From the sequence record AP019418.1: a stretch of DNA of 64,000 nt; one strand, 5' to 3'. Below are positions 1 to 64,000 of the stretch, piece after piece (the stretch's first letter is position 1; each line of letters starts with the position of its first letter). The notes beneath the pieces were generated by a model. The model did not search any database, was not told the origin of the DNA, and worked only from the letters and a program-made list of their open reading frames with translations. Both the position numbers and the translations under genes were made by a program.

Positions 1-99
1 TAGTAGAACGAACTCATCATATTTGTAATCATTGGTGACAATCAGTGCCGACTTATTGCGAGTGACAATACCTAAGCTATACGACATAATTAATTTTCC

Positions 100-1101
100 T
101 TATTTTAGAGTATGTTGGACCTTGTGGATGTCTTCCAGGCTAGTACCCAGACCAGAAGCCATGTAGATATGTTCCTGGCCTACACGCTTGTGGAAACCAA
201 GCAGAGCATCTACCGGATTTTCAATGGGGAAGTATTCGGTATTGTTGCAGTCCCAAGCAAACTCCCATTCTCCATCACGAATCTCTATTTTGTTAGCACT
301 GAGGTAAGTGATATTGATGGTATTTACAGTGGCATTACCACCAATGAGGTAGTACGATCCTTCATTGCTACGAACATCGATCCTACCGCCATCGATAGTG
401 TCCTGATAGTAGAAACCACGGTCGAAGAATAACTTCAGCATCGAAGTGAAGTAGCTGTTCAATACAGCTTGAGCATCTTTCTCTTCGGCCACCCATTTTC
501 CATCAACGATGTTATTCAGGTAATTACGATCATGATTGATCCCGACATTATCCACGATGTCAGCGTAGTTCTTATGGAACTTAGCAATCTCGTACAAACG
601 TTCCAGAGCAGCAAAACGGAAAGGGCTGGTGGGATGTAGAGCCAGAATGATCCGACCTACGTTCCACAAACCGGTCCCGTTGACCTCGTAACTTTCTTCG
701 AGGTAACCTTTGATACCACAGTTAACTTCAAGTTCATCTGCTGGGAAACCGGTGCGGAGCCGCCTACGGATAGCCAATAGTACCGATTCGGATTCTTCCG
801 GATCGAACAGGTCTATGCCGAAAGTAATCCAGCTACCACGTACTTTGTGCTGGTATGCCAGGCGTACAGTATCACCGAATGGAGAAATGAACCAGCGTTC
901 GTCTTCCGATACGACCAAATGGCAACCACATTGCCACAGGGTACTTAGAGGATCATTAGAGGCGAGAATGCGCTTGGTGTCGTTCATATCCGACGAAGTA
1001 TCATCTGGACTGCCACGTAGGTGTGTCAGAATAAACAGAAGCGATGATTCTGTAGTTTGAGCACTCAACATTGCGCGAGTGATGGTTGCATTGATGATCA
1101 T
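100..1101 (-). CDS. hypothetical protein (333 aa)
   Basis: ORF track; co-oriented with neighbours; no motif recognised. Confidence 0.75.
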   Translation of the reverse strand: MIINATITRAMLSAQTTESSLLFILTHLRGSPDDTSSDMNDTKRILASNDPLSTLWQCGCHLVVSEDERWFISPFGDTVRLAYQHKVRGSWITFGIDLFDPEESESVLLAIRRRLRTGFPADELEVNCGIKGYLEESYEVNGTGLWNVGRIILALHPTSPFRFAALERLYEIAKFHKNYADIVDNVGINHDRNYLNNIVDGKWVAEEKDAQAVLNSYFTSMLKLFFDRGFYYQDTIDGGRIDVRSNEGSYYLIGGNATVNTINITYLSANKIEIRDGEWEFAWDCNNTEYFPIENPVDALLGFHKRVGQEHIYMASGLGTSLEDIHKVQHTLK

Positions 1102-1172
1102 GAGATATCTTCCTTTTTGCAGTTTATGAATATATTGCTAAATAAAAAAATAATACGATGTAGAAAATAAAA

Positions 1173-1190
1173 GGGAGTCCGAAGACTCCC
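1173..1190 (-). terminator. intrinsic terminator
   Basis: GGGAGTC-TTCG-GACTCCC followed by TTTT on the minus strand. Confidence 0.85.
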
Positions 1191-1205
1191 ATTATTGCGT
1201 GTAAT

Positions 1206-2318
1206 CTATTTGATGATAACCGCTTTAGAAAGAGTTTCCATACTTCCAATAACTAATTTGGATTTCTCTTCTTCAGGGTTCTCCATTGCTTCATGCAGGA
1301 GTTCACCGATGGTTTTGGGTTGAACATCATCACTGATTTCACGCGAGCATGCCGAGTCGTCGTACATATCAAACACATTCAGATCATCATCATCCAGGGG
1401 CGTGATGTCATTCCATGAATAGCTTGATTCATCCGAGGTATCATCAGACTCACCATACTGTTCACTGAGGTCACGGTCCAGTTCAGCCTCATACATCTCG
1501 CTAATTGCTTTATCGTCTTCTTCTTGCGCCTTACGACGAGAAGTCTTGTAGAACGGAAGCAGGCGTTGCAGGACTTTATGGAACTTCTTCTTGCTGATCA
1601 ACCAGCTAACAGAGTAGCGAGACAGCTTTACTTCAGCTGCTTTGATAGTCGGATCGGAGTACAGCGCCATGACTAGCTTGTCCAGTTTGTGCAGATGATC
1701 TTTAAACGAGTTTGCATAAGCAGGATGTTCCCGAAGAGTGAACATCACAAACGAACGCATGTCAGTGATATAGTACTGACTGTGATGTTTGTTGATTTCG
1801 ATGTATACCGGATCTACTGCGCGGTTATAATCGAATTCCTCTGCCCAGGTAAGGCTACGTACTTTAGTAGGACGAGGACCTTCTGCCCAACGAACAGTCG
1901 GATGTTTCTCACGGATGTTCCAACCATGATTGCGATCATACTCGGTTGACTCTTCTTTGAACCAGGTGAAATTACCTTCACCGCGCGATACAATACCACG
2001 GCACCAACTGACGTTGATTGCCTTGTTACGGCTTTCAGTAAGATCACAGGGCATGTCCAGAATAGCGACATAACTGTTATGACCATTGGCCACAACGCCG
2101 AGAACAGTAGCTTCGAATGTCTCGTAGCGCTGTCCAGGATACACACGTTCATTCTCATCCAGGTAACGAAGGGAGCAGGATTCGAAGATAGCACGAGTAC
2201 CGGCAGGGAAATGGGCACGACCGAAAGGTTGTTCGGCCTTTCTTTCTTTACGACGGCTGATAACCCATTCCAGTTTTTCTTTGGTCAGACGGGTTACGGG
2301 TTCACGATATTGTTTCAT
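1206..2318 (-). CDS. probable homolog of phiKZ014 (early ribosome-binding protein), acidic C-terminal tail
   Basis: 370 aa ORF; about tenth gene downstream of DHFR (phiKZ gp004) by synteny; basic N-terminus and D/E-rich tail; identity is inferred, not aligned. Confidence 0.55.
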   Translation of the reverse strand: MKQYREPVTRLTKEKLEWVISRRKERKAEQPFGRAHFPAGTRAIFESCSLRYLDENERVYPGQRYETFEATVLGVVANGHNSYVAILDMPCDLTESRNKAINVSWCRGIVSRGEGNFTWFKEESTEYDRNHGWNIREKHPTVRWAEGPRPTKVRSLTWAEEFDYNRAVDPVYIEINKHHSQYYITDMRSFVMFTLREHPAYANSFKDHLHKLDKLVMALYSDPTIKAAEVKLSRYSVSWLISKKKFHKVLQRLLPFYKTSRRKAQEEDDKAISEMYEAELDRDLSEQYGESDDTSDESSYSWNDITPLDDDDLNVFDMYDDSACSREISDDVQPKTIGELLHEAMENPEEEKSKLVIGSMETLSKAVIIK

Positions 2319-2415
2319 GGTGTATTTTCCTTTTTACGATTAATTTGGATTATGTACATCCCAATGCATCCTTTCCAAGATACATTGGGATGGAGTCTCC
2401 GAAGAGACCCATCTA

Positions 2416-3018
2416 TTATTCCTGGGTCAGTTCCCCAAGACGACCTTCAGCTTTCATACGGCGGATTTCCGAAATGGACTTACCGTATTTTGCAGCCAGT
2501 TCCTTTACGGTGCCTTCAGGGGCAGGTTTATTCATGTTGCGAAAGTTTTGCTTGGCGATGTTGTAGTTTTGAGCTTGAAGAGTTCTCAGCTCAGAACGAA
2601 CCAGAGCATTGCCAATGCACTGAGAGGTGAAAGTGACCATGAAAGACTTCAGCTTATCACGGTACGTATTGACCCATGCACAGGATTCATCCACGTGCGT
2701 GCACATGTACTCGGCGGCTTTGGCATATTCCAACAAGCCGACTGCATCTGGTCCAACATCCTGGTAAACCATTTTGTTGAAAAGGCCCAGTGCGATATCA
2801 GATGCACGTTCAGCTGTAATGAAATCGATTGCATCATTAATGATCAACGTTTCCAGATCTTTGAACTTAACCGCATCGTTTTTGATCAACGCCAGCATAG
2901 CGTCAACCTTTACGGTCAACATCATGTCTTCATTACGACGATTGACCAGTTCATTGGTCTGCTCTTGGGTGAACACATGGTCCACGTTTTGGAAGACTTT
3001 CGACAGACGACTATCCAT
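2416..3018 (-). CDS. hypothetical protein with possible C-terminal HTH-like motif
   Basis: 200 aa; C-terminal TVKELAAKYGKSISEIRRMK. Confidence 0.6.
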   Translation of the reverse strand: MDSRLSKVFQNVDHVFTQEQTNELVNRRNEDMMLTVKVDAMLALIKNDAVKFKDLETLIINDAIDFITAERASDIALGLFNKMVYQDVGPDAVGLLEYAKAAEYMCTHVDESCAWVNTYRDKLKSFMVTFTSQCIGNALVRSELRTLQAQNYNIAKQNFRNMNKPAPEGTVKELAAKYGKSISEIRRMKAEGRLGELTQE

Positions 3019-3191
3019 TTATTTATCCTCATTTACAGTGAATGCAAACATAGTACATTTCGGTTTAGCCGGATGTTGACACCATTCCTTCGAAACCTTA
3101 CCTTCGGGTTTGGTCAGTTCATAATAGAACTCACCGCAAGCAGCAGCGAGTCCCATCAGAACTGCAAGAAAACCTACACCTATTTTGGTTT

Positions 3192-3590
3192 TCACTTAGC
3201 GATGATCCGTTGTACGAAATGTTGGAGATTTGCAACCAGCCGATCGAACTCTTCCTCGGTCAGCTGATCACGATGAGATTCCAGAAGTACTTCTACCTCC
3301 GGAAGAACGTTCAGAGCGATGTCCAGCTGGATACGCGAAATGAACTCTGCGACATCCAGTTCACGATCACGACGAAGATGATTTACCAGCTTGCGATGTT
3401 GTTCACTGTTACAGTAGGTGGAGATCTTATCGATAAGAATATCAGAGATACTGCTTTCGATCTGTTCGGCTACAGCCTGACCGTCTTCCTTTACGGTAGC
3501 TTTGACCGCGAGGATGGCAGCAACGGCTGTTGCGCCAACTGCCAGTGCAATAAGACCAAGACCAAGTGCGTTTTCTTTGATGAAGTTCAT
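3192..3590 (-). CDS. hypothetical protein with N-terminal TM helix
   Basis: 132 aa; ALGLGLIALAVGATAVAAILAV. Confidence 0.75.
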   Translation of the reverse strand: MNFIKENALGLGLIALAVGATAVAAILAVKATVKEDGQAVAEQIESSISDILIDKISTYCNSEQHRKLVNHLRRDRELDVAEFISRIQLDIALNVLPEVEVLLESHRDQLTEEEFDRLVANLQHFVQRIIAK

Positions 3591-3595
3591 ATTGA

Positions 3596-3937
3596 TTATC
3601 CTTTCAAAGTTGCATCATCATTGAAGATATCAGGACCCACCGAGAGACTTCCCAGAAGATCCGGAGCAATGTAAACAGAGTTGAGGGTTTCGTATACACC
3701 GGTAACAGCATCTACGTTAACCAGGCTAGAACTGCGCATGGGTACCCATTCACCGTTACGGAAGGCTTCACCGACCAGTACACGAACATCATCTACGTCA
3801 GTGCGGTTCGGCCATAGATCCTTACCTTCTACTATTTTTACATTACGAGCATGGTAGACCAGTTTACCATTCATGCGAGCAACGATATTCGGACGGCACA
3901 TGTTGTCGATTACTTTAACTGCTACGGACTTTTCCAT
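3596..3937 (-). CDS. hypothetical protein (113 aa)
   Basis: ORF track; operon context. Confidence 0.75.
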   Translation of the reverse strand: MEKSVAVKVIDNMCRPNIVARMNGKLVYHARNVKIVEGKDLWPNRTDVDDVRVLVGEAFRNGEWVPMRSSSLVNVDAVTGVYETLNSVYIAPDLLGSLSVGPDIFNDDATLKG

Positions 3938-3947
3938 TTTTATTTCT

Positions 3948-4097
3948 CTATTTAGTTACGAGCATTTCTTGACCATTGGGACCGATACGATGACCGAGGA
4001 TAACAGTTTCATTAGAAATAGTTTGCTCTTCAAACTTAGCGTTTACAAACAGTCCACCAAAAGTCAAACCAATAACCACTAGTGCGAATGCTTTCAT
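3948..4097 (-). CDS. small membrane protein (49 aa), not in ORF track
   Basis: MKAFALVVIGLTFGGLFVNAK...; AAGG RBS; first gene after early promoter at 4144-4151. Confidence 0.7.
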   Translation of the reverse strand: MKAFALVVIGLTFGGLFVNAKFEEQTISNETVILGHRIGPNGQEMLVTK

Positions 4098-4107
4098 TTT
4101 TAAAGTC

Positions 4108-4172
4108 CCTTTTTACATTAATTGAAGGTTAAATATCAAGTTAGTAATATACTGTTTAAATATGTTTGAATA
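4108..4172 (-). repeat. early promoter plus leader/RBS cassette, copy 1
   Basis: 4108-4154 is identical to 5959-6005 (47 bp); contains TATATTAC on the minus strand. Confidence 0.9.
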
Positions 4173-4187
4173 AGGGAGTAGTAGTTA

Positions 4188-4448
4188 TTACATATCGTGC
4201 AGGTAGGTCTCATCAATGATGGCACGGGCTAGCTCAATGAGACTATCTTCATCAACAACAATGTTACCATCTTTCCAGGTAGCGCTATGGGATAACCAGT
4301 TACGGTAATCCTTACCTCGTACAGGATTGATGCATACCTGACGAGTAGCTGCATCACGGTCACCACGGAAACCCATGATAGCACGTGCACGACGGATTGC
4401 TTCTTTCTCCAAGTCTTCGTCAGATTTAAAAGTCAGGAAAGTTGTCAT
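4188..4448 (-). CDS. hypothetical protein (86 aa)
   Basis: ORF track; AAGGA RBS. Confidence 0.75.
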   Translation of the reverse strand: MTTFLTFKSDEDLEKEAIRRARAIMGFRGDRDAATRQVCINPVRGKDYRNWLSHSATWKDGNIVVDEDSLIELARAIIDETYLHDM

Positions 4449-4493
4449 AGTTTGATTCCTTTTTACTGATTTAATAGGTTTAATTACACTGTT

Positions 4494-4525
4494 GTGATAT
4501 ACTGGTTAAAATGGTTTGAATGTAT
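4494..4525 (-). promoter_or_regulatory. early promoter variant (TATATCAC)
   Basis: upstream AT element nearly identical to 6003-6028. Confidence 0.7.
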
Positions 4526-4529
4526 TATT

Positions 4530-4862
4530 TCATTTCCACAGACGACAATAGTCATCTACATGTCGAGTGATTTCTGCAACAGCCCTGAGTCGCCGGCGGC
4601 CAGTTAATTTAGAGCAGTGTTTATTAACTAATGTATCAACAGTTTTACGTAACCTAACACAGCGTTCTTCATTAGGTATATCTTGTTCGATAAACAGGCT
4701 AGTTAATTTATGGATTTCCATATGGATTTTCTTACATACATCGTTAGCCGATTTTTCTTCATTTAATTTGTTGTATGATTCGACTAACTTAACAATAGTT
4801 GTAGCAACAGTAGTTGCGGCAACAAAAATTTGAATACCATTGATAAAATTTTTATTAAACAT
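4530..4862 (-). CDS. hypothetical protein (110 aa), hydrophobic N-terminus
   Basis: ORF track. Confidence 0.7.
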   Translation of the reverse strand: MFNKNFINGIQIFVAATTVATTIVKLVESYNKLNEEKSANDVCKKIHMEIHKLTSLFIEQDIPNEERCVRLRKTVDTLVNKHCSKLTGRRRLRAVAEITRHVDDYCRLWK

Positions 4863-4914
4863 TTTTAAACTCCAACTAATGTATTAAAAAAATATGTCTA
4901 TATTGAAAATAAAG

Positions 4915-4932
4915 CCCTCCCCGAAGGGAGGG
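4915..4932 (-). terminator. CCCTCCC-TTCG-GGGAGGG family terminator
   Basis: hairpin plus T-tract; motif recurs many times in the window. Confidence 0.85.
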
Positions 4933-4963
4933 TGTATGTCGCCAATAAGTGTTACTAATTTAT

Positions 4964-5176
4964 TTAGTTAGTTTGACCATACGTTCTTTCAAAGTTGTTT
5001 ACATCATAACCTGAGTGGTGTGTTGCAGAACCACCTGAAGTAGTATCTATAATCTTAACTACCACTTCATCATTTTCAATGTAAACCGACAGTTTATCTC
5101 GCATAAAATCCACGTGGTCATTTCGAGAACGTAGATATTTCATTACAGCTTCGCCACTGATTTTACTGTTAGCCAT
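4964..5176 (-). CDS. hypothetical protein (70 aa)
   Basis: ORF track. Confidence 0.7.
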   Translation of the reverse strand: MANSKISGEAVMKYLRSRNDHVDFMRDKLSVYIENDEVVVKIIDTTSGGSATHHSGYDVNNFERTYGQTN

Positions 5177-5178
5177 TA

Positions 5179-5415
5179 TTATTTCCTCGATTGATTCCAG
5201 TTAAAATTATCTTTTGCATTTTTAGTGAAGAACCCGTTACCCCAACCAAATGAGTATCTAAAGTCCTTGATTACACCAACATCCGAATCGATAACCTTAT
5301 ATTCAATGACTTTATCACTATTCTCCAGAATGACTAAGATCGCGATAAGATCTTTAGGATCACCTACAGTCAATTCATGTCTTTCAGACTCGTCTCTGTG
5401 GATAACGATGTACAT
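5179..5415 (-). CDS. hypothetical protein (78 aa)
   Basis: ORF track; GAGG RBS. Confidence 0.75.
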   Translation of the reverse strand: MYIVIHRDESERHELTVGDPKDLIAILVILENSDKVIEYKVIDSDVGVIKDFRYSFGWGNGFFTKNAKDNFNWNQSRK

Positions 5416-5432
5416 GGTACTTTATCCTCTAA

Positions 5433-5948
5433 TTATACCCATTTAGTTACTGGGAGTTCGAAGGTTTCACACAAGTCGAGTACTTTACGATGTTCCAAGT
5501 TATTTTCTGGATAGAAGGTAATGGGTGTAGTCGGACTACCCCAATTAACACGACATCCAGTTTCTTTATGGATTTCGCCAAGTACAGTATATGCACCTGC
5601 CCCATCTGCATAACCCATTTGATTAGGGTTAACGCAGATTTGAGTAAAACGCTCCGTCAATACTCGATTAATAGTGATGGTCAAGAGACGAACGAACTCA
5701 CGAGTCTTCTCGATGTCGTCTACCCAGAATTCCAGAAGGATCCATTTCCCATGAGGGTTATCATGCCCACCTTGGAAGAATACACAGAAACCTTCTTTTG
5801 CCTTATAAAACTCGTGATTGGTAATGTTACATTCAACCATTTGTTTCACTGCATGCCATACACGCTCGGTGACATAATCACCATAAAGTTCGATGCAGTG
5901 ACCACGGCCAGGGAATTGTTCTTTTTTAGAAAATTTAATTTCGAACAT
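5433..5948 (-). CDS. hypothetical protein (171 aa)
   Basis: ORF track; first gene after promoter cassette copy 2. Confidence 0.75.
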   Translation of the reverse strand: MFEIKFSKKEQFPGRGHCIELYGDYVTERVWHAVKQMVECNITNHEFYKAKEGFCVFFQGGHDNPHGKWILLEFWVDDIEKTREFVRLLTITINRVLTERFTQICVNPNQMGYADGAGAYTVLGEIHKETGCRVNWGSPTTPITFYPENNLEHRKVLDLCETFELPVTKWV

Positions 5949-5958
5949 GGTATAGATT

Positions 5959-6028
5959 CCTTTTTACATTAATTGAAGGTTAAATATCAAGTTAGTAATA
6001 TACTGGTTAAAATGGTTTGAATGTATTA
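5959..6028 (-). repeat. early promoter plus leader/RBS cassette, copy 2
   Basis: 47 bp identity with 4108-4154; TATATTAC at 5995-6002. Confidence 0.9.
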
Positions 6029-6042
6029 TCGGTAGGGGAGGG

Positions 6043-6456
6043 TTACCCTTTTAACTTTTTAATACTATTGGATAAGTACATGACACTACGGAAAATTTTG
6101 AATCTTGAAAAGTATTCACGTACTTCTTTTTTAGTCAATACAAGTCTTCCATCTTTGTTTACATTATCACCAAAGACAATTTCCTGAGTATTCTTCCATA
6201 AAGATCTATAAAGATAACAGCCGTGTGGTGCATCACACCAATCATAGATCTTAAGTTCAAATTCAACTTTGTCGACAATATCATCATCAAATAAAATAGT
6301 ATTTCCTTTACTATTTAATTCCATTAACTCATTTGCACAATTTATTGCAAACTCAACCGCTGCCCAGGTTCTACCACCGCTGAACATATCTTTACTTAAT
6401 TTATTTAGATCGATAGCATTATAAGTTGTTTTCTTAGTGTTTTTCATGGACTGCAC
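6043..6456 (-). CDS. hypothetical protein (137 aa)
   Basis: ORF track. Confidence 0.7.
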   Translation of the reverse strand: MQSMKNTKKTTYNAIDLNKLSKDMFSGGRTWAAVEFAINCANELMELNSKGNTILFDDDIVDKVEFELKIYDWCDAPHGCYLYRSLWKNTQEIVFGDNVNKDGRLVLTKKEVREYFSRFKIFRSVMYLSNSIKKLKG

Positions 6457-6498
6457 CCCTCAATAATAAATAGAATAATCTGTATTTAATTCACCTTT

Positions 6499-6506
6499 GT
6501 AATATA
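6499..6506 (-). promoter_or_regulatory. early promoter core TATATTAC
   Basis: exact motif just downstream of terminator 6538-6559. Confidence 0.75.
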
Positions 6507-6563
6507 CCCTTTAAATACATTTGAATACATGACATAAAGCCTTCCCCTGGGGGAAGGCTATTA

Positions 6564-7088
6564 TTATGTTTTAATCCAATGGGTATATGTACATAGGTCA
6601 GTTTCTTTAATAATGGTTGATTTCCATTTATCCCATTTAATGATTTCTTTAGGGAAATAAACACAACTACTATTATCGATTTCCATCTTGACAGTAGTAA
6701 TGTACATTTCGTCTAAAATATCCTTTTCAATGACTTCTTTATAAAGTTGAGAACCGCCAATGATCCATACATCCTTTCCAGTTTCTTTATTGAAATGAGT
6801 GGCATAAATAACAGCTGCACTTAGATTAGGGAGTACACCTAATTTATTATCACAGGATACTGGGTAATTACCGTTACGATATAAACTTGATGATACAACA
6901 ATGTTATTACGATTAGGTAACGGTTTACTACCTAAGGATAAGAAAGTATTTTTACCCATGATAACACAGCAACCAGTTGTCATTTCTTTAAAGAAAGCTA
7001 AATCCTCAGGTATATGCCAAGGTAATAGATTATTATATCCAATGACACCATTTAGGTCATGGGCAACGATTAATTTAATAGCCATCAA
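6564..7088 (-). CDS. folA: dihydrofolate reductase
   Basis: LIVAHDLNGVIG...LPWHIPEDLAFFKEMT...VIMGKNTF..L..KPLPNRNNIVVS...WIIGGSQLY. Confidence 0.97.
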   Translation of the reverse strand: MMAIKLIVAHDLNGVIGYNNLLPWHIPEDLAFFKEMTTGCCVIMGKNTFLSLGSKPLPNRNNIVVSSSLYRNGNYPVSCDNKLGVLPNLSAAVIYATHFNKETGKDVWIIGGSQLYKEVIEKDILDEMYITTVKMEIDNSSCVYFPKEIIKWDKWKSTIIKETDLCTYTHWIKT

Positions 7089-7591
7089 TTTTCCTTAGGC
7101 CAGAATTTACAAGATACTTCATTATCTTTAAATTCAATAGCCCAACTACAGCAAGTGAAATTAGTTTTAAACTTAAATGTAGACGCTAATAGGTAATTAA
7201 TTTGAGCCATTTGTAATAGCGTTAATTCACCATATACTTTCTCATCAATTAATACACCAGGTCTTTTATGTTTAATAACTAATTCATTCAACTTAATATC
7301 TTGTTCAATATAGAGGTATTCCACTTCGCCTTTTTCTAGTATGGGCATGTCCCAAAGAATCAGACTAATCTGCTGTGTGAATTCCTCAATATTAGTTGTA
7401 ATATCTAGTCCTTCATAACCTATCAATAGATTTATAAGTACTTGTAGGCTAATCAGATTAACAGGTAAGTCTTTTAAATCGTCTTCTTTAATAGTTGTTC
7501 TAAAATAAACAGTGCCATCTAAGTTTTTAACTAATAATCTATTTAATAGATGATTGACTTCTGATTTAATCTGATAATCCAGTTTGATCAT
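7085..7591 (-). CDS. hypothetical protein (168 aa)
   Basis: ORF track; overlaps DHFR start. Confidence 0.7.
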   Translation of the reverse strand: MIKLDYQIKSEVNHLLNRLLVKNLDGTVYFRTTIKEDDLKDLPVNLISLQVLINLLIGYEGLDITTNIEEFTQQISLILWDMPILEKGEVEYLYIEQDIKLNELVIKHKRPGVLIDEKVYGELTLLQMAQINYLLASTFKFKTNFTCCSWAIEFKDNEVSCKFWPKEN

Positions 7592-8150
7592 TAGCTAACT
7601 CCTTGAGTCTAGTCATGCCATTGCTAACTTCAATAATGTAACTAAAGTCAAAACTATATTTCATCATTTTGAATTCTTCTTTAAAGTTAGCGATATTTCC
7701 AGACAGAGCAATTTGTTCAAATCGACTAAAATCAGTGATAGTTTCATCAAACATTAGTTCTCTTGCGGTAATATCTGGATCATAGTTAGGATGATCAACT
7801 ACAGTACCTTCATGCTTTAAAGTACCTTGAAAATTCAAAGTCTTTTTAACATGGTCTACAGTTATTTTCCAACTAGTTGCAATATACCGAGCTTTAACTA
7901 AATTAGGAGCATACCTGTAAATACACCATTGTAATGGAGTGCCAACAGTTTGCGTATCATGCGTGGCTTTTATAACTTTAATAAAATTCTCAAGTTGATC
8001 AAATGTAACATTCCTAGTTACACCATCATTAGTGGTTATATTAAGAGATGGTCGAAGACCAGTACCAAGATCATTGGTGATGATTATATCCTCAACTAAA
8101 GCTTCATATAACTTTAGTCCTTCTTTTCTGGATCCAACATCATTACCCAT
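7566..8150 (-). CDS. hypothetical protein (194 aa)
   Basis: ORF track; overlaps both neighbours. Confidence 0.7.
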   Translation of the reverse strand: MGNDVGSRKEGLKLYEALVEDIIITNDLGTGLRPSLNITTNDGVTRNVTFDQLENFIKVIKATHDTQTVGTPLQWCIYRYAPNLVKARYIATSWKITVDHVKKTLNFQGTLKHEGTVVDHPNYDPDITARELMFDETITDFSRFEQIALSGNIANFKEEFKMMKYSFDFSYIIEVSNGMTRLKELANDQTGLSD

Positions 8151-8503
8151 TGTTTAGCTTCCTCTTTTGTTACCAGTTGATAAAGTTTATTAAATTCACG
8201 TTGACGCATTAATTTGTAATCTAGTATACGCCCATTATTTTTACGAATTAAAATAATAAAATCACCCGGACAGACAATTTTATCTTTATCTGGGCCTACA
8301 CGTAAAATACCATGACTAGATTCAGTTAGATTACATAATGGGCAAATCGCATTACTAAGAGTAGACTCTTTAGTAGGTATAGCATAACCAACAATAGCAC
8401 CTTGGTTGATATTATTGATAACGCCATCACCAGGTATATCACCGTTCTTTTTCCATTCGATTGCTTCAATTGGATCGGTGTATTTCGGTAGATAAAAAGA
8501 CAT
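8114..8503 (-). CDS. hypothetical protein with CPLC...H motif
   Basis: 129 aa; GGAG RBS; ICPLCNLTESSHG...VCPGDFII. Confidence 0.7.
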   Translation of the reverse strand: MSFYLPKYTDPIEAIEWKKNGDIPGDGVINNINQGAIVGYAIPTKESTLSNAICPLCNLTESSHGILRVGPDKDKIVCPGDFIILIRKNNGRILDYKLMRQREFNKLYQLVTKEEAKQWVMMLDPEKKD

Positions 8504-8847
8504 TCTTAATTAACTCCGATAAATAATAGTAGTATAGTAAAAAGCACTTAGGTATATTTCTATTTTAAGCTATATTGTTGATAAAATAAAACCTAAGGGT
8601 ACATAGTGGGTTATTATTTAAAGCTCTTAAATAGCATGGTAGAACGATATTGGACTATATAGCTGTAACCCTTAAGGCACTAAGGCTACAGAGGTTTTTA
8701 AGATAAAGATATCCAATGTACCATAATATGCTTTTACAATAGATCAACTAAATTCATTTAAAATGGGTCGTAAAAATACTTAGTTGATCTAAAGATATGT
8801 TGAATACTTTTTCACATGAACTTACGACTCACAATTGGAAATTAACA

Positions 8848-11136
8848 ATGTTAAAAACTATCATTAAACTAGACGGTACTGAAGAAGCATACTCACCTGC
8901 TAAGATTAATGGTTGGGGTGAATGGGCAGCCCAACATCTTGGCGATAAGGTGGATTGGAGTAGTGTTGTGATGGATGCTGTTCAAGCTCTTGGTGATAAA
9001 ACTTCATCACAAGAACTACAATTACAACTTATTGAAGAATGTTTAAATCGTAAGACATGGTCTTATTATCTAATGGCTGGTAGACTATATGCGATTTATC
9101 TTCGTAAGAAGTTCTATGGTCTAAATGGCATCCCAACTGTTAAAGCGCTTCAAACCAGGATGCGTAAAGATGGTATCATTGTTAAATTAGATTATAGTAG
9201 TAAAGAATACGCTCAGATTGAAAAGATCATTGATCACGATCTTGACCTACTTTGTCCGCATTTTTCACTTCATCACATTCGTGGAAAGTATGCTCTACGT
9301 AATCGTAAAACTGGTCAAGAATATGAGACTGCCCAGTTTGTATATATGCGAATGGCAATGGCTCTAGCTGAAAAAGAGCCAGCTGAAACTCGCATGACCC
9401 ATGTGGAGAATTACTATAAACTACTTTCTAATAAAATTCTTAGTGCGCCAACACCTAACTACGTTAACCTAGGTACTAAGCTTCGTGGTTTTGCATCATG
9501 TTGCCTATTTGCTTCTGGTGATAATGGTGTATCACTGGCAATGGGCGATTATATTGCTAACATCATGACCCAATCATCAGCAGGCATTGGTGTTAACTTA
9601 ATGACTAGGTCAATTGGTGATCCTATCCGTAATGGCCTAATCATTCACCAAGGTAAGAAACCATACATCGATGTAATTGGTAAAGCAGTAAGGGCTAACC
9701 TACAAAATGGTCGAGGTGGTGCTGTTACGTGTTACTACAGTGCTTTCGATCCTGAAGCAGATATGATTACTCAGCTACGTAATCCACGTTCTACTGAGGA
9801 TAGGAAGAACCGTGATCTTCACTATGCATTCCTAAGTAATAAGTTCTTTGCTAAGAAAGCGGCTCAGAAAGATGGCATGATCTTTGTATTCAATCCATTT
9901 ACTGCTCCAGATCTACATGATGCTTTCTATAGTGGTGATATTGATAAGTTTATTAAGCTTTATGAAAAATATGAAGCGGATCCTAAATTTGAGAAAACTT
10001 ATGTAAATGCTCGGGATCTTCTCAAATCAATGCTAGTTGAAGCATATGAGACTGGAACCATCTATTCAGCTCAAATTGATGAACTCAATCATCATACACC
10101 ATTTAAAGAACCTATTTACAGTTCTAACCTATGCCTTGAAATCGCAGAACCCACTAAGCCTTACTATCGAATGGAAGATCTTTATTCTAGTGAGGATCAC
10201 GGGCGCGGTGAGATTGCTACTTGTTCACTGGCTGCTATTGCAGTGGATAACGTTCCTGATAAGCAAACTTATGAAATGGCGGCTTACTACGCACTTAAGA
10301 TGATTGACTATTGTATCCTTAATGCAGAGTATGCTTTCCCACACCTTGCACTAACCGCTAAGAATCGAATGAGTGCTGGTGTTGGTATCATGGGTCTAGC
10401 CACACATATGGCACGTGCTGGCCTTAAATATAGCAGCGATGCTGGTAAAGCTGAAATCCACTTCATTGCTGAACGGCATATGTACTTCCTTATCAAGGCG
10501 TCACTTAAGATTTCTAAAGAACGCGGGAATGCGCCTTGGATTCATAAGACTAAATGGCCAGAGGGATGGACTCCACGTAAGACTTATAATAAGTCAGTGG
10601 ATACTATCATTGAAGGTGGCTTTGAAGAACTTTATCCATGGGATGAGCTAGAGAAAGAAATTAAGGAGAATGGTGGTATTGCACACTCCGTACTAGCTGC
10701 ATACATGCCTGGTGAAGCATCATCTAAGGCACTAGGGTCAACTAATGGTCCATACCCGGTACGTCGCCTAATTCTTAATAAGACTGATAATGGTGCACGT
10801 GTGCTATGGGCTGCTCCATATGGAGATGATGACTCCTATGTGTATGAATCAGCTTATGATATCCCCACTAAAGATCTTATTGATTGCTATGCCATTATTC
10901 AAAAGTGGACTGATCAAACAATCAGTGCGGACCTCTACCGACGCATTGTAGGTTCTGAAAAGATCTCTTCTAATGAAATGCTAGGTAATCACTTCTACAT
11001 GGTGAAACGTGGAATGAAAACCCGGTATTATGTAAATCTAGAAACAGCAGCAGGACTTGATATTAAATCACTTGAACGTGCTGTTGAGGTAACTAATACT
11101 GAAGTTGGGTGTGCAGGCGGTTCGTGCACTCTTTAA
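8848..11136 (+). CDS. nrdA: ribonucleoside-diphosphate reductase class Ia, alpha subunit
   Basis: N-terminal ATP cone (IIKLDG...SPAKI); ASCC; SNLCLEI with radical Cys; MPGEASS; YY pair; C-terminal CAGGSC; start placed at MLKTII rather than 8797. Confidence 0.97.
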   Translation: MLKTIIKLDGTEEAYSPAKINGWGEWAAQHLGDKVDWSSVVMDAVQALGDKTSSQELQLQLIEECLNRKTWSYYLMAGRLYAIYLRKKFYGLNGIPTVKALQTRMRKDGIIVKLDYSSKEYAQIEKIIDHDLDLLCPHFSLHHIRGKYALRNRKTGQEYETAQFVYMRMAMALAEKEPAETRMTHVENYYKLLSNKILSAPTPNYVNLGTKLRGFASCCLFASGDNGVSLAMGDYIANIMTQSSAGIGVNLMTRSIGDPIRNGLIIHQGKKPYIDVIGKAVRANLQNGRGGAVTCYYSAFDPEADMITQLRNPRSTEDRKNRDLHYAFLSNKFFAKKAAQKDGMIFVFNPFTAPDLHDAFYSGDIDKFIKLYEKYEADPKFEKTYVNARDLLKSMLVEAYETGTIYSAQIDELNHHTPFKEPIYSSNLCLEIAEPTKPYYRMEDLYSSEDHGRGEIATCSLAAIAVDNVPDKQTYEMAAYYALKMIDYCILNAEYAFPHLALTAKNRMSAGVGIMGLATHMARAGLKYSSDAGKAEIHFIAERHMYFLIKASLKISKERGNAPWIHKTKWPEGWTPRKTYNKSVDTIIEGGFEELYPWDELEKEIKENGGIAHSVLAAYMPGEASSKALGSTNGPYPVRRLILNKTDNGARVLWAAPYGDDDSYVYESAYDIPTKDLIDCYAIIQKWTDQTISADLYRRIVGSEKISSNEMLGNHFYMVKRGMKTRYYVNLETAAGLDIKSLERAVEVTNTEVGCAGGSCTL

Positions 11137-11142
11137 GTGTAT

Positions 11143-11168
11143 ACACCCTCCCTTAATTGGGAGGGTGT
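11143..11168 (+). terminator. hairpin/terminator after nrdA
   Basis: ACACCCTCCC-TTAATT-GGGAGGGTGT; near-identical to 12819-12840. Confidence 0.75.
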
Positions 11169-11236
11169 TATTCCCAATTTATACTAACCTCTATTATTTA
11201 TTGTAAGAAATATTTTTAAATTGTAAAGGAACTGAT

Positions 11237-12400
11237 ATGTCTACTAAATCTCAACTACCAAAGAAAATCTTCAATGTTGCTAAGAGTGATTATCATCTAC
11301 CGGAAATTATTCTTGGAGATGATCCAGGTCTACTAGATTCAATCCACACTCATTATCCTAAAATGTGGGAGCTATATAAGCGTCTAAAGATGCTTGATTG
11401 GGATGAGCTAGAATTTGACTTTTCCACTTGTCTAGTAGAATTTGAAACGTGTGATAAATCAACTTATGACATGATGATTAAGACACTGGCCTGGCAATGG
11501 GAAGCTGACTCTGTAGCCAGTCGTTCCATTGTTAATATTCTATCACCTGTCATGACAGATTCACGAGTATGGGCGGGATATGTACGTATTAATGATAATG
11601 AAGACGTACATGCTTTAACTTATTCTGAAATTGTACGTAATAGCTTTAAAGATCCTAAAGTTATTCTAGACGAAATTCTTAGGGTAGAAGAAGCACAAGA
11701 ACGAATGGTTGCAGTAGCCCGCACTATGGGTGAAGCACATGACGCAGTTCATGCGTATGCTCTTAATCAGGTACCCAATGATCAAGAACTTTACAATAAA
11801 GTATTCATGTTCTTCATCGCTCTATATTTCCTAGAACGTATCCAGTTCATGGCATCCTTTGCAGTAACCTTTGCTATTGGTCGTACTGGTGCATTCCAGC
11901 AAATTGCAGCCGCTGTTAAGAAAATTGCCCAAGACGAATTCGAAATCCATGCACAATATGGACAAGAAGTTATTCGTGCACTACTGGCAACTGAACGCGG
12001 TAAACTCGCTTACAGTCAATGTAAAGATAAAATCATTGAACTACTATGGGAAATTGTAAAGACTGAAGTTACCTGGGTTAATTATCTATTCTCTGAAGGT
12101 CGTGAACTAACTGGTGTTAATGCGACTAAACTTATTAACTGGGTACTTTTCAATGCTAATGCCGCAGCAACATTCCTAAGTATTGAAAATGATGTTGTAG
12201 AACAGTATCAAGTGGAGTTTAAAGAATCAGCTGGATTTGATTTTGTTTGGCCAGAGAAAAACCCACTTCTTTATATGGAAGACTACCTAGATATTTCATC
12301 AACCCAAGCATCTCCTCAGGAAGAAGAGAAGCCTGATTACATGGTCAACGTTGTAAATGATGTTGGTGAAGAAGAAGAATTTGAGGTTGACTTCTTATGA
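11237..12400 (+). CDS. nrdB: ribonucleoside-diphosphate reductase class Ia, beta subunit
   Basis: EADSV, NEDVHALTY, LERIQF, QDEFEIH diiron/tyrosyl motifs; PQEEEKPDYM C-terminal motif; adjacent to nrdA. Confidence 0.95.
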   Translation: MSTKSQLPKKIFNVAKSDYHLPEIILGDDPGLLDSIHTHYPKMWELYKRLKMLDWDELEFDFSTCLVEFETCDKSTYDMMIKTLAWQWEADSVASRSIVNILSPVMTDSRVWAGYVRINDNEDVHALTYSEIVRNSFKDPKVILDEILRVEEAQERMVAVARTMGEAHDAVHAYALNQVPNDQELYNKVFMFFIALYFLERIQFMASFAVTFAIGRTGAFQQIAAAVKKIAQDEFEIHAQYGQEVIRALLATERGKLAYSQCKDKIIELLWEIVKTEVTWVNYLFSEGRELTGVNATKLINWVLFNANAAATFLSIENDVVEQYQVEFKESAGFDFVWPEKNPLLYMEDYLDISSTQASPQEEEKPDYMVNVVNDVGEEEEFEVDFL

Positions 12401-12810
12401 TTAAGATTATCGCATTCGTAGTTTTAATGTGGTCCACTGTCCTATTTGCAGCAACTGAAGTAAAATCAACTACAGATGGTATTATTGCACATTCAGAATG
12501 TCAGCTAGTTGCTAAAGATAGTAGTGTTGTCGGCACTACTGTTGGAGGTGCGGTTGGAGCCACCGCAGGCGCTGTGTTAGGTCGAGCAATCTTTGGTAAA
12601 TCTGGAGGTTGGGTAGGTGGTTTAATCGGTGGTGCCGCAGGCGGCGCAGTCGGTAATAATGTTAGTGCTACTGAAACATTTCAATGTAAACTGATTGTTA
12701 ATACAGATGGCAAGCAGTACATGGTTCAAACAGTTACCAATGAAAAACCAAAGGTTGGTGATAAAGTCACTGTTGTTGAAATGAATGATGGTACACGAGA
12801 TATAATGTAG
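12397..12810 (+). CDS. glycine-zipper (SlyB/Pcp-like) envelope protein
   Basis: signal peptide; GTTVGGAVGATAGAVLG...GGLIGGAAGGAVGN; C-terminal beta domain (KVGDKV). Confidence 0.75.
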   Translation: MIKIIAFVVLMWSTVLFAATEVKSTTDGIIAHSECQLVAKDSSVVGTTVGGAVGATAGAVLGRAIFGKSGGWVGGLIGGAAGGAVGNNVSATETFQCKLIVNTDGKQYMVQTVTNEKPKVGDKVTVVEMNDGTRDIM

Positions 12811-12818
12811 ACATAATG

Positions 12819-12844
12819 ACCCTCCCTTAATTGGGAGGGTTTAT
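12819..12844 (+). terminator. intrinsic terminator
   Basis: ACCCTCCC-TTAATT-GGGAGGGT-TTTA. Confidence 0.8.
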
Positions 12845-12895
12845 GCTAACAATTCTATAGCACTCTTATTAACAGTCATCAACGAGAGAGTAGAC

Positions 12896-14779
12896 ATGAA
12901 TAAAATGCTAAACTTCCTAAACCGTACGCTATATAGCGGTACTGAAAAAGTATCTTCAAAAGCTACACCAAGTCTAGAACACTTTAAAACAAATGTTGAA
13001 CAAGTAGATAAAAAGATTCTACAACCCTTTAGTACTAAATTTAAAACCATTCTAAAAGAATGTTACAGTAATGAAGAGTGGGTTGAAGAACAATCATTTA
13101 TTGAAGAACCTATTGATCTTGGTTCAGCTGCACGCGGTCTTACCGAGCGCGGTATTATGCGTGGTGATTGGGGACGCTTAGCGCATTCCACTATTAAAGA
13201 AGCAGAAGGTATGATGCGTACTTATAGTGGTCGTCTAAATGAAGATATGGAGGCATCTGAAATTAATGAAGTAATTCAAGATATGCCTTATAACTTCACA
13301 GCTGGCTCAGCTAATACTAGCCGTTTAGAAGAAGATGATTCTATTTTTGTTGAAGCAGATACAACTGTAGTTGAACCTCTGTCTAAGCAGACTCTGCCAA
13401 AAGTAGCAGAACTTACTAACCAACTAGTAGAAGTTTATAACCGAATCACTGAAGAATTTACAGAAACTGGTATTGCTAAAGTTGAACAAGTTGAACAGCC
13501 AGCAGTTCTTGTAGCACTTGGTGAGATCATTAGTAGTTTTAATAAACTAATTGATGCTTCATGTGGTGCTCTACCAGTGGAAGAAACTGTTATTGTAGAG
13601 GAGGATCCGTTACCTGCCATTGTTACTGGTCCAACTACTGAACCCATTGATGGTGAAATTCCACCTGTTGATGCTATTAATAATTCTGCGGCATTAGAAG
13701 AGTTTATTGAAGAAGTACTAAGTACTAATCCAGAATTCATTAAATACCAAAGTATGAATGATAGTAATATTGATTCATATCTAACTGGAGATGACTGGAT
13801 TATACTAAAATTTAAAGATGGTTCTTATTATTTATACAATGCCCAGAGTGCTGGTGAAACAAATATAGAAATCATGAAAGATATGGCCGAAACTGGTAGT
13901 GGTCTTAATGGTTTTATAAATCGAGTTATTCGTGGCGGGTATGTAGAGAAGTCCATCATTAATACTCCCGGTTTTATACAAGTCTCAAATGAAGGTCTTA
14001 TCGACACCATTAAGAGTATCTTCGACTCTGGCCCTGAGATCAATCTTGATAAAAAGAAGAAAGCTATTGCTACACTGAAAAGTACCTATGGTGATGCCAA
14101 ATGGGTGGCAGAAGCAAAGCTTAAAACCGGCGAAGTAAAAGTATCGAGTTACGAGACGTTCGCGTCTAATGATCCTAAGACCGCAAAAGCCAATATCACT
14201 AATGCTGTAGCTAAAGCTGATCGTCACAACCAGAAAGTTCTGGATGAGAACAGTAAGATACTAGCCCCCGTGGTTAATCTGTTCAAAGGGAATGATTGGC
14301 AAGACCCTAAGAAAGTCGCTACTCTTCTGGCTGAATGGAAACCCAATGTAAAGACAAACTTCCAAGAACCCAAATGGCCAGATAATGCTGGTGCTAAGAT
14401 TAAGTTGCTTGATGCTACCGGTATTGTGGAAGCAGCTAACGTTATCATTGACGTTCTGTCTAACAACACTAAGACTATTGCGGACACTTGGGTAGCCCAG
14501 TATCCTGACCTATCTGTCAATGGGGATATCTACAAACATAAGCTATCCACTATTAAAGATAAAGATGCTCTTGAGGATGTATATCTGCTGGCTAAAAGGG
14601 CCGATAATGCCATTCTTAACATTCATGCATCGTACGACGACGCTAAGGTTGAATCTACATATCGAGTATTTGCTATCGACATGTTGAAACTAATGCAAGC
14701 ATCTGTCAGTAGCTTCCCAAGTGGTTCAACCGTAGAGAACACCAATGAACGCAATACGGTCATTGGTATTGAAGAATAA
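12896..14779 (+). CDS. virion head protein, phiKZ gp303-like, with KTSC-like module
   Basis: 627 aa; acidic N-terminal half with S/A-x-E motifs (SLE, ALE, SNE) as cut by the phiKZ head protease; WIILKFKDGSYYLY...GSGLNGFINR KTSC-like segment; position next to nrdAB. Confidence 0.6.
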   Translation: MNKMLNFLNRTLYSGTEKVSSKATPSLEHFKTNVEQVDKKILQPFSTKFKTILKECYSNEEWVEEQSFIEEPIDLGSAARGLTERGIMRGDWGRLAHSTIKEAEGMMRTYSGRLNEDMEASEINEVIQDMPYNFTAGSANTSRLEEDDSIFVEADTTVVEPLSKQTLPKVAELTNQLVEVYNRITEEFTETGIAKVEQVEQPAVLVALGEIISSFNKLIDASCGALPVEETVIVEEDPLPAIVTGPTTEPIDGEIPPVDAINNSAALEEFIEEVLSTNPEFIKYQSMNDSNIDSYLTGDDWIILKFKDGSYYLYNAQSAGETNIEIMKDMAETGSGLNGFINRVIRGGYVEKSIINTPGFIQVSNEGLIDTIKSIFDSGPEINLDKKKKAIATLKSTYGDAKWVAEAKLKTGEVKVSSYETFASNDPKTAKANITNAVAKADRHNQKVLDENSKILAPVVNLFKGNDWQDPKKVATLLAEWKPNVKTNFQEPKWPDNAGAKIKLLDATGIVEAANVIIDVLSNNTKTIADTWVAQYPDLSVNGDIYKHKLSTIKDKDALEDVYLLAKRADNAILNIHASYDDAKVESTYRVFAIDMLKLMQASVSSFPSGSTVENTNERNTVIGIEE

Positions 14780-14801
14780 CTTACTGAGTATGTAATGATA
14801 T

Positions 14802-14945
14802 GTAGAAATGATCCCTCCCCCTCGTTTCTACATTAGTCATAATAAATCGGAGCCAGTCCCCCTTCCAACTGGCTCCCAGAGAGTAAAACTCTTTGCTGGG
14901 CATTAATGACGATATATCGCCTCCCTTCGGGGAGGCTTTATATTT
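14802..14945 (+). ncRNA. candidate structured sRNA with two C-rich loops
   Basis: starts at TATG motif; stems 14801-11/14822-32 and 14849-57/14868-76; own terminator 14919-14936; no ORF. Confidence 0.7.
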
Positions 14946-14999
14946 TGTTTTTACGTGAGTATGTTAAAATATGTACAAATAACATAGAGTAATTATAAA

Positions 15000-15452
15000 A
15001 TGATTAAGAATGAACTTTTACCAGGGTTAATCTATGCCCAAAAAGAATTTGATAAAATTGCAGCTAATGTAAAAGACTATGATAAATATAAAAGACGTGA
15101 AGCTGGTAGGGCAAGCGCCGTTTTAAGAAGTCTAGTGAATAATATTGTAAATCAAAATAAACCATCTTCACTTGAACATGAAGGTAAAGTTAGTACTACT
15201 AATACTAATGAATATTTAGAAGAAGTTAATAATTACTTCTTTAACATTAATAATATTAAATTAATTTCTCCTAAACTCATAAAAGAGAAATTAACAATTG
15301 ATCTAATGAATATTTATGTTAAATGGAATATGATTGGAGTGGCTGGCCGAAATGATGTGCCAATTATTGAGCACAGAATTAATGATTGGTGCGAAGTGAC
15401 CGATGTCTACATTAATGGTAATAAGATAACTTCTTTACAATGGCCACGTTGA
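15000..15452 (+). CDS. hypothetical protein (150 aa)
   Basis: ORF track. Confidence 0.7.
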   Translation: MIKNELLPGLIYAQKEFDKIAANVKDYDKYKRREAGRASAVLRSLVNNIVNQNKPSSLEHEGKVSTTNTNEYLEEVNNYFFNINNIKLISPKLIKEKLTIDLMNIYVKWNMIGVAGRNDVPIIEHRINDWCEVTDVYINGNKITSLQWPR

Positions 15453-15510
15453 ATTTAAAATAAGTTGTAATAAAATACCTAGTATTACATGTTATGTATT
15501 GAAGCACAAT

Positions 15511-15595
15511 GCCCGAATGGTGAAATTGGTAAACACAGAAGACTTAAAATCTTCCGGCTACGGTCTTGTCGGTTCGAATCCGACTTCGGGCACCA
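15511..15595 (+). tRNA. tRNA-Leu(TAA)
   Basis: GCCCGAA/TTCGGGC acceptor stem; CT-TAA-AA loop; long variable arm; GTTCGAATC; encoded CCA. Confidence 0.97.
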
Positions 15596-15604
15596 ATTTA
15601 AATA

Positions 15605-15680
15605 CGGAGTGTAGCGCAGTTGGTAGCGCGCCTGCTTTGGGAGCAGGATGTCGGGAGTTCGAGTCTCCCCACTCCGACCA
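15605..15680 (+). tRNA. tRNA-Pro(TGG)
   Basis: CGGAGTG/CACTCCG; CCTGC-TT-TGG-GA-GCAGG; CCA. Confidence 0.97.
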
Positions 15681-15701
15681 TTTTAATAATAGGTAAATAG
15701 G

Positions 15702-15995
15702 ATGGATAATAAATGGATATCATGGGAACATCAAATTATAGGAACAGCTCTTTACGCTATTCTTAGTGACCCTGAATTAACTAATATTCAATTAGCTCAA
15801 GGCTTACACTATCTAACAGAAGCAAAGTCTTCTGTATTACATGTTTGTAATAATCATATTACATTCACTGTAACCTATCCACATGGCACATTTAGAACCA
15901 ATGTAATTAGAGAGTGCCCTGCTAGTGATACAAATACATTCAAATGGTCAGGTGTATTAGTCCGTCAAAAAGATGGAACATTCTTACCAGAATAA
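15702..15995 (+). CDS. hypothetical protein (97 aa)
   Basis: ORF track; lies between tRNAs. Confidence 0.7.
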   Translation: MDNKWISWEHQIIGTALYAILSDPELTNIQLAQGLHYLTEAKSSVLHVCNNHITFTVTYPHGTFRTNVIRECPASDTNTFKWSGVLVRQKDGTFLPE

Positions 15996-16002
15996 ATAAA
16001 AA

Positions 16003-16079
16003 GGGCCTATAGCTCAGTTGGTTAGAGCAGGCGACTCATAATCGCTTGGTCGCAGGTTCAAGTCCTGCTGGGCCCACCA
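16003..16079 (+). tRNA. tRNA with CAT anticodon, most likely tRNA-Ile2 (lysidine, reads AUA)
   Basis: body GCAGGCGACTCATAATCGCTTGGTCGC closely resembles enterobacterial ileX; G1-C72 paired and no run of three G-C pairs in the anticodon stem, so not an initiator. Confidence 0.85.
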
Positions 16080-16131
16080 TATACTAGCCTCCCACTTGGG
16101 GGAGGTTTTATACTGTCTCATTGAGGAAAAC

Positions 16132-16353
16132 ATGAATACAGTAATAATGTTGGTATTATCTATCAAAGTTGGATTATTTGGTTTCATTTCGACTAATGAA
16201 AGTAATATCCTATTTGAAAATAGGGAACAGTGTATTTCTCATCTGGATATTCTGGAACATAAATACAAGTCTCTTGAAGTTATTCGAAATGAGAATACTC
16301 TAAAGATAACCGAAAGAGATAACCATTCTATTTATATTTTTAAATGTCTCTAG
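16132..16353 (+). CDS. small protein with hydrophobic N-terminus (73 aa)
   Basis: GAGG RBS before ATG 16132; longer ORF start lies in a terminator. Confidence 0.65.
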   Translation: MNTVIMLVLSIKVGLFGFISTNESNILFENREQCISHLDILEHKYKSLEVIRNENTLKITERDNHSIYIFKCL

Positions 16354-16361
16354 GAAAATAC

Positions 16362-16649
16362 ATGGAACATCAAGAACAAAAAGAACTATTGAGACAACCA
16401 TTACAAACACTTTATAATCTTACTTTTAGTCCCCGTTTACGTAATGGAGCGAAGGCTCCCGATTGGATTCACCTGACCGATGAAGTAACCCTATTCCCAA
16501 ACGGATTAGATATTACAATCAACGCTGTTACACGTTGCATCAAATGGGAACTTATCGGCGAGGATGTAAGTAACATTACTTATGTTGAAGCTATGTTCTT
16601 TAATAAAGGTCTTAAAGCAGTTAAAGCCTATCTCAAACATACGGAGTAA
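16362..16649 (+). CDS. hypothetical protein (95 aa)
   Basis: AGGA RBS before MEHQ. Confidence 0.7.
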   Translation: MEHQEQKELLRQPLQTLYNLTFSPRLRNGAKAPDWIHLTDEVTLFPNGLDITINAVTRCIKWELIGEDVSNITYVEAMFFNKGLKAVKAYLKHTE

Positions 16650-16651
16650 AT

Positions 16652-16999
16652 ATGGATCATCTAACCCCAACGCAGAGCGCTGTATATTTCACATTTATTA
16701 GCCCTGAGTTTATAAAGCTAACTCTTGTTGAATCTTTTGTAGCGATCCACAAGAAACATCCAGAAGTAAAGCATTGCGTTAAGAAAAAGATTAGTGCTAA
16801 TGAAACGCAGTTTATCTTTATCTTCAAAGATGGGACTGATAATTTAATCATTACACGTAAAACTGAACCTTGCCCTGAACTGGATAGCCCAGTAGGCGAT
16901 AGTATTAAGTTGTCCGGCGAAGAACTTAAAAATATTCTTGCTAAGTACGATCGTCCCAAGGATGGTAACTATTTCAAGCACTGGACTGATCGCCCGTAA
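16652..16999 (+). CDS. hypothetical protein (115 aa)
   Basis: GGAG RBS; ORF track. Confidence 0.75.
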   Translation: MDHLTPTQSAVYFTFISPEFIKLTLVESFVAIHKKHPEVKHCVKKKISANETQFIFIFKDGTDNLIITRKTEPCPELDSPVGDSIKLSGEELKNILAKYDRPKDGNYFKHWTDRP

Positions 17000-17051
17000 T
17001 AAAATATTACTGGTTATGTAATACTATGTAGGAAGTCATGTCCATACGTTT

Positions 17052-17128
17052 GCGCTCATAGTTCAGTTGGTTAGAATACCCGCCTGTCACGCGGGTGGTC
17101 AGGGGTTCGAGTCCCCTTGGGCGCGCCA
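17052..17128 (+). tRNA. tRNA-Asp(GTC)
   Basis: GCGCTCA/TGGGCGC; CCCGC-CT-GTC-AC-GCGGG; CCA. Confidence 0.97.
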
Positions 17129-17134
17129 TTTAAT

Positions 17135-17210
<76 letters not shown>

Positions 17211-17216
17211 TATTCT

Positions 17217-17241
17217 AAAGAGTAGCTTCGGCTACTCTTTT
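17217..17241 (+). terminator. intrinsic terminator
   Basis: AAAGAGTAGC-TTCG-GCTACTCTTTT. Confidence 0.85.
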
Positions 17242-17294
17242 ATGTTGCCATGGGTTATCTTATGAATTAAAATGATTTACTTGAGAGCACACTC

Positions 17295-18302
17295 ATGTTT
17301 GAATTACTATTATCGCCAGATATAGGCGAAGAGTTACCCTTGGTTGGATTTAATGAAATTATTAAATTAGGTGATCTACCTGTAGCGTTAGCTGGTACAA
17401 TGTCATATGTGGATGGAAATACACTGTATGTTGGATCTGGTCATCATACTGAAGGACAAACAGCTGCAACTGTGTTCAGACGTTTTACCATATCGCCATT
17501 TGCCGATATAGGTGCAACTGCTTCTGGAACATTCTTACCAGGGGTATCTTTAGGATTTGGGACATTACATAAGAATAACTTTATTGTTTATGGCGGTATT
17601 ACTGGATGGAACTCGGCTGGTAATGGTGGTACGGGAACATCTAACTTTATACAACATTTTGATATAGCTACAGGCAATAGGGTTGAGCGATATAGTGGTC
17701 CCGTACCACTTTGGGGCACAGCCTCCGCATCAGATGGTAATGATCTTATTATGTGTGTTAACCCAGTTGGGGTAAATGCAATGCGGTTAAAACCATCGGG
17801 TAAGACATGGCTTAGTGGGCAAGATTATTCAGGTGGTGCTCGTTCAGGTCAACAGTTATTCTTTTATAATGGTTACTTTTACCATTTTGGTGGTTGGGAT
17901 AATACAAAGAACATACCTAATCTTGAAGTTTATCGATATAATGCAACTACCTTAATATGGGAGCAAACACCTTGGATGATTATACCTGCTGATAAAGGAA
18001 CAATCTGGCAAGGTAATGGTTATGTAGATGGGGACTATTTTAATTACCTTAACGCTGTTGATGTCGGCGGTGTAACTAAAATGTTTGCACAACGTTTTAA
18101 TATTAGGCGCCGGAAATGGGCTGAACCATTTGAACTAGGTATCGGATTCCTTAATATTTCATCTATAGCTAAAGGTCCGGATAATAGCATGATCATTGTA
18201 GGTGGATCTAAAATGCCAGTTGGTGGTGGAGCATATATGTTGAAAAGCCAATTGTTATCAGGTATCTATCAGGTAAAACTAGCGCCATTAATCATTGATT
18301 AA
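17295..18302 (+). CDS. kelch-like beta-propeller protein, possibly virion-associated
   Basis: 335 aa; repeated VYGG, FGGWDN, IVGG with downstream aromatic/W at kelch-like spacing. Confidence 0.65.
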   Translation: MFELLLSPDIGEELPLVGFNEIIKLGDLPVALAGTMSYVDGNTLYVGSGHHTEGQTAATVFRRFTISPFADIGATASGTFLPGVSLGFGTLHKNNFIVYGGITGWNSAGNGGTGTSNFIQHFDIATGNRVERYSGPVPLWGTASASDGNDLIMCVNPVGVNAMRLKPSGKTWLSGQDYSGGARSGQQLFFYNGYFYHFGGWDNTKNIPNLEVYRYNATTLIWEQTPWMIIPADKGTIWQGNGYVDGDYFNYLNAVDVGGVTKMFAQRFNIRRRKWAEPFELGIGFLNISSIAKGPDNSMIIVGGSKMPVGGGAYMLKSQLLSGIYQVKLAPLIID

Positions 18303-18354
18303 AATAATAATATTTATAACTATTTAGATAATTATACTGGCACGATGATATTAT

Positions 18355-18466
18355 GTAAGAGTACTATAATAAAGTATTCTTAAATCTATCCACTAAACAC
18401 ACTCGGTGGTAGAACTTATTATAGAGTGTGTCTAAATGCCAGGGGTTTGCCACCCCTGGTTATATT
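18355..18466 (+). ncRNA. candidate structured sRNA (two hairpins, possible pseudoknot, terminator)
   Basis: starts at TATG; stems 18356-65/18373-82, 18394-404/18424-34, 18439-46/18452-59 plus T-rich tail; no ORF. Confidence 0.6.
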
Positions 18467-18586
18467 CATTGTTACTATTATAAATTCATTTATAGATGAG
18501 AAAAGGTTTTATCACCTTTTCAAAATCGGCATTTAATTCCAGTTAAAAAACTGAATCTATGCTACATTGTAATAAAGGAGTCTATT

Positions 18587-19099
18587 ATGACTAACTCTAA
18601 TCAGTTTGTAAGAACTATTGTAAAGTACCAAGATATCCTAGATGCTTTAATTCAAAAAACGAATGAGAACTGGGTTAATTATCGATCTAATTCTATTGGT
18701 CATATTGTTATTCGTGAATACAGGACTGTTGGATTATTTGTAGGTCGGCAATGTGGTAGTACAACTGCATTGATTGAGTTTGCTAATCGTCATCCTGGCG
18801 AATGTCTAGCTGTATTTGTAGAAGATAAAATTAAACAGGCTGTACTGGCTAAGTTCCAGAATGCTAAAGATAATATTGTTTCTTGTTTAATTACACACCA
18901 ACTCCGTAAATATATTCATCAACCTGAGGAATCATCTATTCAAAAAGATATTAAAGAAGAATTAATATCGTCTGTAAAATATATTCTTGTTGACAATGCC
19001 TCATTTAATCTGAACCTACGCGGTATCACTGATAAAGAATTTAACCAGTGGGTTGCAGATACTTTTGGTACAGAGGTAATGGTGGTTCGTTTTAGTTAG
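18587..19099 (+). CDS. hypothetical protein with degenerate P-loop-like motif
   Basis: 170 aa; VGRQCGSTT after a beta strand; YILVDNA resembles Walker B. Confidence 0.55.
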   Translation: MTNSNQFVRTIVKYQDILDALIQKTNENWVNYRSNSIGHIVIREYRTVGLFVGRQCGSTTALIEFANRHPGECLAVFVEDKIKQAVLAKFQNAKDNIVSCLITHQLRKYIHQPEESSIQKDIKEELISSVKYILVDNASFNLNLRGITDKEFNQWVADTFGTEVMVVRFS

Positions 19100-19259
19100 A
19101 ATTAGTAACTTTGATAGTTTCTAATAAGATTAACTACACGTTATTTACATAATGTCATAACAAGAAATAAATAATACTCAGATTGTAATAATATGTAGTT
19201 ATTACATATCTATATTAGGTTGTCAGTAACTCATCTCTAATATAAAATCGCCATTTAAT

Positions 19260-19335
<76 letters not shown>

Positions 19336-19466
19336 ATTCATAGTTTTAGATTTAGTTATATTTCACTACTATGTAAACTATAAAGGCAGCTAATGCTGCC
19401 TTTATGTCGTCTTGTAAAAGTACCCAATAGTTGAATCTTATAGCTGAATACAAATAGGGTAAAGAC

Positions 19467-19652
19467 ATGTCACTTAAAGCATTGCAAGATATAGTTAGTA
19501 GTGTTCCTACAAATGAACAAAAGGAACGATTAGTTAAAGTTCGGAAAACGATGGAAGAGCTAAATGAGTCTATTAAGAATCAGATTCGTAATAAACGACC
19601 TAGTCAAGCTCTTCTCGACAAAACGATAAACTGGGGTACCAAGTATGGCTAA
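19467..19652 (+). CDS. hypothetical protein (61 aa)
   Basis: ORF track. Confidence 0.65.
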   Translation: MSLKALQDIVSSVPTNEQKERLVKVRKTMEELNESIKNQIRNKRPSQALLDKTINWGTKYG

Positions 19653-19935
19653 GACATTAGTTCGTGCAAAGCTGATTACTGAGGCTGGTCAATGGATGTC
19701 GTCTGACTGGGAATGTGGTTTCCGTGCATGTCGATTCGTGAAACTTGGTAATGATCATGTAAACATAAAAGACTTTGAGGCTATGATCACGGCATTCGAA
19801 GTTGGTGACATGTTAGTGATTTGGCCAAATGGGCTTAGAACTTCGTATAGTGTGGATAATTTCAATAAGTACTTTTCCCATATCAAAGATGAATACCATG
19901 AGACTGATCTCCGTCCACTCTTTTACCCCAAGTAG
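19645..19935 (+). CDS. hypothetical protein (96 aa)
   Basis: ORF track; overlaps upstream stop. Confidence 0.7.
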   Translation: MAKTLVRAKLITEAGQWMSSDWECGFRACRFVKLGNDHVNIKDFEAMITAFEVGDMLVIWPNGLRTSYSVDNFNKYFSHIKDEYHETDLRPLFYPK

Positions 19936-20406
19936 TTGAGCTTATGATAACTATATTCGTGTATAAATACATTACATTCGTTATACCCTTTAATTGATTG
20001 AAATCAAGCTACATAAAAGTGATTGAATGGTCCATGTAGGTGATAATTTTAATAAAGGTAAAGGATTTATCAGAGAATATCTCAGTGCATTTAGGTATTT
20101 TATCACTCGCCTATCTAAATCACATAAAGCCCTTTACCGAGGAATGTGAGAATGTTGGTTGCGATTGATAATACTGGGACAGAATATGATGTCGACCCAA
20201 CTGATGAAGTAGACGTAATGTTTGTATTTAGACCCACACTAAAATAACTTTATATGACTTAATACCCCTCTATATAGAGTGGTCTATTTATAAGTAAAAT
20301 TATACATAGAGTTAATATTATTTGTAGATTAGTTCTACACATAACTCAACTTGAAACCGGGTGTTAATAAAATTTAACACTACGGAAAACATAAAGGTGT
20401 ATAAAA

Positions 20407-21036
20407 ATGGCTTTTCATTTTACTGAAGTAGATTTAAATGATTTTATCAATGAATCAGGTAAAGACTTAAAAATAAATGTTGGTAAACAAACACTAGCAG
20501 TTTATGATATCGATAGGCTAAATATTGTTAATTCAACTATTAATAAACTAGTTTATAATGAACCTATAAGTGAAGAACACATAGATGCATCACTTACAGA
20601 TAATTCATTAAAAGAGCTTAATGATTATTTACTAAATGTTGGTGTTACTGAAAGCGCTAAAATGATGATTGATGCTGTGTTAGAATTAAGCGATTATCAT
20701 AAAAGTGATGAATACTTTAACCCAATGATGTATAAATTAAAAAGTATGCACACTAAAAATACAGATGGTGTTTATTTGATATTTTTACCAACGCCTACTA
20801 TCGATGATCAAATTAACACCATGCAAGGGTATATTATCAATAAATCCGGTAATCTCATTAGGACTACTGTACAGTCATGGCGATTTGAGAAAATTGAATT
20901 CAAAGACTTAGCCAAACATGATAGACGTTGGTTATTTATTGAATATTACATTAATGTTAAACAAACGAAAAATAATATAATCAAAGAGCAACAAGATGAA
21001 TTAACTAAATTTATTTATTATAGTACTCTAAGTTAA
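20407..21036 (+). CDS. hypothetical protein (209 aa)
   Basis: AAGGTG RBS; ORF track. Confidence 0.75.
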   Translation: MAFHFTEVDLNDFINESGKDLKINVGKQTLAVYDIDRLNIVNSTINKLVYNEPISEEHIDASLTDNSLKELNDYLLNVGVTESAKMMIDAVLELSDYHKSDEYFNPMMYKLKSMHTKNTDGVYLIFLPTPTIDDQINTMQGYIINKSGNLIRTTVQSWRFEKIEFKDLAKHDRRWLFIEYYINVKQTKNNIIKEQQDELTKFIYYSTLS

Positions 21037-21059
21037 AACAAATAAAAAAATAAATATAA

Positions 21060-21084
21060 GAGCTAGCCCCTAATGGGCTAGCTT
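21060..21084. terminator. bidirectional terminator
   Basis: AAGCTAGCCC-CTAAT-GGGCTAGCTT flanked by A/T tracts, between convergent genes. Confidence 0.8.
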
Positions 21085-21093
21085 TATGTTATC

Positions 21094-21231
21094 TTACTCT
21101 GCTACATCTTTTACATCAGGTTTATTATTCCAACGTACTGCTCTCGCAATACCATACGTAAGAATAAGAGCACCTACGGTGCCAATAGTGGTGCTAATAA
21201 TAATGCCAAGAGTTTTTGGATCAATATTCAT
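21094..21231 (-). CDS. small membrane protein (45 aa), not in ORF track
   Basis: MNIDPKTLGIIISTTIGTVGALILTYGIAR...; AGGA RBS; early-type promoter at about 21288-21315. Confidence 0.7.
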   Translation of the reverse strand: MNIDPKTLGIIISTTIGTVGALILTYGIARAVRWNNKPDVKDVAE

Positions 21232-21378
21232 ATTTAGTATCCTATTTACAATTAATAGAAAATATTACTTTTAGTAATATCAAGTTAATGATATACTGTT
21301 TAAATATGTTTGAATATAACTTTATTTATTATAATAAATAAAATAATACTTTCATATACACTATATGTAGAAGATTCC

Positions 21379-21455
21379 GCCGCTATAGCTCAGCTAGGTA
21401 GAGCAACGCACTTGTAATGCGTAGGTCCTCCGTTCGATTCGGAGTGGCGGCACCA
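21379..21455 (+). tRNA. tRNA-Thr(TGT)
   Basis: GCCGCTA/TGGCGGC; ACGCA-CT-TGT-AA-TGCGT; CCA; TATG motif at 21364-21367. Confidence 0.97.
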
Positions 21456-21803
21456 AATTTACTGAGGTTTAAACTATTCTTAAATATATTAGTTAGGATG
21501 GGATTGAACGCGAAAGACTCAGTAAATCATATTGCCCCTCCATATGGAGGGGCTTATGTTTGTCATTAATCAGGAAAATATAAAATGAGTCATCTATTAT
21601 TTATCATCCAAGAATACATTACTAATAAATTTGAGGTAACACGAATTGATATGAAGCCAGGTAATAGAATGTTACGTGTATGTTTATACGGTCAACATGA
21701 GGGAAAAGGTTTCGTCCGTATAGATTTATGGTCAGTTGGTTATCGCATTACAAAGAAATAATACTCCAGATTATTTAATATGTATTAATCAAAGGAGTTT
21801 ATA

Positions 21804-22214
21804 ATGAGTAATGAAACTAACTATCTAGGTTATGAATGGAAAACAGATATAACTACTTCAAATCTTAATAGAGTGGTTGATTTATATACACTTGAATTAA
21901 CATGGTTAAAAGAAGATTTTAATGATACTCTTTTTATAAAGTCTTATAAAGTGCTAGAGGGTCTATTAGAGGAACCGTCTAGGGCAATCCATGATGATAC
22001 AGTAACCGTTCAAGATCAATTAGATGAATTAAATACTGTTTTTAAATTAGTATTTGGAAAAGATAATGACGTAGAGTTATCAATTAATAATGATTCAATT
22101 ATTGTGATCGGTGCTACAGATACAACTAAAGAAAAATTAGAAGCAGAGGTGCGTGAGTTTGCATATAGAAAATCATTAATTGATGAACGTTATCCAGACA
22201 TTGTAACGGATTAA
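21804..22214 (+). CDS. hypothetical protein (136 aa)
   Basis: AAGGAG RBS. Confidence 0.8.
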   Translation: MSNETNYLGYEWKTDITTSNLNRVVDLYTLELTWLKEDFNDTLFIKSYKVLEGLLEEPSRAIHDDTVTVQDQLDELNTVFKLVFGKDNDVELSINNDSIIVIGATDTTKEKLEAEVREFAYRKSLIDERYPDIVTD

Positions 22215-22294
22215 AATACTTACAGCTATCTAGTATGTAACTAGGCGGATTGCCATTTGTAAATTATCTATTTAATCAAACTGAGGAAATACTA

Positions 22295-22684
22295 ATGAAA
22301 CAATTCTTTCAACTACTTCTAAGCCTACTTTTCAAACTACCGGTTCTATCATATTTTGCTGAGAAGAAACGACTAGAGAAAGAGAAAAAGGAAGAAGAAA
22401 AGCGTCAGCAAGAACAACGTCAAAAAGAACTACTTGACGAACAGCGTCGCGAACAAGAAGATCATTATCGAAAGACGGCTTACGATCGCCTAGCAAAACT
22501 TATTCATACTCGGTGGTATGATGAGTTTAATGCATATGAAAAGAAACTAGTTGATCTTGCCGTGTCTACTGGTAAAGCAGTTAGTGTTAAGTATGGTAAA
22601 GTTACTAAGATGCAACACCCTCATCAATTTAAACTACTTAATGATTGGCTGGATGATATTCCAGTAGAAGATTTTTCTAAGTGA
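22295..22684 (+). CDS. hypothetical protein, hydrophobic N-terminus plus charged coiled coil
   Basis: GAGG RBS before MKQFF; K/E/Q-rich helix. Confidence 0.75.
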   Translation: MKQFFQLLLSLLFKLPVLSYFAEKKRLEKEKKEEEKRQQEQRQKELLDEQRREQEDHYRKTAYDRLAKLIHTRWYDEFNAYEKKLVDLAVSTGKAVSVKYGKVTKMQHPHQFKLLNDWLDDIPVEDFSK

Positions 22685-22709
22685 GTTTAAATAAAAAAAT
22701 AAAGACATA

Positions 22710-22735
22710 TCCCCTCTCCATACGGAGAGGGGTTT
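22710..22735. terminator. bidirectional terminator at the strand-switch convergence
   Basis: CCCCTCTCC-ATAC-GGAGAGGGG with A/T tracts on both sides. Confidence 0.8.
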
Positions 22736-22744
22736 ATGCCGTAA

Positions 22745-23425
22745 TTATACACTTACTTTGATAAGATTTTTAATATCAGTAAAATGGGTATATGTTGCCT
22801 TTTTATCTTTGTGAACCAGTAAGCAACAGGTGCCTTCATTTACTGTATTGGTTTGTTTTAATGGGATATTTAAAGCATATTCAAACAGATCATCCATCCA
22901 GTTAAATACCATGAACTTACTGATAAGGACATGATCGAAATCAATTAATCCAATAAACGAATCGATCTCAAATTGATAATACTCTACAACCATTTTAGAC
23001 CATTCTTTGTTTATTGCCTCAATGACATTAGGATTATTTATTTTATTAAATAACTCAGTGCGTTCCTTAGTAGGTAAACTGAGGTAATAATTAATATTAC
23101 TCCTAACGATATCTGGATTAGTGATATCAATTTTTTCTGGTAAGTTATATTTACTATCTACATAATTCTTAGTTTCTGGCGTCATTCTCCAGCAACCATA
23201 ATCAGCAGTAGTACTTGATAGATCTACTCTAGCCTCTACTACTTTAGAAAATACATTTACATATAAATTAACAGATTCACATATATCAGGTCTGATTGAA
23301 TTAAAGTTTAAACTTTTAATAAGACCCCTAACTGGTCGAGTACCAATTAGACAATGCAATTCAAGCTTAACATTTTCCTCTTTAGCCATCTTAAATATAT
23401 CAGCAAAACTGAGCTTTTCTACCAT
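22745..23425 (-). CDS. hypothetical protein (226 aa)
   Basis: ORF track. Confidence 0.75.
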   Translation of the reverse strand: MVEKLSFADIFKMAKEENVKLELHCLIGTRPVRGLIKSLNFNSIRPDICESVNLYVNVFSKVVEARVDLSSTTADYGCWRMTPETKNYVDSKYNLPEKIDITNPDIVRSNINYYLSLPTKERTELFNKINNPNVIEAINKEWSKMVVEYYQFEIDSFIGLIDFDHVLISKFMVFNWMDDLFEYALNIPLKQTNTVNEGTCCLLVHKDKKATYTHFTDIKNLIKVSV

Positions 23426-23575
23426 TTAGAATATACCTTTTATTAATTGGACAAATAGATTAGATACACATAGCAATAGAATAAACCATAAACCTAGTCT
23501 TTGTAATTTATCTATACGCTTAGCTTTTTGTTTCCTCTTTAATCTAACTAATAATGTATTTTTAATATCATTCAT
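23426..23575 (-). CDS. small basic membrane protein (49 aa), not in ORF track
   Basis: MNDIKNTLLVRLKRKQKAKR...LGLWFILLLCVSNLFVQLI; stop abuts next ATG. Confidence 0.6.
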   Translation of the reverse strand: MNDIKNTLLVRLKRKQKAKRIDKLQRLGLWFILLLCVSNLFVQLIKGIF

Positions 23576-23594
23576 TAAATTATCTCAGATTTTT

Positions 23595-24125
23595 TTAGAC
23601 GGTGTATAAACCTTCAGTATTACATGTTGTTATGATGTTGTAAAGACGATGCCAATAGCGATCATACGTATTTTTACGTTTGTAGCTATTGGTGCGGATG
23701 ACTAGATTGGCGACCCAGTGATTCTGATCAATGGTCTCATGTAGATGCCCGAAATAAGCCCCCAGTTCAATTTCGAATGGGATCTTACACTCACGCCCCT
23801 TACACATTGCTTCACGTAATAAACGCATTGCAGAATTCTCTGCATTAGTGTCTTTAAATAAAAGACTAATGTATCCAGGGCTACCACCAGTTTCTTCATC
23901 AACATGGCCTGAACAACAATAAATAGTTGCAATATTGGTGAATTGGTTAAACCATTTAATCAATGGTCTACATGCTTCATCAATAAGATCTTCATATTCA
24001 GGTTTATACATTACTTTAACAGTATCATCTGCACGTTGTTTCACATGATGAAAATATTGCTCCCAATTTACATTAGTGTAATATAGCATATCCATATTAG
24101 AATTACTCATACAAATCAACCCCAT
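23595..24125 (-). CDS. hypothetical protein with T-x-x-CC-S-G-H motif (possible TYW3-like fold)
   Basis: 176 aa; RPLIKWFNQFTNIATIYCCSGH. Confidence 0.45.
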   Translation of the reverse strand: MGLICMSNSNMDMLYYTNVNWEQYFHHVKQRADDTVKVMYKPEYEDLIDEACRPLIKWFNQFTNIATIYCCSGHVDEETGGSPGYISLLFKDTNAENSAMRLLREAMCKGRECKIPFEIELGAYFGHLHETIDQNHWVANLVIRTNSYKRKNTYDRYWHRLYNIITTCNTEGLYTV

Positions 24126-24847
24126 ATGTTATTGGCATATTCGCGGTCATTGAAAATGCGGGTAAGATCCATCCGCTTTTGAATGCGCGCTAGTATCCAT
24201 TTTAGTTGTTTAGTTGATAGTTCTTGATTTTGCTTGTACTCACCTGTAGCATGGATGTAATAATCAAATTTACGACTTACAGTAGTAGTATGTGCACATG
24301 CAATAGCAAATGCTTCAAGTGCAGTTAGTTTGGTTGATCCATTATCATTACAATTAGGGATAAACTCAAGTACACTATTAACTGCATCTACACCACTACC
24401 CAAATGAGCCCAATCTTTCTTGGTGATGTTGATACCCATGTCTTTAAGAATAACTGTATATATGTCACCATTCTCCATAGTGAACATCATAGAAGTATTA
24501 CCATTAAACAACCTGCGTTCTATGACTGGCAAGATATTTACTTCAACTTTAAACCAATCAGCTAAATCAACACCTGCGGTAAGGGCATTCAATAGATCAT
24601 AAACATTATCTATAGTTCCAGCAAAAGCCATAGTTTTAACACGTTTGCCTTGCCAAGTAACAGTCGGATGAAAAATTATCTTGTGGCAATCATTGTAATA
24701 TACATCTACACCTTCAGCTTTAGCAGTTAGATCAATATAACCGTTATCTAATACTGGAAGTCGCCCAATGCTATCAGTTGCATTATTCCGCTCAATTAAT
24801 AGGCAGTCTGCAATCATGACTTTACCATCATTTACGATATATGTCAT
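24116..24847 (-). CDS. Ntn-hydrolase / proteasome-beta (HslV-like) fold protein
   Basis: MTYIVNDGKVMIAD, MAFAGT, HLGSG, TALEAFAIAC match the T1 / AD / G / GSG / A.eA..iA pattern. Confidence 0.55.
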   Translation of the reverse strand: MTYIVNDGKVMIADCLLIERNNATDSIGRLPVLDNGYIDLTAKAEGVDVYYNDCHKIIFHPTVTWQGKRVKTMAFAGTIDNVYDLLNALTAGVDLADWFKVEVNILPVIERRLFNGNTSMMFTMENGDIYTVILKDMGINITKKDWAHLGSGVDAVNSVLEFIPNCNDNGSTKLTALEAFAIACAHTTTVSRKFDYYIHATGEYKQNQELSTKQLKWILARIQKRMDLTRIFNDREYANNIWG

Positions 24848-24884
24848 TTTCACCCCTTATAATAAAATAAATAGGCTTAAGCGA

Positions 24885-25005
24885 AATAAAGCCCTCCCCG
24901 AAGGGAGGGCATTATCAATAGGTGGGATCTCGGCGGCACCTTCATTTGCGGACGGGAACGCTGAAGGGAGATAGTCCGGGAGATCCCGATTTGGGTATTC
25001 TTTAC
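24885..25005 (-). ncRNA. candidate GC-rich structured sRNA with UUCCCGUC apical loop
   Basis: TATG at 25008-25005; nested stems GGGATCTC/GAGATCCC, CCTTCA/TGAAGG, GCG/CGC; terminator 24891-24910. Confidence 0.65.
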
Positions 25006-25013
25006 ATATGGTA

Positions 25014-25394
25014 TTACTGCAAGTATTTGTTCCCCGCAGTATAATCACCATTGATCCAATTTTTGATTACAACACTGATCCCTTCATTTTCTTTAACGGT
25101 AACCCCCAACTCAAGATCGATTGATTGATAAGCTACAGCCGCCAGTGTTAACCGAAGATAAACGGATCCATCTTTTTCGATATCGTAGGATACTACGAAC
25201 CCGTCTTGTAGATTTTGTAGCTGGAATGTATTAGCATGTTGTGGGTGGAGACGATCCATATTGTACTCGACGACATCTAGTAGATATTGCCGAGCATCAG
25301 CAGCATTATCAAATCCGAGATCGCACAGACCGATCGGATAGCGAGCTTGCGTGCATGTAACTTTCATAGATACTACACGATGTTGTTTGCACAT
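25014..25394 (-). CDS. hypothetical protein (about 117-126 aa)
   Basis: ORF track; start uncertain. Confidence 0.7.
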   Translation of the reverse strand: MCKQHRVVSMKVTCTQARYPIGLCDLGFDNAADARQYLLDVVEYNMDRLHPQHANTFQLQNLQDGFVVSYDIEKDGSVYLRLTLAAVAYQSIDLELGVTVKENEGISVVIKNWINGDYTAGNKYLQ

Positions 25395-25535
25395 TATATT
25401 TTCCTCTTAGATGTCAAAAACCCTCCCCGATCAGGGGAGGGTATCTCATTGGTACTTCTTCAGCAAAACTGAAACTAAGATAAAAGAGCAATCGTAAAGG
25501 AACTACATAGAATAGTGTATTTCTTTTACTATTTT

Positions 25536-25949
25536 TTACACAACCTCTTTAGATGGGGGTTCTTTATGAATCCAGTCTAAAGTTGTTGGTAAACTATTAT
25601 CTGATCTGAAGGTACACACCGTCCGGAACCGAGAGTGATCAACTACAGATAATTGCCCGTTAATCGCAGCCTCATATTGCCTACACAACTTCACACACCT
25701 TTTCTCTAGATCAGTTGGTTCGTAACCTTCTTCTCTTGGTTCAGTGTATGGTCCATCCCAAAAGAATATTAATCTAAGATCAATCCCAGATTTATACTCC
25801 GCTTGGTATGAATATTGATGAACATCAAAATCATCTAATTCTTCAACTAGATGTGATGTTATTGTTCTAGGGTGTTCATGAGTTAATTCACTGTATATAT
25901 GTTTATTTCTAGGGTTTTGTAAATCAACTACGATAAGTTGACTAGTCAT
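25536..25949 (-). CDS. hypothetical protein (137 aa)
   Basis: start placed at MTSQLIV, next to upstream stop. Confidence 0.7.
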   Translation of the reverse strand: MTSQLIVVDLQNPRNKHIYSELTHEHPRTITSHLVEELDDFDVHQYSYQAEYKSGIDLRLIFFWDGPYTEPREEGYEPTDLEKRCVKLCRQYEAAINGQLSVVDHSRFRTVCTFRSDNSLPTTLDWIHKEPPSKEVV

Positions 25950-25950
25950 T

Positions 25951-26604
25951 TTAACTTTTATCCAGATGTCTATTACGAGTGCGTTCCACTGCTGTAGGTT
26001 CGACAGTGGCTCGCGGTAGATAAGTAATCTCCGGGAAAGTCTTATTAAGAGCATCTTCAATTAGCTCTTTAGCAATCTCTGCATCGATGTAATGGTTTAG
26101 AATAATACCACGATGATACAGGAAGAAGCTGTATTCATCATAACCATGGCGAAGACTTACTTTACCACGATACCCACCATAGGTTAGAGTATCTTCGTTA
26201 ATTTCATTCCGATAAATATCAAGTTGGATATTATTTTGAAGATGCATTTGAATGAAGTCATTACTATCACCGCCGAATAGGGTTGGTCGTTTCCGACCAG
26301 TAACAACATCTTGGATGGAATCCATTAGTCGGTTAATGTCTGTTTCTAATCGTTGGATATCACATTGAGAATTCATTGCTTCATGGAAACGAGTTACAAC
26401 TGCATTGAATTCTTCTTCAGTCCAACCACTGGTACGTTTTTCATAATCAACAATGATAATACCGAACCAGGCATAACCGTTAGAATGTTTTACTTTAACA
26501 CATAGATGAGGTACATTATCAGCACCTGACTGATGGTTAACAGTGTAATTATTATTACGGCTGATTACTAGTTTGATAAAAGGTAGACTAATGATTGACG
26601 CCAT
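25951..26604 (-). CDS. hypothetical protein (217 aa)
   Basis: AAGGA RBS. Confidence 0.75.
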   Translation of the reverse strand: MASIISLPFIKLVISRNNNYTVNHQSGADNVPHLCVKVKHSNGYAWFGIIIVDYEKRTSGWTEEEFNAVVTRFHEAMNSQCDIQRLETDINRLMDSIQDVVTGRKRPTLFGGDSNDFIQMHLQNNIQLDIYRNEINEDTLTYGGYRGKVSLRHGYDEYSFFLYHRGIILNHYIDAEIAKELIEDALNKTFPEITYLPRATVEPTAVERTRNRHLDKS

Positions 26605-26752
26605 GGAAATATTCCTTTTGTATTTTTTAAATTAAAGTAGGAGTTATTATTGAGTTTCAACTCAATACATCAATAACTCCAGTATGTTTTCAAAATTAAA
26701 TACATGTATTTACAGTTACATTGTAACCAGTTAGTTTTGCCAACAATACAAA

Positions 26753-26941
26753 TTAGCGAACCTGTTCGATTTTTTCAGAAACAATGAAAATATGTGCAAT
26801 ACGATCCTCATCAACATACCGATATCGAAATGAGGTATAACTAGATGACACATCCGTATCGTTTAAATAGGTGATATTAAAATCATCTACTTCCCTACCA
26901 TTAGCAGCCGCAACGGTATTTAGAATGTTGAGTAGACTCAT
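26753..26941 (-). CDS. hypothetical protein (62 aa)
   Basis: AAGGA RBS. Confidence 0.7.
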   Translation of the reverse strand: MSLLNILNTVAAANGREVDDFNITYLNDTDVSSSYTSFRYRYVDEDRIAHIFIVSEKIEQVR

Positions 26942-26964
26942 TTTACAGATTCCTTTTTAGTATA

Positions 26965-28491
26965 TTAATATTTCAATAGACTATTGATAAAAGCATTAGG
27001 GTCATAACGGTTATTTGAAAAAGCCGCCATTACATCACACCCTGGCTGATCTTTAAATCTGATATCTTCAGGAATATCGAAGTCAGGGAACATTAGTTTA
27101 ATATACTCCCTAACTTCTTGATCTCGTAGATATGGAATCTCCACCATGTAATCAACGCGACCTTTCCTTAGAAGTGCTTTATCAATATTCTCAGGATGGT
27201 TTGTAGTTAGAATGGTCATAGTCTCATCTAGTGGAACAATGCCATCTAGCCCATTTAATAGAGCTGACAAAGTTAATCCGCTAGCTGGTTGTTCATACGT
27301 GATTCCATTCTTCATGCACTTCTTTAATTTCCACCATCGGCGAATTGTGGTAAATAATGGATCTTTTTCATCGGCCCATTTTGAAACACCCAGTTCAGCC
27401 ATAGCATAAGCACTTATCCCAAAACCTTGATCATCGCTATTTTCATCAAAGATATAGATGGTGTCATTAAACCCAACTACAGAGTATCCTTCATAGTCAT
27501 CTTTAAGATCAACCCATGCAGACGGATATTTTTCAATTAAATCAATAAAAGAATATTTCCTCTCTAATTCCTTTATCTCTTTATCTAGTTTTACAGGATC
27601 ATTTAAAACACGATCTTTAACTGCCGGGGTATCATCGAAATCTTCAATTAGAAGAATATTACCTTTAGGTAGTGTAGTAAATGCCCGCCTAAGACTATCA
27701 TTGGTCATAGAGGCTAATGACAGTGCACTAACATTTTTATTAAAATGTGAGGCAATCGCTTTACTGATTGAGGTTTTACCAGTACCAGGAGGACCTGTTA
27801 GAACACAAGTGAATTTATAGGGTAGTCCACGATCATCGTACCATTTCCGATCAGAATAGAATTCTTCAATCTTATTAAGGAATTCTTCTTTGATCTCTTT
27901 ACGCAAAATCACCGTGTTGATATCGCGTTTAGTAACTTCAATCTCATTGCCCCAACGGTTACCATCCCAATGTGAAATAGTCAGACCCCTTTCATTTGGG
28001 CGCCAATGGTAAGCATCTACTAAATCAATAATTAGTTTACTACTCCTAGATAATCCACGGATAGTAATATCCATTTGATCTCGACTGGCATTTTGACTAT
28101 CCCGGCGTGCTTTTACAAACCAGAATAACCTACCTTTAAACAGAAAGAAATGTAAGCCAAAACCAACACCAATTTTCTGTTTAGTTGCACTATAACTTTG
28201 CTCATCAACATTAGTTGAAAAACGTCGATTAAATCCAGCTAATGGCTGCTTAATATACCATTCCATGAAACAATCAAAGTTCTTCTCGTTCAGCCCATTA
28301 CCCATGTTGGTAATATGTAGACTAACTGTAAACTGATTTAATGCGAACCTAGCTAGTTTACTTGGTAAGCCTCTTAGAGTGGTCCAGAATAAACCACCAA
28401 TTGCCATTCCGATAGCTCCACCCATAACCATATTCTTCTGAGAGATATCGATGAACATGGCGTAATATTGCAATAAGGTTTCTATAATCAT
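26965..28491 (-). CDS. BCS1-like membrane-anchored AAA+ ATPase
   Basis: N-terminal TM; LTGPPGTGKT; LLIEDFD; SGLTLSALLNGLDG; TTNHPENIDKALLRKGRVD. Confidence 0.9.
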   Translation of the reverse strand: MIIETLLQYYAMFIDISQKNMVMGGAIGMAIGGLFWTTLRGLPSKLARFALNQFTVSLHITNMGNGLNEKNFDCFMEWYIKQPLAGFNRRFSTNVDEQSYSATKQKIGVGFGLHFFLFKGRLFWFVKARRDSQNASRDQMDITIRGLSRSSKLIIDLVDAYHWRPNERGLTISHWDGNRWGNEIEVTKRDINTVILRKEIKEEFLNKIEEFYSDRKWYDDRGLPYKFTCVLTGPPGTGKTSISKAIASHFNKNVSALSLASMTNDSLRRAFTTLPKGNILLIEDFDDTPAVKDRVLNDPVKLDKEIKELERKYSFIDLIEKYPSAWVDLKDDYEGYSVVGFNDTIYIFDENSDDQGFGISAYAMAELGVSKWADEKDPLFTTIRRWWKLKKCMKNGITYEQPASGLTLSALLNGLDGIVPLDETMTILTTNHPENIDKALLRKGRVDYMVEIPYLRDQEVREYIKLMFPDFDIPEDIRFKDQPGCDVMAAFSNNRYDPNAFINSLLKY

Positions 28492-29348
28492 ACTAGCATC
28501 CCTCTGGATAGCTTAGGAAAATATTGTCCACAGATCATGTATTCACGTTCTAGAAAATCTAGAGTATGACTTTCAAATATTTCACCTACATCTTTACCAT
28601 AGATTTCCGTATACCCATTTTTGAATACGGCCATTACATAAACATCAGACATAGTCATGCCGTAGTTATAAATTTGATTGTCTCTGTATTTTGGATGAAA
28701 TAGGTCATATAAAAAACGAGTCATTGAACTATTGGCAACAGTTGTCACCCCTTTCTGCTTTAAGGCATAACGTACTTGTTTAACCACATAGTTAACTTTA
28801 GAGCGCTCGCCAAATACCGTCAGTTTATCTACATTGCAATTACGATATCCCATAACATCAGGATTAGCTATCACGGTGTGTTTTGGAACACGTACATCAA
28901 AGATAATGCCATTAGGGGATAGAATAATCTTTTCATGGTTAAATAGAACATGAAATAAATGTCGTTCTGGTTTAGTGATTTTGATACTTAACCCAATCAC
29001 TCCACTAATCTTTCTTTCTAGATCTTCTAGTGACTGCATCACCATGTGATATTGATTGAAGAAAGCATTGTTCTTATATTGATCTAATTCAAAGTATTTC
29101 CAACTTCCACGAAAATGAATAGCATGGCTTTTGGTATAACCTTTAGTTAATCGACACTTGAGTTTGTCAAACCAGCTTTCAAGATAACTCTCGACTGTAA
29201 AACCAAGTGGGTTATTATTAATAAGTTTATTGGAATATGATAAGCTAAATCTGTACATAGTTCGACGATGCATTTTATATTCCTGCCAAATAAAGAAAAA
29301 ATAAAGGGCTCCGAAGAGCCCTTTATGTATTAGATTTTTACAGACCAA
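28488..29348 (-). CDS. hypothetical protein (true start probably MHRR, about 261 aa)
   Basis: ORF track; annotated start overlaps a terminator. Confidence 0.65.
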   Translation of the reverse strand: MVCKNLIHKGLFGALYFFFIWQEYKMHRRTMYRFSLSYSNKLINNNPLGFTVESYLESWFDKLKCRLTKGYTKSHAIHFRGSWKYFELDQYKNNAFFNQYHMVMQSLEDLERKISGVIGLSIKITKPERHLFHVLFNHEKIILSPNGIIFDVRVPKHTVIANPDVMGYRNCNVDKLTVFGERSKVNYVVKQVRYALKQKGVTTVANSSMTRFLYDLFHPKYRDNQIYNYGMTMSDVYVMAVFKNGYTEIYGKDVGEIFESHTLDFLEREYMICGQYFPKLSRGMLV

Positions 29349-30202
29349 CTTTGCTCGAATTCCTGATATAGGAAATTGTCTGACGCATTATCCCAATTTT
29401 CTCGATCAGTTACACCATAATAATGGAATTCTAGTTCAGTAGGTCCACCAACAAAACCATTCTTAGCATAGCTATAAACTTTGCCATTGGTTAGCTTAAT
29501 CAGTGTATCCACATAGAAACTATTACGGTTCCATATTTCATTGTGGATGTACTTAAATACCACACTGTGGATATACTTAAATTGCGCACTTGGTTTTCCG
29601 AGTACACTCCAATAGAATTTACGGATACCTATTTCGGTCTTGAAATTAAACTCTCCGTTGCGAATGTTGTTAGAAACAATACGTGCCAGTTTATTAACCC
29701 GATTTTCTTCACCGATTAGATAGATCCCGGAAACACTACATCCATCTCCTATTGATCCATTATTAACTAGTGGATCAACACCATATTCATCAGTGAAAAT
29801 GGTTTTGATAACCTCTTTACCTTCTCGACGCACTAACATATTCAGGTGACCATCTTCGATATATGACATATGGCTAGGCTGAATATATTCACTTGTATCG
29901 ACGATAACATCATTCGCCATTACATTAAACTGTAGATGGTTTACCAGATCACTAATACCTTTAAAACGAATGGCTTGGTTCGCTGTATTTAGATCGACAT
30001 ACACCACGACATCAATAATGCCTTGTTTTAGTGATTTGTCATCTTTGTCAGTAGTTGTATCAATTTTTACGTAATTTTGATATAGTTCACTAAAACAAGA
30101 TATGATGTCATCATGTAGTTTAATTACATCAGATCCATTTCGTTCAAGCGCTTTAAGCGATACGTTAAAACCAATACGAATTTTATTAGAACGACGTGCC
30201 AT
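29330..30202 (-). CDS. hypothetical protein (290 aa)
   Basis: AGGTG RBS. Confidence 0.75.
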   Translation of the reverse strand: MARRSNKIRIGFNVSLKALERNGSDVIKLHDDIISCFSELYQNYVKIDTTTDKDDKSLKQGIIDVVVYVDLNTANQAIRFKGISDLVNHLQFNVMANDVIVDTSEYIQPSHMSYIEDGHLNMLVRREGKEVIKTIFTDEYGVDPLVNNGSIGDGCSVSGIYLIGEENRVNKLARIVSNNIRNGEFNFKTEIGIRKFYWSVLGKPSAQFKYIHSVVFKYIHNEIWNRNSFYVDTLIKLTNGKVYSYAKNGFVGGPTELEFHYYGVTDRENWDNASDNFLYQEFEQSWSVKI

Positions 30203-30243
30203 GGTTATATCACCTATGTTAAATTAATGAATTATTTATTCAA

Positions 30244-30606
30244 TTACCGTACTACATCTGTGATTAGAATAAGTTCACCATCACTATTGATAACACTATA
30301 GCTTTTTACAATTTCGATGCGCTTACTAATAATCTTATTCTCTAGATCTACTTTTACGATATTAACACGAATTACCTTATTCGATTGATCATGCATTTCT
30401 TTAAAAATGCATTCGATATTTTTACCAATGACAGCTTTTAATTTTTCAATGCTGTCAATGGATGAATATTTAAAACTATATGCTTCTGCCAGGGTTTTTG
30501 CATTACCCACAACCGTAGTTAGGGTACCCCAATAATCATAAACATACAACGCAGTATCACTATTGGGATTATCGATAATTTCAATTATAAAATCCACTTG
30601 TATCAC
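30244..30606 (-). CDS. hypothetical protein (120 aa)
   Basis: AGGAG RBS, GTG start; follows early promoter 30634-30641. Confidence 0.75.
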   Translation of the reverse strand: MIQVDFIIEIIDNPNSDTALYVYDYWGTLTTVVGNAKTLAEAYSFKYSSIDSIEKLKAVIGKNIECIFKEMHDQSNKVIRVNIVKVDLENKIISKRIEIVKSYSVINSDGELILITDVVR

Positions 30607-30661
30607 TCCTATTAGTTTATTGATAGTACACTTGTAATATAGATCTTAAATAAATTATGAT

Positions 30662-31126
30662 CTAACCATTTAAAATAGATAAAGCCTCTATATGCCAATG
30701 GTGTATTAGTTCTTCTTTACTAATAATATTATTGAAGTAGTTTAACCGATGTGATACCATTAATTTAGAATACATATCGACTTCACTACTTACCTTAATC
30801 ACCCCAGTCTCTAATAATTGCAGAGAGCCAACATACGCAAATAAAGTTGGTTTTAAATACCAGTGTTCCCTATATTGTTTTTGATCAGGTACATTTCCTA
30901 TAATGTAGTCAGTAGAATTACTTCGGTATGCGTAAATAGTTGATTTAGAACCAAGTAAATTAAGATCGATATCATAACTCCCGCTTTTAGCTGCAATACA
31001 TTCAATAACTGATGGGGCCACACATATACGGTTGGTTACACTGTCTTCGCCATCAGCTCTATTACTTGGAATATATGGCCTTAATAAAACATAATCCCCA
31101 AGGTATACTGTCGATATGTGATACAT
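30662..31126 (-). CDS. hypothetical protein, possible ADP-ribosyltransferase-like fold
   Basis: MYHIS...LRPYIP...ED...RICVAPSV pattern. Confidence 0.4.
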   Translation of the reverse strand: MYHISTVYLGDYVLLRPYIPSNRADGEDSVTNRICVAPSVIECIAAKSGSYDIDLNLLGSKSTIYAYRSNSTDYIIGNVPDQKQYREHWYLKPTLFAYVGSLQLLETGVIKVSSEVDMYSKLMVSHRLNYFNNIISKEELIHHWHIEALSILNG

Positions 31127-31141
31127 AATTAACCTATTTAA

Positions 31142-31669
31142 TTAAAACAGATAACGCTCTGTTACTGAACGATATTGTGACATGATGTTTAATGGATCAA
31201 CATCCACTGGTGCTTTAGTGACAGTTAAGCGAGCACCTTTTAAAAATTCACCAATATCTAATTTCCTTACAGTAACATCATGGATAGTGTTTTTCGTAAT
31301 CCACTCAGTATCAATGCTATTGTGAGGATTATTATTCTTAATCCATTTGTCAGAGTCCCTAAATGGAATGGTATAAACATACACAACCATTTTTAAAATA
31401 TCACTTTTATCGATATTATTTTGACAATAGATTGTAATATCCCTATCAACAGTAGCATATCTATCACTATCAAATAACTTTTCGATAGCGCTACCAATAC
31501 CTAAATAAGATGCATCTTTTTCAGATGACGTTGCATATAGGTATTGGTTAGACTCAATACCATCCCACATAACAAGTTCACCAGATCTTTTAAATCCTGG
31601 CATTAATTCATCTTGTTTATAAAGAGAACCATGGTAAAGTAATTCTGGTTTATTCATAATAAAATCCAC
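31142..31669 (-). CDS. possible ADP-ribosyltransferase-fold protein
   Basis: LYHGS...LMPG...YLYATS...VYVY...TEW, resembling Arr/ART-type motifs. Confidence 0.45.
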   Translation of the reverse strand: MDFIMNKPELLYHGSLYKQDELMPGFKRSGELVMWDGIESNQYLYATSSEKDASYLGIGSAIEKLFDSDRYATVDRDITIYCQNNIDKSDILKMVVYVYTIPFRDSDKWIKNNNPHNSIDTEWITKNTIHDVTVRKLDIGEFLKGARLTVTKAPVDVDPLNIMSQYRSVTERYLF

Positions 31670-31703
31670 TATGCTTTATAAGAGTTATGGTTATCAATTA
31701 ACT

Positions 31704-32060
31704 TCAAGGTAGTAGTGTGGCAGTATTGAAGTGATTGGTTACTGCTTCGATCAGCATTTGCTCGATGTTGATTTTGTAGTATTCTGGTTCTTCGTTCAAT
31801 TCCCAAATAATAGTCGCACGTAATAGTGCAGGTGCTATGAATCTAACTACCTTACCATGTGTGTCAAACTCTACATTGAACATTGCATATTGTTCAGTAG
31901 TATGATTTTTATAGAAAATGAAATTACCAGCGTAACTGCGAACCTCTATTTCACCATGAATACTGGAGTAGGTTTCCTGGTGGAATACTTTACCTTTAAG
32001 GCGTGTATTCTCTTCAATGATATTTACCAATTCTTTCAATTTGTCTTTATCTAGTTGCAT
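31704..32060 (-). CDS. hypothetical protein (118 aa)
   Basis: ORF track. Confidence 0.75.
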   Translation of the reverse strand: MQLDKDKLKELVNIIEENTRLKGKVFHQETYSSIHGEIEVRSYAGNFIFYKNHTTEQYAMFNVEFDTHGKVVRFIAPALLRATIIWELNEEPEYYKINIEQMLIEAVTNHFNTATLLP

Positions 32061-32100
32061 TTGTAGGTTCCTATTAATAAATGTATACGATGGATATCTT

Positions 32101-32463
32101 TTACGATTTCCGGTGCTTATCCATATCTAGTTTTATATCAGTATATATCTTGAATCTATTAGATAGGCTATCCATATCTACGCGCAATGCCCGAATATGC
32201 ATATCAGTATCTTTTGGTTTACCTTCAGACTCCCATACAGCTTCTGCGATAACAAATGCTACATTGTTCAAATAGTATTCGACTTCATGTTCATCGAGTA
32301 AAAGAGCATCATGGAAACCAATACGTGATAAAATGGCATAATCACGCTGATTAACATCTCTCCAACCTTTACGTACTAAATAACTTTTACCAATTCCACC
32401 TTTGCCACTTTCACTAATAATTTCTACAATGAACTTATCATGCCATTTATAATCCACAATCAT
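32101..32463 (-). CDS. hypothetical protein (120 aa)
   Basis: AAGGAG RBS. Confidence 0.75.
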   Translation of the reverse strand: MIVDYKWHDKFIVEIISESGKGGIGKSYLVRKGWRDVNQRDYAILSRIGFHDALLLDEHEVEYYLNNVAFVIAEAVWESEGKPKDTDMHIRALRVDMDSLSNRFKIYTDIKLDMDKHRKS

Positions 32464-32470
32464 TACTCCT

Positions 32471-33004
32471 TTATTTAATCAGCTCCATCACTAGAGGAAT
32501 GGATAGGCTTATGCCATTAGCCATTTTAGCTAGGATACTATGGACATCGTTTGCTTCTTGGACATTGGTGCAAGGTATAGAGATAGCGTCACCATAGTAA
32601 GGACTGTAGTTAATACGGTTGCCATATACACCACTTACAAAACTATAATCTAATCCATCCGTAGTGGTCATAATAACTACAACATGATCATCCCCAACCA
32701 TACCGGATTCCAGATAGTCACATAGTTCCAGTTTTTGTTGCATACCTCGTTGACAGATCCACACTTCATGGTATCGATGATAGGGATATGGGGCACATGC
32801 TACATCATTTTCACTAACGAAGTACATAGTCCCCCAGTTGTAAGATTGGAATTGGGTTGTTTGTTTATGGGCTTCCCATACCTCCTCCATACAAAAGGTA
32901 TGTTTATTAACCCATAGACCATCGTTATTAAGACTATCAACGATTCCATCGCGAACACGTACTACACGAAGTGTTTTTGCCATTTTTAATACCCCTGAAT
33001 TCAC
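32471..33004 (-). CDS. hypothetical protein (177 aa)
   Basis: ORF track. Confidence 0.7.
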   Translation of the reverse strand: MNSGVLKMAKTLRVVRVRDGIVDSLNNDGLWVNKHTFCMEEVWEAHKQTTQFQSYNWGTMYFVSENDVACAPYPYHRYHEVWICQRGMQQKLELCDYLESGMVGDDHVVVIMTTTDGLDYSFVSGVYGNRINYSPYYGDAISIPCTNVQEANDVHSILAKMANGISLSIPLVMELIK

Positions 33005-33015
33005 GGAGGAATCAC

Positions 33016-33477
33016 TCAGTAAACACCATTAACAATAGCCTCGCGGAAACGAGACCATTCGGTTTGTCCAATTGCGAATACACGTTCTTTAGGGCGCCAT
33101 AGATGATCACCGCAGTCAAGACCCAAGTAAAGCATATTGGCTTTCCAATGATTGCGATGAACACGTAAATTAGCTGACGTACTGAACTCACGCATTACTT
33201 CTTTTACATTAAGATGAGTTAGTGTATCGCTAATCATACCTGACAAACTGATACCAATTGCTTTACGAACTCGGATCAGATCGGCAGTCATTTTACGCCA
33301 AGTTATCAGATGTTCATAGTACTCATCTGGTGTCATGTTGTTTTTATAGTTCAATGCACCTGGAGTCATTGACATCCAGTTAGTGAATTGCGATGTCATG
33401 TAATACATCCAATCACTATTATGACGGAGTTCTTTAAGCTTCTCTTGTATTACGATGTTAGTAGTTGCTTTGGGCAT
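33016..33477 (-). CDS. hypothetical protein (153 aa)
   Basis: GAGGG RBS. Confidence 0.75.
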   Translation of the reverse strand: MPKATTNIVIQEKLKELRHNSDWMYYMTSQFTNWMSMTPGALNYKNNMTPDEYYEHLITWRKMTADLIRVRKAIGISLSGMISDTLTHLNVKEVMREFSTSANLRVHRNHWKANMLYLGLDCGDHLWRPKERVFAIGQTEWSRFREAIVNGVY

Positions 33478-33507
33478 TATTAATCCCTCAGGGCTTGATG
33501 GATGAAG

Positions 33508-33615
33508 TTACTTTAGACAATTAGCGAAAAACTTCGGACGATGTACCTTCAACTATTTAACGAACTTATCCAGTCCGGCTTCACGCACGAGCTTTTGTTC
33601 CTTAGACTTAGCCAT
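33508..33615 (-). pseudogene. 35-codon frame interrupted by in-frame TAG
   Basis: MAKSKEQKLVREAGLDKFVK*LKVHRPKFFANCLK*; start coupled to upstream stop. Confidence 0.35.
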
Positions 33616-34045
33616 TTACGTATCCCTCGTCAGATACATAAGTGCGTTCAGGGCTGAATACATACTTGATTTTATTGATCACAGCTGTAATATAAACCTG
33701 ATATTCTTTTGAAATAGATTCCATCAGTTCAATAGATACGGAATTTGAACTCTGAATAAGCTTACTTACCTTCTCTAGTTCATCAAGGTCACTACCGCAA
33801 ATTATACCAACATCACTGAAGCTGATAACTGGATAGTGTTTCCAAATATAAGAACGCAGTTTACCAAGATGAATTACTTGAATTGTTTCATCGCACCATT
33901 GTTTCTTTTTCTTATTGTAGTATTTAACATGACGTTCGATGAAGACGCGATTACCAGAAACAGAGGGGTATGTATTCAGTGCATAACCATACGTATGGGC
34001 GGTGTTATTTGGATCTTGTCGCCATTTTGGAATAAATGCTTTCAT
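33608..34045 (-). CDS. hypothetical protein (145 aa)
   Basis: AAGGA RBS. Confidence 0.75.
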   Translation of the reverse strand: MKAFIPKWRQDPNNTAHTYGYALNTYPSVSGNRVFIERHVKYYNKKKKQWCDETIQVIHLGKLRSYIWKHYPVISFSDVGIICGSDLDELEKVSKLIQSSNSVSIELMESISKEYQVYITAVINKIKYVFSPERTYVSDEGYVNG

Positions 34046-34103
34046 TTGTATTTTCCTTTTTACGAAATAGAAGCCCTCCCGAAGGAGGGCAATTATACTA
34101 TTA

Positions 34104-34418
34104 TTAAATTACGTATCTAGCTACTTCTTTTAATTTCTCGCCGGGCGTGGCCAGATAATCGACATTATATTTAATAGCAATTACACCAACGTGTTCTTTT
34201 CTCAATAGTTGTTCTACCTGATCACATAATTTATAAATAGTTCCATCTTCTACATCTTCGTATAATGGATATTGGCTATAAATATTATCAGGTGTAAGTA
34301 CAGACAGTTTCAATTCCCCGTCTTTATCAATGACTGGGTGATATGTCTGTTTAAGACCTTTACAATGATAGTGATAGGTAATGCGCTGCTGTTTAGTGGT
34401 CATGTAAAGATACCTCAA
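34104..34418 (-). CDS. hypothetical protein (about 99-104 aa)
   Basis: ORF track. Confidence 0.7.
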   Translation of the reverse strand: MRYLYMTTKQQRITYHYHCKGLKQTYHPVIDKDGELKLSVLTPDNIYSQYPLYEDVEDGTIYKLCDQVEQLLRKEHVGVIAIKYNVDYLATPGEKLKEVARYVI

Positions 34419-34936
34419 ATAAACCGTTGGGTAGTTCCGTCTTTAAAGACAGTTAGTTGATTAACATCTTTCAATGAATTATCTGCAATATTCTTAGCCA
34501 ATAGCAGTAGATCATTGTGATATGTTTTAATGAGAACTTTAAGCCTCTCCCTCTGTTTATAGCGGAAACCTTTATTAATCACAGTAACTCCATCCGGGTT
34601 ATTTTTATAATTCAGTACAGTGATTGGTGTATTCGGTACAAAGACAGCTAACTCATCATCGAATACAATATAAACCATCACTTTATAATTATTAACCGAT
34701 TCTTGGAATTGTTGTGTGATTACATTATAGTCTTTTGTGCGATGACTAAGAAATAGCTCTCTATTAGCTCGGCAGAAACTATGTCGTGCTTCTTTATCAG
34801 CACTCATAACAGCGATACCACGGATAATGAATTTATTATCTAAGGTATATTTTCTTTGAGACATTGCATAATCGACTACATCAACATCACCGCCGAATAG
34901 TACGGCATTTTCACCATATCCACAAATAAGAGCCAT
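34415..34936 (-). CDS. hypothetical protein (173 aa)
   Basis: ORF track. Confidence 0.75.
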   Translation of the reverse strand: MALICGYGENAVLFGGDVDVVDYAMSQRKYTLDNKFIIRGIAVMSADKEARHSFCRANRELFLSHRTKDYNVITQQFQESVNNYKVMVYIVFDDELAVFVPNTPITVLNYKNNPDGVTVINKGFRYKQRERLKVLIKTYHNDLLLLAKNIADNSLKDVNQLTVFKDGTTQRFI

Positions 34937-34950
34937 TTATAATTACCTGT

Positions 34951-35310
34951 TTAAAAATTATATTCAATAAATTGGAGAGTGAATAGTTCACTACATTCCC
35001 ATGTACGACTTGCTAATTTATATTTACCTTTAACAGGTAAGTCATATTCATGTAATGCCTTTTCTACTGAACCTGCCTCATGATTGGCTAATAGCACCTG
35101 TCTAGCTTTTATGATTTCTGAGCAATTAACTAACTCATAATCATCTCGCTTTGGTGTCCAAATGGCAACATTGGTGCCTGGCTTTCTAGCATACCAGAGT
35201 ACATCATGGCCCTCTGGATTAATAATAGAGATGTATAGCTGACGTGCAGCGGGTAACCATAAGTTACGTGGATCATATTCTCCATTAACATCAAAGAATT
35301 TAAATATCAT
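34951..35310 (-). CDS. hypothetical protein (119 aa)
   Basis: ORF track. Confidence 0.75.
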   Translation of the reverse strand: MIFKFFDVNGEYDPRNLWLPAARQLYISIINPEGHDVLWYARKPGTNVAIWTPKRDDYELVNCSEIIKARQVLLANHEAGSVEKALHEYDLPVKGKYKLASRTWECSELFTLQFIEYNF

Positions 35311-35546
35311 AGAGTTGGAACCGGTTTTGATGGATCAGCAATTAATGCAGATTCATCTACATAAACCATTGCAAAGTTTTCACCTTCTTTACGAATACCA
35401 GTAGAAGGTGTTTTCGATGGATCATAGACGATGATCTGACACTGCTGCCCAGCTGTTAAATAAGTTGGACCAGTTAATGCATTGGGTTTTGGGTGAGGGA
35501 TATCAATTTTAGTAATACAATATTGACCAGTACGAAACTCACGCAT
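35307..35546 (-). CDS. small SH3-like hypothetical protein (79 aa)
   Basis: GAGG RBS; FRTGQYC...LTAGQQCQII beta pattern. Confidence 0.6.
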   Translation of the reverse strand: MREFRTGQYCITKIDIPHPKPNALTGPTYLTAGQQCQIIVYDPSKTPSTGIRKEGENFAMVYVDESALIADPSKPVPTL

Positions 35547-35558
35547 TATATTAACCTC

Positions 35559-36245
35559 TTAATGAATAATTGCGGTAGAAGGACGACATGTCATAGTTTT
35601 GAAAATATCTGTCGGATAGATATTGCCAGCCTGCCCAAATGGTTTATCTGCTAAAAGAAATTGTGGACAAACTGTTTGTAGGTAACCACTATCGGTGGGT
35701 AGAAATCCTTCAATGTCACTGATTAGAATTTGCCAGATCGGTAATTGGTTATAATAGTCATCCATATTGTAATATGCATGTAGTTTACCACCAAAACCAT
35801 AAACAAATTGATGCGCATCGATTGGACGAATACCAAACTTCGGTTGCCGACCCATTCGTTGATCTTCTTCGAATGCACTTAGAAGATCTGCAATTTCTAC
35901 ACCACCTGTAATTTGCTTAACTTCTTTTAATTTTTCAAAAATGGCATAGATAGTGTTAATAGCTGATTCCTTAGTAATACAGGCAGTGATTACTAGTTCA
36001 GGAAACAGGGAATCTTCTTTATTACATCCGCACGTGTAATATACAACATTCGAACCAATATCACCATCTCGTTCAAGCACAATAAATGGTTGTTTGGACC
36101 GCTTCATTTGTTCTTCGATTTGCTTTCGACTATTTTCACGAATAGCTGAATATTCATAACTAGTCTTAAAAATAGGTGCTTTATAGTCTGTTCCTTTCGG
36201 CTCTACTAAATCACTTGCCGATTTGATAACTAACGGATTACTCAT
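35559..36245 (-). CDS. hypothetical protein (228 aa)
   Basis: AAGGA RBS. Confidence 0.75.
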   Translation of the reverse strand: MSNPLVIKSASDLVEPKGTDYKAPIFKTSYEYSAIRENSRKQIEEQMKRSKQPFIVLERDGDIGSNVVYYTCGCNKEDSLFPELVITACITKESAINTIYAIFEKLKEVKQITGGVEIADLLSAFEEDQRMGRQPKFGIRPIDAHQFVYGFGGKLHAYYNMDDYYNQLPIWQILISDIEGFLPTDSGYLQTVCPQFLLADKPFGQAGNIYPTDIFKTMTCRPSTAIIH

Positions 36246-36290
36246 TGTATATTTCCTTTTCTTATATAAGAAAGGGAGGTATTACCCTCC

Positions 36291-36626
36291 CTAGTTAAGC
36301 ATTAGATATTTAGGTTCAGTAGTGGCTCGGATCTTGGCAATAAGAGCTTTCTGATCGCTAACCTTACTAATGGGATATTCTAATAAACGTAAATCCATAT
36401 CCCGATGTACTAAACCTAACATCGCCTTATTTTGATGACTATTATTACGTAATGCAGCGATATGTTTATCAACTTCATTACTAACAGTCTTTGAAAGTCC
36501 TACCAAATACTTCCCAGTTGCAATGTGTTCAATAACGTAAACACCTGCTCCAACTATTTCGCTTCTTTTCCCACGACCGTGCGAAGTACTTGACCAACTA
36601 TAACACTTATCATCAACTATAAACAT
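36291..36626 (-). CDS. stand-alone GIY-YIG-like domain protein, probably degenerate
   Basis: GVYVIEHIATGKYLVG...H...L.NNSHQN...terminal LN. Confidence 0.65.
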   Translation of the reverse strand: MFIVDDKCYSWSSTSHGRGKRSEIVGAGVYVIEHIATGKYLVGLSKTVSNEVDKHIAALRNNSHQNKAMLGLVHRDMDLRLLEYPISKVSDQKALIAKIRATTEPKYLMLN

Positions 36627-36669
36627 GGCTAATTCCCGTCCTATAACTATCTAATTGGACGGTCAAGTA

Positions 36670-37032
36670 TTAGCTACCAGTCCATGAATACTTATCATAA
36701 ACTAACCACATTGAATGGATCTTATTGATGATATTAAAAATAGGTTCTTGGACCTCTTCAAAATCACCTAGATCAGCTGCCAGATTGGCCATATATTGGA
36801 ATAGCCACTCAGTTGATACATCTACTAGATTGGTGAATGGAATACTGGCATATGGGATTTGCTTTGACATACCAAACTGATAAATTTTAGCAAACCATAC
36901 ATCCAGCATTGCAACATCTGCTTTAAGCATCCAATTAATTTCAGCCGGATGTGCACCATAGGTGATGTTAAACAAATCACCAGTAACTGTTTTAACCAGC
37001 ATCTCTATTTCAGCAGAATTAAATTCAATCAT
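36670..37032 (-). CDS. hypothetical protein (120 aa)
   Basis: ORF track. Confidence 0.75.
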   Translation of the reverse strand: MIEFNSAEIEMLVKTVTGDLFNITYGAHPAEINWMLKADVAMLDVWFAKIYQFGMSKQIPYASIPFTNLVDVSTEWLFQYMANLAADLGDFEEVQEPIFNIINKIHSMWLVYDKYSWTGS

Positions 37033-37033
37033 C

Positions 37034-37411
37034 TCAACCCACCTTTAGTTTACTGCAATATAGTCTAAACTTAAGAATATCCTCTACTAAGTTAGACCAC
37101 AGTGTATACCTATTTCGTGATGCATTTACTTCTTCAATCTTAGCATTTATATTTTGACGAAGAACTTTGTAATGCTGATATGCATTAGTCGCATGTTTAG
37201 AGAACATGATAATAATATCATCAGGACTTTTATTTAGCGCATCAGCTAGTGAATCATCATCATATATTTCAATAAGCGCATTAACGATACGATGATGAAG
37301 ATGGGTTAGTAATTGGTAAATGTGATATTCGCTACCAATATAATTACCTTTTATAAAAGCTCTTTTACTGTAGAAGATCTGTGCAGTATCTCTTATGCAT
37401 TCAAGTTTCAT
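37034..37411 (-). CDS. hypothetical protein (125 aa)
   Basis: ORF track. Confidence 0.7.
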   Translation of the reverse strand: MKLECIRDTAQIFYSKRAFIKGNYIGSEYHIYQLLTHLHHRIVNALIEIYDDDSLADALNKSPDDIIIMFSKHATNAYQHYKVLRQNINAKIEEVNASRNRYTLWSNLVEDILKFRLYCSKLKVG

Positions 37412-37620
37412 TGTGCATTAACCTGATGTAGATGAACATAAAATCCATTACTAGGACCACTATTAGATGGATAAACTAACAGATGGTCTCCATTAACAGA
37501 TTCGATTATAACTACAGTACCAGCTTTACATAGTGTAAGATCATAACCGCATTCACCGGTGCTATTAATAATATCTGTATTGACTACAACTTTGTCACCG
37601 GCTTTAAATGAATTTGACAT
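37408..37620 (-). CDS. small SH3-like hypothetical protein (70 aa)
   Basis: GAGGTGG RBS; FKAGDKVVV...AGTVVII. Confidence 0.7.
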   Translation of the reverse strand: MSNSFKAGDKVVVNTDIINSTGECGYDLTLCKAGTVVIIESVNGDHLLVYPSNSGPSNGFYVHLHQVNAQ

Positions 37621-37628
37621 ATACCACC

Positions 37629-37931
37629 TCAGTTATATGCGTGAAGAATATCATCCATATCTGTACATTGTACAGTTTCAATTTGATTATAATTGTCGGC
37701 ATTTAAAACTCTAAAGCCGCCTTCGGGATTACCCTCATCAACGCCTAATACGGTTAGGTCATCACCTTCATTAGCAAACTTCCATTCTAAATAGCCATTC
37801 TTTTTACAGGTTCTCATGATCCATATGTCTTGTGTTGCTTGTAGGATCATACCAACTTGAACTTTATTTTTAGCAATAAGGTTAATGCCATTAACTAGCG
37901 CGTTTGCTAGACAGCTCACTGTTGTACTCAT
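37629..37931 (-). CDS. hypothetical protein (100 aa)
   Basis: GAGG RBS. Confidence 0.7.
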   Translation of the reverse strand: MSTTVSCLANALVNGINLIAKNKVQVGMILQATQDIWIMRTCKKNGYLEWKFANEGDDLTVLGVDEGNPEGGFRVLNADNYNQIETVQCTDMDDILHAYN

Positions 37932-37987
37932 TTCTTTTTACCTCTTTACCACTTTTATCTTCAGTTAACCATGACTTGTTAAAGATA

Positions 37988-38140
37988 CTATTTATGATGG
38001 GATTGAATTTCGGTGATTCTTTCTTTTTCTGATCTGTATCCATCGATATCACCTATACTAATAATTTTATTAATACCAACTAATGTACTACTTAAAATAG
38101 CTATAATCAAAAACAGTGCTACATATTTGATTCCTTCCAT
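37988..38140 (-). CDS. small membrane protein (50 aa), not in ORF track
   Basis: GAGG RBS; MEGIKYVALFLIIAILSSTLVGI... Confidence 0.65.
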   Translation of the reverse strand: MEGIKYVALFLIIAILSSTLVGINKIISIGDIDGYRSEKERITEIQSHHK

Positions 38141-38222
38141 TTTGAGTACCTCAGATAATGACTATCTAACTTAGCATGGTTATTATATATTTTTAAATTT
38201 ACTTATAATAAACCATTTTTTA

Positions 38223-38525
38223 TTATGGCAATAGTTCACTGTATTTAGAATAGTTATCAATCACCCATTGGTTAGACATATACTTAGGAGTATCACCTAG
38301 TAGTTTAGTATAGGTTAGAAGATAGATTATTTGTGCTTTATTAAAATCTAATCCAGCCTCTTCCCAACCAGCGCGGTACTGCTCCACCTTATCACCATGT
38401 GCGCTAATGAGCCCAGTACAGGACTCAATATACCGATCTTCACCAGCAAATACAGTGCTAATGAATTTATCAGTATTAGCCAACATATACGATGCCGAGT
38501 CAATCACTTTATTTTTCATATTCAT
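38223..38525 (-). CDS. hypothetical protein (100 aa)
   Basis: ORF track. Confidence 0.75.
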   Translation of the reverse strand: MNMKNKVIDSASYMLANTDKFISTVFAGEDRYIESCTGLISAHGDKVEQYRAGWEEAGLDFNKAQIIYLLTYTKLLGDTPKYMSNQWVIDNYSKYSELLP

Positions 38526-38589
38526 TTTTGAATTACCTATTTATATTAAAAGGATATAAAAGCCTCCCCGAAGGGAGGCCATTATGTTG

Positions 38590-39024
38590 TTACACTGTGA
38601 AACGAATCGATACCCCACAAATAGGACTATTTGAATCTGTCCAAATTTTAGCTGTACCATCATTTTTAATAGTTACACAATAACCCCAGCGAAGATTATT
38701 TATTTTAGTGGTATACCCACTTTTAAATACAGTCACATCTTTATAAAGCTGTGGGATAGTTGGTACTTTTTTAGACTGCATTTTACCAGATAAATCGCGA
38801 TAGTAGAGTTTATCTACAATCACATTATCAAATTTTTTATAATCACCAAAGACTTCAGATAGATTAAACTCCACCCCATCTGTTTTTAGTGGGGCTGTCA
38901 TAAAACTACCTTGCTCAGTTGTAACCATACTGATGGCAACATCATGGTCTAATAGAAATCGAGTTTCACCAATAGTTTTCTTATATACTGGGAAACTTCC
39001 TAACGGTTGTAGAACACTCATCAT
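38590..39024 (-). CDS. hypothetical protein (144 aa)
   Basis: AGGAG RBS. Confidence 0.75.
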   Translation of the reverse strand: MMSVLQPLGSFPVYKKTIGETRFLLDHDVAISMVTTEQGSFMTAPLKTDGVEFNLSEVFGDYKKFDNVIVDKLYYRDLSGKMQSKKVPTIPQLYKDVTVFKSGYTTKINNLRWGYCVTIKNDGTAKIWTDSNSPICGVSIRFTV

Positions 39025-39057
39025 TAACTCCTGATTGACGGTCTATAAAATTGACCA

Positions 39058-39504
39058 TTATAAACCTTTATAGCATTCTACGCTAATTTTCTTTATGGTC
39101 ATATCAAACTCACTATCAACATACTCATTGTCATGATAGTACTCATCTGAATAACCTATGAGTTTTTTCTGGTTATGATAATTTAAAAAGAAAATAACAC
39201 GCATTACAATACAAGCATGTTCGGGATGATTAAGATATAATTCTTTCTTATCTAGGTCTAAATAAAGTGTTTTTATTTGAACTGGTTCATTAGTGAAAAC
39301 TAGTTTTACAGGGTTATCCAACTGTATTACCTTAGGTTCACTATTAAAAAATGTATCGCCAGATTCACCTAAGTAATACGTAATTGATTTAACGTAATAG
39401 GTTATATCTTCGGTTTTCTCTAACCGGGTTATACAATAACCAGTTATGACTGAAAGAACAAATAATGATGAAATAACTAATATAATCTCAGTCACATTGA
39501 TCAC
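39058..39504 (-). CDS. hypothetical protein with N-terminal TM helix (148 aa)
   Basis: IILVISSLFVLSVITGYCI; resembles 42673-43107. Confidence 0.7.
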   Translation of the reverse strand: MINVTEIILVISSLFVLSVITGYCITRLEKTEDITYYVKSITYYLGESGDTFFNSEPKVIQLDNPVKLVFTNEPVQIKTLYLDLDKKELYLNHPEHACIVMRVIFFLNYHNQKKLIGYSDEYYHDNEYVDSEFDMTIKKISVECYKGL

Positions 39505-39784
39505 CTATATAAAGTGTTGTTATATCGATACACTGTGAAACAGAATGTTTACATGGAATAAATATTTCATCGATGGCTAAATCATTATCGATAGGTTGAA
39601 TACTTTCTAATCTACCAAATCCATCACAGTTAAATTTAAGTGCTGGATAACCTTCAATGCCCATGCTAACCCAACTATTTCTATTTTTAGTTACATGGTT
39701 GAATTTAAAATTACGCATCTTTCCTAGAAATTCAATTGTCCATGTAGCATCCTTCTGTTTCTTCAAATGGTAATATTTATTCAT
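39488..39784 (-). CDS. hypothetical protein (98 aa)
   Basis: ORF track. Confidence 0.7.
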   Translation of the reverse strand: MNKYYHLKKQKDATWTIEFLGKMRNFKFNHVTKNRNSWVSMGIEGYPALKFNCDGFGRLESIQPIDNDLAIDEIFIPCKHSVSQCIDITTLYIGDQCD

Positions 39785-39862
39785 TAGTATTCACCATTAT
39801 CAAGATTAGTTTCATTCTATTAAATAGATAGGGGGTCTAAAGACCCCCATTTTCATAATTAA

Positions 39863-40282
39863 TTAGAATGCAGAAATGGTCAACTCATTGCACTTAGCGG
39901 CAGCGAGTTTTTCCCAATCTTCTTCATGTTCCATCAAGCATTCAATCACTACATGCATGGACCATGACTCGCCATCAATATTTGCAAATACAAAGAAACC
40001 ATCATCAAGCTCAGTGATACCACTAATCAGATTATTTTTGATCAGGTAGACCAATTGATCATTAACGATTTTAACTTCATGATCAATGAGATGGCTGACA
40101 TATTTGCTAGTGATGTCAAACACTTCTTTTGATGAAAGCGACCCATTTCGTTTGACAGCAGTTAGGCTCCAATTAACCAAAGATGGTGAATACCAATGAA
40201 GACCATGCACATTCATCAAAACTGGATGTTTGTTATCCATAGCTTTTACAGAATAAGCCCAATACTTTTCATTAAGGTACAT
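39863..40282 (-). CDS. hypothetical protein (139 aa)
   Basis: AAGGA RBS. Confidence 0.75.
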   Translation of the reverse strand: MYLNEKYWAYSVKAMDNKHPVLMNVHGLHWYSPSLVNWSLTAVKRNGSLSSKEVFDITSKYVSHLIDHEVKIVNDQLVYLIKNNLISGITELDDGFFVFANIDGESWSMHVVIECLMEHEEDWEKLAAAKCNELTISAF

Positions 40283-40307
40283 TTATATTTCCTTTTTTCC
40301 AGATTGA

Positions 40308-40586
40308 TTATTTTATTACAATGCCTTCGGCATTGCGTACTGCTTCTTTAGCAAATTGAACATCTCCAAATACATGTTCAATAAACTTTGATGCATCTGA
40401 CCCAGCTACATCACTTGATGGTAGTTTTACAGTCTTGGTAATCTTACCAGGATAATAGAGGATGATATCCCACCCATCCCTTTCTTTAACAGAACGAATT
40501 TTTAGAATAGGTTCTTCTTTACCAAGGTGTTCAAGACTAACGCCACTTTTGACAGCGGCTTCAAATACTACATCAGAGATAGACAT
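40308..40586 (-). CDS. hypothetical protein (92 aa)
   Basis: ORF track. Confidence 0.75.
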   Translation of the reverse strand: MSISDVVFEAAVKSGVSLEHLGKEEPILKIRSVKERDGWDIILYYPGKITKTVKLPSSDVAGSDASKFIEHVFGDVQFAKEAVRNAEGIVIK

Positions 40587-40613
40587 ATTAGTTACCTTCT
40601 TAAAAGAAAGCGG

Positions 40614-40847
40614 TCATGCGACCGCATCTTTAATCAGCGAGATAATTCGCGCTGATGGTTCGCGCCAAAATTCAATACGTACATCATTGAATTGGCTATC
40701 GTGATGCATGAAAGCTGATGATTGCTTTGCTGCATCGTGATTCATAATAGAACGTAGCTGGATAATATTTTTGTCTTTGAGTCGGATACCATCCAGATCA
40801 ATGACTTTCAGTCCAGAGTTCATAGTCTTTACAGTTACATGTTGCAT
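40614..40847 (-). CDS. hypothetical protein (77 aa)
   Basis: AAGGA RBS. Confidence 0.7.
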   Translation of the reverse strand: MQHVTVKTMNSGLKVIDLDGIRLKDKNIIQLRSIMNHDAAKQSSAFMHHDSQFNDVRIEFWREPSARIISLIKDAVA

Positions 40848-40886
40848 TTACAATTTCCTTTTAGTTAGATTAAAAATATGAATAAA

Positions 40887-41099
40887 TTACTTTTTCTTCC
40901 ACACATTTACTTCTACGATGGCATTACGTTTCATCCGACGGCGGATAGATTTGACAGCCTTCTCAGTTGACTCATTCCAACCACCACCATAGATCGTGTG
41001 ATATTCATTGATCTGTGTGTGCAGGTCATGGGTAGCCATAACCGCACCAAGTCCACGAGACTCGTAATACTCGATCAGAGCGTTCGATGGATCACTCAT
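40887..41099 (-). CDS. hypothetical protein (70 aa)
   Basis: ORF track. Confidence 0.7.
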   Translation of the reverse strand: MSDPSNALIEYYESRGLGAVMATHDLHTQINEYHTIYGGGWNESTEKAVKSIRRRMKRNAIVEVNVWKKK

Positions 41100-41173
41100 G
41101 AGTTAACCCTGTCGTAGTGATAAGAATAGATGGAACTAGTAACGTGGTTCACCGTTACCTTCGAAATATACTG

Positions 41174-41596
41174 TCACGGCAGTTCAACCGCTATAGTTAG
41201 ATCTTCTTTGAATTCCTCGAACTCCTCATCAGTTAACTGACGAGAAGAGGTCATGCAACGACCGGGATATTGATACCAGGTAATACAGACATCTTTCCAG
41301 ATCAATGCAACTTCATCCAATCTAGAAAGACGGAACGTCTCAAGTACGTCCGTCTTCAGGGTAGGTCCACCGGGATAAGGGTTTAGTCGCTCGTGAGCAA
41401 CTTTACTGATCTCTTTGAGGAGATCGTAGAGCGGACCATCTGAGACGACGATCCAATTGGAGGCAAGAGCAATGTCCTCTTCCGGGATACTTGCCCAGTA
41501 CTCACGCTCACAGTCATCCATATCCTCGTCAAGCGGTTTACCGCCAACTAGGGAATATGCATATTGTGCTACTTCAACTAGACGTGTATTTTTCAT
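41174..41596 (-). CDS. hypothetical protein (140 aa)
   Basis: AGGA RBS. Confidence 0.75.
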   Translation of the reverse strand: MKNTRLVEVAQYAYSLVGGKPLDEDMDDCEREYWASIPEEDIALASNWIVVSDGPLYDLLKEISKVAHERLNPYPGGPTLKTDVLETFRLSRLDEVALIWKDVCITWYQYPGRCMTSSRQLTDEEFEEFKEDLTIAVELP

Positions 41597-41616
41597 AGTT
41601 TGATCCTAATTAAATT

Positions 41617-42147
41617 CTAGAACATCAAAACACCTACTTCAGTATCCTTAAGTACTGGTAGGCTAGTAGTGATGACTAATTTGATATTACGTTTGGCCAT
41701 TCCTTCACTGGCATTAAGGATAGCTGCCATAACTCCATTACTACCTGTGCGTGCACGCACTACTTTATCAACATCTTCGGCAATAATAACAGATCCATTT
41801 GGAAAATCTCTAATGAGATTAGCAAATTCAGGATGTTCTAAAACATCGGACCGATCAACTAAATAAATTTTATCGTCCCAGCCTCTATGATTCAGTATTT
41901 CTTTAGTGAGGTTTGACTTACCTGTATCGGGTTTACCAAAAATAGTTAATACATTAGAACTAGATTCAGAAAATATATTCCAAAGTTCTGCTGGTGTAAA
42001 ATTGAAGTAAGGATAAAACTTATGGACATCACCAACTGGTTGATATTCTAGACATGTTTCTACAGTTATAGCCAGTATGCCATTTGCTGTAAGGTGAATC
42101 CTCCTAAGATATTTGGATGGTTTATTATTTAAATAATCATTAGGCAT
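41617..42147 (-). CDS. truncated AAA-type ATPase domain
   Basis: IFGKPDTGKS Walker A; IIAEDVD Walker B; AAILNASEG; ITTS; lacks Arg-finger region. Confidence 0.7.
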   Translation of the reverse strand: MPNDYLNNKPSKYLRRIHLTANGILAITVETCLEYQPVGDVHKFYPYFNFTPAELWNIFSESSSNVLTIFGKPDTGKSNLTKEILNHRGWDDKIYLVDRSDVLEHPEFANLIRDFPNGSVIIAEDVDKVVRARTGSNGVMAAILNASEGMAKRNIKLVITTSLPVLKDTEVGVLMF

Positions 42148-42188
42148 TGAATTTTCCTTTTTAAATAATGAAATTAACTATAGTGTTA

Positions 42189-42548
42189 TTATTTACCAAT
42201 AGATACAATTACCTCTTTTAATTTACCATGGTCATTAATTGCCATTTGACAAGTGGGGCATGGGTATGCATCCAGTGGCCTACCATCAGCACCGACACGT
42301 GCAACATAGATCCTATATCCTTTTCCCTTGGAGAGGATGATAGAACGCAACTCACTATGCATCTCACAACGTAGATCGGACAATCCTGCTTTTAGAGAAT
42401 AACGTTTCTGAACAGGATGTGTTTTACCATACATATTTTGGCTTTCACTAATGATCCTACCACGTTTATCAGTAATGACTGAATAAACACGTTGACGATG
42501 TTTTACATAAGGGATCTCGCGACACTTTTCCAAAGCATAATCCAACAT
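42189..42548 (-). CDS. cytidine/dCMP deaminase-fold protein
   Basis: HSE...YPCPTC zinc motif; start placed at MLDYALEK after early promoter 42592-42599. Confidence 0.75.
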   Translation of the reverse strand: MLDYALEKCREIPYVKHRQRVYSVITDKRGRIISESQNMYGKTHPVQKRYSLKAGLSDLRCEMHSELRSIILSKGKGYRIYVARVGADGRPLDAYPCPTCQMAINDHGKLKEVIVSIGK

Positions 42549-42672
42549 AATTGATTTACCTATTTGAAATTTAGATAGTTTTATCACATTTGTAATATAC
42601 TGTTTAAAATGCTTTAAATACAAAAAAATAAAATATAAGCCCTCCCGCAATGGGAGGGCAATATAATAACTA

Positions 42673-43107
42673 TTACAATTTATTCGCCATTTTACCTGGT
42701 ACTATAACCCAGTGTAAATTACATTTAATGTGTTTATTTTTAAGAGACATTCCTGAGATACACACATCCTCTTTGGTTATGCTAATTTTAAATAAAGCTT
42801 CCCATTTATTAGCTGTGATGATTTCATCAACAGTGTGATGGAATTTAAGTGTGTTATCTAATACTGAAATATAAAAGTCTTTATTGGGTTGACCTTTAGT
42901 TAAATCAATTATTAACCTATTATTTAATTTAGGTGAAAAAGTTGTTAATGTACCATCTTCATTATTTTCAGATATATAAGAGCAACCAGTAACAATGAAG
43001 ACATTATCATTTACACTATTGGCATAAATTATTTTTGGGTGTTTAAAAATATTAATTAGATAAACAATAATTGCTGACAGGATTAGTGCAATTACTATAT
43101 CAGCCAT
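42673..43107 (-). CDS. hypothetical protein with N-terminal TM helix (144 aa)
   Basis: IVIALILSAIIVYLINIF. Confidence 0.7.
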   Translation of the reverse strand: MADIVIALILSAIIVYLINIFKHPKIIYANSVNDNVFIVTGCSYISENNEDGTLTTFSPKLNNRLIIDLTKGQPNKDFYISVLDNTLKFHHTVDEIITANKWEALFKISITKEDVCISGMSLKNKHIKCNLHWVIVPGKMANKL

Positions 43108-43109
43108 TA

Positions 43110-43484
43110 TTAACCCCTATTAACAAAGATAAAATAATCTCGTAGTTCACCAGCTAAATCTAATGGTTGATAATTATCACTACCATCATCATAAGGGATA
43201 TAATCAGCACCTGCTTCTACAGCCGCTAAATATTCTTCCTCACCAACTGCTGGAATTAAATGAAACGCTGGGCAATCGTCATTATTGCCATCTAGTATAT
43301 CTAGCATGCCTGTAATGACACTATCTGCTACAGCCCTGTCCCGATCAGCTGGCTCTGTAAATTGATCAAGTTTAGAGTTATTGATAGCATTATCACGCAT
43401 ATTGACAACACTACTAATAAATAGTTCTTTAACTTGTTCCTGTGTTACAGGTTTAACATTACCATCGCCTTCAAAATAGATCAT
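43110..43484 (-). CDS. hypothetical protein, paralog of 43529-44215
   Basis: shared LDGN...P.F.LIP.V...G..Y.P...D..G.LR motif. Confidence 0.75.
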   Translation of the reverse strand: MIYFEGDGNVKPVTQEQVKELFISSVVNMRDNAINNSKLDQFTEPADRDRAVADSVITGMLDILDGNNDDCPAFHLIPAVGEEEYLAAVEAGADYIPYDDGSDNYQPLDLAGELRDYFIFVNRG

Positions 43485-43528
43485 AATTACATACCTTGTT
43501 ATCAGTAGCTTATAAATTTATTAGTTCA

Positions 43529-44215
43529 TTAACGCATTATTCGACTGATATCATCAGCTATTTGTGATTGTATCTTTTCCGCTTTTTCTTTAGCTTTTTC
43601 TACTAACATAGCAAGTTGCTCTTGCATAAAATTACCCGAGTAATACTTAACAGGTTTCTCACCTGCTAAACTAAGGAAATGGTTCAATAGTGCATGTGGT
43701 CCTTTGAAAGGTTCCGTAAATGTCTTAGAAACTTGATAACGTAGATTACCAGAAATATCAACTGCATCACACTTTGCACGGATATTATCTTTTAAATTTT
43801 CAACTGGGTTTACTGGCCAATAATTCTCACCAATACTTATTAGGTAGTCAATATCCTCTTGAGTAACATTAGGTATAAGTTTGAATCCGGGTATATTTGG
43901 ATCATTGCCATCTAGGCCAGCTGCGATGCTATATATAAATCCATCAAGCATATCTCTGATAGATAGTGCCTTATCTGTATTTTGAGTATCGGTATACTGT
44001 TTATGCCAGTAATTACGTGTGCTTTGAAGCCAATTTACAAAGAGAGAAGTTTGTTCCTCTTTTGTATATTCTCTCGGATCATCTACTTTCTCCCATTCTT
44101 TTTGTTTATTTATCTTAGGAGTCTTAGTTTTCTTTACAGGTTGTTCAATCGGTGAATCTGAAACCTTTGTTTCAAATCCTATACCAACTATAGTTTTATC
44201 GGTTGTATTGATCAT
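43529..44215 (-). CDS. hypothetical protein, paralog of 43110-43484
   Basis: LDGNDPNIPGFKLIPNV...GENYWP...DISGNLR. Confidence 0.75.
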   Translation of the reverse strand: MINTTDKTIVGIGFETKVSDSPIEQPVKKTKTPKINKQKEWEKVDDPREYTKEEQTSLFVNWLQSTRNYWHKQYTDTQNTDKALSIRDMLDGFIYSIAAGLDGNDPNIPGFKLIPNVTQEDIDYLISIGENYWPVNPVENLKDNIRAKCDAVDISGNLRYQVSKTFTEPFKGPHALLNHFLSLAGEKPVKYYSGNFMQEQLAMLVEKAKEKAEKIQSQIADDISRIMR

Positions 44216-44442
44216 AGAACATGAAACCTTTGTATATAGTTTGGTTTTATGCGTTTAGTAAATTGCGCTGAATGCTCAATGTAATAAATGCATTTATCAT
44301 TAAGTGAATACACTGTATAATAGGTTTTAGCACATATATGTCGTATGCCAATAGTAACACATATTTCCCAACCGATCTTTGTAAATACATAACCTAACTG
44401 ATTAGGCTCTATTTCTAAACATCTTTTGTCGAAGTTAACCAT
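44212..44442 (-). CDS. hypothetical protein (76 aa)
   Basis: GAGG RBS; coupled to next gene. Confidence 0.65.
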   Translation of the reverse strand: MVNFDKRCLEIEPNQLGYVFTKIGWEICVTIGIRHICAKTYYTVYSLNDKCIYYIEHSAQFTKRIKPNYIQRFHVL

Positions 44443-44882
44443 TGTGGCTTCCTCGGAATAGTTCGCAAGTACTGAACAATAAGTCGCGCGAATTCATCCA
44501 TATCGTCTTCAACTAGAATTAACTCATCCAATGTATACCAGCCATCATCAGTTGTTTCAATTAGATTAGAATCATCTTTGATTTCTCTATCTAAGATGGC
44601 GTATAATCTAGTTGGTCCAAAATCAGGCTCTTCTATAACCCCAAGATGTATCAAAGAATTTCTATTATTAGTATCATCTGTGATAGTTGGCTGAACACTA
44701 ATATTGGAAGTTTCCTCTGGGAAGTTATAACTATCTAAAATAGCAAAATCAGTTAATTGTCTAATAGCCTTTCTAGTGAAATCATAAACCTTCACTATGG
44801 GATGAATCACATAGGTTAGTTTATCATTAACTAAACGTTGCCTTAAATTAATAAATGCGCAGTTATTCATCGACATACTCAT
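44415..44882 (-). CDS. hypothetical protein (155 aa)
   Basis: ORF track. Confidence 0.7.
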   Translation of the reverse strand: MSMSMNNCAFINLRQRLVNDKLTYVIHPIVKVYDFTRKAIRQLTDFAILDSYNFPEETSNISVQPTITDDTNNRNSLIHLGVIEEPDFGPTRLYAILDREIKDDSNLIETTDDGWYTLDELILVEDDMDEFARLIVQYLRTIPRKPQWLTSTKDV

Positions 44883-45237
44883 GTACCATTTTAATAGTTT
44901 TCAAAAATACTTCTTGATTATTACTATCATCTGCTTTTAGAATAACAGGATGACACATAAATTCATTTTCCAATGATACTCGATAATATTCATTAATTGT
45001 CTGAATGAAATCAAGCGGGGGATAAATAATAATATCCTTATCTGTTTCGGCGTAATTAACTACATTTGGTTCATGTTTAAATTTGGATTTATTTAATTTA
45101 TAAACAAAGTATTTTATATCATTTTTATCTACTTGTGATACAAATACAATTCGTTCATACATTGATAAATCAATATCTTTACCAATATTGATAGACAGTG
45201 GCATACCAATAAATGAGCGTTTAATATTTTCATTCAT
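44863..45237 (-). CDS. hypothetical protein (124 aa)
   Basis: first gene after early promoter 45277-45284. Confidence 0.7.
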   Translation of the reverse strand: MNENIKRSFIGMPLSINIGKDIDLSMYERIVFVSQVDKNDIKYFVYKLNKSKFKHEPNVVNYAETDKDIIIYPPLDFIQTINEYYRVSLENEFMCHPVILKADDSNNQEVFLKTIKMVHEYVDE

Positions 45238-45276
45238 TTTTTAATTACCTATTTAATAGTTTAATGTTGTATTAGT

Positions 45277-45306
45277 GTAATATAGATTTCAAAAAAAATT
45301 TAATGT
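45277..45306 (-). promoter_or_regulatory. early promoter, subtype B
   Basis: GTAATATAGATTTCAAAAAAAATTTAATG is identical to 61387-61415. Confidence 0.8.
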
Positions 45307-45340
45307 AAAAGCCCTCTCCTTTGGGAGAGGGTTTATGACT

Positions 45341-45448
45341 TTATTTATATTTTTTCTTATGAGTGTGATAAATATAGCTAAATAGCATACCGATTGACAT
45401 TGATACAGCTACCATACCCACATAGAAAAGTTCATTACTAAGTTGCAT
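45341..45448 (-). CDS. small membrane protein (35 aa), not in ORF track
   Basis: GAGG RBS; [21 protein letters not shown] then KKKYK. Confidence 0.6.
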
Positions 45449-45530
45449 TAGATTTCCTCAAATAGTTTAATTTATCCCACCTAGTTTTAACCGTCCAGTC
45501 GGTTAAAAAGAGGACCCGAAGGTCCTCTAA

Positions 45531-45770
45531 TTATTTCTTATAACTCTCAGGGCATCCCATTTTGAGTTTGCCATCCTTTGGGTCTTCAGCGAATAATACT
45601 TCATCTGGACACTTCTTAACAGGAGTGTCCTTCGCCTTATCTTCCCATTCTACAACAGGCATTTCTAATTTCTTACGAAATTGATACGTATCATAAAGAA
45701 CATACGTAATCATTCCCATAAGAGAGATTACCCATACCCATGCAACAATTAGGATGATTCTAGTTATCAT
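45531..45770 (-). CDS. membrane-anchored hypothetical protein (79 aa)
   Basis: N-terminal TM; C-terminal C..C pair. Confidence 0.7.
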   Translation of the reverse strand: MITRIILIVAWVWVISLMGMITYVLYDTYQFRKKLEMPVVEWEDKAKDTPVKKCPDEVLFAEDPKDGKLKMGCPESYKK

Positions 45771-46137
45771 ACAACTCCTCGCCGACTATATTGAAACACC
45801 CATTACTGAGTTTTTCAGTCAGCATCTCACCAAGATCACTTCCCTCGCTCTTTGCCAAAAGCTTAAGTGCGGGATCAGTGAGATTTTGGTATATTACATC
45901 GACATTATCCAATGCGATATTAATAGCGAGTGCCTTATCACTCTGGTTTTTATCTATGGCAATGGATAGTTCATCTTGCAGTATTGCATACATCTCCAAT
46001 GGCTCACCGCCATTAGTGTAGAATTGAACCATATTCTTTGCCAAGCTGTGCAGCACGTAGCAAGATGACACGGTTACGGGTTGTGCATTAACCGACATTG
46101 CTACCATAGTGATAATGAGCGAGAAGACGTATTTCAT
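45760..46137 (-). CDS. secreted two-Cys helical protein (family member)
   Basis: signal peptide ending VNA; TVSSC...NGCFNIVGE. Confidence 0.75.
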   Translation of the reverse strand: MKYVFSLIITMVAMSVNAQPVTVSSCYVLHSLAKNMVQFYTNGGEPLEMYAILQDELSIAIDKNQSDKALAINIALDNVDVIYQNLTDPALKLLAKSEGSDLGEMLTEKLSNGCFNIVGEELYDN

Positions 46138-46169
46138 CCTATTTTCCTTTTGAAAGTATTCGATATGAA

Positions 46170-46625
46170 TTAAATGAGTTCAACAATTACCATGTGAGTG
46201 AATTTCTCACCAATATGCTTCATGCAGTAATTGCCATAATACCCGCTGATAAAAGCTGCCAGATTAGGAGTAGTCACATTGTAACCTTGACTACGGATAT
46301 AATCATGGATCTCTTTACTGTTAAGGTCATTATTGATTTTATTAAGACTATTGAATACGAATGTTAACGCAATCCAATTATTGGTATCCAACTCATCTTT
46401 GAGTTTAGCAGAGTTGTTGAGCATAAGCACACCAACTTCATCTGCGCTATGACCTTCACTCATTCGAAATACAGCTTGTTTAGTAATGGTTTCAACCATT
46501 GCACACGACTGCACAGTGAGTTGAGCATCTTTTTTACCAATCTTGATTTCAGCCATTGCGGTATTGAACATGATACCGGTAATGGCAATGAGACCAGCGA
46601 AAGCTGCTGCAATTACATTTTTCAT
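46170..46625 (-). CDS. secreted two-Cys helical protein (family member)
   Basis: signal peptide ending AMA; TVQSC...NYCMKHIGEKF. Confidence 0.75.
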   Translation of the reverse strand: MKNVIAAAFAGLIAITGIMFNTAMAEIKIGKKDAQLTVQSCAMVETITKQAVFRMSEGHSADEVGVLMLNNSAKLKDELDTNNWIALTFVFNSLNKINNDLNSKEIHDYIRSQGYNVTTPNLAAFISGYYGNYCMKHIGEKFTHMVIVELI

Positions 46626-46642
46626 TTTAAATCCTTCTTTAT

Positions 46643-47026
46643 TTATTTAATGGTAAGAATAGTAATTTTTTCAGGATTTACTGGAACTTTAATTTTAGAT
46701 TTATGTTGGAGAAACTCAACAACCACCATAGACTTATCCATTTTATACACTTCACATACTTTGACAAGCCTATCTACTACGCAACCAATTTTACCGGCAT
46801 TTTGAGAAAAGAAAGATTTTGCTTTTCTAATAGCCTCGCGTTTCTCAAGCATTTCCATATGCATATTTTCAATATGTTTATCGCGTTGAACACGATTAAA
46901 CTTACGCATATGTCGTTCGATCTTACTAATTTCAGAAGAGTGTAATGAATAAGCAGCAGCTTCTTTCAGTTTCTCATATACTTCCACTGCCATTACCACG
47001 TGATCATCTTCAAAATTTCTTTTCAT
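46643..47026 (-). CDS. hypothetical protein (127 aa)
   Basis: ORF track. Confidence 0.7.
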   Translation of the reverse strand: MKRNFEDDHVVMAVEVYEKLKEAAAYSLHSSEISKIERHMRKFNRVQRDKHIENMHMEMLEKREAIRKAKSFFSQNAGKIGCVVDRLVKVCEVYKMDKSMVVVEFLQHKSKIKVPVNPEKITILTIK

Positions 47027-47039
47027 ATCTATGCCTTTT

Positions 47040-47834
47040 TCACTGTTTGATTAAATTTGACACTGCTTCTTGTTTACATTGAGTATTCATCCATAATGCA
47101 ATGTCTTTGGGTTCTTGTCCAGTTTCCACCATATCGATAATGATACGGGTATTACGTTGTGCTTTCTCACGGGCATTTAACATATCAGGATCATTAATAA
47201 TGAATTCCCTACCCATAACTGGATCTAATCCAATATAAGCTTTAGATGCAATAGTTCTCACCATTGCTTCATATTGGTCACATCCACGTTCAGTTAATAC
47301 AAGGTTATCTGCATTGGCACTACCGCCAAATAGCAAACCTAGGAATCCATAGAAAAAAGTGTGACGTATTGTCTTCCAACAAATACGCATCTCTTCATTT
47401 TTTGTATAAAGCTTTTCCCAATCAAACATTAAATAGAAACTTTCTTTTTGGATAGAAGGGTGTAACCAAATAGGTTTAATACTTACTTCAAGAAGTTTAC
47501 TATTTGGATTTTTACCAATAAAGATAACTTCAACAATGGCTCGTGCTAAAGCATCTTTTTCTTTACCATTCCATCCAAATTTTATTTCATCAGCCGTGAT
47601 ATAAAGACGTATTCCGTCACCCACGTATTTGGGTAACCAAACAGCTTTACCTAGTTGCATTGGAACACTATTAGGGATCCCCCCAACCATCCAGGTAGCA
47701 TTGGTGAAATGAATAGCGACATCATCATTTAACCACTTTAGAATAGCTGGCCTTACCCAGCTATCTACCAAATTACCACATGTCAATGCAGCTAGCATAG
47801 CCATGAGTATAATGACAATATAAATACTAACCAT
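47040..47834 (-). CDS. membrane protein fused to a secreted two-Cys module
   Basis: N-terminal TM; internal signal-like MRICW...GLLFGGSANA then TERGC...TQC. Confidence 0.65.
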   Translation of the reverse strand: MVSIYIVIILMAMLAALTCGNLVDSWVRPAILKWLNDDVAIHFTNATWMVGGIPNSVPMQLGKAVWLPKYVGDGIRLYITADEIKFGWNGKEKDALARAIVEVIFIGKNPNSKLLEVSIKPIWLHPSIQKESFYLMFDWEKLYTKNEEMRICWKTIRHTFFYGFLGLLFGGSANADNLVLTERGCDQYEAMVRTIASKAYIGLDPVMGREFIINDPDMLNAREKAQRNTRIIIDMVETGQEPKDIALWMNTQCKQEAVSNLIKQ

Positions 47835-47837
47835 ATT

Positions 47838-48197
47838 CTACTCCAAGTTAAATTTAGTACCAATTGCTTCAACACAGTTTTCAGCTAGCCTATCTAGAAT
47901 AGCTCCATTGGTAAATCCTTTTCGTTTATTTACGCGAATATCAACTAAGTTTAATTTAGCATATACGGTACCTGCATAGAACTCTAAGTCATCCATATCC
48001 TTACGAGAGATCATATCTAACTGCATCATTATCTCAAATTGGGATAGGTTCTTATCATAAAGCTCAGTTGCTTTTTGTGAAAGATTTACTGCCACATTAC
48101 ATGATTTCTTAGTAATACCCACTTCTACAGCGTGGGCAGGCTGACATGCAATGGACAGGATTGGCAGGAAAAGGAATAATAGCCAATTCTTAAGCAT
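47838..48197 (-). CDS. secreted two-Cys helical protein (family member)
   Basis: signal peptide ending AHA; TKKSC...ENCVEAIGTKF. Confidence 0.75.
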   Translation of the reverse strand: MLKNWLLFLFLPILSIACQPAHAVEVGITKKSCNVAVNLSQKATELYDKNLSQFEIMMQLDMISRKDMDDLEFYAGTVYAKLNLVDIRVNKRKGFTNGAILDRLAENCVEAIGTKFNLE

Positions 48198-48209
48198 GTT
48201 GTACCTCCA

Positions 48210-48617
48210 TTATTTTAGAGTAAGTGGTTTTGCTTCAAACGCACCTGCCGCTACACAACGCTGGAAATAACCATCAATGATGAATTTCTCAGGAGTGGTC
48301 TTATAGACTTTAGCAGCATTTGTTGCACGTGGCAAACTTGCCTCAATTGCCATTTTATCTACCTTAGACCATAGGTAAAATAGACCAGTGAGTTCTTCAA
48401 CTTTAGACTGGTTGGTCTTTAGATCTTTAGTGTTATTAAGGATATAATGAATCCTTTCATAAGTCTTCATTTGCACTTCAGTTACAGATGCACCTTTTAC
48501 AAACAATTCATCTGCCTGTTTTACAAACTCGATGCATGAATCACGATTAGTGTACATGACAGCCGAGTTAGCAGTGATAGTTACAATAGACAACATAAAT
48601 ACAATTACATATTTCAT
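48210..48617 (-). CDS. secreted two-Cys helical protein (family member)
   Basis: signal peptide; TNRDSC...QRC. Confidence 0.7.
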   Translation of the reverse strand: MKYVIVFMLSIVTITANSAVMYTNRDSCIEFVKQADELFVKGASVTEVQMKTYERIHYILNNTKDLKTNQSKVEELTGLFYLWSKVDKMAIEASLPRATNAAKVYKTTPEKFIIDGYFQRCVAAGAFEAKPLTLK

Positions 48618-48643
48618 AATGAATTACCTCAAAATTAATTTTA

Positions 48644-48907
48644 TTAACTATTGGTTTCACCACGAGTATTGAATTCTAAATCCAATACAACTTTAGTAAA
48701 TTCTTCCAGTGCACCACCCTCGTAGATGAGTGGGTCACTGTCACCCCGGTACATGCTACCTACCGGTACTTGACCACGAAACACCATCAGCATATCGTTT
48801 TTTACTATGACATGATGTTCATCCCCGACAGCAATGTCTTGGATGTGTCTCCAGCGTTCACGCAGTAAGCTGCAAGCGCACCATACGGATTTCAAACGTT
48901 CAGTCAT
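48644..48907 (-). CDS. hypothetical protein (87 aa)
   Basis: GAGGG RBS; follows early promoter 48941-48948. Confidence 0.7.
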   Translation of the reverse strand: MTERLKSVWCACSLLRERWRHIQDIAVGDEHHVIVKNDMLMVFRGQVPVGSMYRGDSDPLIYEGGALEEFTKVVLDLEFNTRGETNS

Positions 48908-49025
48908 TGTATTGCCCTCTTGGTTATTAAATTCATATTTGTAATATAGCTTTTTAAATAGTTTAAATACAAAAAAAGATAAATAAAACCCTCCCCGAAG
49001 GGAGGGTGTATATTAAGTAATTATT

Positions 49026-49682
49026 TTAACATACAATTTCATTATCAGAAAATAGTTTATTATATTCTTTTAGTGCATCCCCACCAACCATAGTACACCT
49101 GCCATAGAGAACAGATATAGCCAGATCTTTAATAGCGGGGTGACAATTATTTAACTTACTGATTAGTTGAGCTTTCTCAGTCAGATACAGTTCAGCAAAA
49201 TCAGGCTTATCATTAACAATCGACCACATGTTTGAAATGGAATCTAGTAACTTAAGAGATTGACCACTCCATGAAATGCGAGAAAGTCTTTCATGTTGTA
49301 AACTAATCCTAGTTTTACGATTACCTTCGTAAGTTACATTTGTTAGTTCAGTTACTAAATTAACAACAGGGATTGAGAATAGTTTAGTTAGATCAGAAGC
49401 AGTTACAGCAGTATCCTCAATTACATCATGTAACCATGCTGCTTTATAAGCAGCGTGAGATAGGTCGAATAATTGCGCCATCTCAGCTACTTGTAATAAA
49501 TGATGCCAGTAAGGTTTTCCTGAACCATCTCGCAATTGACCAACAGCAGTATGTGCCGCAATGGCATATGATGCAGCCATTGCATTACCCGCATTGGAAT
49601 ATTTGCCATTACCTAGATGGTTAGTTAAGAGAATATTCTCTTTCCCTCCTTCTAGAATATCGATAATTTCATTCATTAGCAT
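49026..49682 (-). CDS. RelA/SpoT-type HD hydrolase (small alarmone hydrolase, Mesh1-like)
   Basis: AH..Q.R..SGKPY..H...VA; AAWLHDVIEDT; LKLLDSISNM; no synthetase domain. Confidence 0.85.
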   Translation of the reverse strand: MLMNEIIDILEGGKENILLTNHLGNGKYSNAGNAMAASYAIAAHTAVGQLRDGSGKPYWHHLLQVAEMAQLFDLSHAAYKAAWLHDVIEDTAVTASDLTKLFSIPVVNLVTELTNVTYEGNRKTRISLQHERLSRISWSGQSLKLLDSISNMWSIVNDKPDFAELYLTEKAQLISKLNNCHPAIKDLAISVLYGRCTMVGGDALKEYNKLFSDNEIVC

Positions 49683-49712
49683 AGCTATATTCCTATTTAA
49701 ATTATTGGAAAC

Positions 49713-50147
49713 CTAATATAGGTCTTCACTAAATAAATATTTAGTTACTAATCTATTTTCTAATTCAGCTCGATATAACTGATTATTATTCTTAGCGATA
49801 ATTACTGCTTCTTCCCTAGAGTGGAAGTTTTCATACTGATCAATAAAACCTTGTTCATGATCATCTCCTGCATATTCATGCAATACCTTAAGACCACCAT
49901 ACATTAGCTGTTGTTGAGTCATTATGATTGATGAATGCCTCGCTGCAATGAAATAAACATCCTTCCATCTATTGCAGGCGGCAACTATCCTTAATTTCAC
50001 ATCGGGATGTTGTTCCCACCACCATAGACCAGTTTCCTCATTCCAATACCTTTCTTTCATTTGAGTTTTTCTAAACTCACCTTGTATGTCTAAAAGTCTA
50101 AATGCCTCTTCTTTAGACATAGCTTGTAGAATAGGATACTTATCCAT
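49713..50147 (-). CDS. conserved phage hypothetical protein
   Basis: RIVAAC...ARH...EQGFIDQ...SREEA..IA...Q...LFSEDLY pattern. Confidence 0.75.
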   Translation of the reverse strand: MDKYPILQAMSKEEAFRLLDIQGEFRKTQMKERYWNEETGLWWWEQHPDVKLRIVAACNRWKDVYFIAARHSSIIMTQQQLMYGGLKVLHEYAGDDHEQGFIDQYENFHSREEAVIIAKNNNQLYRAELENRLVTKYLFSEDLY

Positions 50148-50197
50148 TTAATACAGATACCTAATTGCGAAATAGAAAGAGCCCCGAAGGGCTCTTA

Positions 50198-50554
50198 TTA
50201 TACAAGTAGCTTTTCAATAGTGAAGCTTGTCCAGACCATTGCCCTATAACCAACACTCTCTTCAGTATAAGTGATATCATCAAACTTATTAGGTGGCATG
50301 AAACCACGTTGTGTACTAGCATCAGTCACAACAAGATTAGAATCTTTTAAAGTTTCATTTAGAGCCTTAAGTTTATCCTTACTAATTGATCCCTTAACAT
50401 GGAACTTAAAATAAGCATAGCCTTTATGATTGATACGACAACTGTCAAGAACAGTTTGTTTATCATTCATTTGACTCATCAGATCACTAATAACTGCATC
50501 ATCTACAGGAGTATCATCATTGACAATATTGATTAATTCAATATAAGTTGGCAT
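50198..50554 (-). CDS. hypothetical protein (118 aa)
   Basis: AAGGA RBS; followed by terminator 50177-50195. Confidence 0.8.
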   Translation of the reverse strand: MPTYIELINIVNDDTPVDDAVISDLMSQMNDKQTVLDSCRINHKGYAYFKFHVKGSISKDKLKALNETLKDSNLVVTDASTQRGFMPPNKFDDITYTEESVGYRAMVWTSFTIEKLLV

Positions 50555-50611
50555 TCTTTTTGTTTCCTTAATTAGATAAACTACATAAGATAATTTTTAA
50601 TTGATATTCTA

Positions 50612-51511
50612 TTAAATTTTTAATAGGAGCCCACTGTGATTAAATGAGATAATACAGTTATGTCCCATCATGGCAATATGATAAGATATTATATTATCAC
50701 GTGTATCATTTGAAATCTTGTTCACCTTAAATTCATTCATGATCGCATTATGAATGGCTAAGTCTTTTTCTCGATACTGCTTTGAGAAAAACATAATATC
50801 ATTATGATTAATATTGATAGTATCCATTGTATTAAGAAAATCTTCAACATCAAACTTTTTAATAGTTTCAGATTTTCCAACACAACGCTCGGTTTTATCA
50901 ATTAATGAAAAACCAATAGTCCTAATTGGTTCATCCTTATTATGGAAGCTATAATTGGTAATACTCATACCTACCAATAGTCCATTTTTATCTACATTAA
51001 CTACTTTAGAATCAGTGTACTTATAAATATCATTGATTGCATAACCAGCTGAATATAATACATCTTTAAAATGACTAGTTACTTTATCAATAATAAAGTT
51101 TTGATAATCTGATTGATATAGTTTATCACTATATTCAAGCTTTTTGATAATATCACTTAGTTCATGATACACATTAGTAAAACTATTCGAAAAATAATTA
51201 TCTTTTATTCCTAACCTAGTTAACAGATCTAGCTGGATTTCTTTTTTAGATAGTTTCGTAGAATTACTAAGTTTTTCAATGACGGATGTAATTGTACGTA
51301 GATCAATTGCTAGTGAAAGTGATTTAAAGATATTATTAATTGGTGTATCAGATAGCTTTGAAATAGCTATTAGTAGATTATCTAATTCATCATTAGTAAT
51401 TTTCAGTTCTTTCACAATGTCATTATATTCAATTAGTTTACCATCAATAATATTACAGATTAGAAGTTTATGTAATTCTTTAATAGTGGTATTAACTTGT
51501 AGATTATTCAT
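50612..51511 (-). CDS. hypothetical protein (299 aa)
   Basis: ORF track. Confidence 0.75.
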
Positions 51512-51531
51512 TTTTTTACCTTTTAGTTAAT

Positions 51532-51969
51532 TTAAAATTTATTTACAGTTCTAAGAAAATATTCAGATGGATCGTCGAAGAAGACAATACTATCAACAAC
51601 ACTATTTTGTCGAGTACACCTTACTTTGATAAGATTATATTCTCTGAATTTATTAAGACCCCAAGCTTCTTTAGCACGATGGCGTAATCCACTACCAACA
51701 ATAGCCCCATACCTAGTTTGTTCAACAAATAAATAAACATCCCAGCCATGATGATTATCATGGTATTTTGCGTAGTATTTATTGTCTTTAGTTTTGTTTA
51801 AACTAAGACTATACCTTTCTGTCTGTAGTTGATTAATATTCGATTTAATCATTTCATTTAATTTGGGTTCCACTATATGAATGACATCGCCAGCAGTAGT
51901 GGCCATTACCTTTAGTTTGTGATGCACGTTCGTAAGAACGTCCTCCCAAATGTTAGTAACTACGTCCAT
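51532..51969 (-). CDS. hypothetical protein (145 aa)
   Basis: first gene after early promoter 52015-52022. Confidence 0.75.
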   Translation of the reverse strand: MDVVTNIWEDVLTNVHHKLKVMATTAGDVIHIVEPKLNEMIKSNINQLQTERYSLSLNKTKDNKYYAKYHDNHHGWDVYLFVEQTRYGAIVGSGLRHRAKEAWGLNKFREYNLIKVRCTRQNSVVDSIVFFDDPSEYFLRTVNKF

Positions 51970-52080
51970 CTATTAAAACCTCGACACATTAATTTGATTT
52001 TGTAATACACACATGTAATATATATCTCAAATAAAATTTAGTGCAATAGCCCTCCCCGAAGGGAGGGCCATATGCTCTTA

Positions 52081-52410
52081 TTATCGATTAACTACACGAT
52101 AATTATCAATAATAAACTCGATGTACTGTTCGACATCATGTAAGAAGCAGTTGTAACTATACCGATCAAGTTTATTTAAAGCTTCAGTTAGAACTGGTTC
52201 GATATAGATATTTATTTCAGCTATTGATGGAATCTCAACATACTTGTTTTCATATTCGGTAAGCTGCTCCTTTACCTTAGCCATTTGCTTTTTGTAAATG
52301 TATTCCATCGACCATTCTTTATAAATGGAACGTGCCCCATCAAAGAGATGGTAACCAAATGCAATACCACCAAGCACCAGAACACCAGTGGAAATAGTTG
52401 ACATATTCAT
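52081..52410 (-). CDS. early membrane-anchored protein, probable phiKZ gp241 counterpart
   Basis: N-terminal TM; own early promoter (52447-52454) and terminator (52049-52069); sixth gene after thyA (gp235) by synteny. Confidence 0.5.
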   Translation of the reverse strand: MNMSTISTGVLVLGGIAFGYHLFDGARSIYKEWSMEYIYKKQMAKVKEQLTEYENKYVEIPSIAEINIYIEPVLTEALNKLDRYSYNCFLHDVEQYIEFIIDNYRVVNR

Positions 52411-52538
52411 GACATATCTCCTTTTTTCAAGATTGAATTCACATTAGTAATATACTGTTAAAATATGTTTGAATACAAAAAATAAAATATAAAGCCTCCC
52501 CGAAGGGAGGACTTTATGGTGACTTTGTAAAAGACTTA

Positions 52539-53066
52539 TTATAGTTGAAAGTCTTTATCTTCTTCAATGATTTCATAACCTGGTAAATTAACTATATTTT
52601 TATTTAAACGAACTCGTTCATCTACTAGGTATTTAACTACTTTAAGTAATTGACTTATCGACAGGTCATTATTTTCATCAGTATCTGATTTAAAAATACG
52701 ACCACTGGTAGGTGAAGCATTCGTAAAACAAATACCTTCATTATCTTTATAAATATCATAATACCATACGACATATGGATTATTGGTATTACTTATGACA
52801 AATACTAAAAACAGATCTTCATCATCACCTTGACCATTCAGGATCCCGATATTTTTTCGATGCGTTATACCACCTGTAATAACTAGGCCGTTGACATCAT
52901 CACTGAATTTAAATATATCATACCCACCTTCAAGTTTACCATTTTCAAAATACTGTAATAGCGCACCACCTACTACAGCACCCCATGAAAAGAAGTTATC
53001 TTTATTTAAATGCTCAACCATCTTAAAAATCCTCTTTAGGTTCAGTGATCCGAGAATAAAGAACAA
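52539..53066 (-). CDS. hypothetical protein (about 160 aa from MVEHL)
   Basis: GAGGA RBS before MVEH. Confidence 0.7.
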   Translation of the reverse strand: MFFILGSLNLKRIFKMVEHLNKDNFFSWGAVVGGALLQYFENGKLEGGYDIFKFSDDVNGLVITGGITHRKNIGILNGQGDDEDLFLVFVISNTNNPYVVWYYDIYKDNEGICFTNASPTSGRIFKSDTDENNDLSISQLLKVVKYLVDERVRLNKNIVNLPGYEIIEEDKDFQL

Positions 53067-53207
53067 ACATATCAGTTAGGATATTTCTATCTAGAATGGT
53101 ACGTGTAAGTAAGATTCCATATTGAAATATACCTGTAGTATACAAATTATAAAACAACATAAAAAGAGAGAGGATAAATTCCTCTCTCTTTATGCAACTA
53201 AATAGTT

Positions 53208-53330
53208 TTATTCTTTTTGCTTTTCTTTAGCTTCACGTTTAGCTTTGAGTTCTGCATTATTAAGCCGCCAAGCAGCTTGCATAGTAGCTAGATTGACAAA
53301 CTTAGGCTGTTGCTTATTTTTAACTTTCAT
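53208..53330 (-). CDS. small basic protein (40 aa), not in ORF track
   Basis: MKVKNKQQPKFVNLATMQAAWRLNNAELKAKREAKEKQKE. Confidence 0.6.
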   Translation of the reverse strand: MKVKNKQQPKFVNLATMQAAWRLNNAELKAKREAKEKQKE

Positions 53331-53401
53331 TTGCTAATTCCAAATTTATTTCAAATGGTTAATCTAAACTATTAAATTGCTTCATATTCTTCATGCATAA
53401 T

Positions 53402-53695
53402 TTAATCCTCAGTCAGCGTAGTATAATCTACATAAAGATCATTGAGTTGCTCTTTTAATGAAATATTTATTTTTAATTCATTAAGAGTAATCCTATTCCA
53501 ATGTTTACGCGGATTACCACATAGCATACAACGAGACCTACCGCAGTTAAACGGATTATGTTTACGCCATTTACCTTTAGCCTTTGCTGAAGGATTAGTG
53601 TCATTATAACGACTCTCGGCTAGTGAAACATAATAATTAACTATACGAGTATTGTGATGACGATTAAGTTGTGCAGATAGTTTGTTGCTTGACAT
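53402..53695 (-). CDS. small basic Cys-rich protein
   Basis: HNPFNCGRSRCMLCGNPRK, possible zinc site. Confidence 0.7.
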   Translation of the reverse strand: MSSNKLSAQLNRHHNTRIVNYYVSLAESRYNDTNPSAKAKGKWRKHNPFNCGRSRCMLCGNPRKHWNRITLNELKINISLKEQLNDLYVDYTTLTED

Positions 53696-53794
53696 ATTTA
53701 TACTCCACCTTAATACCCCTACCCCAATATGGAGTAGGGTAAAGTATGTAGTAGAGTAAATTTAATACATTAACTTTTAACATTCTAAACTTCA

Positions 53795-54295
53795 TTAATT
53801 TTCCACAATATCCTGGATGGTACGTAGACTTTCTTGCATTGTCAGTAAGAAATTACGATAAGGTTCACTGGTGTCCAAAAAAGGTGGCATGTTTAACCTA
53901 TTAGTAACCTCTTCTAGAAATTCTTTATACTTATAAAGATTAATAGTGAATTTATTACAATCTGGATCAGTAGTAGTTGGGATAATATAATTACGAATAA
54001 TGTAGTAAATATGAAAACTGCTACCATATTCAATTAAAGTATAAGGATTATCATCAATGAATTTCTGTGCTTCTTTTCCTTTTAAGGCGAAATCTTCTCG
54101 TTCAACGATTTCATGAAGTAGCGGCCCTAAGAATTGCATTGGAATCACACCATACATTTTAGTGAATTCCTTAATATCTTTATATGTTACTTTTGGATTA
54201 GGATATACCTCACGATTCCTACCAATATTTCTAACTAGATATAGTTTTTCTTTTACTAAGATATTTTCGATGCATAGTTCATCTTTAAATAGCAT
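53795..54295 (-). CDS. hypothetical protein (166 aa)
   Basis: AAGGA RBS. Confidence 0.75.
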   Translation of the reverse strand: MLFKDELCIENILVKEKLYLVRNIGRNREVYPNPKVTYKDIKEFTKMYGVIPMQFLGPLLHEIVEREDFALKGKEAQKFIDDNPYTLIEYGSSFHIYYIIRNYIIPTTTDPDCNKFTINLYKYKEFLEEVTNRLNMPPFLDTSEPYRNFLLTMQESLRTIQDIVEN

Positions 54296-54344
54296 AAAAT
54301 ATTTTCCTTTTAATAAGATGGTATTAAACTTTTTTCTTTATTGA

Positions 54345-55178
54345 CTAATATTTTCTTCGTTCGATATCCTGTAGTTTCGCGAATGTGTCGAGCTTGTATT
54401 GGTCAACAAAATGCCAGGCTAGATCGGTAAGTGTATAGATGTCCGGACGTTCGTATTTACCGAAGTCTGGTTTCTCACGACTCAATTGAAAATCGATGAA
54501 CTGATCTAATATAGGGCAACGATCTATCAGATCCTGTTCAATAGACCCAACCTTATCATTAACCAGTTCTTGGATACGTTTATAAATGATAGGATCTGAC
54601 AGAAGAGGCAGTAGGTCATGGAATACCATCGGCGGATGTTCCAGACTTTCACGGACCCACATTGCAGCCAACAGAGGACGAAGAGAATAGAAGTATTTCT
54701 TCATCCGGATCTTCTCATCTGACAACCAACGCATTTTGGTTTGTTTGGCCATCGAGATATAGTGCATGTAACTCGATTCAGGGATGAAGTGTTTTAGCGC
54801 AGCATCGCGGATTAACATGTAGTCCCGATCAACCTTACGGTAAACGATTGGGGAGTTTAGCCATTCCAAGAGAGTGGGGTTAGACTTGTAAGCAAGCTGA
54901 AGAGTCTTAGTGATACTCCAACCAGCTAGGTCTAGTTCTTTAGACACCATCTCTTCAATAGTATCACGTGCTTCATTATCCACACGAACATAATGACTCG
55001 GATGGTTAACGTAAATGAAACGAACGTCATAGTCACTATTGGTTGAAGCAAAGCCCCATCCACGACTACCGGACTCACAAGCATAAATAATCTTTACACC
55101 ATATTTCTTTTCGATACGGTCTAGTTCTACATTAATCGTTACCCGCATCTCATCGTTAACTGGATGACGTTGATCCAT
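54345..55178 (-). CDS. Pol-beta superfamily nucleotidyltransferase (RlaP/YcgL-like)
   Basis: ACESGSRGWGFASTNSDYDVRFIY; DLAGW; KSNPTLLEWLNSPIVY; KKYFY.LRP.LA. Confidence 0.9.
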   Translation of the reverse strand: MDQRHPVNDEMRVTINVELDRIEKKYGVKIIYACESGSRGWGFASTNSDYDVRFIYVNHPSHYVRVDNEARDTIEEMVSKELDLAGWSITKTLQLAYKSNPTLLEWLNSPIVYRKVDRDYMLIRDAALKHFIPESSYMHYISMAKQTKMRWLSDEKIRMKKYFYSLRPLLAAMWVRESLEHPPMVFHDLLPLLSDPIIYKRIQELVNDKVGSIEQDLIDRCPILDQFIDFQLSREKPDFGKYERPDIYTLTDLAWHFVDQYKLDTFAKLQDIERRKY

Positions 55179-55585
55179 TATCCACCAACCTTTTCAAATT
55201 TGAGTTTTTCTTCTTTACCTGTGTCCAGATACATGAACATCGATGTACCCAGCAAGTTGTATACAAACCAACCTTTGCTCACAAGTTCCTCTTCGAATTT
55301 CAGTGGTGCCGATAGTTCGCATATAGCCTCGTACGGGATGACAATAGGCTCTTTCTCGGGCTTAGTAAGAATCAGTGCATGATCTGCAAGCTTCAACCAT
55401 TGTTTGCGACTACTGATACCAAGACCAATACTAAACTCTTCACCTGGATCTTTTCCGTTAAAAAGGCTACAGCGAGTTTCTTTGGTTACTCTATTACCGG
55501 CGATACCGATCGTGAGAGGATCAGGAAAGACCCCCATCAGTTCAATAACCATTTCAAGTTGACGCTTCAGTTCAGTGTTGTTCAT
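55178..55585 (-). CDS. hypothetical protein (135 aa)
   Basis: TAATG coupling to nucleotidyltransferase. Confidence 0.75.
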   Translation of the reverse strand: MNNTELKRQLEMVIELMGVFPDPLTIGIAGNRVTKETRCSLFNGKDPGEEFSIGLGISSRKQWLKLADHALILTKPEKEPIVIPYEAICELSAPLKFEEELVSKGWFVYNLLGTSMFMYLDTGKEEKLKFEKVGG

Positions 55586-55718
55586 AGGACAAATTCCTTT
55601 GTATTGTATTTACGTACTACATCGGTCCACTAGGTAGGAGTCTGTGCATAGTAGTATTCGTTGAATATCCCAAATGAACCATAGGGAAATAAAGCCTCCC
55701 CAAAGGGAGGCATTTATG

Positions 55719-56021
55719 TTAGACAGCAACTTTACCAGCAATGTGTGGATGATATTCGTAGTTCTCGATAACAAAATCATCTACACCAATTTCCCGAATA
55801 TCTTTACCAATAGCTTCTTGTTTGAAACAAATAGTTGGTAGAACTTTCGGTTCACGAGTTAATTGAAGATCAGTTTGTTCTTGGTGGTTAGAGTAAATAT
55901 GTACATCGCCGCCAGTCCAGATAAACTCTTCAGCAATCATATTCATTTGGTTAGCCAGCATATGAGTAAGCAGACTATAGAACGTGATGTTAAAGGGTTT
56001 TCCTAAGAAAGTATCGACGCT
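55719..56021 (-). CDS. thyA: thymidylate synthase, exon 2
   Basis: SVDTFLGKPFNI..YSLL...GDVHIYSNH...P..KVAV; continues YQR of exon 1. Confidence 0.93.
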   Translation of the reverse strand, partial: SVDTFLGKPFNITFYSLLTHMLANQMNMIAEEFIWTGGDVHIYSNHQEQTDLQLTREPKVLPTICFKQEAIGKDIREIGVDDFVIENYEYHPHIAGKVAV

Positions 56022-57111
56022 CTCTTATGTTCACCCAGGGTCGTTAATCCTGAGCCGTTTACTTAAATGACTTTATAACCAGAATACTTTGGATTCTTGC
56101 TGTTAATTCGGTATGTTATTGTACCCTGTGATACTCCGAGAGCCTTAGCTGCATCGGCCTGGGATAAATAAACAACACCGTCCACTTCAAGTTTGTTTGA
56201 GTTAGTTGGCTTTATACTGCGTTTGTTATCCGCCAACTTTTTTCTGGTTTCTTCGGAATGTGTTTTACCGTAGAATGGATTACGTTCGCCTGTTCTCTGA
56301 GAAGCTATCTCCGACATCCTGGCTCTTGTCTCATCACTAGCTTTAATGCCAAGACGGTAAGTGTTACCCGTGTGTAACTCGGATAGAGCTACCTTAACTT
56401 CTTCTGTGTGAGTACGACCATACATCCCATTCTGCTCACCTGGTCGACCATACTTTTCCTGACGAGCCTCGGCTCCAATCTCATCAAGTCTGATACGTAT
56501 TGTATCACTCCGCTTCTCGATGATTTGTTCTTTGAGGTTATGCCTGGTTAAGTTATCACCACCCTTGGAGTGTCTACCAATATTAAGAAGGTTACCTTCT
56601 TCTTCATGCTTGGTTATCCACATCTGTTCGAGTGTAAATGCTGATTCCCGACTTTCACAACGATAGTACTTTAACGAGAATCTTTCACCGTTATCGTATT
56701 CTTGTTGTAATGGGTAGTTATGGTGCTTGGAATTACTAAGGTCTCTGAAATGTCGTTGAACGCGCTTAACTAAATCTCGCGCACTTCCGACATATACCTT
56801 TCCTTCTTTGGTGAATAGGCAATACACATAAGCTACGTCATTAATAACACCCTCCTTATCTGGCGGAGTCATTAAGTAAACCGCTGCATGTCTCCATGCA
56901 GGACAGACTATATCACGATCTCTTAAAAAGAGACCCCTACCTTTTCGGACCACTTGGTCCTACTCTACTCCCTTCCTCTTCTCAGAGTGGTTTCGATAGT
57001 CGTTAGGCATTTATGACCGTAGTCAATTTAGCACGGGATTGTCTCATAGAGAGTTTCCCCGTTTAGATAGGTTATTCGACTAGGATTGCTCCTAGAAGGC
57101 GCTAGTATTTA
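56022..57111 (-). mobile_element. group I intron in thyA
   Basis: 5' splice site after U with P1 GCGU/UA paired to UAGCGC; GACUA...AUAUAGUC P7; AAACGGGGAAAC and GACAAUCCCGUG core motifs; terminal G; splicing restores YQR-SxD. Confidence 0.93.
56063..56872 (-). CDS. intron-encoded GIY-YIG homing endonuclease (I-TevI/I-BmoI-like, NUMOD3 repeats)
   Basis: YVY...VYVGS...R...H; LEQ.WI; NLLN; two GxxNxxYGxTHxEE NUMOD3 repeats; C-terminal HTH; start placed at MTPPD. Confidence 0.9.
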   Translation of the reverse strand: MTPPDKEGVINDVAYVYCLFTKEGKVYVGSARDLVKRVQRHFRDLSNSKHHNYPLQQEYDNGERFSLKYYRCESRESAFTLEQMWITKHEEEGNLLNIGRHSKGGDNLTRHNLKEQIIEKRSDTIRIRLDEIGAEARQEKYGRPGEQNGMYGRTHTEEVKVALSELHTGNTYRLGIKASDETRARMSEIASQRTGERNPFYGKTHSEETRKKLADNKRSIKPTNSNKLEVDGVVYLSQADAAKALGVSQGTITYRINSKNPKYSGYKVI

Positions 57112-58182
57112 ACGCTGGTAGAGCTGGCAGCTCAATGCACGTTTAGGAACACCAAGTTTATCCCACAGTGCGTGATCAGTTTCCGGTTGCGCACCTTCAA
57201 GGAAAATACGTTGAGCTTCAGTGTCGTTAAGTTTGACCCAGTCATACCGTTCTTCTAGCGTCAGTTCACGAGTCCAGAACTGAAAGAAGCTATGACATGG
57301 TGGGAGCGCCTGTTCATCAACGAGTTGCGGTGACCACGCACAAACGATGATTCGACGGGAATCAGGGTTTGTCTTAAGTTGATCAATCACGTCTTGAATT
57401 TGATCAATACGACGTGTTACAACACAGCGGTCATTCTCCATACACGTACCAGGAATATCAACTACGAAGTTAAAGCCACGCTTCTCATAATCCACCCACT
57501 CATATTTAGGGATTACACGAGTGTCTTCAAGATCACGCCAAGTCTTACCGTAAACGGCACCTAGATCGCCCCCGATGAGTTTCAGAGGCTTAACTCCAAA
57601 TAGCAATTTATATAGTCGTTTACCATATTCATATTTAATTAGTTCTGGTGTTACACTCTCATCGAAATCTATAGTAGATACTGCCAGCCATTGGCTAGTG
57701 TTAACACCAATTACATGCGTAGCATCAATATTAATGGTTGGATATTGATTCCAAAAGCTAGCTATCTCATCATCACTTAAAGAAGCTTCAAACTCATCTC
57801 TAGTTTGAATGATTACTTCATCATCTAAACAATGAAAATAAAGGGCAAATGGGCCACCAACTTTCTTTAGAATAGCTGAGTCAAGCTCTTCTTGATTTAA
57901 CTCACGATACATCGCGGTATTTGGTTTAACCCATTCATTCCAAATGCGTACGCCATTTTCAATTAAATAATCTACACGAGTATCACCAGAAAGCATCCAG
58001 AACAATTCATGGATAACAGATGGAAGATGAATTTTCTTAGTAGTTACTACGGGTAGAACGTTGTTACGTAAACTATAACGTTCTTGTTGACCAAACATGC
58101 TCTGAGTACCAGTACCAGTACGGTCACCTTTATGCACACCGTGTTCTTTAACTAAACGAATTGAATTAAGATATTGTTCCAT
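57112..58182 (-). CDS. thyA: thymidylate synthase, exon 1, with large insertions
   Basis: DRTGTG; TTKK; ELFWMLSG; IWNEW; GDLGAVYG; SRRII; ALPPCH; LYQR followed by TAA inside the intron. Confidence 0.95.
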
Positions 58183-58382
58183 TACTTGATCCTCGGATTG
58201 TCTACTAGTCCACAGTTGAACCAGAGATGTTTATCATGGCGGCGATCATCACTAATAGATACGATCGTACCCTTACCATCTTTAAAGTTAATAATCAATG
58301 CCCGAACTCGACCATGGGTGAGAGCATTGAAAATTTTGTACGACTTTACACTGAATGCGATTCTTTCATCAAGACGATCCAT
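58182..58382 (-). CDS. hypothetical protein (66 aa)
   Basis: TAATG coupling to thyA. Confidence 0.7.
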   Translation of the reverse strand: MDRLDERIAFSVKSYKIFNALTHGRVRALIINFKDGKGTIVSISDDRRHDKHLWFNCGLVDNPRIK

Positions 58383-58409
58383 ATTTCATTCCTCTAACCT
58401 TACTGGTAA

Positions 58410-58703
58410 TCACAGATCAACCTCTATCCGTTTGTATTTGATATTAACTGGAATACCTAATTCATTTTTTACAAGATTAAATGAGTTTTTCGATGGAGTG
58501 TATGTAGCAACTATAACGGCTTGGCTATCAGCTACAACTACATCTCGCCATTCCATGTGCATGTTATCGAAATCATCTTTACCCATAATCAAGTAATAAG
58601 ACGTATCATTATGCGTAATGGTATTTTCAAACGGTCTAATTACAAAAGCACTTAAACTAGACTGTATACGGTGTCCTACTTGTTCAAGTGTAACTGTATA
58701 CAT
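58410..58703 (-). CDS. hypothetical protein (97 aa)
   Basis: AGGAGG RBS. Confidence 0.75.
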   Translation of the reverse strand: MYTVTLEQVGHRIQSSLSAFVIRPFENTITHNDTSYYLIMGKDDFDNMHMEWRDVVVADSQAVIVATYTPSKNSFNLVKNELGIPVNIKYKRIEVDL

Positions 58704-58808
58704 AAAACCTCCTAGACGGCATACGGGAGTCCCGAAGGACCCCCTAAGCGCAACTAACCAATCGGCCAGTATTTTGCCTATAATATTAGTCTATTAAAAG
58801 TATTTTTA

Positions 58809-59516
58809 TTACAGACCAATACGAGTCAAAATTTCAGCCCAACCTTTCTCTTTAGCATATCGCAATAGGCTATTTTCAATATGGGTCTCACTATAGACAA
58901 TAGGCTCATGACCACCTTGCACATGATACATTGTTAATGGTTCCACCACATGTTGACTAGACCAAGCATCGTATAAACGATCATTGATTTTAATCACCAC
59001 ATATACCATCAATTTATCGTCGATGTCAAGATCAATACCTGCTACAAATGCATTAACATTGGAACGCACTTGGTCAGCAGTTAGTTGCACTTGCAGCCCG
59101 CCATGTACTTCAAATTCGATATCACAGATATTCTTATTTAACCAAGTATACACTGCCTGATTAGCATATGTCTCAATTGGATCACTACTACGTAAATCTA
59201 ATAATGGTCCATATGTTTCTAATGATGAGACACTGGTATCAACTAGGTCATTCAATGAGTATTCGGTACTAGAACAACTATCTAAAACACAGATAGTGTT
59301 ATCCTCGATATGGATAGGTAATACCTTGAATACCACATTAGCAACATTAGGTAATGAGGTACCTGGTTCAGAACTATTGAATGGAGTATAAAATAATCGA
59401 TCAGCCACTTCATTATCAATAGTTGATACATCCATTGGAACGAATCCATTAAGATCTTGTTTGATTACGTCATTGTGTCCAATTCCAGAAAAAGATAAAT
59501 ACATTTTCTCAGACAT
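58809..59516 (-). CDS. hypothetical protein (235 aa)
   Basis: ORF track. Confidence 0.75.
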   Translation of the reverse strand: MSEKMYLSFSGIGHNDVIKQDLNGFVPMDVSTIDNEVADRLFYTPFNSSEPGTSLPNVANVVFKVLPIHIEDNTICVLDSCSSTEYSLNDLVDTSVSSLETYGPLLDLRSSDPIETYANQAVYTWLNKNICDIEFEVHGGLQVQLTADQVRSNVNAFVAGIDLDIDDKLMVYVVIKINDRLYDAWSSQHVVEPLTMYHVQGGHEPIVYSETHIENSLLRYAKEKGWAEILTRIGL

Positions 59517-59524
59517 ATCCGTAC

Positions 59525-59782
59525 CTATTTATTTACACAGATTAGAGTATGTTCTACTTTACTAGTACTAGAAGAAAAATAACGTAATAGAACACCATCA
59601 CTGATTTTTACAGTCTCTACATTATTACGAATAGCACTTGCTTTAGCTAGTTTTTGAATGCGCTCAATCGCGCTAAAACAAGTAGCCATGTCAGAGAACT
59701 CAGCGGTTGACTGCGATGCACCATTGGCTTGATAACCAGCGATACTGATACTACTAAAAAGAATTGCTAAAGTTGCATTCAT
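59525..59782 (-). CDS. small secreted/membrane protein with F...C..A and C-terminal C
   Basis: 85 aa; hydrophobic N-terminus. Confidence 0.65.
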   Translation of the reverse strand: MNATLAILFSSISIAGYQANGASQSTAEFSDMATCFSAIERIQKLAKASAIRNNVETVKISDGVLLRYFSSSTSKVEHTLICVNK

Positions 59783-60687
59783 TTCTTACCACCTTTAATA
59801 ACAGTGAGTTTTGGTGTACCGGTAGGACGAGAAGGTTTATTAATAATAACCTGCGAATTGGAAGAATTATTGAAATCCTCAACCATCTTATTTACATCAT
59901 TGTCAAATGAATTAGATGTATTATCACCCGAGTCCACAGTTGATTCACTAACCACATTTGAAATAGGGTAACTGAGGAGTTCCATCATAAGTACATTGAT
60001 GTTATCCTGATAGTTTTCATTACGTGTACAATTAATAACCCGCTCACACCAATCCATAATTAATTCTGGTGCATTCTGTTTAATTACAGTTACCGCTACT
60101 CTAATATGTGCATCTAATTCTGGATTACTAAATTCAGTTACTCTGTTAATGGCGCTTTCAATCATCTGATCATGCTCATTCTCAGATGTATTCCTTACAA
60201 CTAACTTACCATTAGTGGTATCGGCTTTATTTTTAAAATTAACCTCAGTGACATTACCTACGGTAGTTAATACTGGGTTTTTGTCAACTACATTATTAAC
60301 AGTTCCTTCTAATGTTGCACGAATAGTATCTGCATTGAGATATCTATCTACTAGTGGCATTTCAAAGAATGCGTTAGAATTATCATCAATAGGTGTAACT
60401 ACACCCAATACTGCATAAAGAGGAAGTTTAATACTGACCCCAACTCCATTTACTGTTACATTGAAAGAGATATATTCGTCACTGATATAAAAATTCTTTG
60501 CACAGCGTGGATGGATATTGAAAGTGATAGTGTGATCTTCTTTCGCATGCTTTAGAGCTACCTCAGATAAATCAGGTACTAATTGAGTATGTGCTACAAT
60601 TAGAATATCTCTGAAGTTATTCTCAAGAAACCAATCATAGGTAGCTCGAAGAATATGGCCAGTGAGTAATGATTTTACCTTTAGCAT
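59779..60687 (-). CDS. sspB: SspB-like ClpXP adaptor
   Basis: LRATYDWF...ITFNI...F...FNVTVNG...LPLYAVLGV SspB core; C-terminal RPTGTPKLTVIKGGKK resembles the SspB ClpX-binding tail. Confidence 0.8.
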   Translation of the reverse strand: MLKVKSLLTGHILRATYDWFLENNFRDILIVAHTQLVPDLSEVALKHAKEDHTITFNIHPRCAKNFYISDEYISFNVTVNGVGVSIKLPLYAVLGVVTPIDDNSNAFFEMPLVDRYLNADTIRATLEGTVNNVVDKNPVLTTVGNVTEVNFKNKADTTNGKLVVRNTSENEHDQMIESAINRVTEFSNPELDAHIRVAVTVIKQNAPELIMDWCERVINCTRNENYQDNINVLMMELLSYPISNVVSESTVDSGDNTSNSFDNDVNKMVEDFNNSSNSQVIINKPSRPTGTPKLTVIKGGKK

Positions 60688-60709
60688 ATTTGCATTACCT
60701 TTAAATAAA

Positions 60710-61177
60710 TTATAGGAAGATATCTTCTACTGAGGGCACTATATTCTTTTCTTTTACAAGTTCAGTAGATTTGGTATAATGTGCATTAAATAGTTTCTTT
60801 AAATCTGCTTTTTCATATTTTACAGTATCTGCTAATTTCCAAATAGTAAGACCTAGATGAATACTAACTGAATTAACATGTTTTACGCATAGATCAATTA
60901 ATTTGTTAAACTCTTCTAATTCATTTTTAATCAACGTTGCATCTAAAGCTTGGTGCAAACGATTAGATAATTTAACTTTATCTTTGTCAATTGTAAAGTT
61001 ATTTTCAATATCCTTAGCACTCATCGGTGGTTCAACTTTATACCACACATTGGTTAGTTTACCGTCCACACGCGTCGTGATGGGATGTTTATAATCAGTC
61101 CAACTTCTATGTAGATTATGTTTATCATCAAGAACATCTACAGTAACTTTCTCATTACCTGTAAAGAATGGATACAT
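60710..61177 (-). CDS. hypothetical protein (155 aa)
   Basis: TAATG coupling to upstream small ORF. Confidence 0.75.
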   Translation of the reverse strand: MYPFFTGNEKVTVDVLDDKHNLHRSWTDYKHPITTRVDGKLTNVWYKVEPPMSAKDIENNFTIDKDKVKLSNRLHQALDATLIKNELEEFNKLIDLCVKHVNSVSIHLGLTIWKLADTVKYEKADLKKLFNAHYTKSTELVKEKNIVPSVEDIFL

Positions 61178-61350
61178 TAGGTTGCCTTTATTTTATCAAT
61201 GAGTAATTTTAATAGTTCATCATTAGTTAAATTGTCTTTATTTTTAATAATGTCTTTTAGTTTAAACATATTGAAAGTATACCACAACCACTTATGAATT
61301 ATATAACAAATCACTATAACTAATAATAGTAGTGAATGTAATGCTAGCAT
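61177..61350 (-). CDS. small membrane protein (57 aa), not in ORF track
   Basis: MLALHSLLLLVIVICYIIHKWLW...; first gene after early promoter 61387-61394. Confidence 0.65.
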   Translation of the reverse strand: MLALHSLLLLVIVICYIIHKWLWYTFNMFKLKDIIKNKDNLTNDELLKLLIDKIKAT

Positions 61351-61451
61351 TATAACTACCTATTTTGATATGACTTGACCAAATATGTAATATAGATTTC
61401 AAAAAAAATTTAATGCAATAAAGGAGAGCTAAATAGCTCTCCTATTTATGC

Positions 61452-61742
61452 TTATTTATTTTTCTTTCTTGACTTATCTTTAATAACTAAGTCTAATGCT
61501 TCAAACATTTTAACAGCAGTTAAATGGTCGATAGAGTATGCCTTTTTACGTAAACGTCCAATAGCTACTGTATACTGGTATTCAGATAAACCATCACTCA
61601 TATTGTCAATAATTGATAGTGCTTCTTTATAAAGCCTGTTACACTTTATCGTGTGTTTGATGGCATAATAACCCCAGTTAATTAAAGCCATCATTATAAT
61701 CAGAAACAAAATACCTATAATTACTGTCATGATATCATTCAT
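61452..61742 (-). CDS. membrane-anchored hypothetical protein (96 aa)
   Basis: N-terminal TM. Confidence 0.7.
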   Translation of the reverse strand: MNDIMTVIIGILFLIIMMALINWGYYAIKHTIKCNRLYKEALSIIDNMSDGLSEYQYTVAIGRLRKKAYSIDHLTAVKMFEALDLVIKDKSRKKNK

Positions 61743-62052
61743 TTGCTGTTTCCCTATTATTACATTTTAATATAATCAATGAGTTGATATCGTAAATAAA
61801 AGATGTAAAAATATGTTGATTTGTTATTTTAGATGATTCTTTATCTATAATGTCTTGGACAGCATTTTGATAGAAAAAATAACTTATGCCATTGGGCATT
61901 TTATCTAATACATATCTAACCTTATAAACACCCATCCAGTGAATATAATGATTTTTTATATTAATAATGAAAGTTACACATGTTGATATAGCCGTTAGTG
62001 TTATCATTGATATAACAAATACTTTATACATTTGCAACCCACAGATTCTCAT
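61735..62052 (-). CDS. membrane-anchored hypothetical protein (105 aa)
   Basis: N-terminal TM; resembles 61452-61742. Confidence 0.65.
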   Translation of the reverse strand: MRICGLQMYKVFVISMITLTAISTCVTFIINIKNHYIHWMGVYKVRYVLDKMPNGISYFFYQNAVQDIIDKESSKITNQHIFTSFIYDINSLIILKCNNRETANE

Positions 62053-62087
62053 CTAGATGAAATAAACCAGCCCCGAAGGGCTGGTAT

Positions 62088-62456
62088 TTATTTTACAACC
62101 ACAGCTTTACCGTAGTTGTTATCCATACAGGTTTTAAATGATGTAACGTATGCATCACGTGGGCTTTGTCTACGTGAATACACAACGTGCACCTCTTTAA
62201 TTGCTGCTGGGAGAACATTGTAAAGAACGTTATCTTTGTTCTTCACGCCGTACCCTTTTAGGGATCGTAGGTTTTCTTCCCATTGTAAAATGGGTGTTTT
62301 ACGCTGACGTGCTTCTGCTGTGGCATGTGCTATAAGTGCAACACCATTACAGTAATTCTCGTCAACTACCAACGATGCAGCTAGTGGGTTTGATACGTAT
62401 AACAACGTACTTAATACGGCCACTAACTTCATTACGTGTGTTAAACATTGCATCAC
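62088..62456 (-). CDS. secreted two-Cys helical protein (family member)
   Basis: signal peptide ending PLAA; ENYC..VA..A..TA.ARQ...FKTC. Confidence 0.75.
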   Translation of the reverse strand: MMQCLTHVMKLVAVLSTLLYVSNPLAASLVVDENYCNGVALIAHATAEARQRKTPILQWEENLRSLKGYGVKNKDNVLYNVLPAAIKEVHVVYSRRQSPRDAYVTSFKTCMDNNYGKAVVVK

Positions 62457-62509
62457 GTTGTACCTAGGTTGCTAAGATCAGAATATAAAGCTACTAAAAT
62501 AGCCTTAAA

Positions 62510-63109
62510 TCATTCTACAACCTTAACGTTACCATCTTCAATAACTAGATCTTTACCTACAACATCGGCAAGATCTAACTTATCTTTTACTTCCAGTTTC
62601 TTGATACTGTGTACAAAACGGAATACAGATAGACGAAGAATTAGTTCTTCTGGTACATCAACAACATCAATAAAGTATTCTGATGGGTTGATATCACAAT
62701 TGACATATTCCCAACTTTGTCTTAGTTCAGTTTCATTCTCAGTTACTTGTGCATCAAGAACTTCTTCAAAGTTAATATTGGCAATATTAGTATCATTATC
62801 ATTCAGATAAGTAAATTGAAGACTAGCATTATTAATGAATTCTTCTTCAACTACAGTTAGTGCACGTTGAGCGTGAATGGGTAGATGATATCGAATACAC
62901 CCATTAATAATAACCTCATTTGCCTTTTCAATATAACGTTCTTCTTTGAATTTTACATTAGATACGACGTAATCTAGGATTGCCTTGTAATATTCTTTAT
63001 GATCTGGGTGGCTCTTTTCAATCCACTGTCGGCTACTTACGCTAATTTTTTTCTCGGCTAGAAAATCTCGGAATTTAGCACGATCGATATAAGCGGTACG
63101 TTTTTTCAT
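62510..63109 (-). CDS. hypothetical protein (199 aa)
   Basis: AGGA RBS. Confidence 0.75.
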   Translation of the reverse strand: MKKRTAYIDRAKFRDFLAEKKISVSSRQWIEKSHPDHKEYYKAILDYVVSNVKFKEERYIEKANEVIINGCIRYHLPIHAQRALTVVEEEFINNASLQFTYLNDNDTNIANINFEEVLDAQVTENETELRQSWEYVNCDINPSEYFIDVVDVPEELILRLSVFRFVHSIKKLEVKDKLDLADVVGKDLVIEDGNVKVVE

Positions 63110-63121
63110 CAGTAGTTCCTA

Positions 63122-63637
63122 TTATTTAACATTTCTAGGTGTTAGTTCGATATGTGAACAGATCACATAAGATGCACATGCCAGTACATCTAAACCATAA
63201 TACTCATCATAATGGAAATATCCTCTGAGATTACCTTGTTTAGTAAAGGTGTATTCATCAGCTAAATCTAACTCGTTACTTGTCTCTAGCACATTGATTA
63301 ATTTATCATATTCAACTTTTAGTGCTATATCAGTACAGATTATTTGCTTGATATATTTATCAGAGTTTGGATCATTTTTATAATCTAAAGTATCAGTTAA
63401 TACAGTGGTTAATGCTAGAATAACATAGTCATGGTAACTTTCCGGTTGTTTAATCTCACCTTCAGGTATTTCAATCCATTCCCAACCATGTCGTAATATA
63501 TTTAGCATTACATGCCACTTACTGGTTTCATTACTAACCACAGCTATTGGTGAATCATTATAAGGTTTATACAAACCTGTTGTTTTTAAAAGATCTTTTT
63601 TAATAGCAGCTATATATAACGGGCGGTTTTCTGACAT
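63122..63637 (-). CDS. hypothetical protein (171 aa)
   Basis: ORF track. Confidence 0.75.
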   Translation of the reverse strand: MSENRPLYIAAIKKDLLKTTGLYKPYNDSPIAVVSNETSKWHVMLNILRHGWEWIEIPEGEIKQPESYHDYVILALTTVLTDTLDYKNDPNSDKYIKQIICTDIALKVEYDKLINVLETSNELDLADEYTFTKQGNLRGYFHYDEYYGLDVLACASYVICSHIELTPRNVK

Positions 63638-63646
63638 TTTTATAAC

Positions 63647-63976
63647 TCACATATATTTCAAATGTTTGCCAATTGGTCTGTTAGGGTTATACATATAACC
63701 ACGACCTGCTGCTGCCCTAATTACTAATTTCTGCATATCTGTTAATTTTCTATAATTATCACCAATTAATTTAAGTATAATACTTTCTATAGAATCATTA
63801 GTTAATTCAGAAGGATCTGTTACTTTGAAATAATTATATACTAATTCTCTTTTAACTAGAAAATCAACTCTTCGTTTTTCTTTAATTCGTTTATAACGTT
63901 GCGATACATGGATAAATGAAAATAAAACAACTATCCAGAATAAGGTCAAAAGTAGGTACTCATCAACTACATTCAT
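63647..63976 (-). CDS. membrane-anchored hypothetical protein (109 aa)
   Basis: N-terminal TM then basic segment. Confidence 0.7.
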   Translation of the reverse strand: MNVVDEYLLLTLFWIVVLFSFIHVSQRYKRIKEKRRVDFLVKRELVYNYFKVTDPSELTNDSIESIILKLIGDNYRKLTDMQKLVIRAAAGRGYMYNPNRPIGKHLKYM

Positions 63977-64000
63977 TTTTAATCCCTATCTTTTTTTTTC

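Follow-up and report, generated by a model that had tools for sequence, protein, structure and literature searches.

A thymidylate synthase gene (thyA) that is split in two, with a further open reading frame (ORF) lodged between its halves, raises the question of what the intervening sequence is, how it reached its site and whether it moves between phages. We address this question here for such a gene in the window, by which we mean the whole 64,000-nucleotide stretch of sequence record AP019418.1 that was analysed. The thyA region of the window is 100% identical to that of Pseudomonas phages PA02 and vB_Pae10145-KEN51 (genus Phikzvirus). The GenBank annotation of the element reads split thymidylate synthase plus homing endonuclease and nothing further, and a literature search found no published description of a thyA intron in phiKZ-like phages.

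A preliminary description, made from the letters and their ORFs, had proposed that thyA is split at YQR/SVDTFLG by a group I intron with a GIY-YIG endonuclease. The coordinates it gave for the split (Table 1) proved exact when the ORFs, Pfam, Rfam and intronless alleles were compared. We analysed the thyA exons one by one and not as a joined coding sequence; the coordinates of the Pfam PF00303 profile run on from exon 1 into exon 2, and the in-frame TAA directly after exon 1 is made of the first intron bases. The intron boundaries are fixed by intronless alleles, as thyA in phiKZ (PHIKZ235), PA7, Churi and BRkr is colinear across the junction ..LYQR/S..; the junction protein in intronless phiKZ, PA7 and Churi is ..LYQR/SCDTFLG... 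An Rfam match to Phe_leader was set aside as a chance hit, underlain by the terminator-like hairpin after the thyA stop codon.

Table 1. Features of the split thyA locus, in window coordinates (position 1 is the first nucleotide of the window).
Feature	Coordinates	Strand	Remarks
thyA exon 1	57112..58182	-	357 codons, ending ..LSCQLYQR (CAG CGT); Pfam PF00303 profile positions 1-156, 2.4e-52
Donor-type exon 1 tract	57112..57247	-	last 136 nt of exon 1; 'short loop' version of the ThyA insert
CAGCG (CNNNG)	57113..57117	-	at -6..-2; homologous to the cleavage motifs CAACG (I-TevI) and GCCCG (I-BmoI)
Ribozyme core P1-P9	56884..57121	-	covariance-model alignment, full model 1-253; P1 and P7.1/P7.2 included
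Group I intron	56022..57111	-	1090 nt, starting TAA and ending ..AAGAG; Rfam RF00028
P9.1, 5' strand	56873..56883	-	10 of 11 positions pair with 56055-56065; closes the ORF-containing loop
Homing endonuclease ORF	56063..56872	-	269 aa from ATG 56872; alternative start GTG 56827 gives 254 aa
P9.1, 3' strand	56055..56065	-	first bases are the endonuclease ORF stop codon
P9.2 hairpin	56034..56054	-	6-bp stem, conserved loop; several compensatory stem changes among 7 homologues
Intron 3' tail	56022..56033	-	terminal G; A at -2 relative to exon 2; read directly
Donor-type exon 2 start	56016..56021	-	AGCGTC vs TCTTGT in intronless alleles
Exon 2 +7..+53	55969..56015	-	identical in intron-plus and intronless Phikzvirus alleles; putative binding site, by analogy
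thyA exon 2	55719..56021	-	100 codons and stop, starting AGC GTC GAT (SVDTFLGKPFN..); PF00303 profile positions 169-266, 6.6e-32
GC-rich hairpin with T run, terminator-like	55687..55711	-	after the thyA stop; sequence read

Comparison with Rfam and Pfam bore out both halves of the proposed identity, i.e., a group I ribozyme and a GIY-YIG enzyme encoded within it. The Rfam model RF00028 (Intron_gpI) matched 57121..56884 at 69.4 bits (E=8.5e-17; the gathering score is 50 bits), and since this match covers the full model, the entire P1-P9 core lies 5' of the endonuclease ORF, within the first ~230 nt of the intron. We then took the 5' portions of seven homologous introns (those of the window, of SL2 and of five uncultured-phage contigs), aligned them and folded the alignment with RNAalifold: 60 pairs were predicted, 17 of them with compensatory changes, and together they make up P1, P2, P3, P4/P5, P6, P7.1/P7.2, P8 and P9. 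The exon strand of P1 is GCGU, the last bases of exon 1, paired with the internal guide, and the U.G pair of P1 at the 5' splice site is present in all seven homologues. Beyond the core, P9.1 shows one C-G to U-A compensatory change (in locus L098), and the terminal G at the 3' splice site is found in the window intron and in all relatives. A P10 pairing of the guide region with exon 2 was looked for, and no convincing one was seen.

Two extra hairpins between P7 and P3', namely P7.1 and P7.2, are a mark of subgroup IA. The best non-Pseudomonas DNA match to the core is the T4 nrdD (sunY) intron (69.5% over positions 46-235), and similarity to T4 introns, taken alone, suggests subgroup IA2. From its sequence the intron transcript would be expected to self-splice.

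All Pfam domains assigned to the intron ORF scored above their cut-offs: GIY-YIG (PF01541; 36.9 bits against a cut-off of 22.6), NUMOD3 in two copies and I-TevI_DNA-bd, with PF07460 (NUMOD3) matched twice and PF20987 in the C-terminal region. Matches in the PDB were to 1i3j (1.4e-12) and to 1mk0/1ln0, i.e., to both solved domains of I-TevI. In alignments to I-TevI and to 1mk0/1ln0 the catalytic Tyr, Arg, His, His, Glu and Asn are kept, and the Cys-rich zinc finger segment of I-TevI has no counterpart, a NUMOD3 repeat being aligned in its place. Comparison with the SL2 copy gave a dN/dS ratio of 0.13, and comparison with relatives that are 56-69% identical gave 0.12-0.25, which indicates that the endonuclease is under purifying selection.

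Where translation of this enzyme starts is uncertain, as either ATG 56872 or GTG 56827 may serve. Three uncultured relatives have the upstream ATG at the head of a 12-codon frame only, with a stop 5 nt before the GTG, and GTG is there the sole open start; a 1-nt difference from these relatives brings the ATG in frame in the window. No well-placed Shine-Dalgarno sequence was found for ATG 56872, and a hairpin over this ATG and a Shine-Dalgarno-like GGAGG was no stabler than shuffled sequence (z = -0.77). A scan of IMG/VR with the endonuclease returned nothing closer than the enzyme of Erwinia jumbo phage RisingSun, and the relatives that are closer came from Logan/ENA contigs only. A match to SPbeta-like phages was dropped, as it lay outside any annotated thyA.

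With the element identified, the next question is how its insertion site relates to those of other thyA introns. By the preliminary description, the T4 td site lies 21 nt further downstream, and this agrees with the T4 record, in which td exon 1 ends ..YQRSVDVFLG, seven codons further. The position is not a new one. In the I-BmoI substrate, a G is numbered -2 from the insertion site and G+7/A+8/C+9 are followed by ATG GCC TTG GGA AAT CCC (PMC3664794, PMC3161791). G+7/A+8/C+9 is the Asp codon of S-x-D-M-A-L-G-N-P-F-N, and the I-BmoI intron, its position derived here from the published substrate numbering, therefore lies directly after the conserved Arg codon, as does the window intron. The same site is used by the thyA introns of RisingSun and of Bacillus phage vB_BceH_LY2 (hereafter LY2), and also in uncultured phages (Logan/ENA contigs L013-L017 and L098-L100), which encode homologous GIY-YIG enzymes; in all of these ..GCGT stands directly before the intron. 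The beta22 thy intron probably lies at this site as well. At neither threshold did Rfam score an intron at the T4 td, LY2 or RisingSun loci, because their ORFs split the cores, and we read these three insertion sites from the translations. The window intron is thus a further thyA intron of the I-BmoI/I-TevI class.

To what extent the intron has moved can be judged from its distribution in the genus. The presence/absence survey that had been suggested as a check revealed a polymorphic site: the intron is present in 12 Phikzvirus records (PA02, KEN51, T2P, U1B, U5, NK1, phi9_PA9, Wadjak 1, OMKO1, fMGyn-Pae01 and two records of SL2) and absent from 35 others, including phiKZ, KTN4 and PA7, which match straight across the site. 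Across the 12 records the intron copies are 97.8-100% identical, with 0-4 differences per 1090 nt between copies and 23 in the more diverged SL2, whereas the exons of intron-bearing backgrounds diverge by 5-30%. Compared with the window, T2P has 1/1090 intron differences at 93.4% identity in exon 1 (nt 1-900 here and below) and 94.4% in exon 2, OMKO1 has 3/1090 at 74.8% and 94.1%, and Wadjak 1 has 1/1090 at 69.8% and 95.4%; Fisher tests of intron against exons in these three gave p-values from 5e-9 to 1e-96. Each intron-bearing exon 1 type also has an intronless twin (e.g., exon 1 of the window is 97.0% identical to that of Churi, and exon 1 of Wadjak 1 is 99.9% identical to that of phiKZ). 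Near-identical introns in exons with intronless twins thus point to recent entry into at least three thyA backgrounds.

Exon sequence on both sides of the intron carries a further trace of its movement. In every copy with the intron, the differences from intronless alleles cluster between -38 and +6, among them multi-base codon swaps (Arg CGT for AGA, Ser AGC for TCT). In most copies the foreign tract amounts to at least 136 nt, the last part of exon 1; it replaces a 229-nt segment for a lineage-specific insert of ThyA, of which it encodes a shorter version, and intronless Phikzvirus alleles contain nothing that matches it. The tract is 100% identical in T2P, in which the remainder of exon 1 is 93.7% identical. 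Its closest relative is the intronless thyA of the P. aeruginosa jumbo phage BRkr (76% at the amino-acid level and 69-74% in DNA, against 50% for the whole of exon 1), and a short loop of this kind is also seen in L099, an uncultured relative that bears the intron. We thus consider that the intron probably came into the genus from a different jumbo phage lineage. Taken together, this is the pattern of donor-type exon sequence that appears to have been co-converted with the intron; an intron copied without the flanking GCGU could not form P1.

In Wadjak 1, the upstream donor tract ends between -38 and -44 and the sequence beyond it is phiKZ-type. Downstream of thyA, Wadjak 1 is also not phiKZ-like, meaning that a single ordinary crossover near the intron explains this mosaic as well as a two-sided conversion tract does.

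That the intron is mobile, as the preliminary description had supposed, is borne out by evidence that is indirect but strong: near-identical copies in diverged exons, presence and absence among relatives, and donor tracts all speak for recent homing. The reading that we consider likely is that of a self-splicing, I-BmoI-like homing intron of thyA that was recently copied between Phikzvirus genomes; what we infer in it are the self-splicing, the exact cut position, the mechanism of immunity and the access of the enzyme inside the phage nucleus. In the transcript, the guide would pair with exon GCGU, with U.G at the splice site, and splicing would join CAG CGT to AGC GTC and so restore the active-site segment YQR-SVD. 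In an intronless thyA, the endonuclease would bind conserved exon 2 from about +7 (codons D-T-F-L-G-K-P-F-N) and cut both strands, with a stagger, within the CNNNG of the Gln-Arg codons, a few bases before the point of insertion. Repair off an intron-bearing genome would then copy the intron together with flanking donor exon sequence, and we propose that intron-bearing alleles would be immune because the 3' end of the intron puts an A at -2.

A different account is that the endonuclease is inactive, or never acts in the phage nucleus, and that the intron spread by ordinary homologous recombination during co-infection only. The highly mosaic surroundings of thyA in phiKZ-like genomes (e.g., in the type of exon 2 and in whether a PHIKZ236 homologue is present) would suit such a history, as would the exclusion of many nucleases from phiKZ-type nuclei (PMC11087766), yet we regard it as unlikely, given that the ORF is intact in 12 of 12 Phikzvirus copies, with its catalytic residues kept and a dN/dS of ~0.13 between the window and SL2. 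Recombination of this kind also sits poorly with an intron that is far more uniform than any of its flanks and with the exon 1 crossover of Wadjak 1, which lies at most 44 nt from the predicted break.

If homing is nonetheless the preferred reading, it remains to ask where the enzyme would cut. The preliminary description had singled out CAGCG before the junction as a cleavage motif of the I-TevI family, for which CAACG (I-TevI) and GCCCG (I-BmoI) are known (PMC5009752). A CNNNG is indeed present at -6..-2, but the CAGCG found there is donor exon sequence and is ruled out as the sequence that the enzyme meets in its targets, where intronless alleles read CAAAG. This CAAAG is itself a CNNNG with G at -2 and the only one in the 34 nt upstream, and by analogy with the known enzymes we take it, in the Gln-Arg codons, as the predicted cut motif; many CNNNG triplets are poor I-TevI substrates (PMC5009752). 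The further claim that the insertion separates a cleavage-type motif in the Gln-Arg codons from downstream binding sequence stands, as the motif lies at -6..-2 and exon 2 beyond the intron; I-BmoI and I-TevI bind a stretch homologous to exon 2 +7..+53 (PMC5009752, PMC3664794). I-BmoI additionally requires G at -2, and a non-G spares intron-bearing alleles (PMC3161791). At -2 from the 3' end of the intron, G is absent in the window (A) and in all relatives, and the A would fit the I-BmoI rule for sparing intron-bearing alleles.

One could instead suppose that the intron is mobile but that its enzyme cuts at some distance from where the intron sits, outside the neighbouring Gln-Arg codons, much as I-TevI cuts 23-25 nt before the td site. 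In favour of this, the closest match of the DNA-binding domain is to I-TevI (PDB 1i3j), and the donor tracts reach from 38 to at least 136 nt upstream compared with six diagnostic bases downstream. We nevertheless find a distant cut distinctly improbable: the Gln/Ala-Arg codons are cut by both I-TevI and I-BmoI despite their different intron positions (PMC5009752). Moreover, intronless alleles contain no CNNNG from -34 to -7, the only one being that at -6..-2.

An intron that is ancestral in the genus and was precisely lost in most lineages, a kind of loss known in principle and one that absence from 35 of 47 records might suggest, is very improbable, as an ancestral intron should have diverged with its exons and yet shows 0-4 differences per 1090 nt where exon 1 is ~70-94% identical, and as intron-bearing alleles have foreign junction codons (CGT/AGC vs AGA/TCT) and, in most cases, a foreign short-loop segment closest to BRkr.

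Recent homing, the reading we favour, would have consequences for thyA and possibly for the phages themselves. The interest of the locus is moderate and lies in three things: clear signs from natural isolates that an intron homed recently among nucleus-forming jumbo phages, the import of foreign exon sequence with it, and the different placement of the endonuclease gene in homologous introns. Current concepts are left unchanged by it. Homing here brings foreign coding sequence into an enzyme. A bolder proposal, which we hold to be possible though doubtful, is that the phage nucleus imports the endonuclease, which there breaks thyA of intronless phiKZ-type competitors in mixed infections, and that homing repeatedly rewrites the surface insert of ThyA. 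If this were true, the intron would be a weapon as well as a parasite, and homing would swap a ~76-residue ThyA loop for a ~45-residue loop from another phage genus.

For the window endonuclease, a role in competition is suggested solely by analogy with phiPA3 gp210, an intron-encoded endonuclease of a nucleus-forming Pseudomonas jumbo phage whose relative phiKZ is intronless (Birkholz et al. 2024, PMC11620839). That enzyme, a nickase of the HNH type, lies in a gene for RNA polymerase, and its competitive effect was shown there (PMC11620839), whereas the enzyme of the window is of the GIY-YIG type and lies in thyA; where the gp210 work names thymidylate synthase, it does so solely for other phages, in which the gene is a target (PMC11620839). 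With the thyA intron, nucleus-forming Pseudomonas jumbo phages have a second intron/endonuclease system of natural origin. This system is suited to asking whether a homing endonuclease made in the cytoplasm reaches DNA in the phage nucleus and affects competition during co-infection, and the partners are at hand, with phiKZ intronless and OMKO1, PA02, KEN51, SL2 and Wadjak 1 intron-bearing. Among these, the thyA of Wadjak 1 looks like a phiKZ-type allele with a newly received intron.

Other comparisons are with introns of T4 and with further introns of thyA. The T4 td intron with I-TevI interrupts the same gene, its ribozyme core is similar to that of the window (~70%) and its enzyme is 32% identical over 88% of the length. 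The homologous Gln-Arg codons contain CAACG, at which I-TevI cuts (PMC5009752). The td intron differs in its position, 21 nt downstream of the window site and after ..FLG, in the zinc finger that I-TevI has and the window endonuclease lacks, and in the place of the ORF, which is inside the core in the T4 record, whereas the window core lies wholly before its ORF. The T4 nrdD (sunY) intron has its ORF in the 3' P9 region, as in the window, but in a different host gene and with a different endonuclease (I-TevII). The thyA introns of RisingSun and LY2, which are annotated as split genes only, share the site with the window intron and have a homologous 5' intron and core. Endonuclease identity is 41% for RisingSun by tblastn and 39-40% for RisingSun and LY2 in alignment. 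In both phages the ORF lies in the P6 region, ~134 nt from the intron start and before P7, whereas P9.1 is its place in the window and in the uncultured relatives. Among homologous introns at a single site, the endonuclease gene has therefore come to occupy different loops.

The known system that the locus resembles most in site and layout is the I-BmoI intron in thyA of Bacillus mojavensis. Both introns directly follow the conserved Arg codon, 21 nt ahead of the td site, and by its published description (PMC3664794, PMC3161791, PMC5009752) I-BmoI has the same layout as the enzyme of the window, with GIY-YIG, a linker without zinc finger (PMC5009752), NUMOD3 repeats and a helix-turn-helix. Alike, too, are a cleavage-type motif with G at -2 just upstream and a binding sequence in exon 2, both of them predicted in our case. 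The two differ in host, a Gram-negative jumbo phage here versus a Bacillus chromosome for I-BmoI, and in the target, in which motif position 1 is here C, the base that I-TevI needs, unlike in the GCCCG of I-BmoI. The locus thereby adds Gram-negative phage members, with CAAAG as their predicted target, to the I-TevI/I-BmoI set of enzymes.

A conserved arrangement is seen near the 5′ end of the gene for the intron-encoded GIY-YIG endonuclease. A strong Shine-Dalgarno sequence (AAGGAGG) lies directly 5′ of the first conserved residues of the enzyme, a two-codon mini-ORF (ATG ACR TAG) begins nine nucleotides downstream of it, and the stop of this mini-ORF is 5 nt upstream of an in-frame GTG, which is the sole open endonuclease start in three relatives. 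That this layout is kept among relatives with just 56–69% identity suggests that translation of the endonuclease may be coupled or restricted.

Large inserts that are specific to the lineage interrupt the phage's ThyA, whose exon 1 by itself comprises 357 codons. At least three exon 1 allele types occur within one genus, with a mutual identity of just 70–86%; the 3 kb upstream is far less diverged (98–99% identity). Downstream of thyA, a homologue of PHIKZ236, for which Pfam gives no match, was found in the window, PA02, phiKZ and PA7 and is missing from Churi, T2P, OMKO1, SL2 and Wadjak 1, making it a second presence/absence polymorphism immediately beside the thyA intron. The gene that follows matches a Pfam family of RNA repair pathway DNA polymerase beta family nucleotidyltransferases.

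Features in the window and in related phage loci (L013, L016 and L099, uncultured-phage contigs with a thyA intron at the same site; L011 and L012, Acinetobacter phage loci)
Feature	Position	Strand	Remarks
Seven tRNA genes	window 15511-21452	plus	Rfam, above gathering threshold
RlaP-type nucleotidyltransferase gene	window 54345-55178	minus	Pfam RlaP, full-length match, 5e-89
135-aa ORF, PHIKZ236 homologue	window 55178-55585	minus	between thyA and RlaP-type gene
Shine-Dalgarno, mini-ORF and GTG	window 56825-56872	minus	also 5′ of endonuclease genes in L013, L016, L099
Lineage-specific ThyA inserts	window 57250-57700	minus	exon 1 codons ~90-310
Free-standing endonuclease homologue	L011:1971-2765	opposite td	Acinetobacter phage Octan
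Free-standing endonuclease homologue	L012:1459-2262	opposite td	Acinetobacter phage 133

Across the whole phage collection, parts of the intron were matched in about 100 Pseudomonas phage records, whereas just 12 have the intron itself, and OMKO1 contains a second matching place. Given these partial matches, further introns of group I, or related genes for endonucleases, probably exist at other places in phiKZ-like genomes.

The free-standing homologues in Octan and phage 133 are 35–41% identical to the window's endonuclease and overlap the 3′ end of td, which is uninterrupted in both phages. It follows that the lineage of the window's enzyme targets or accompanies thymidylate synthase genes without an intron.
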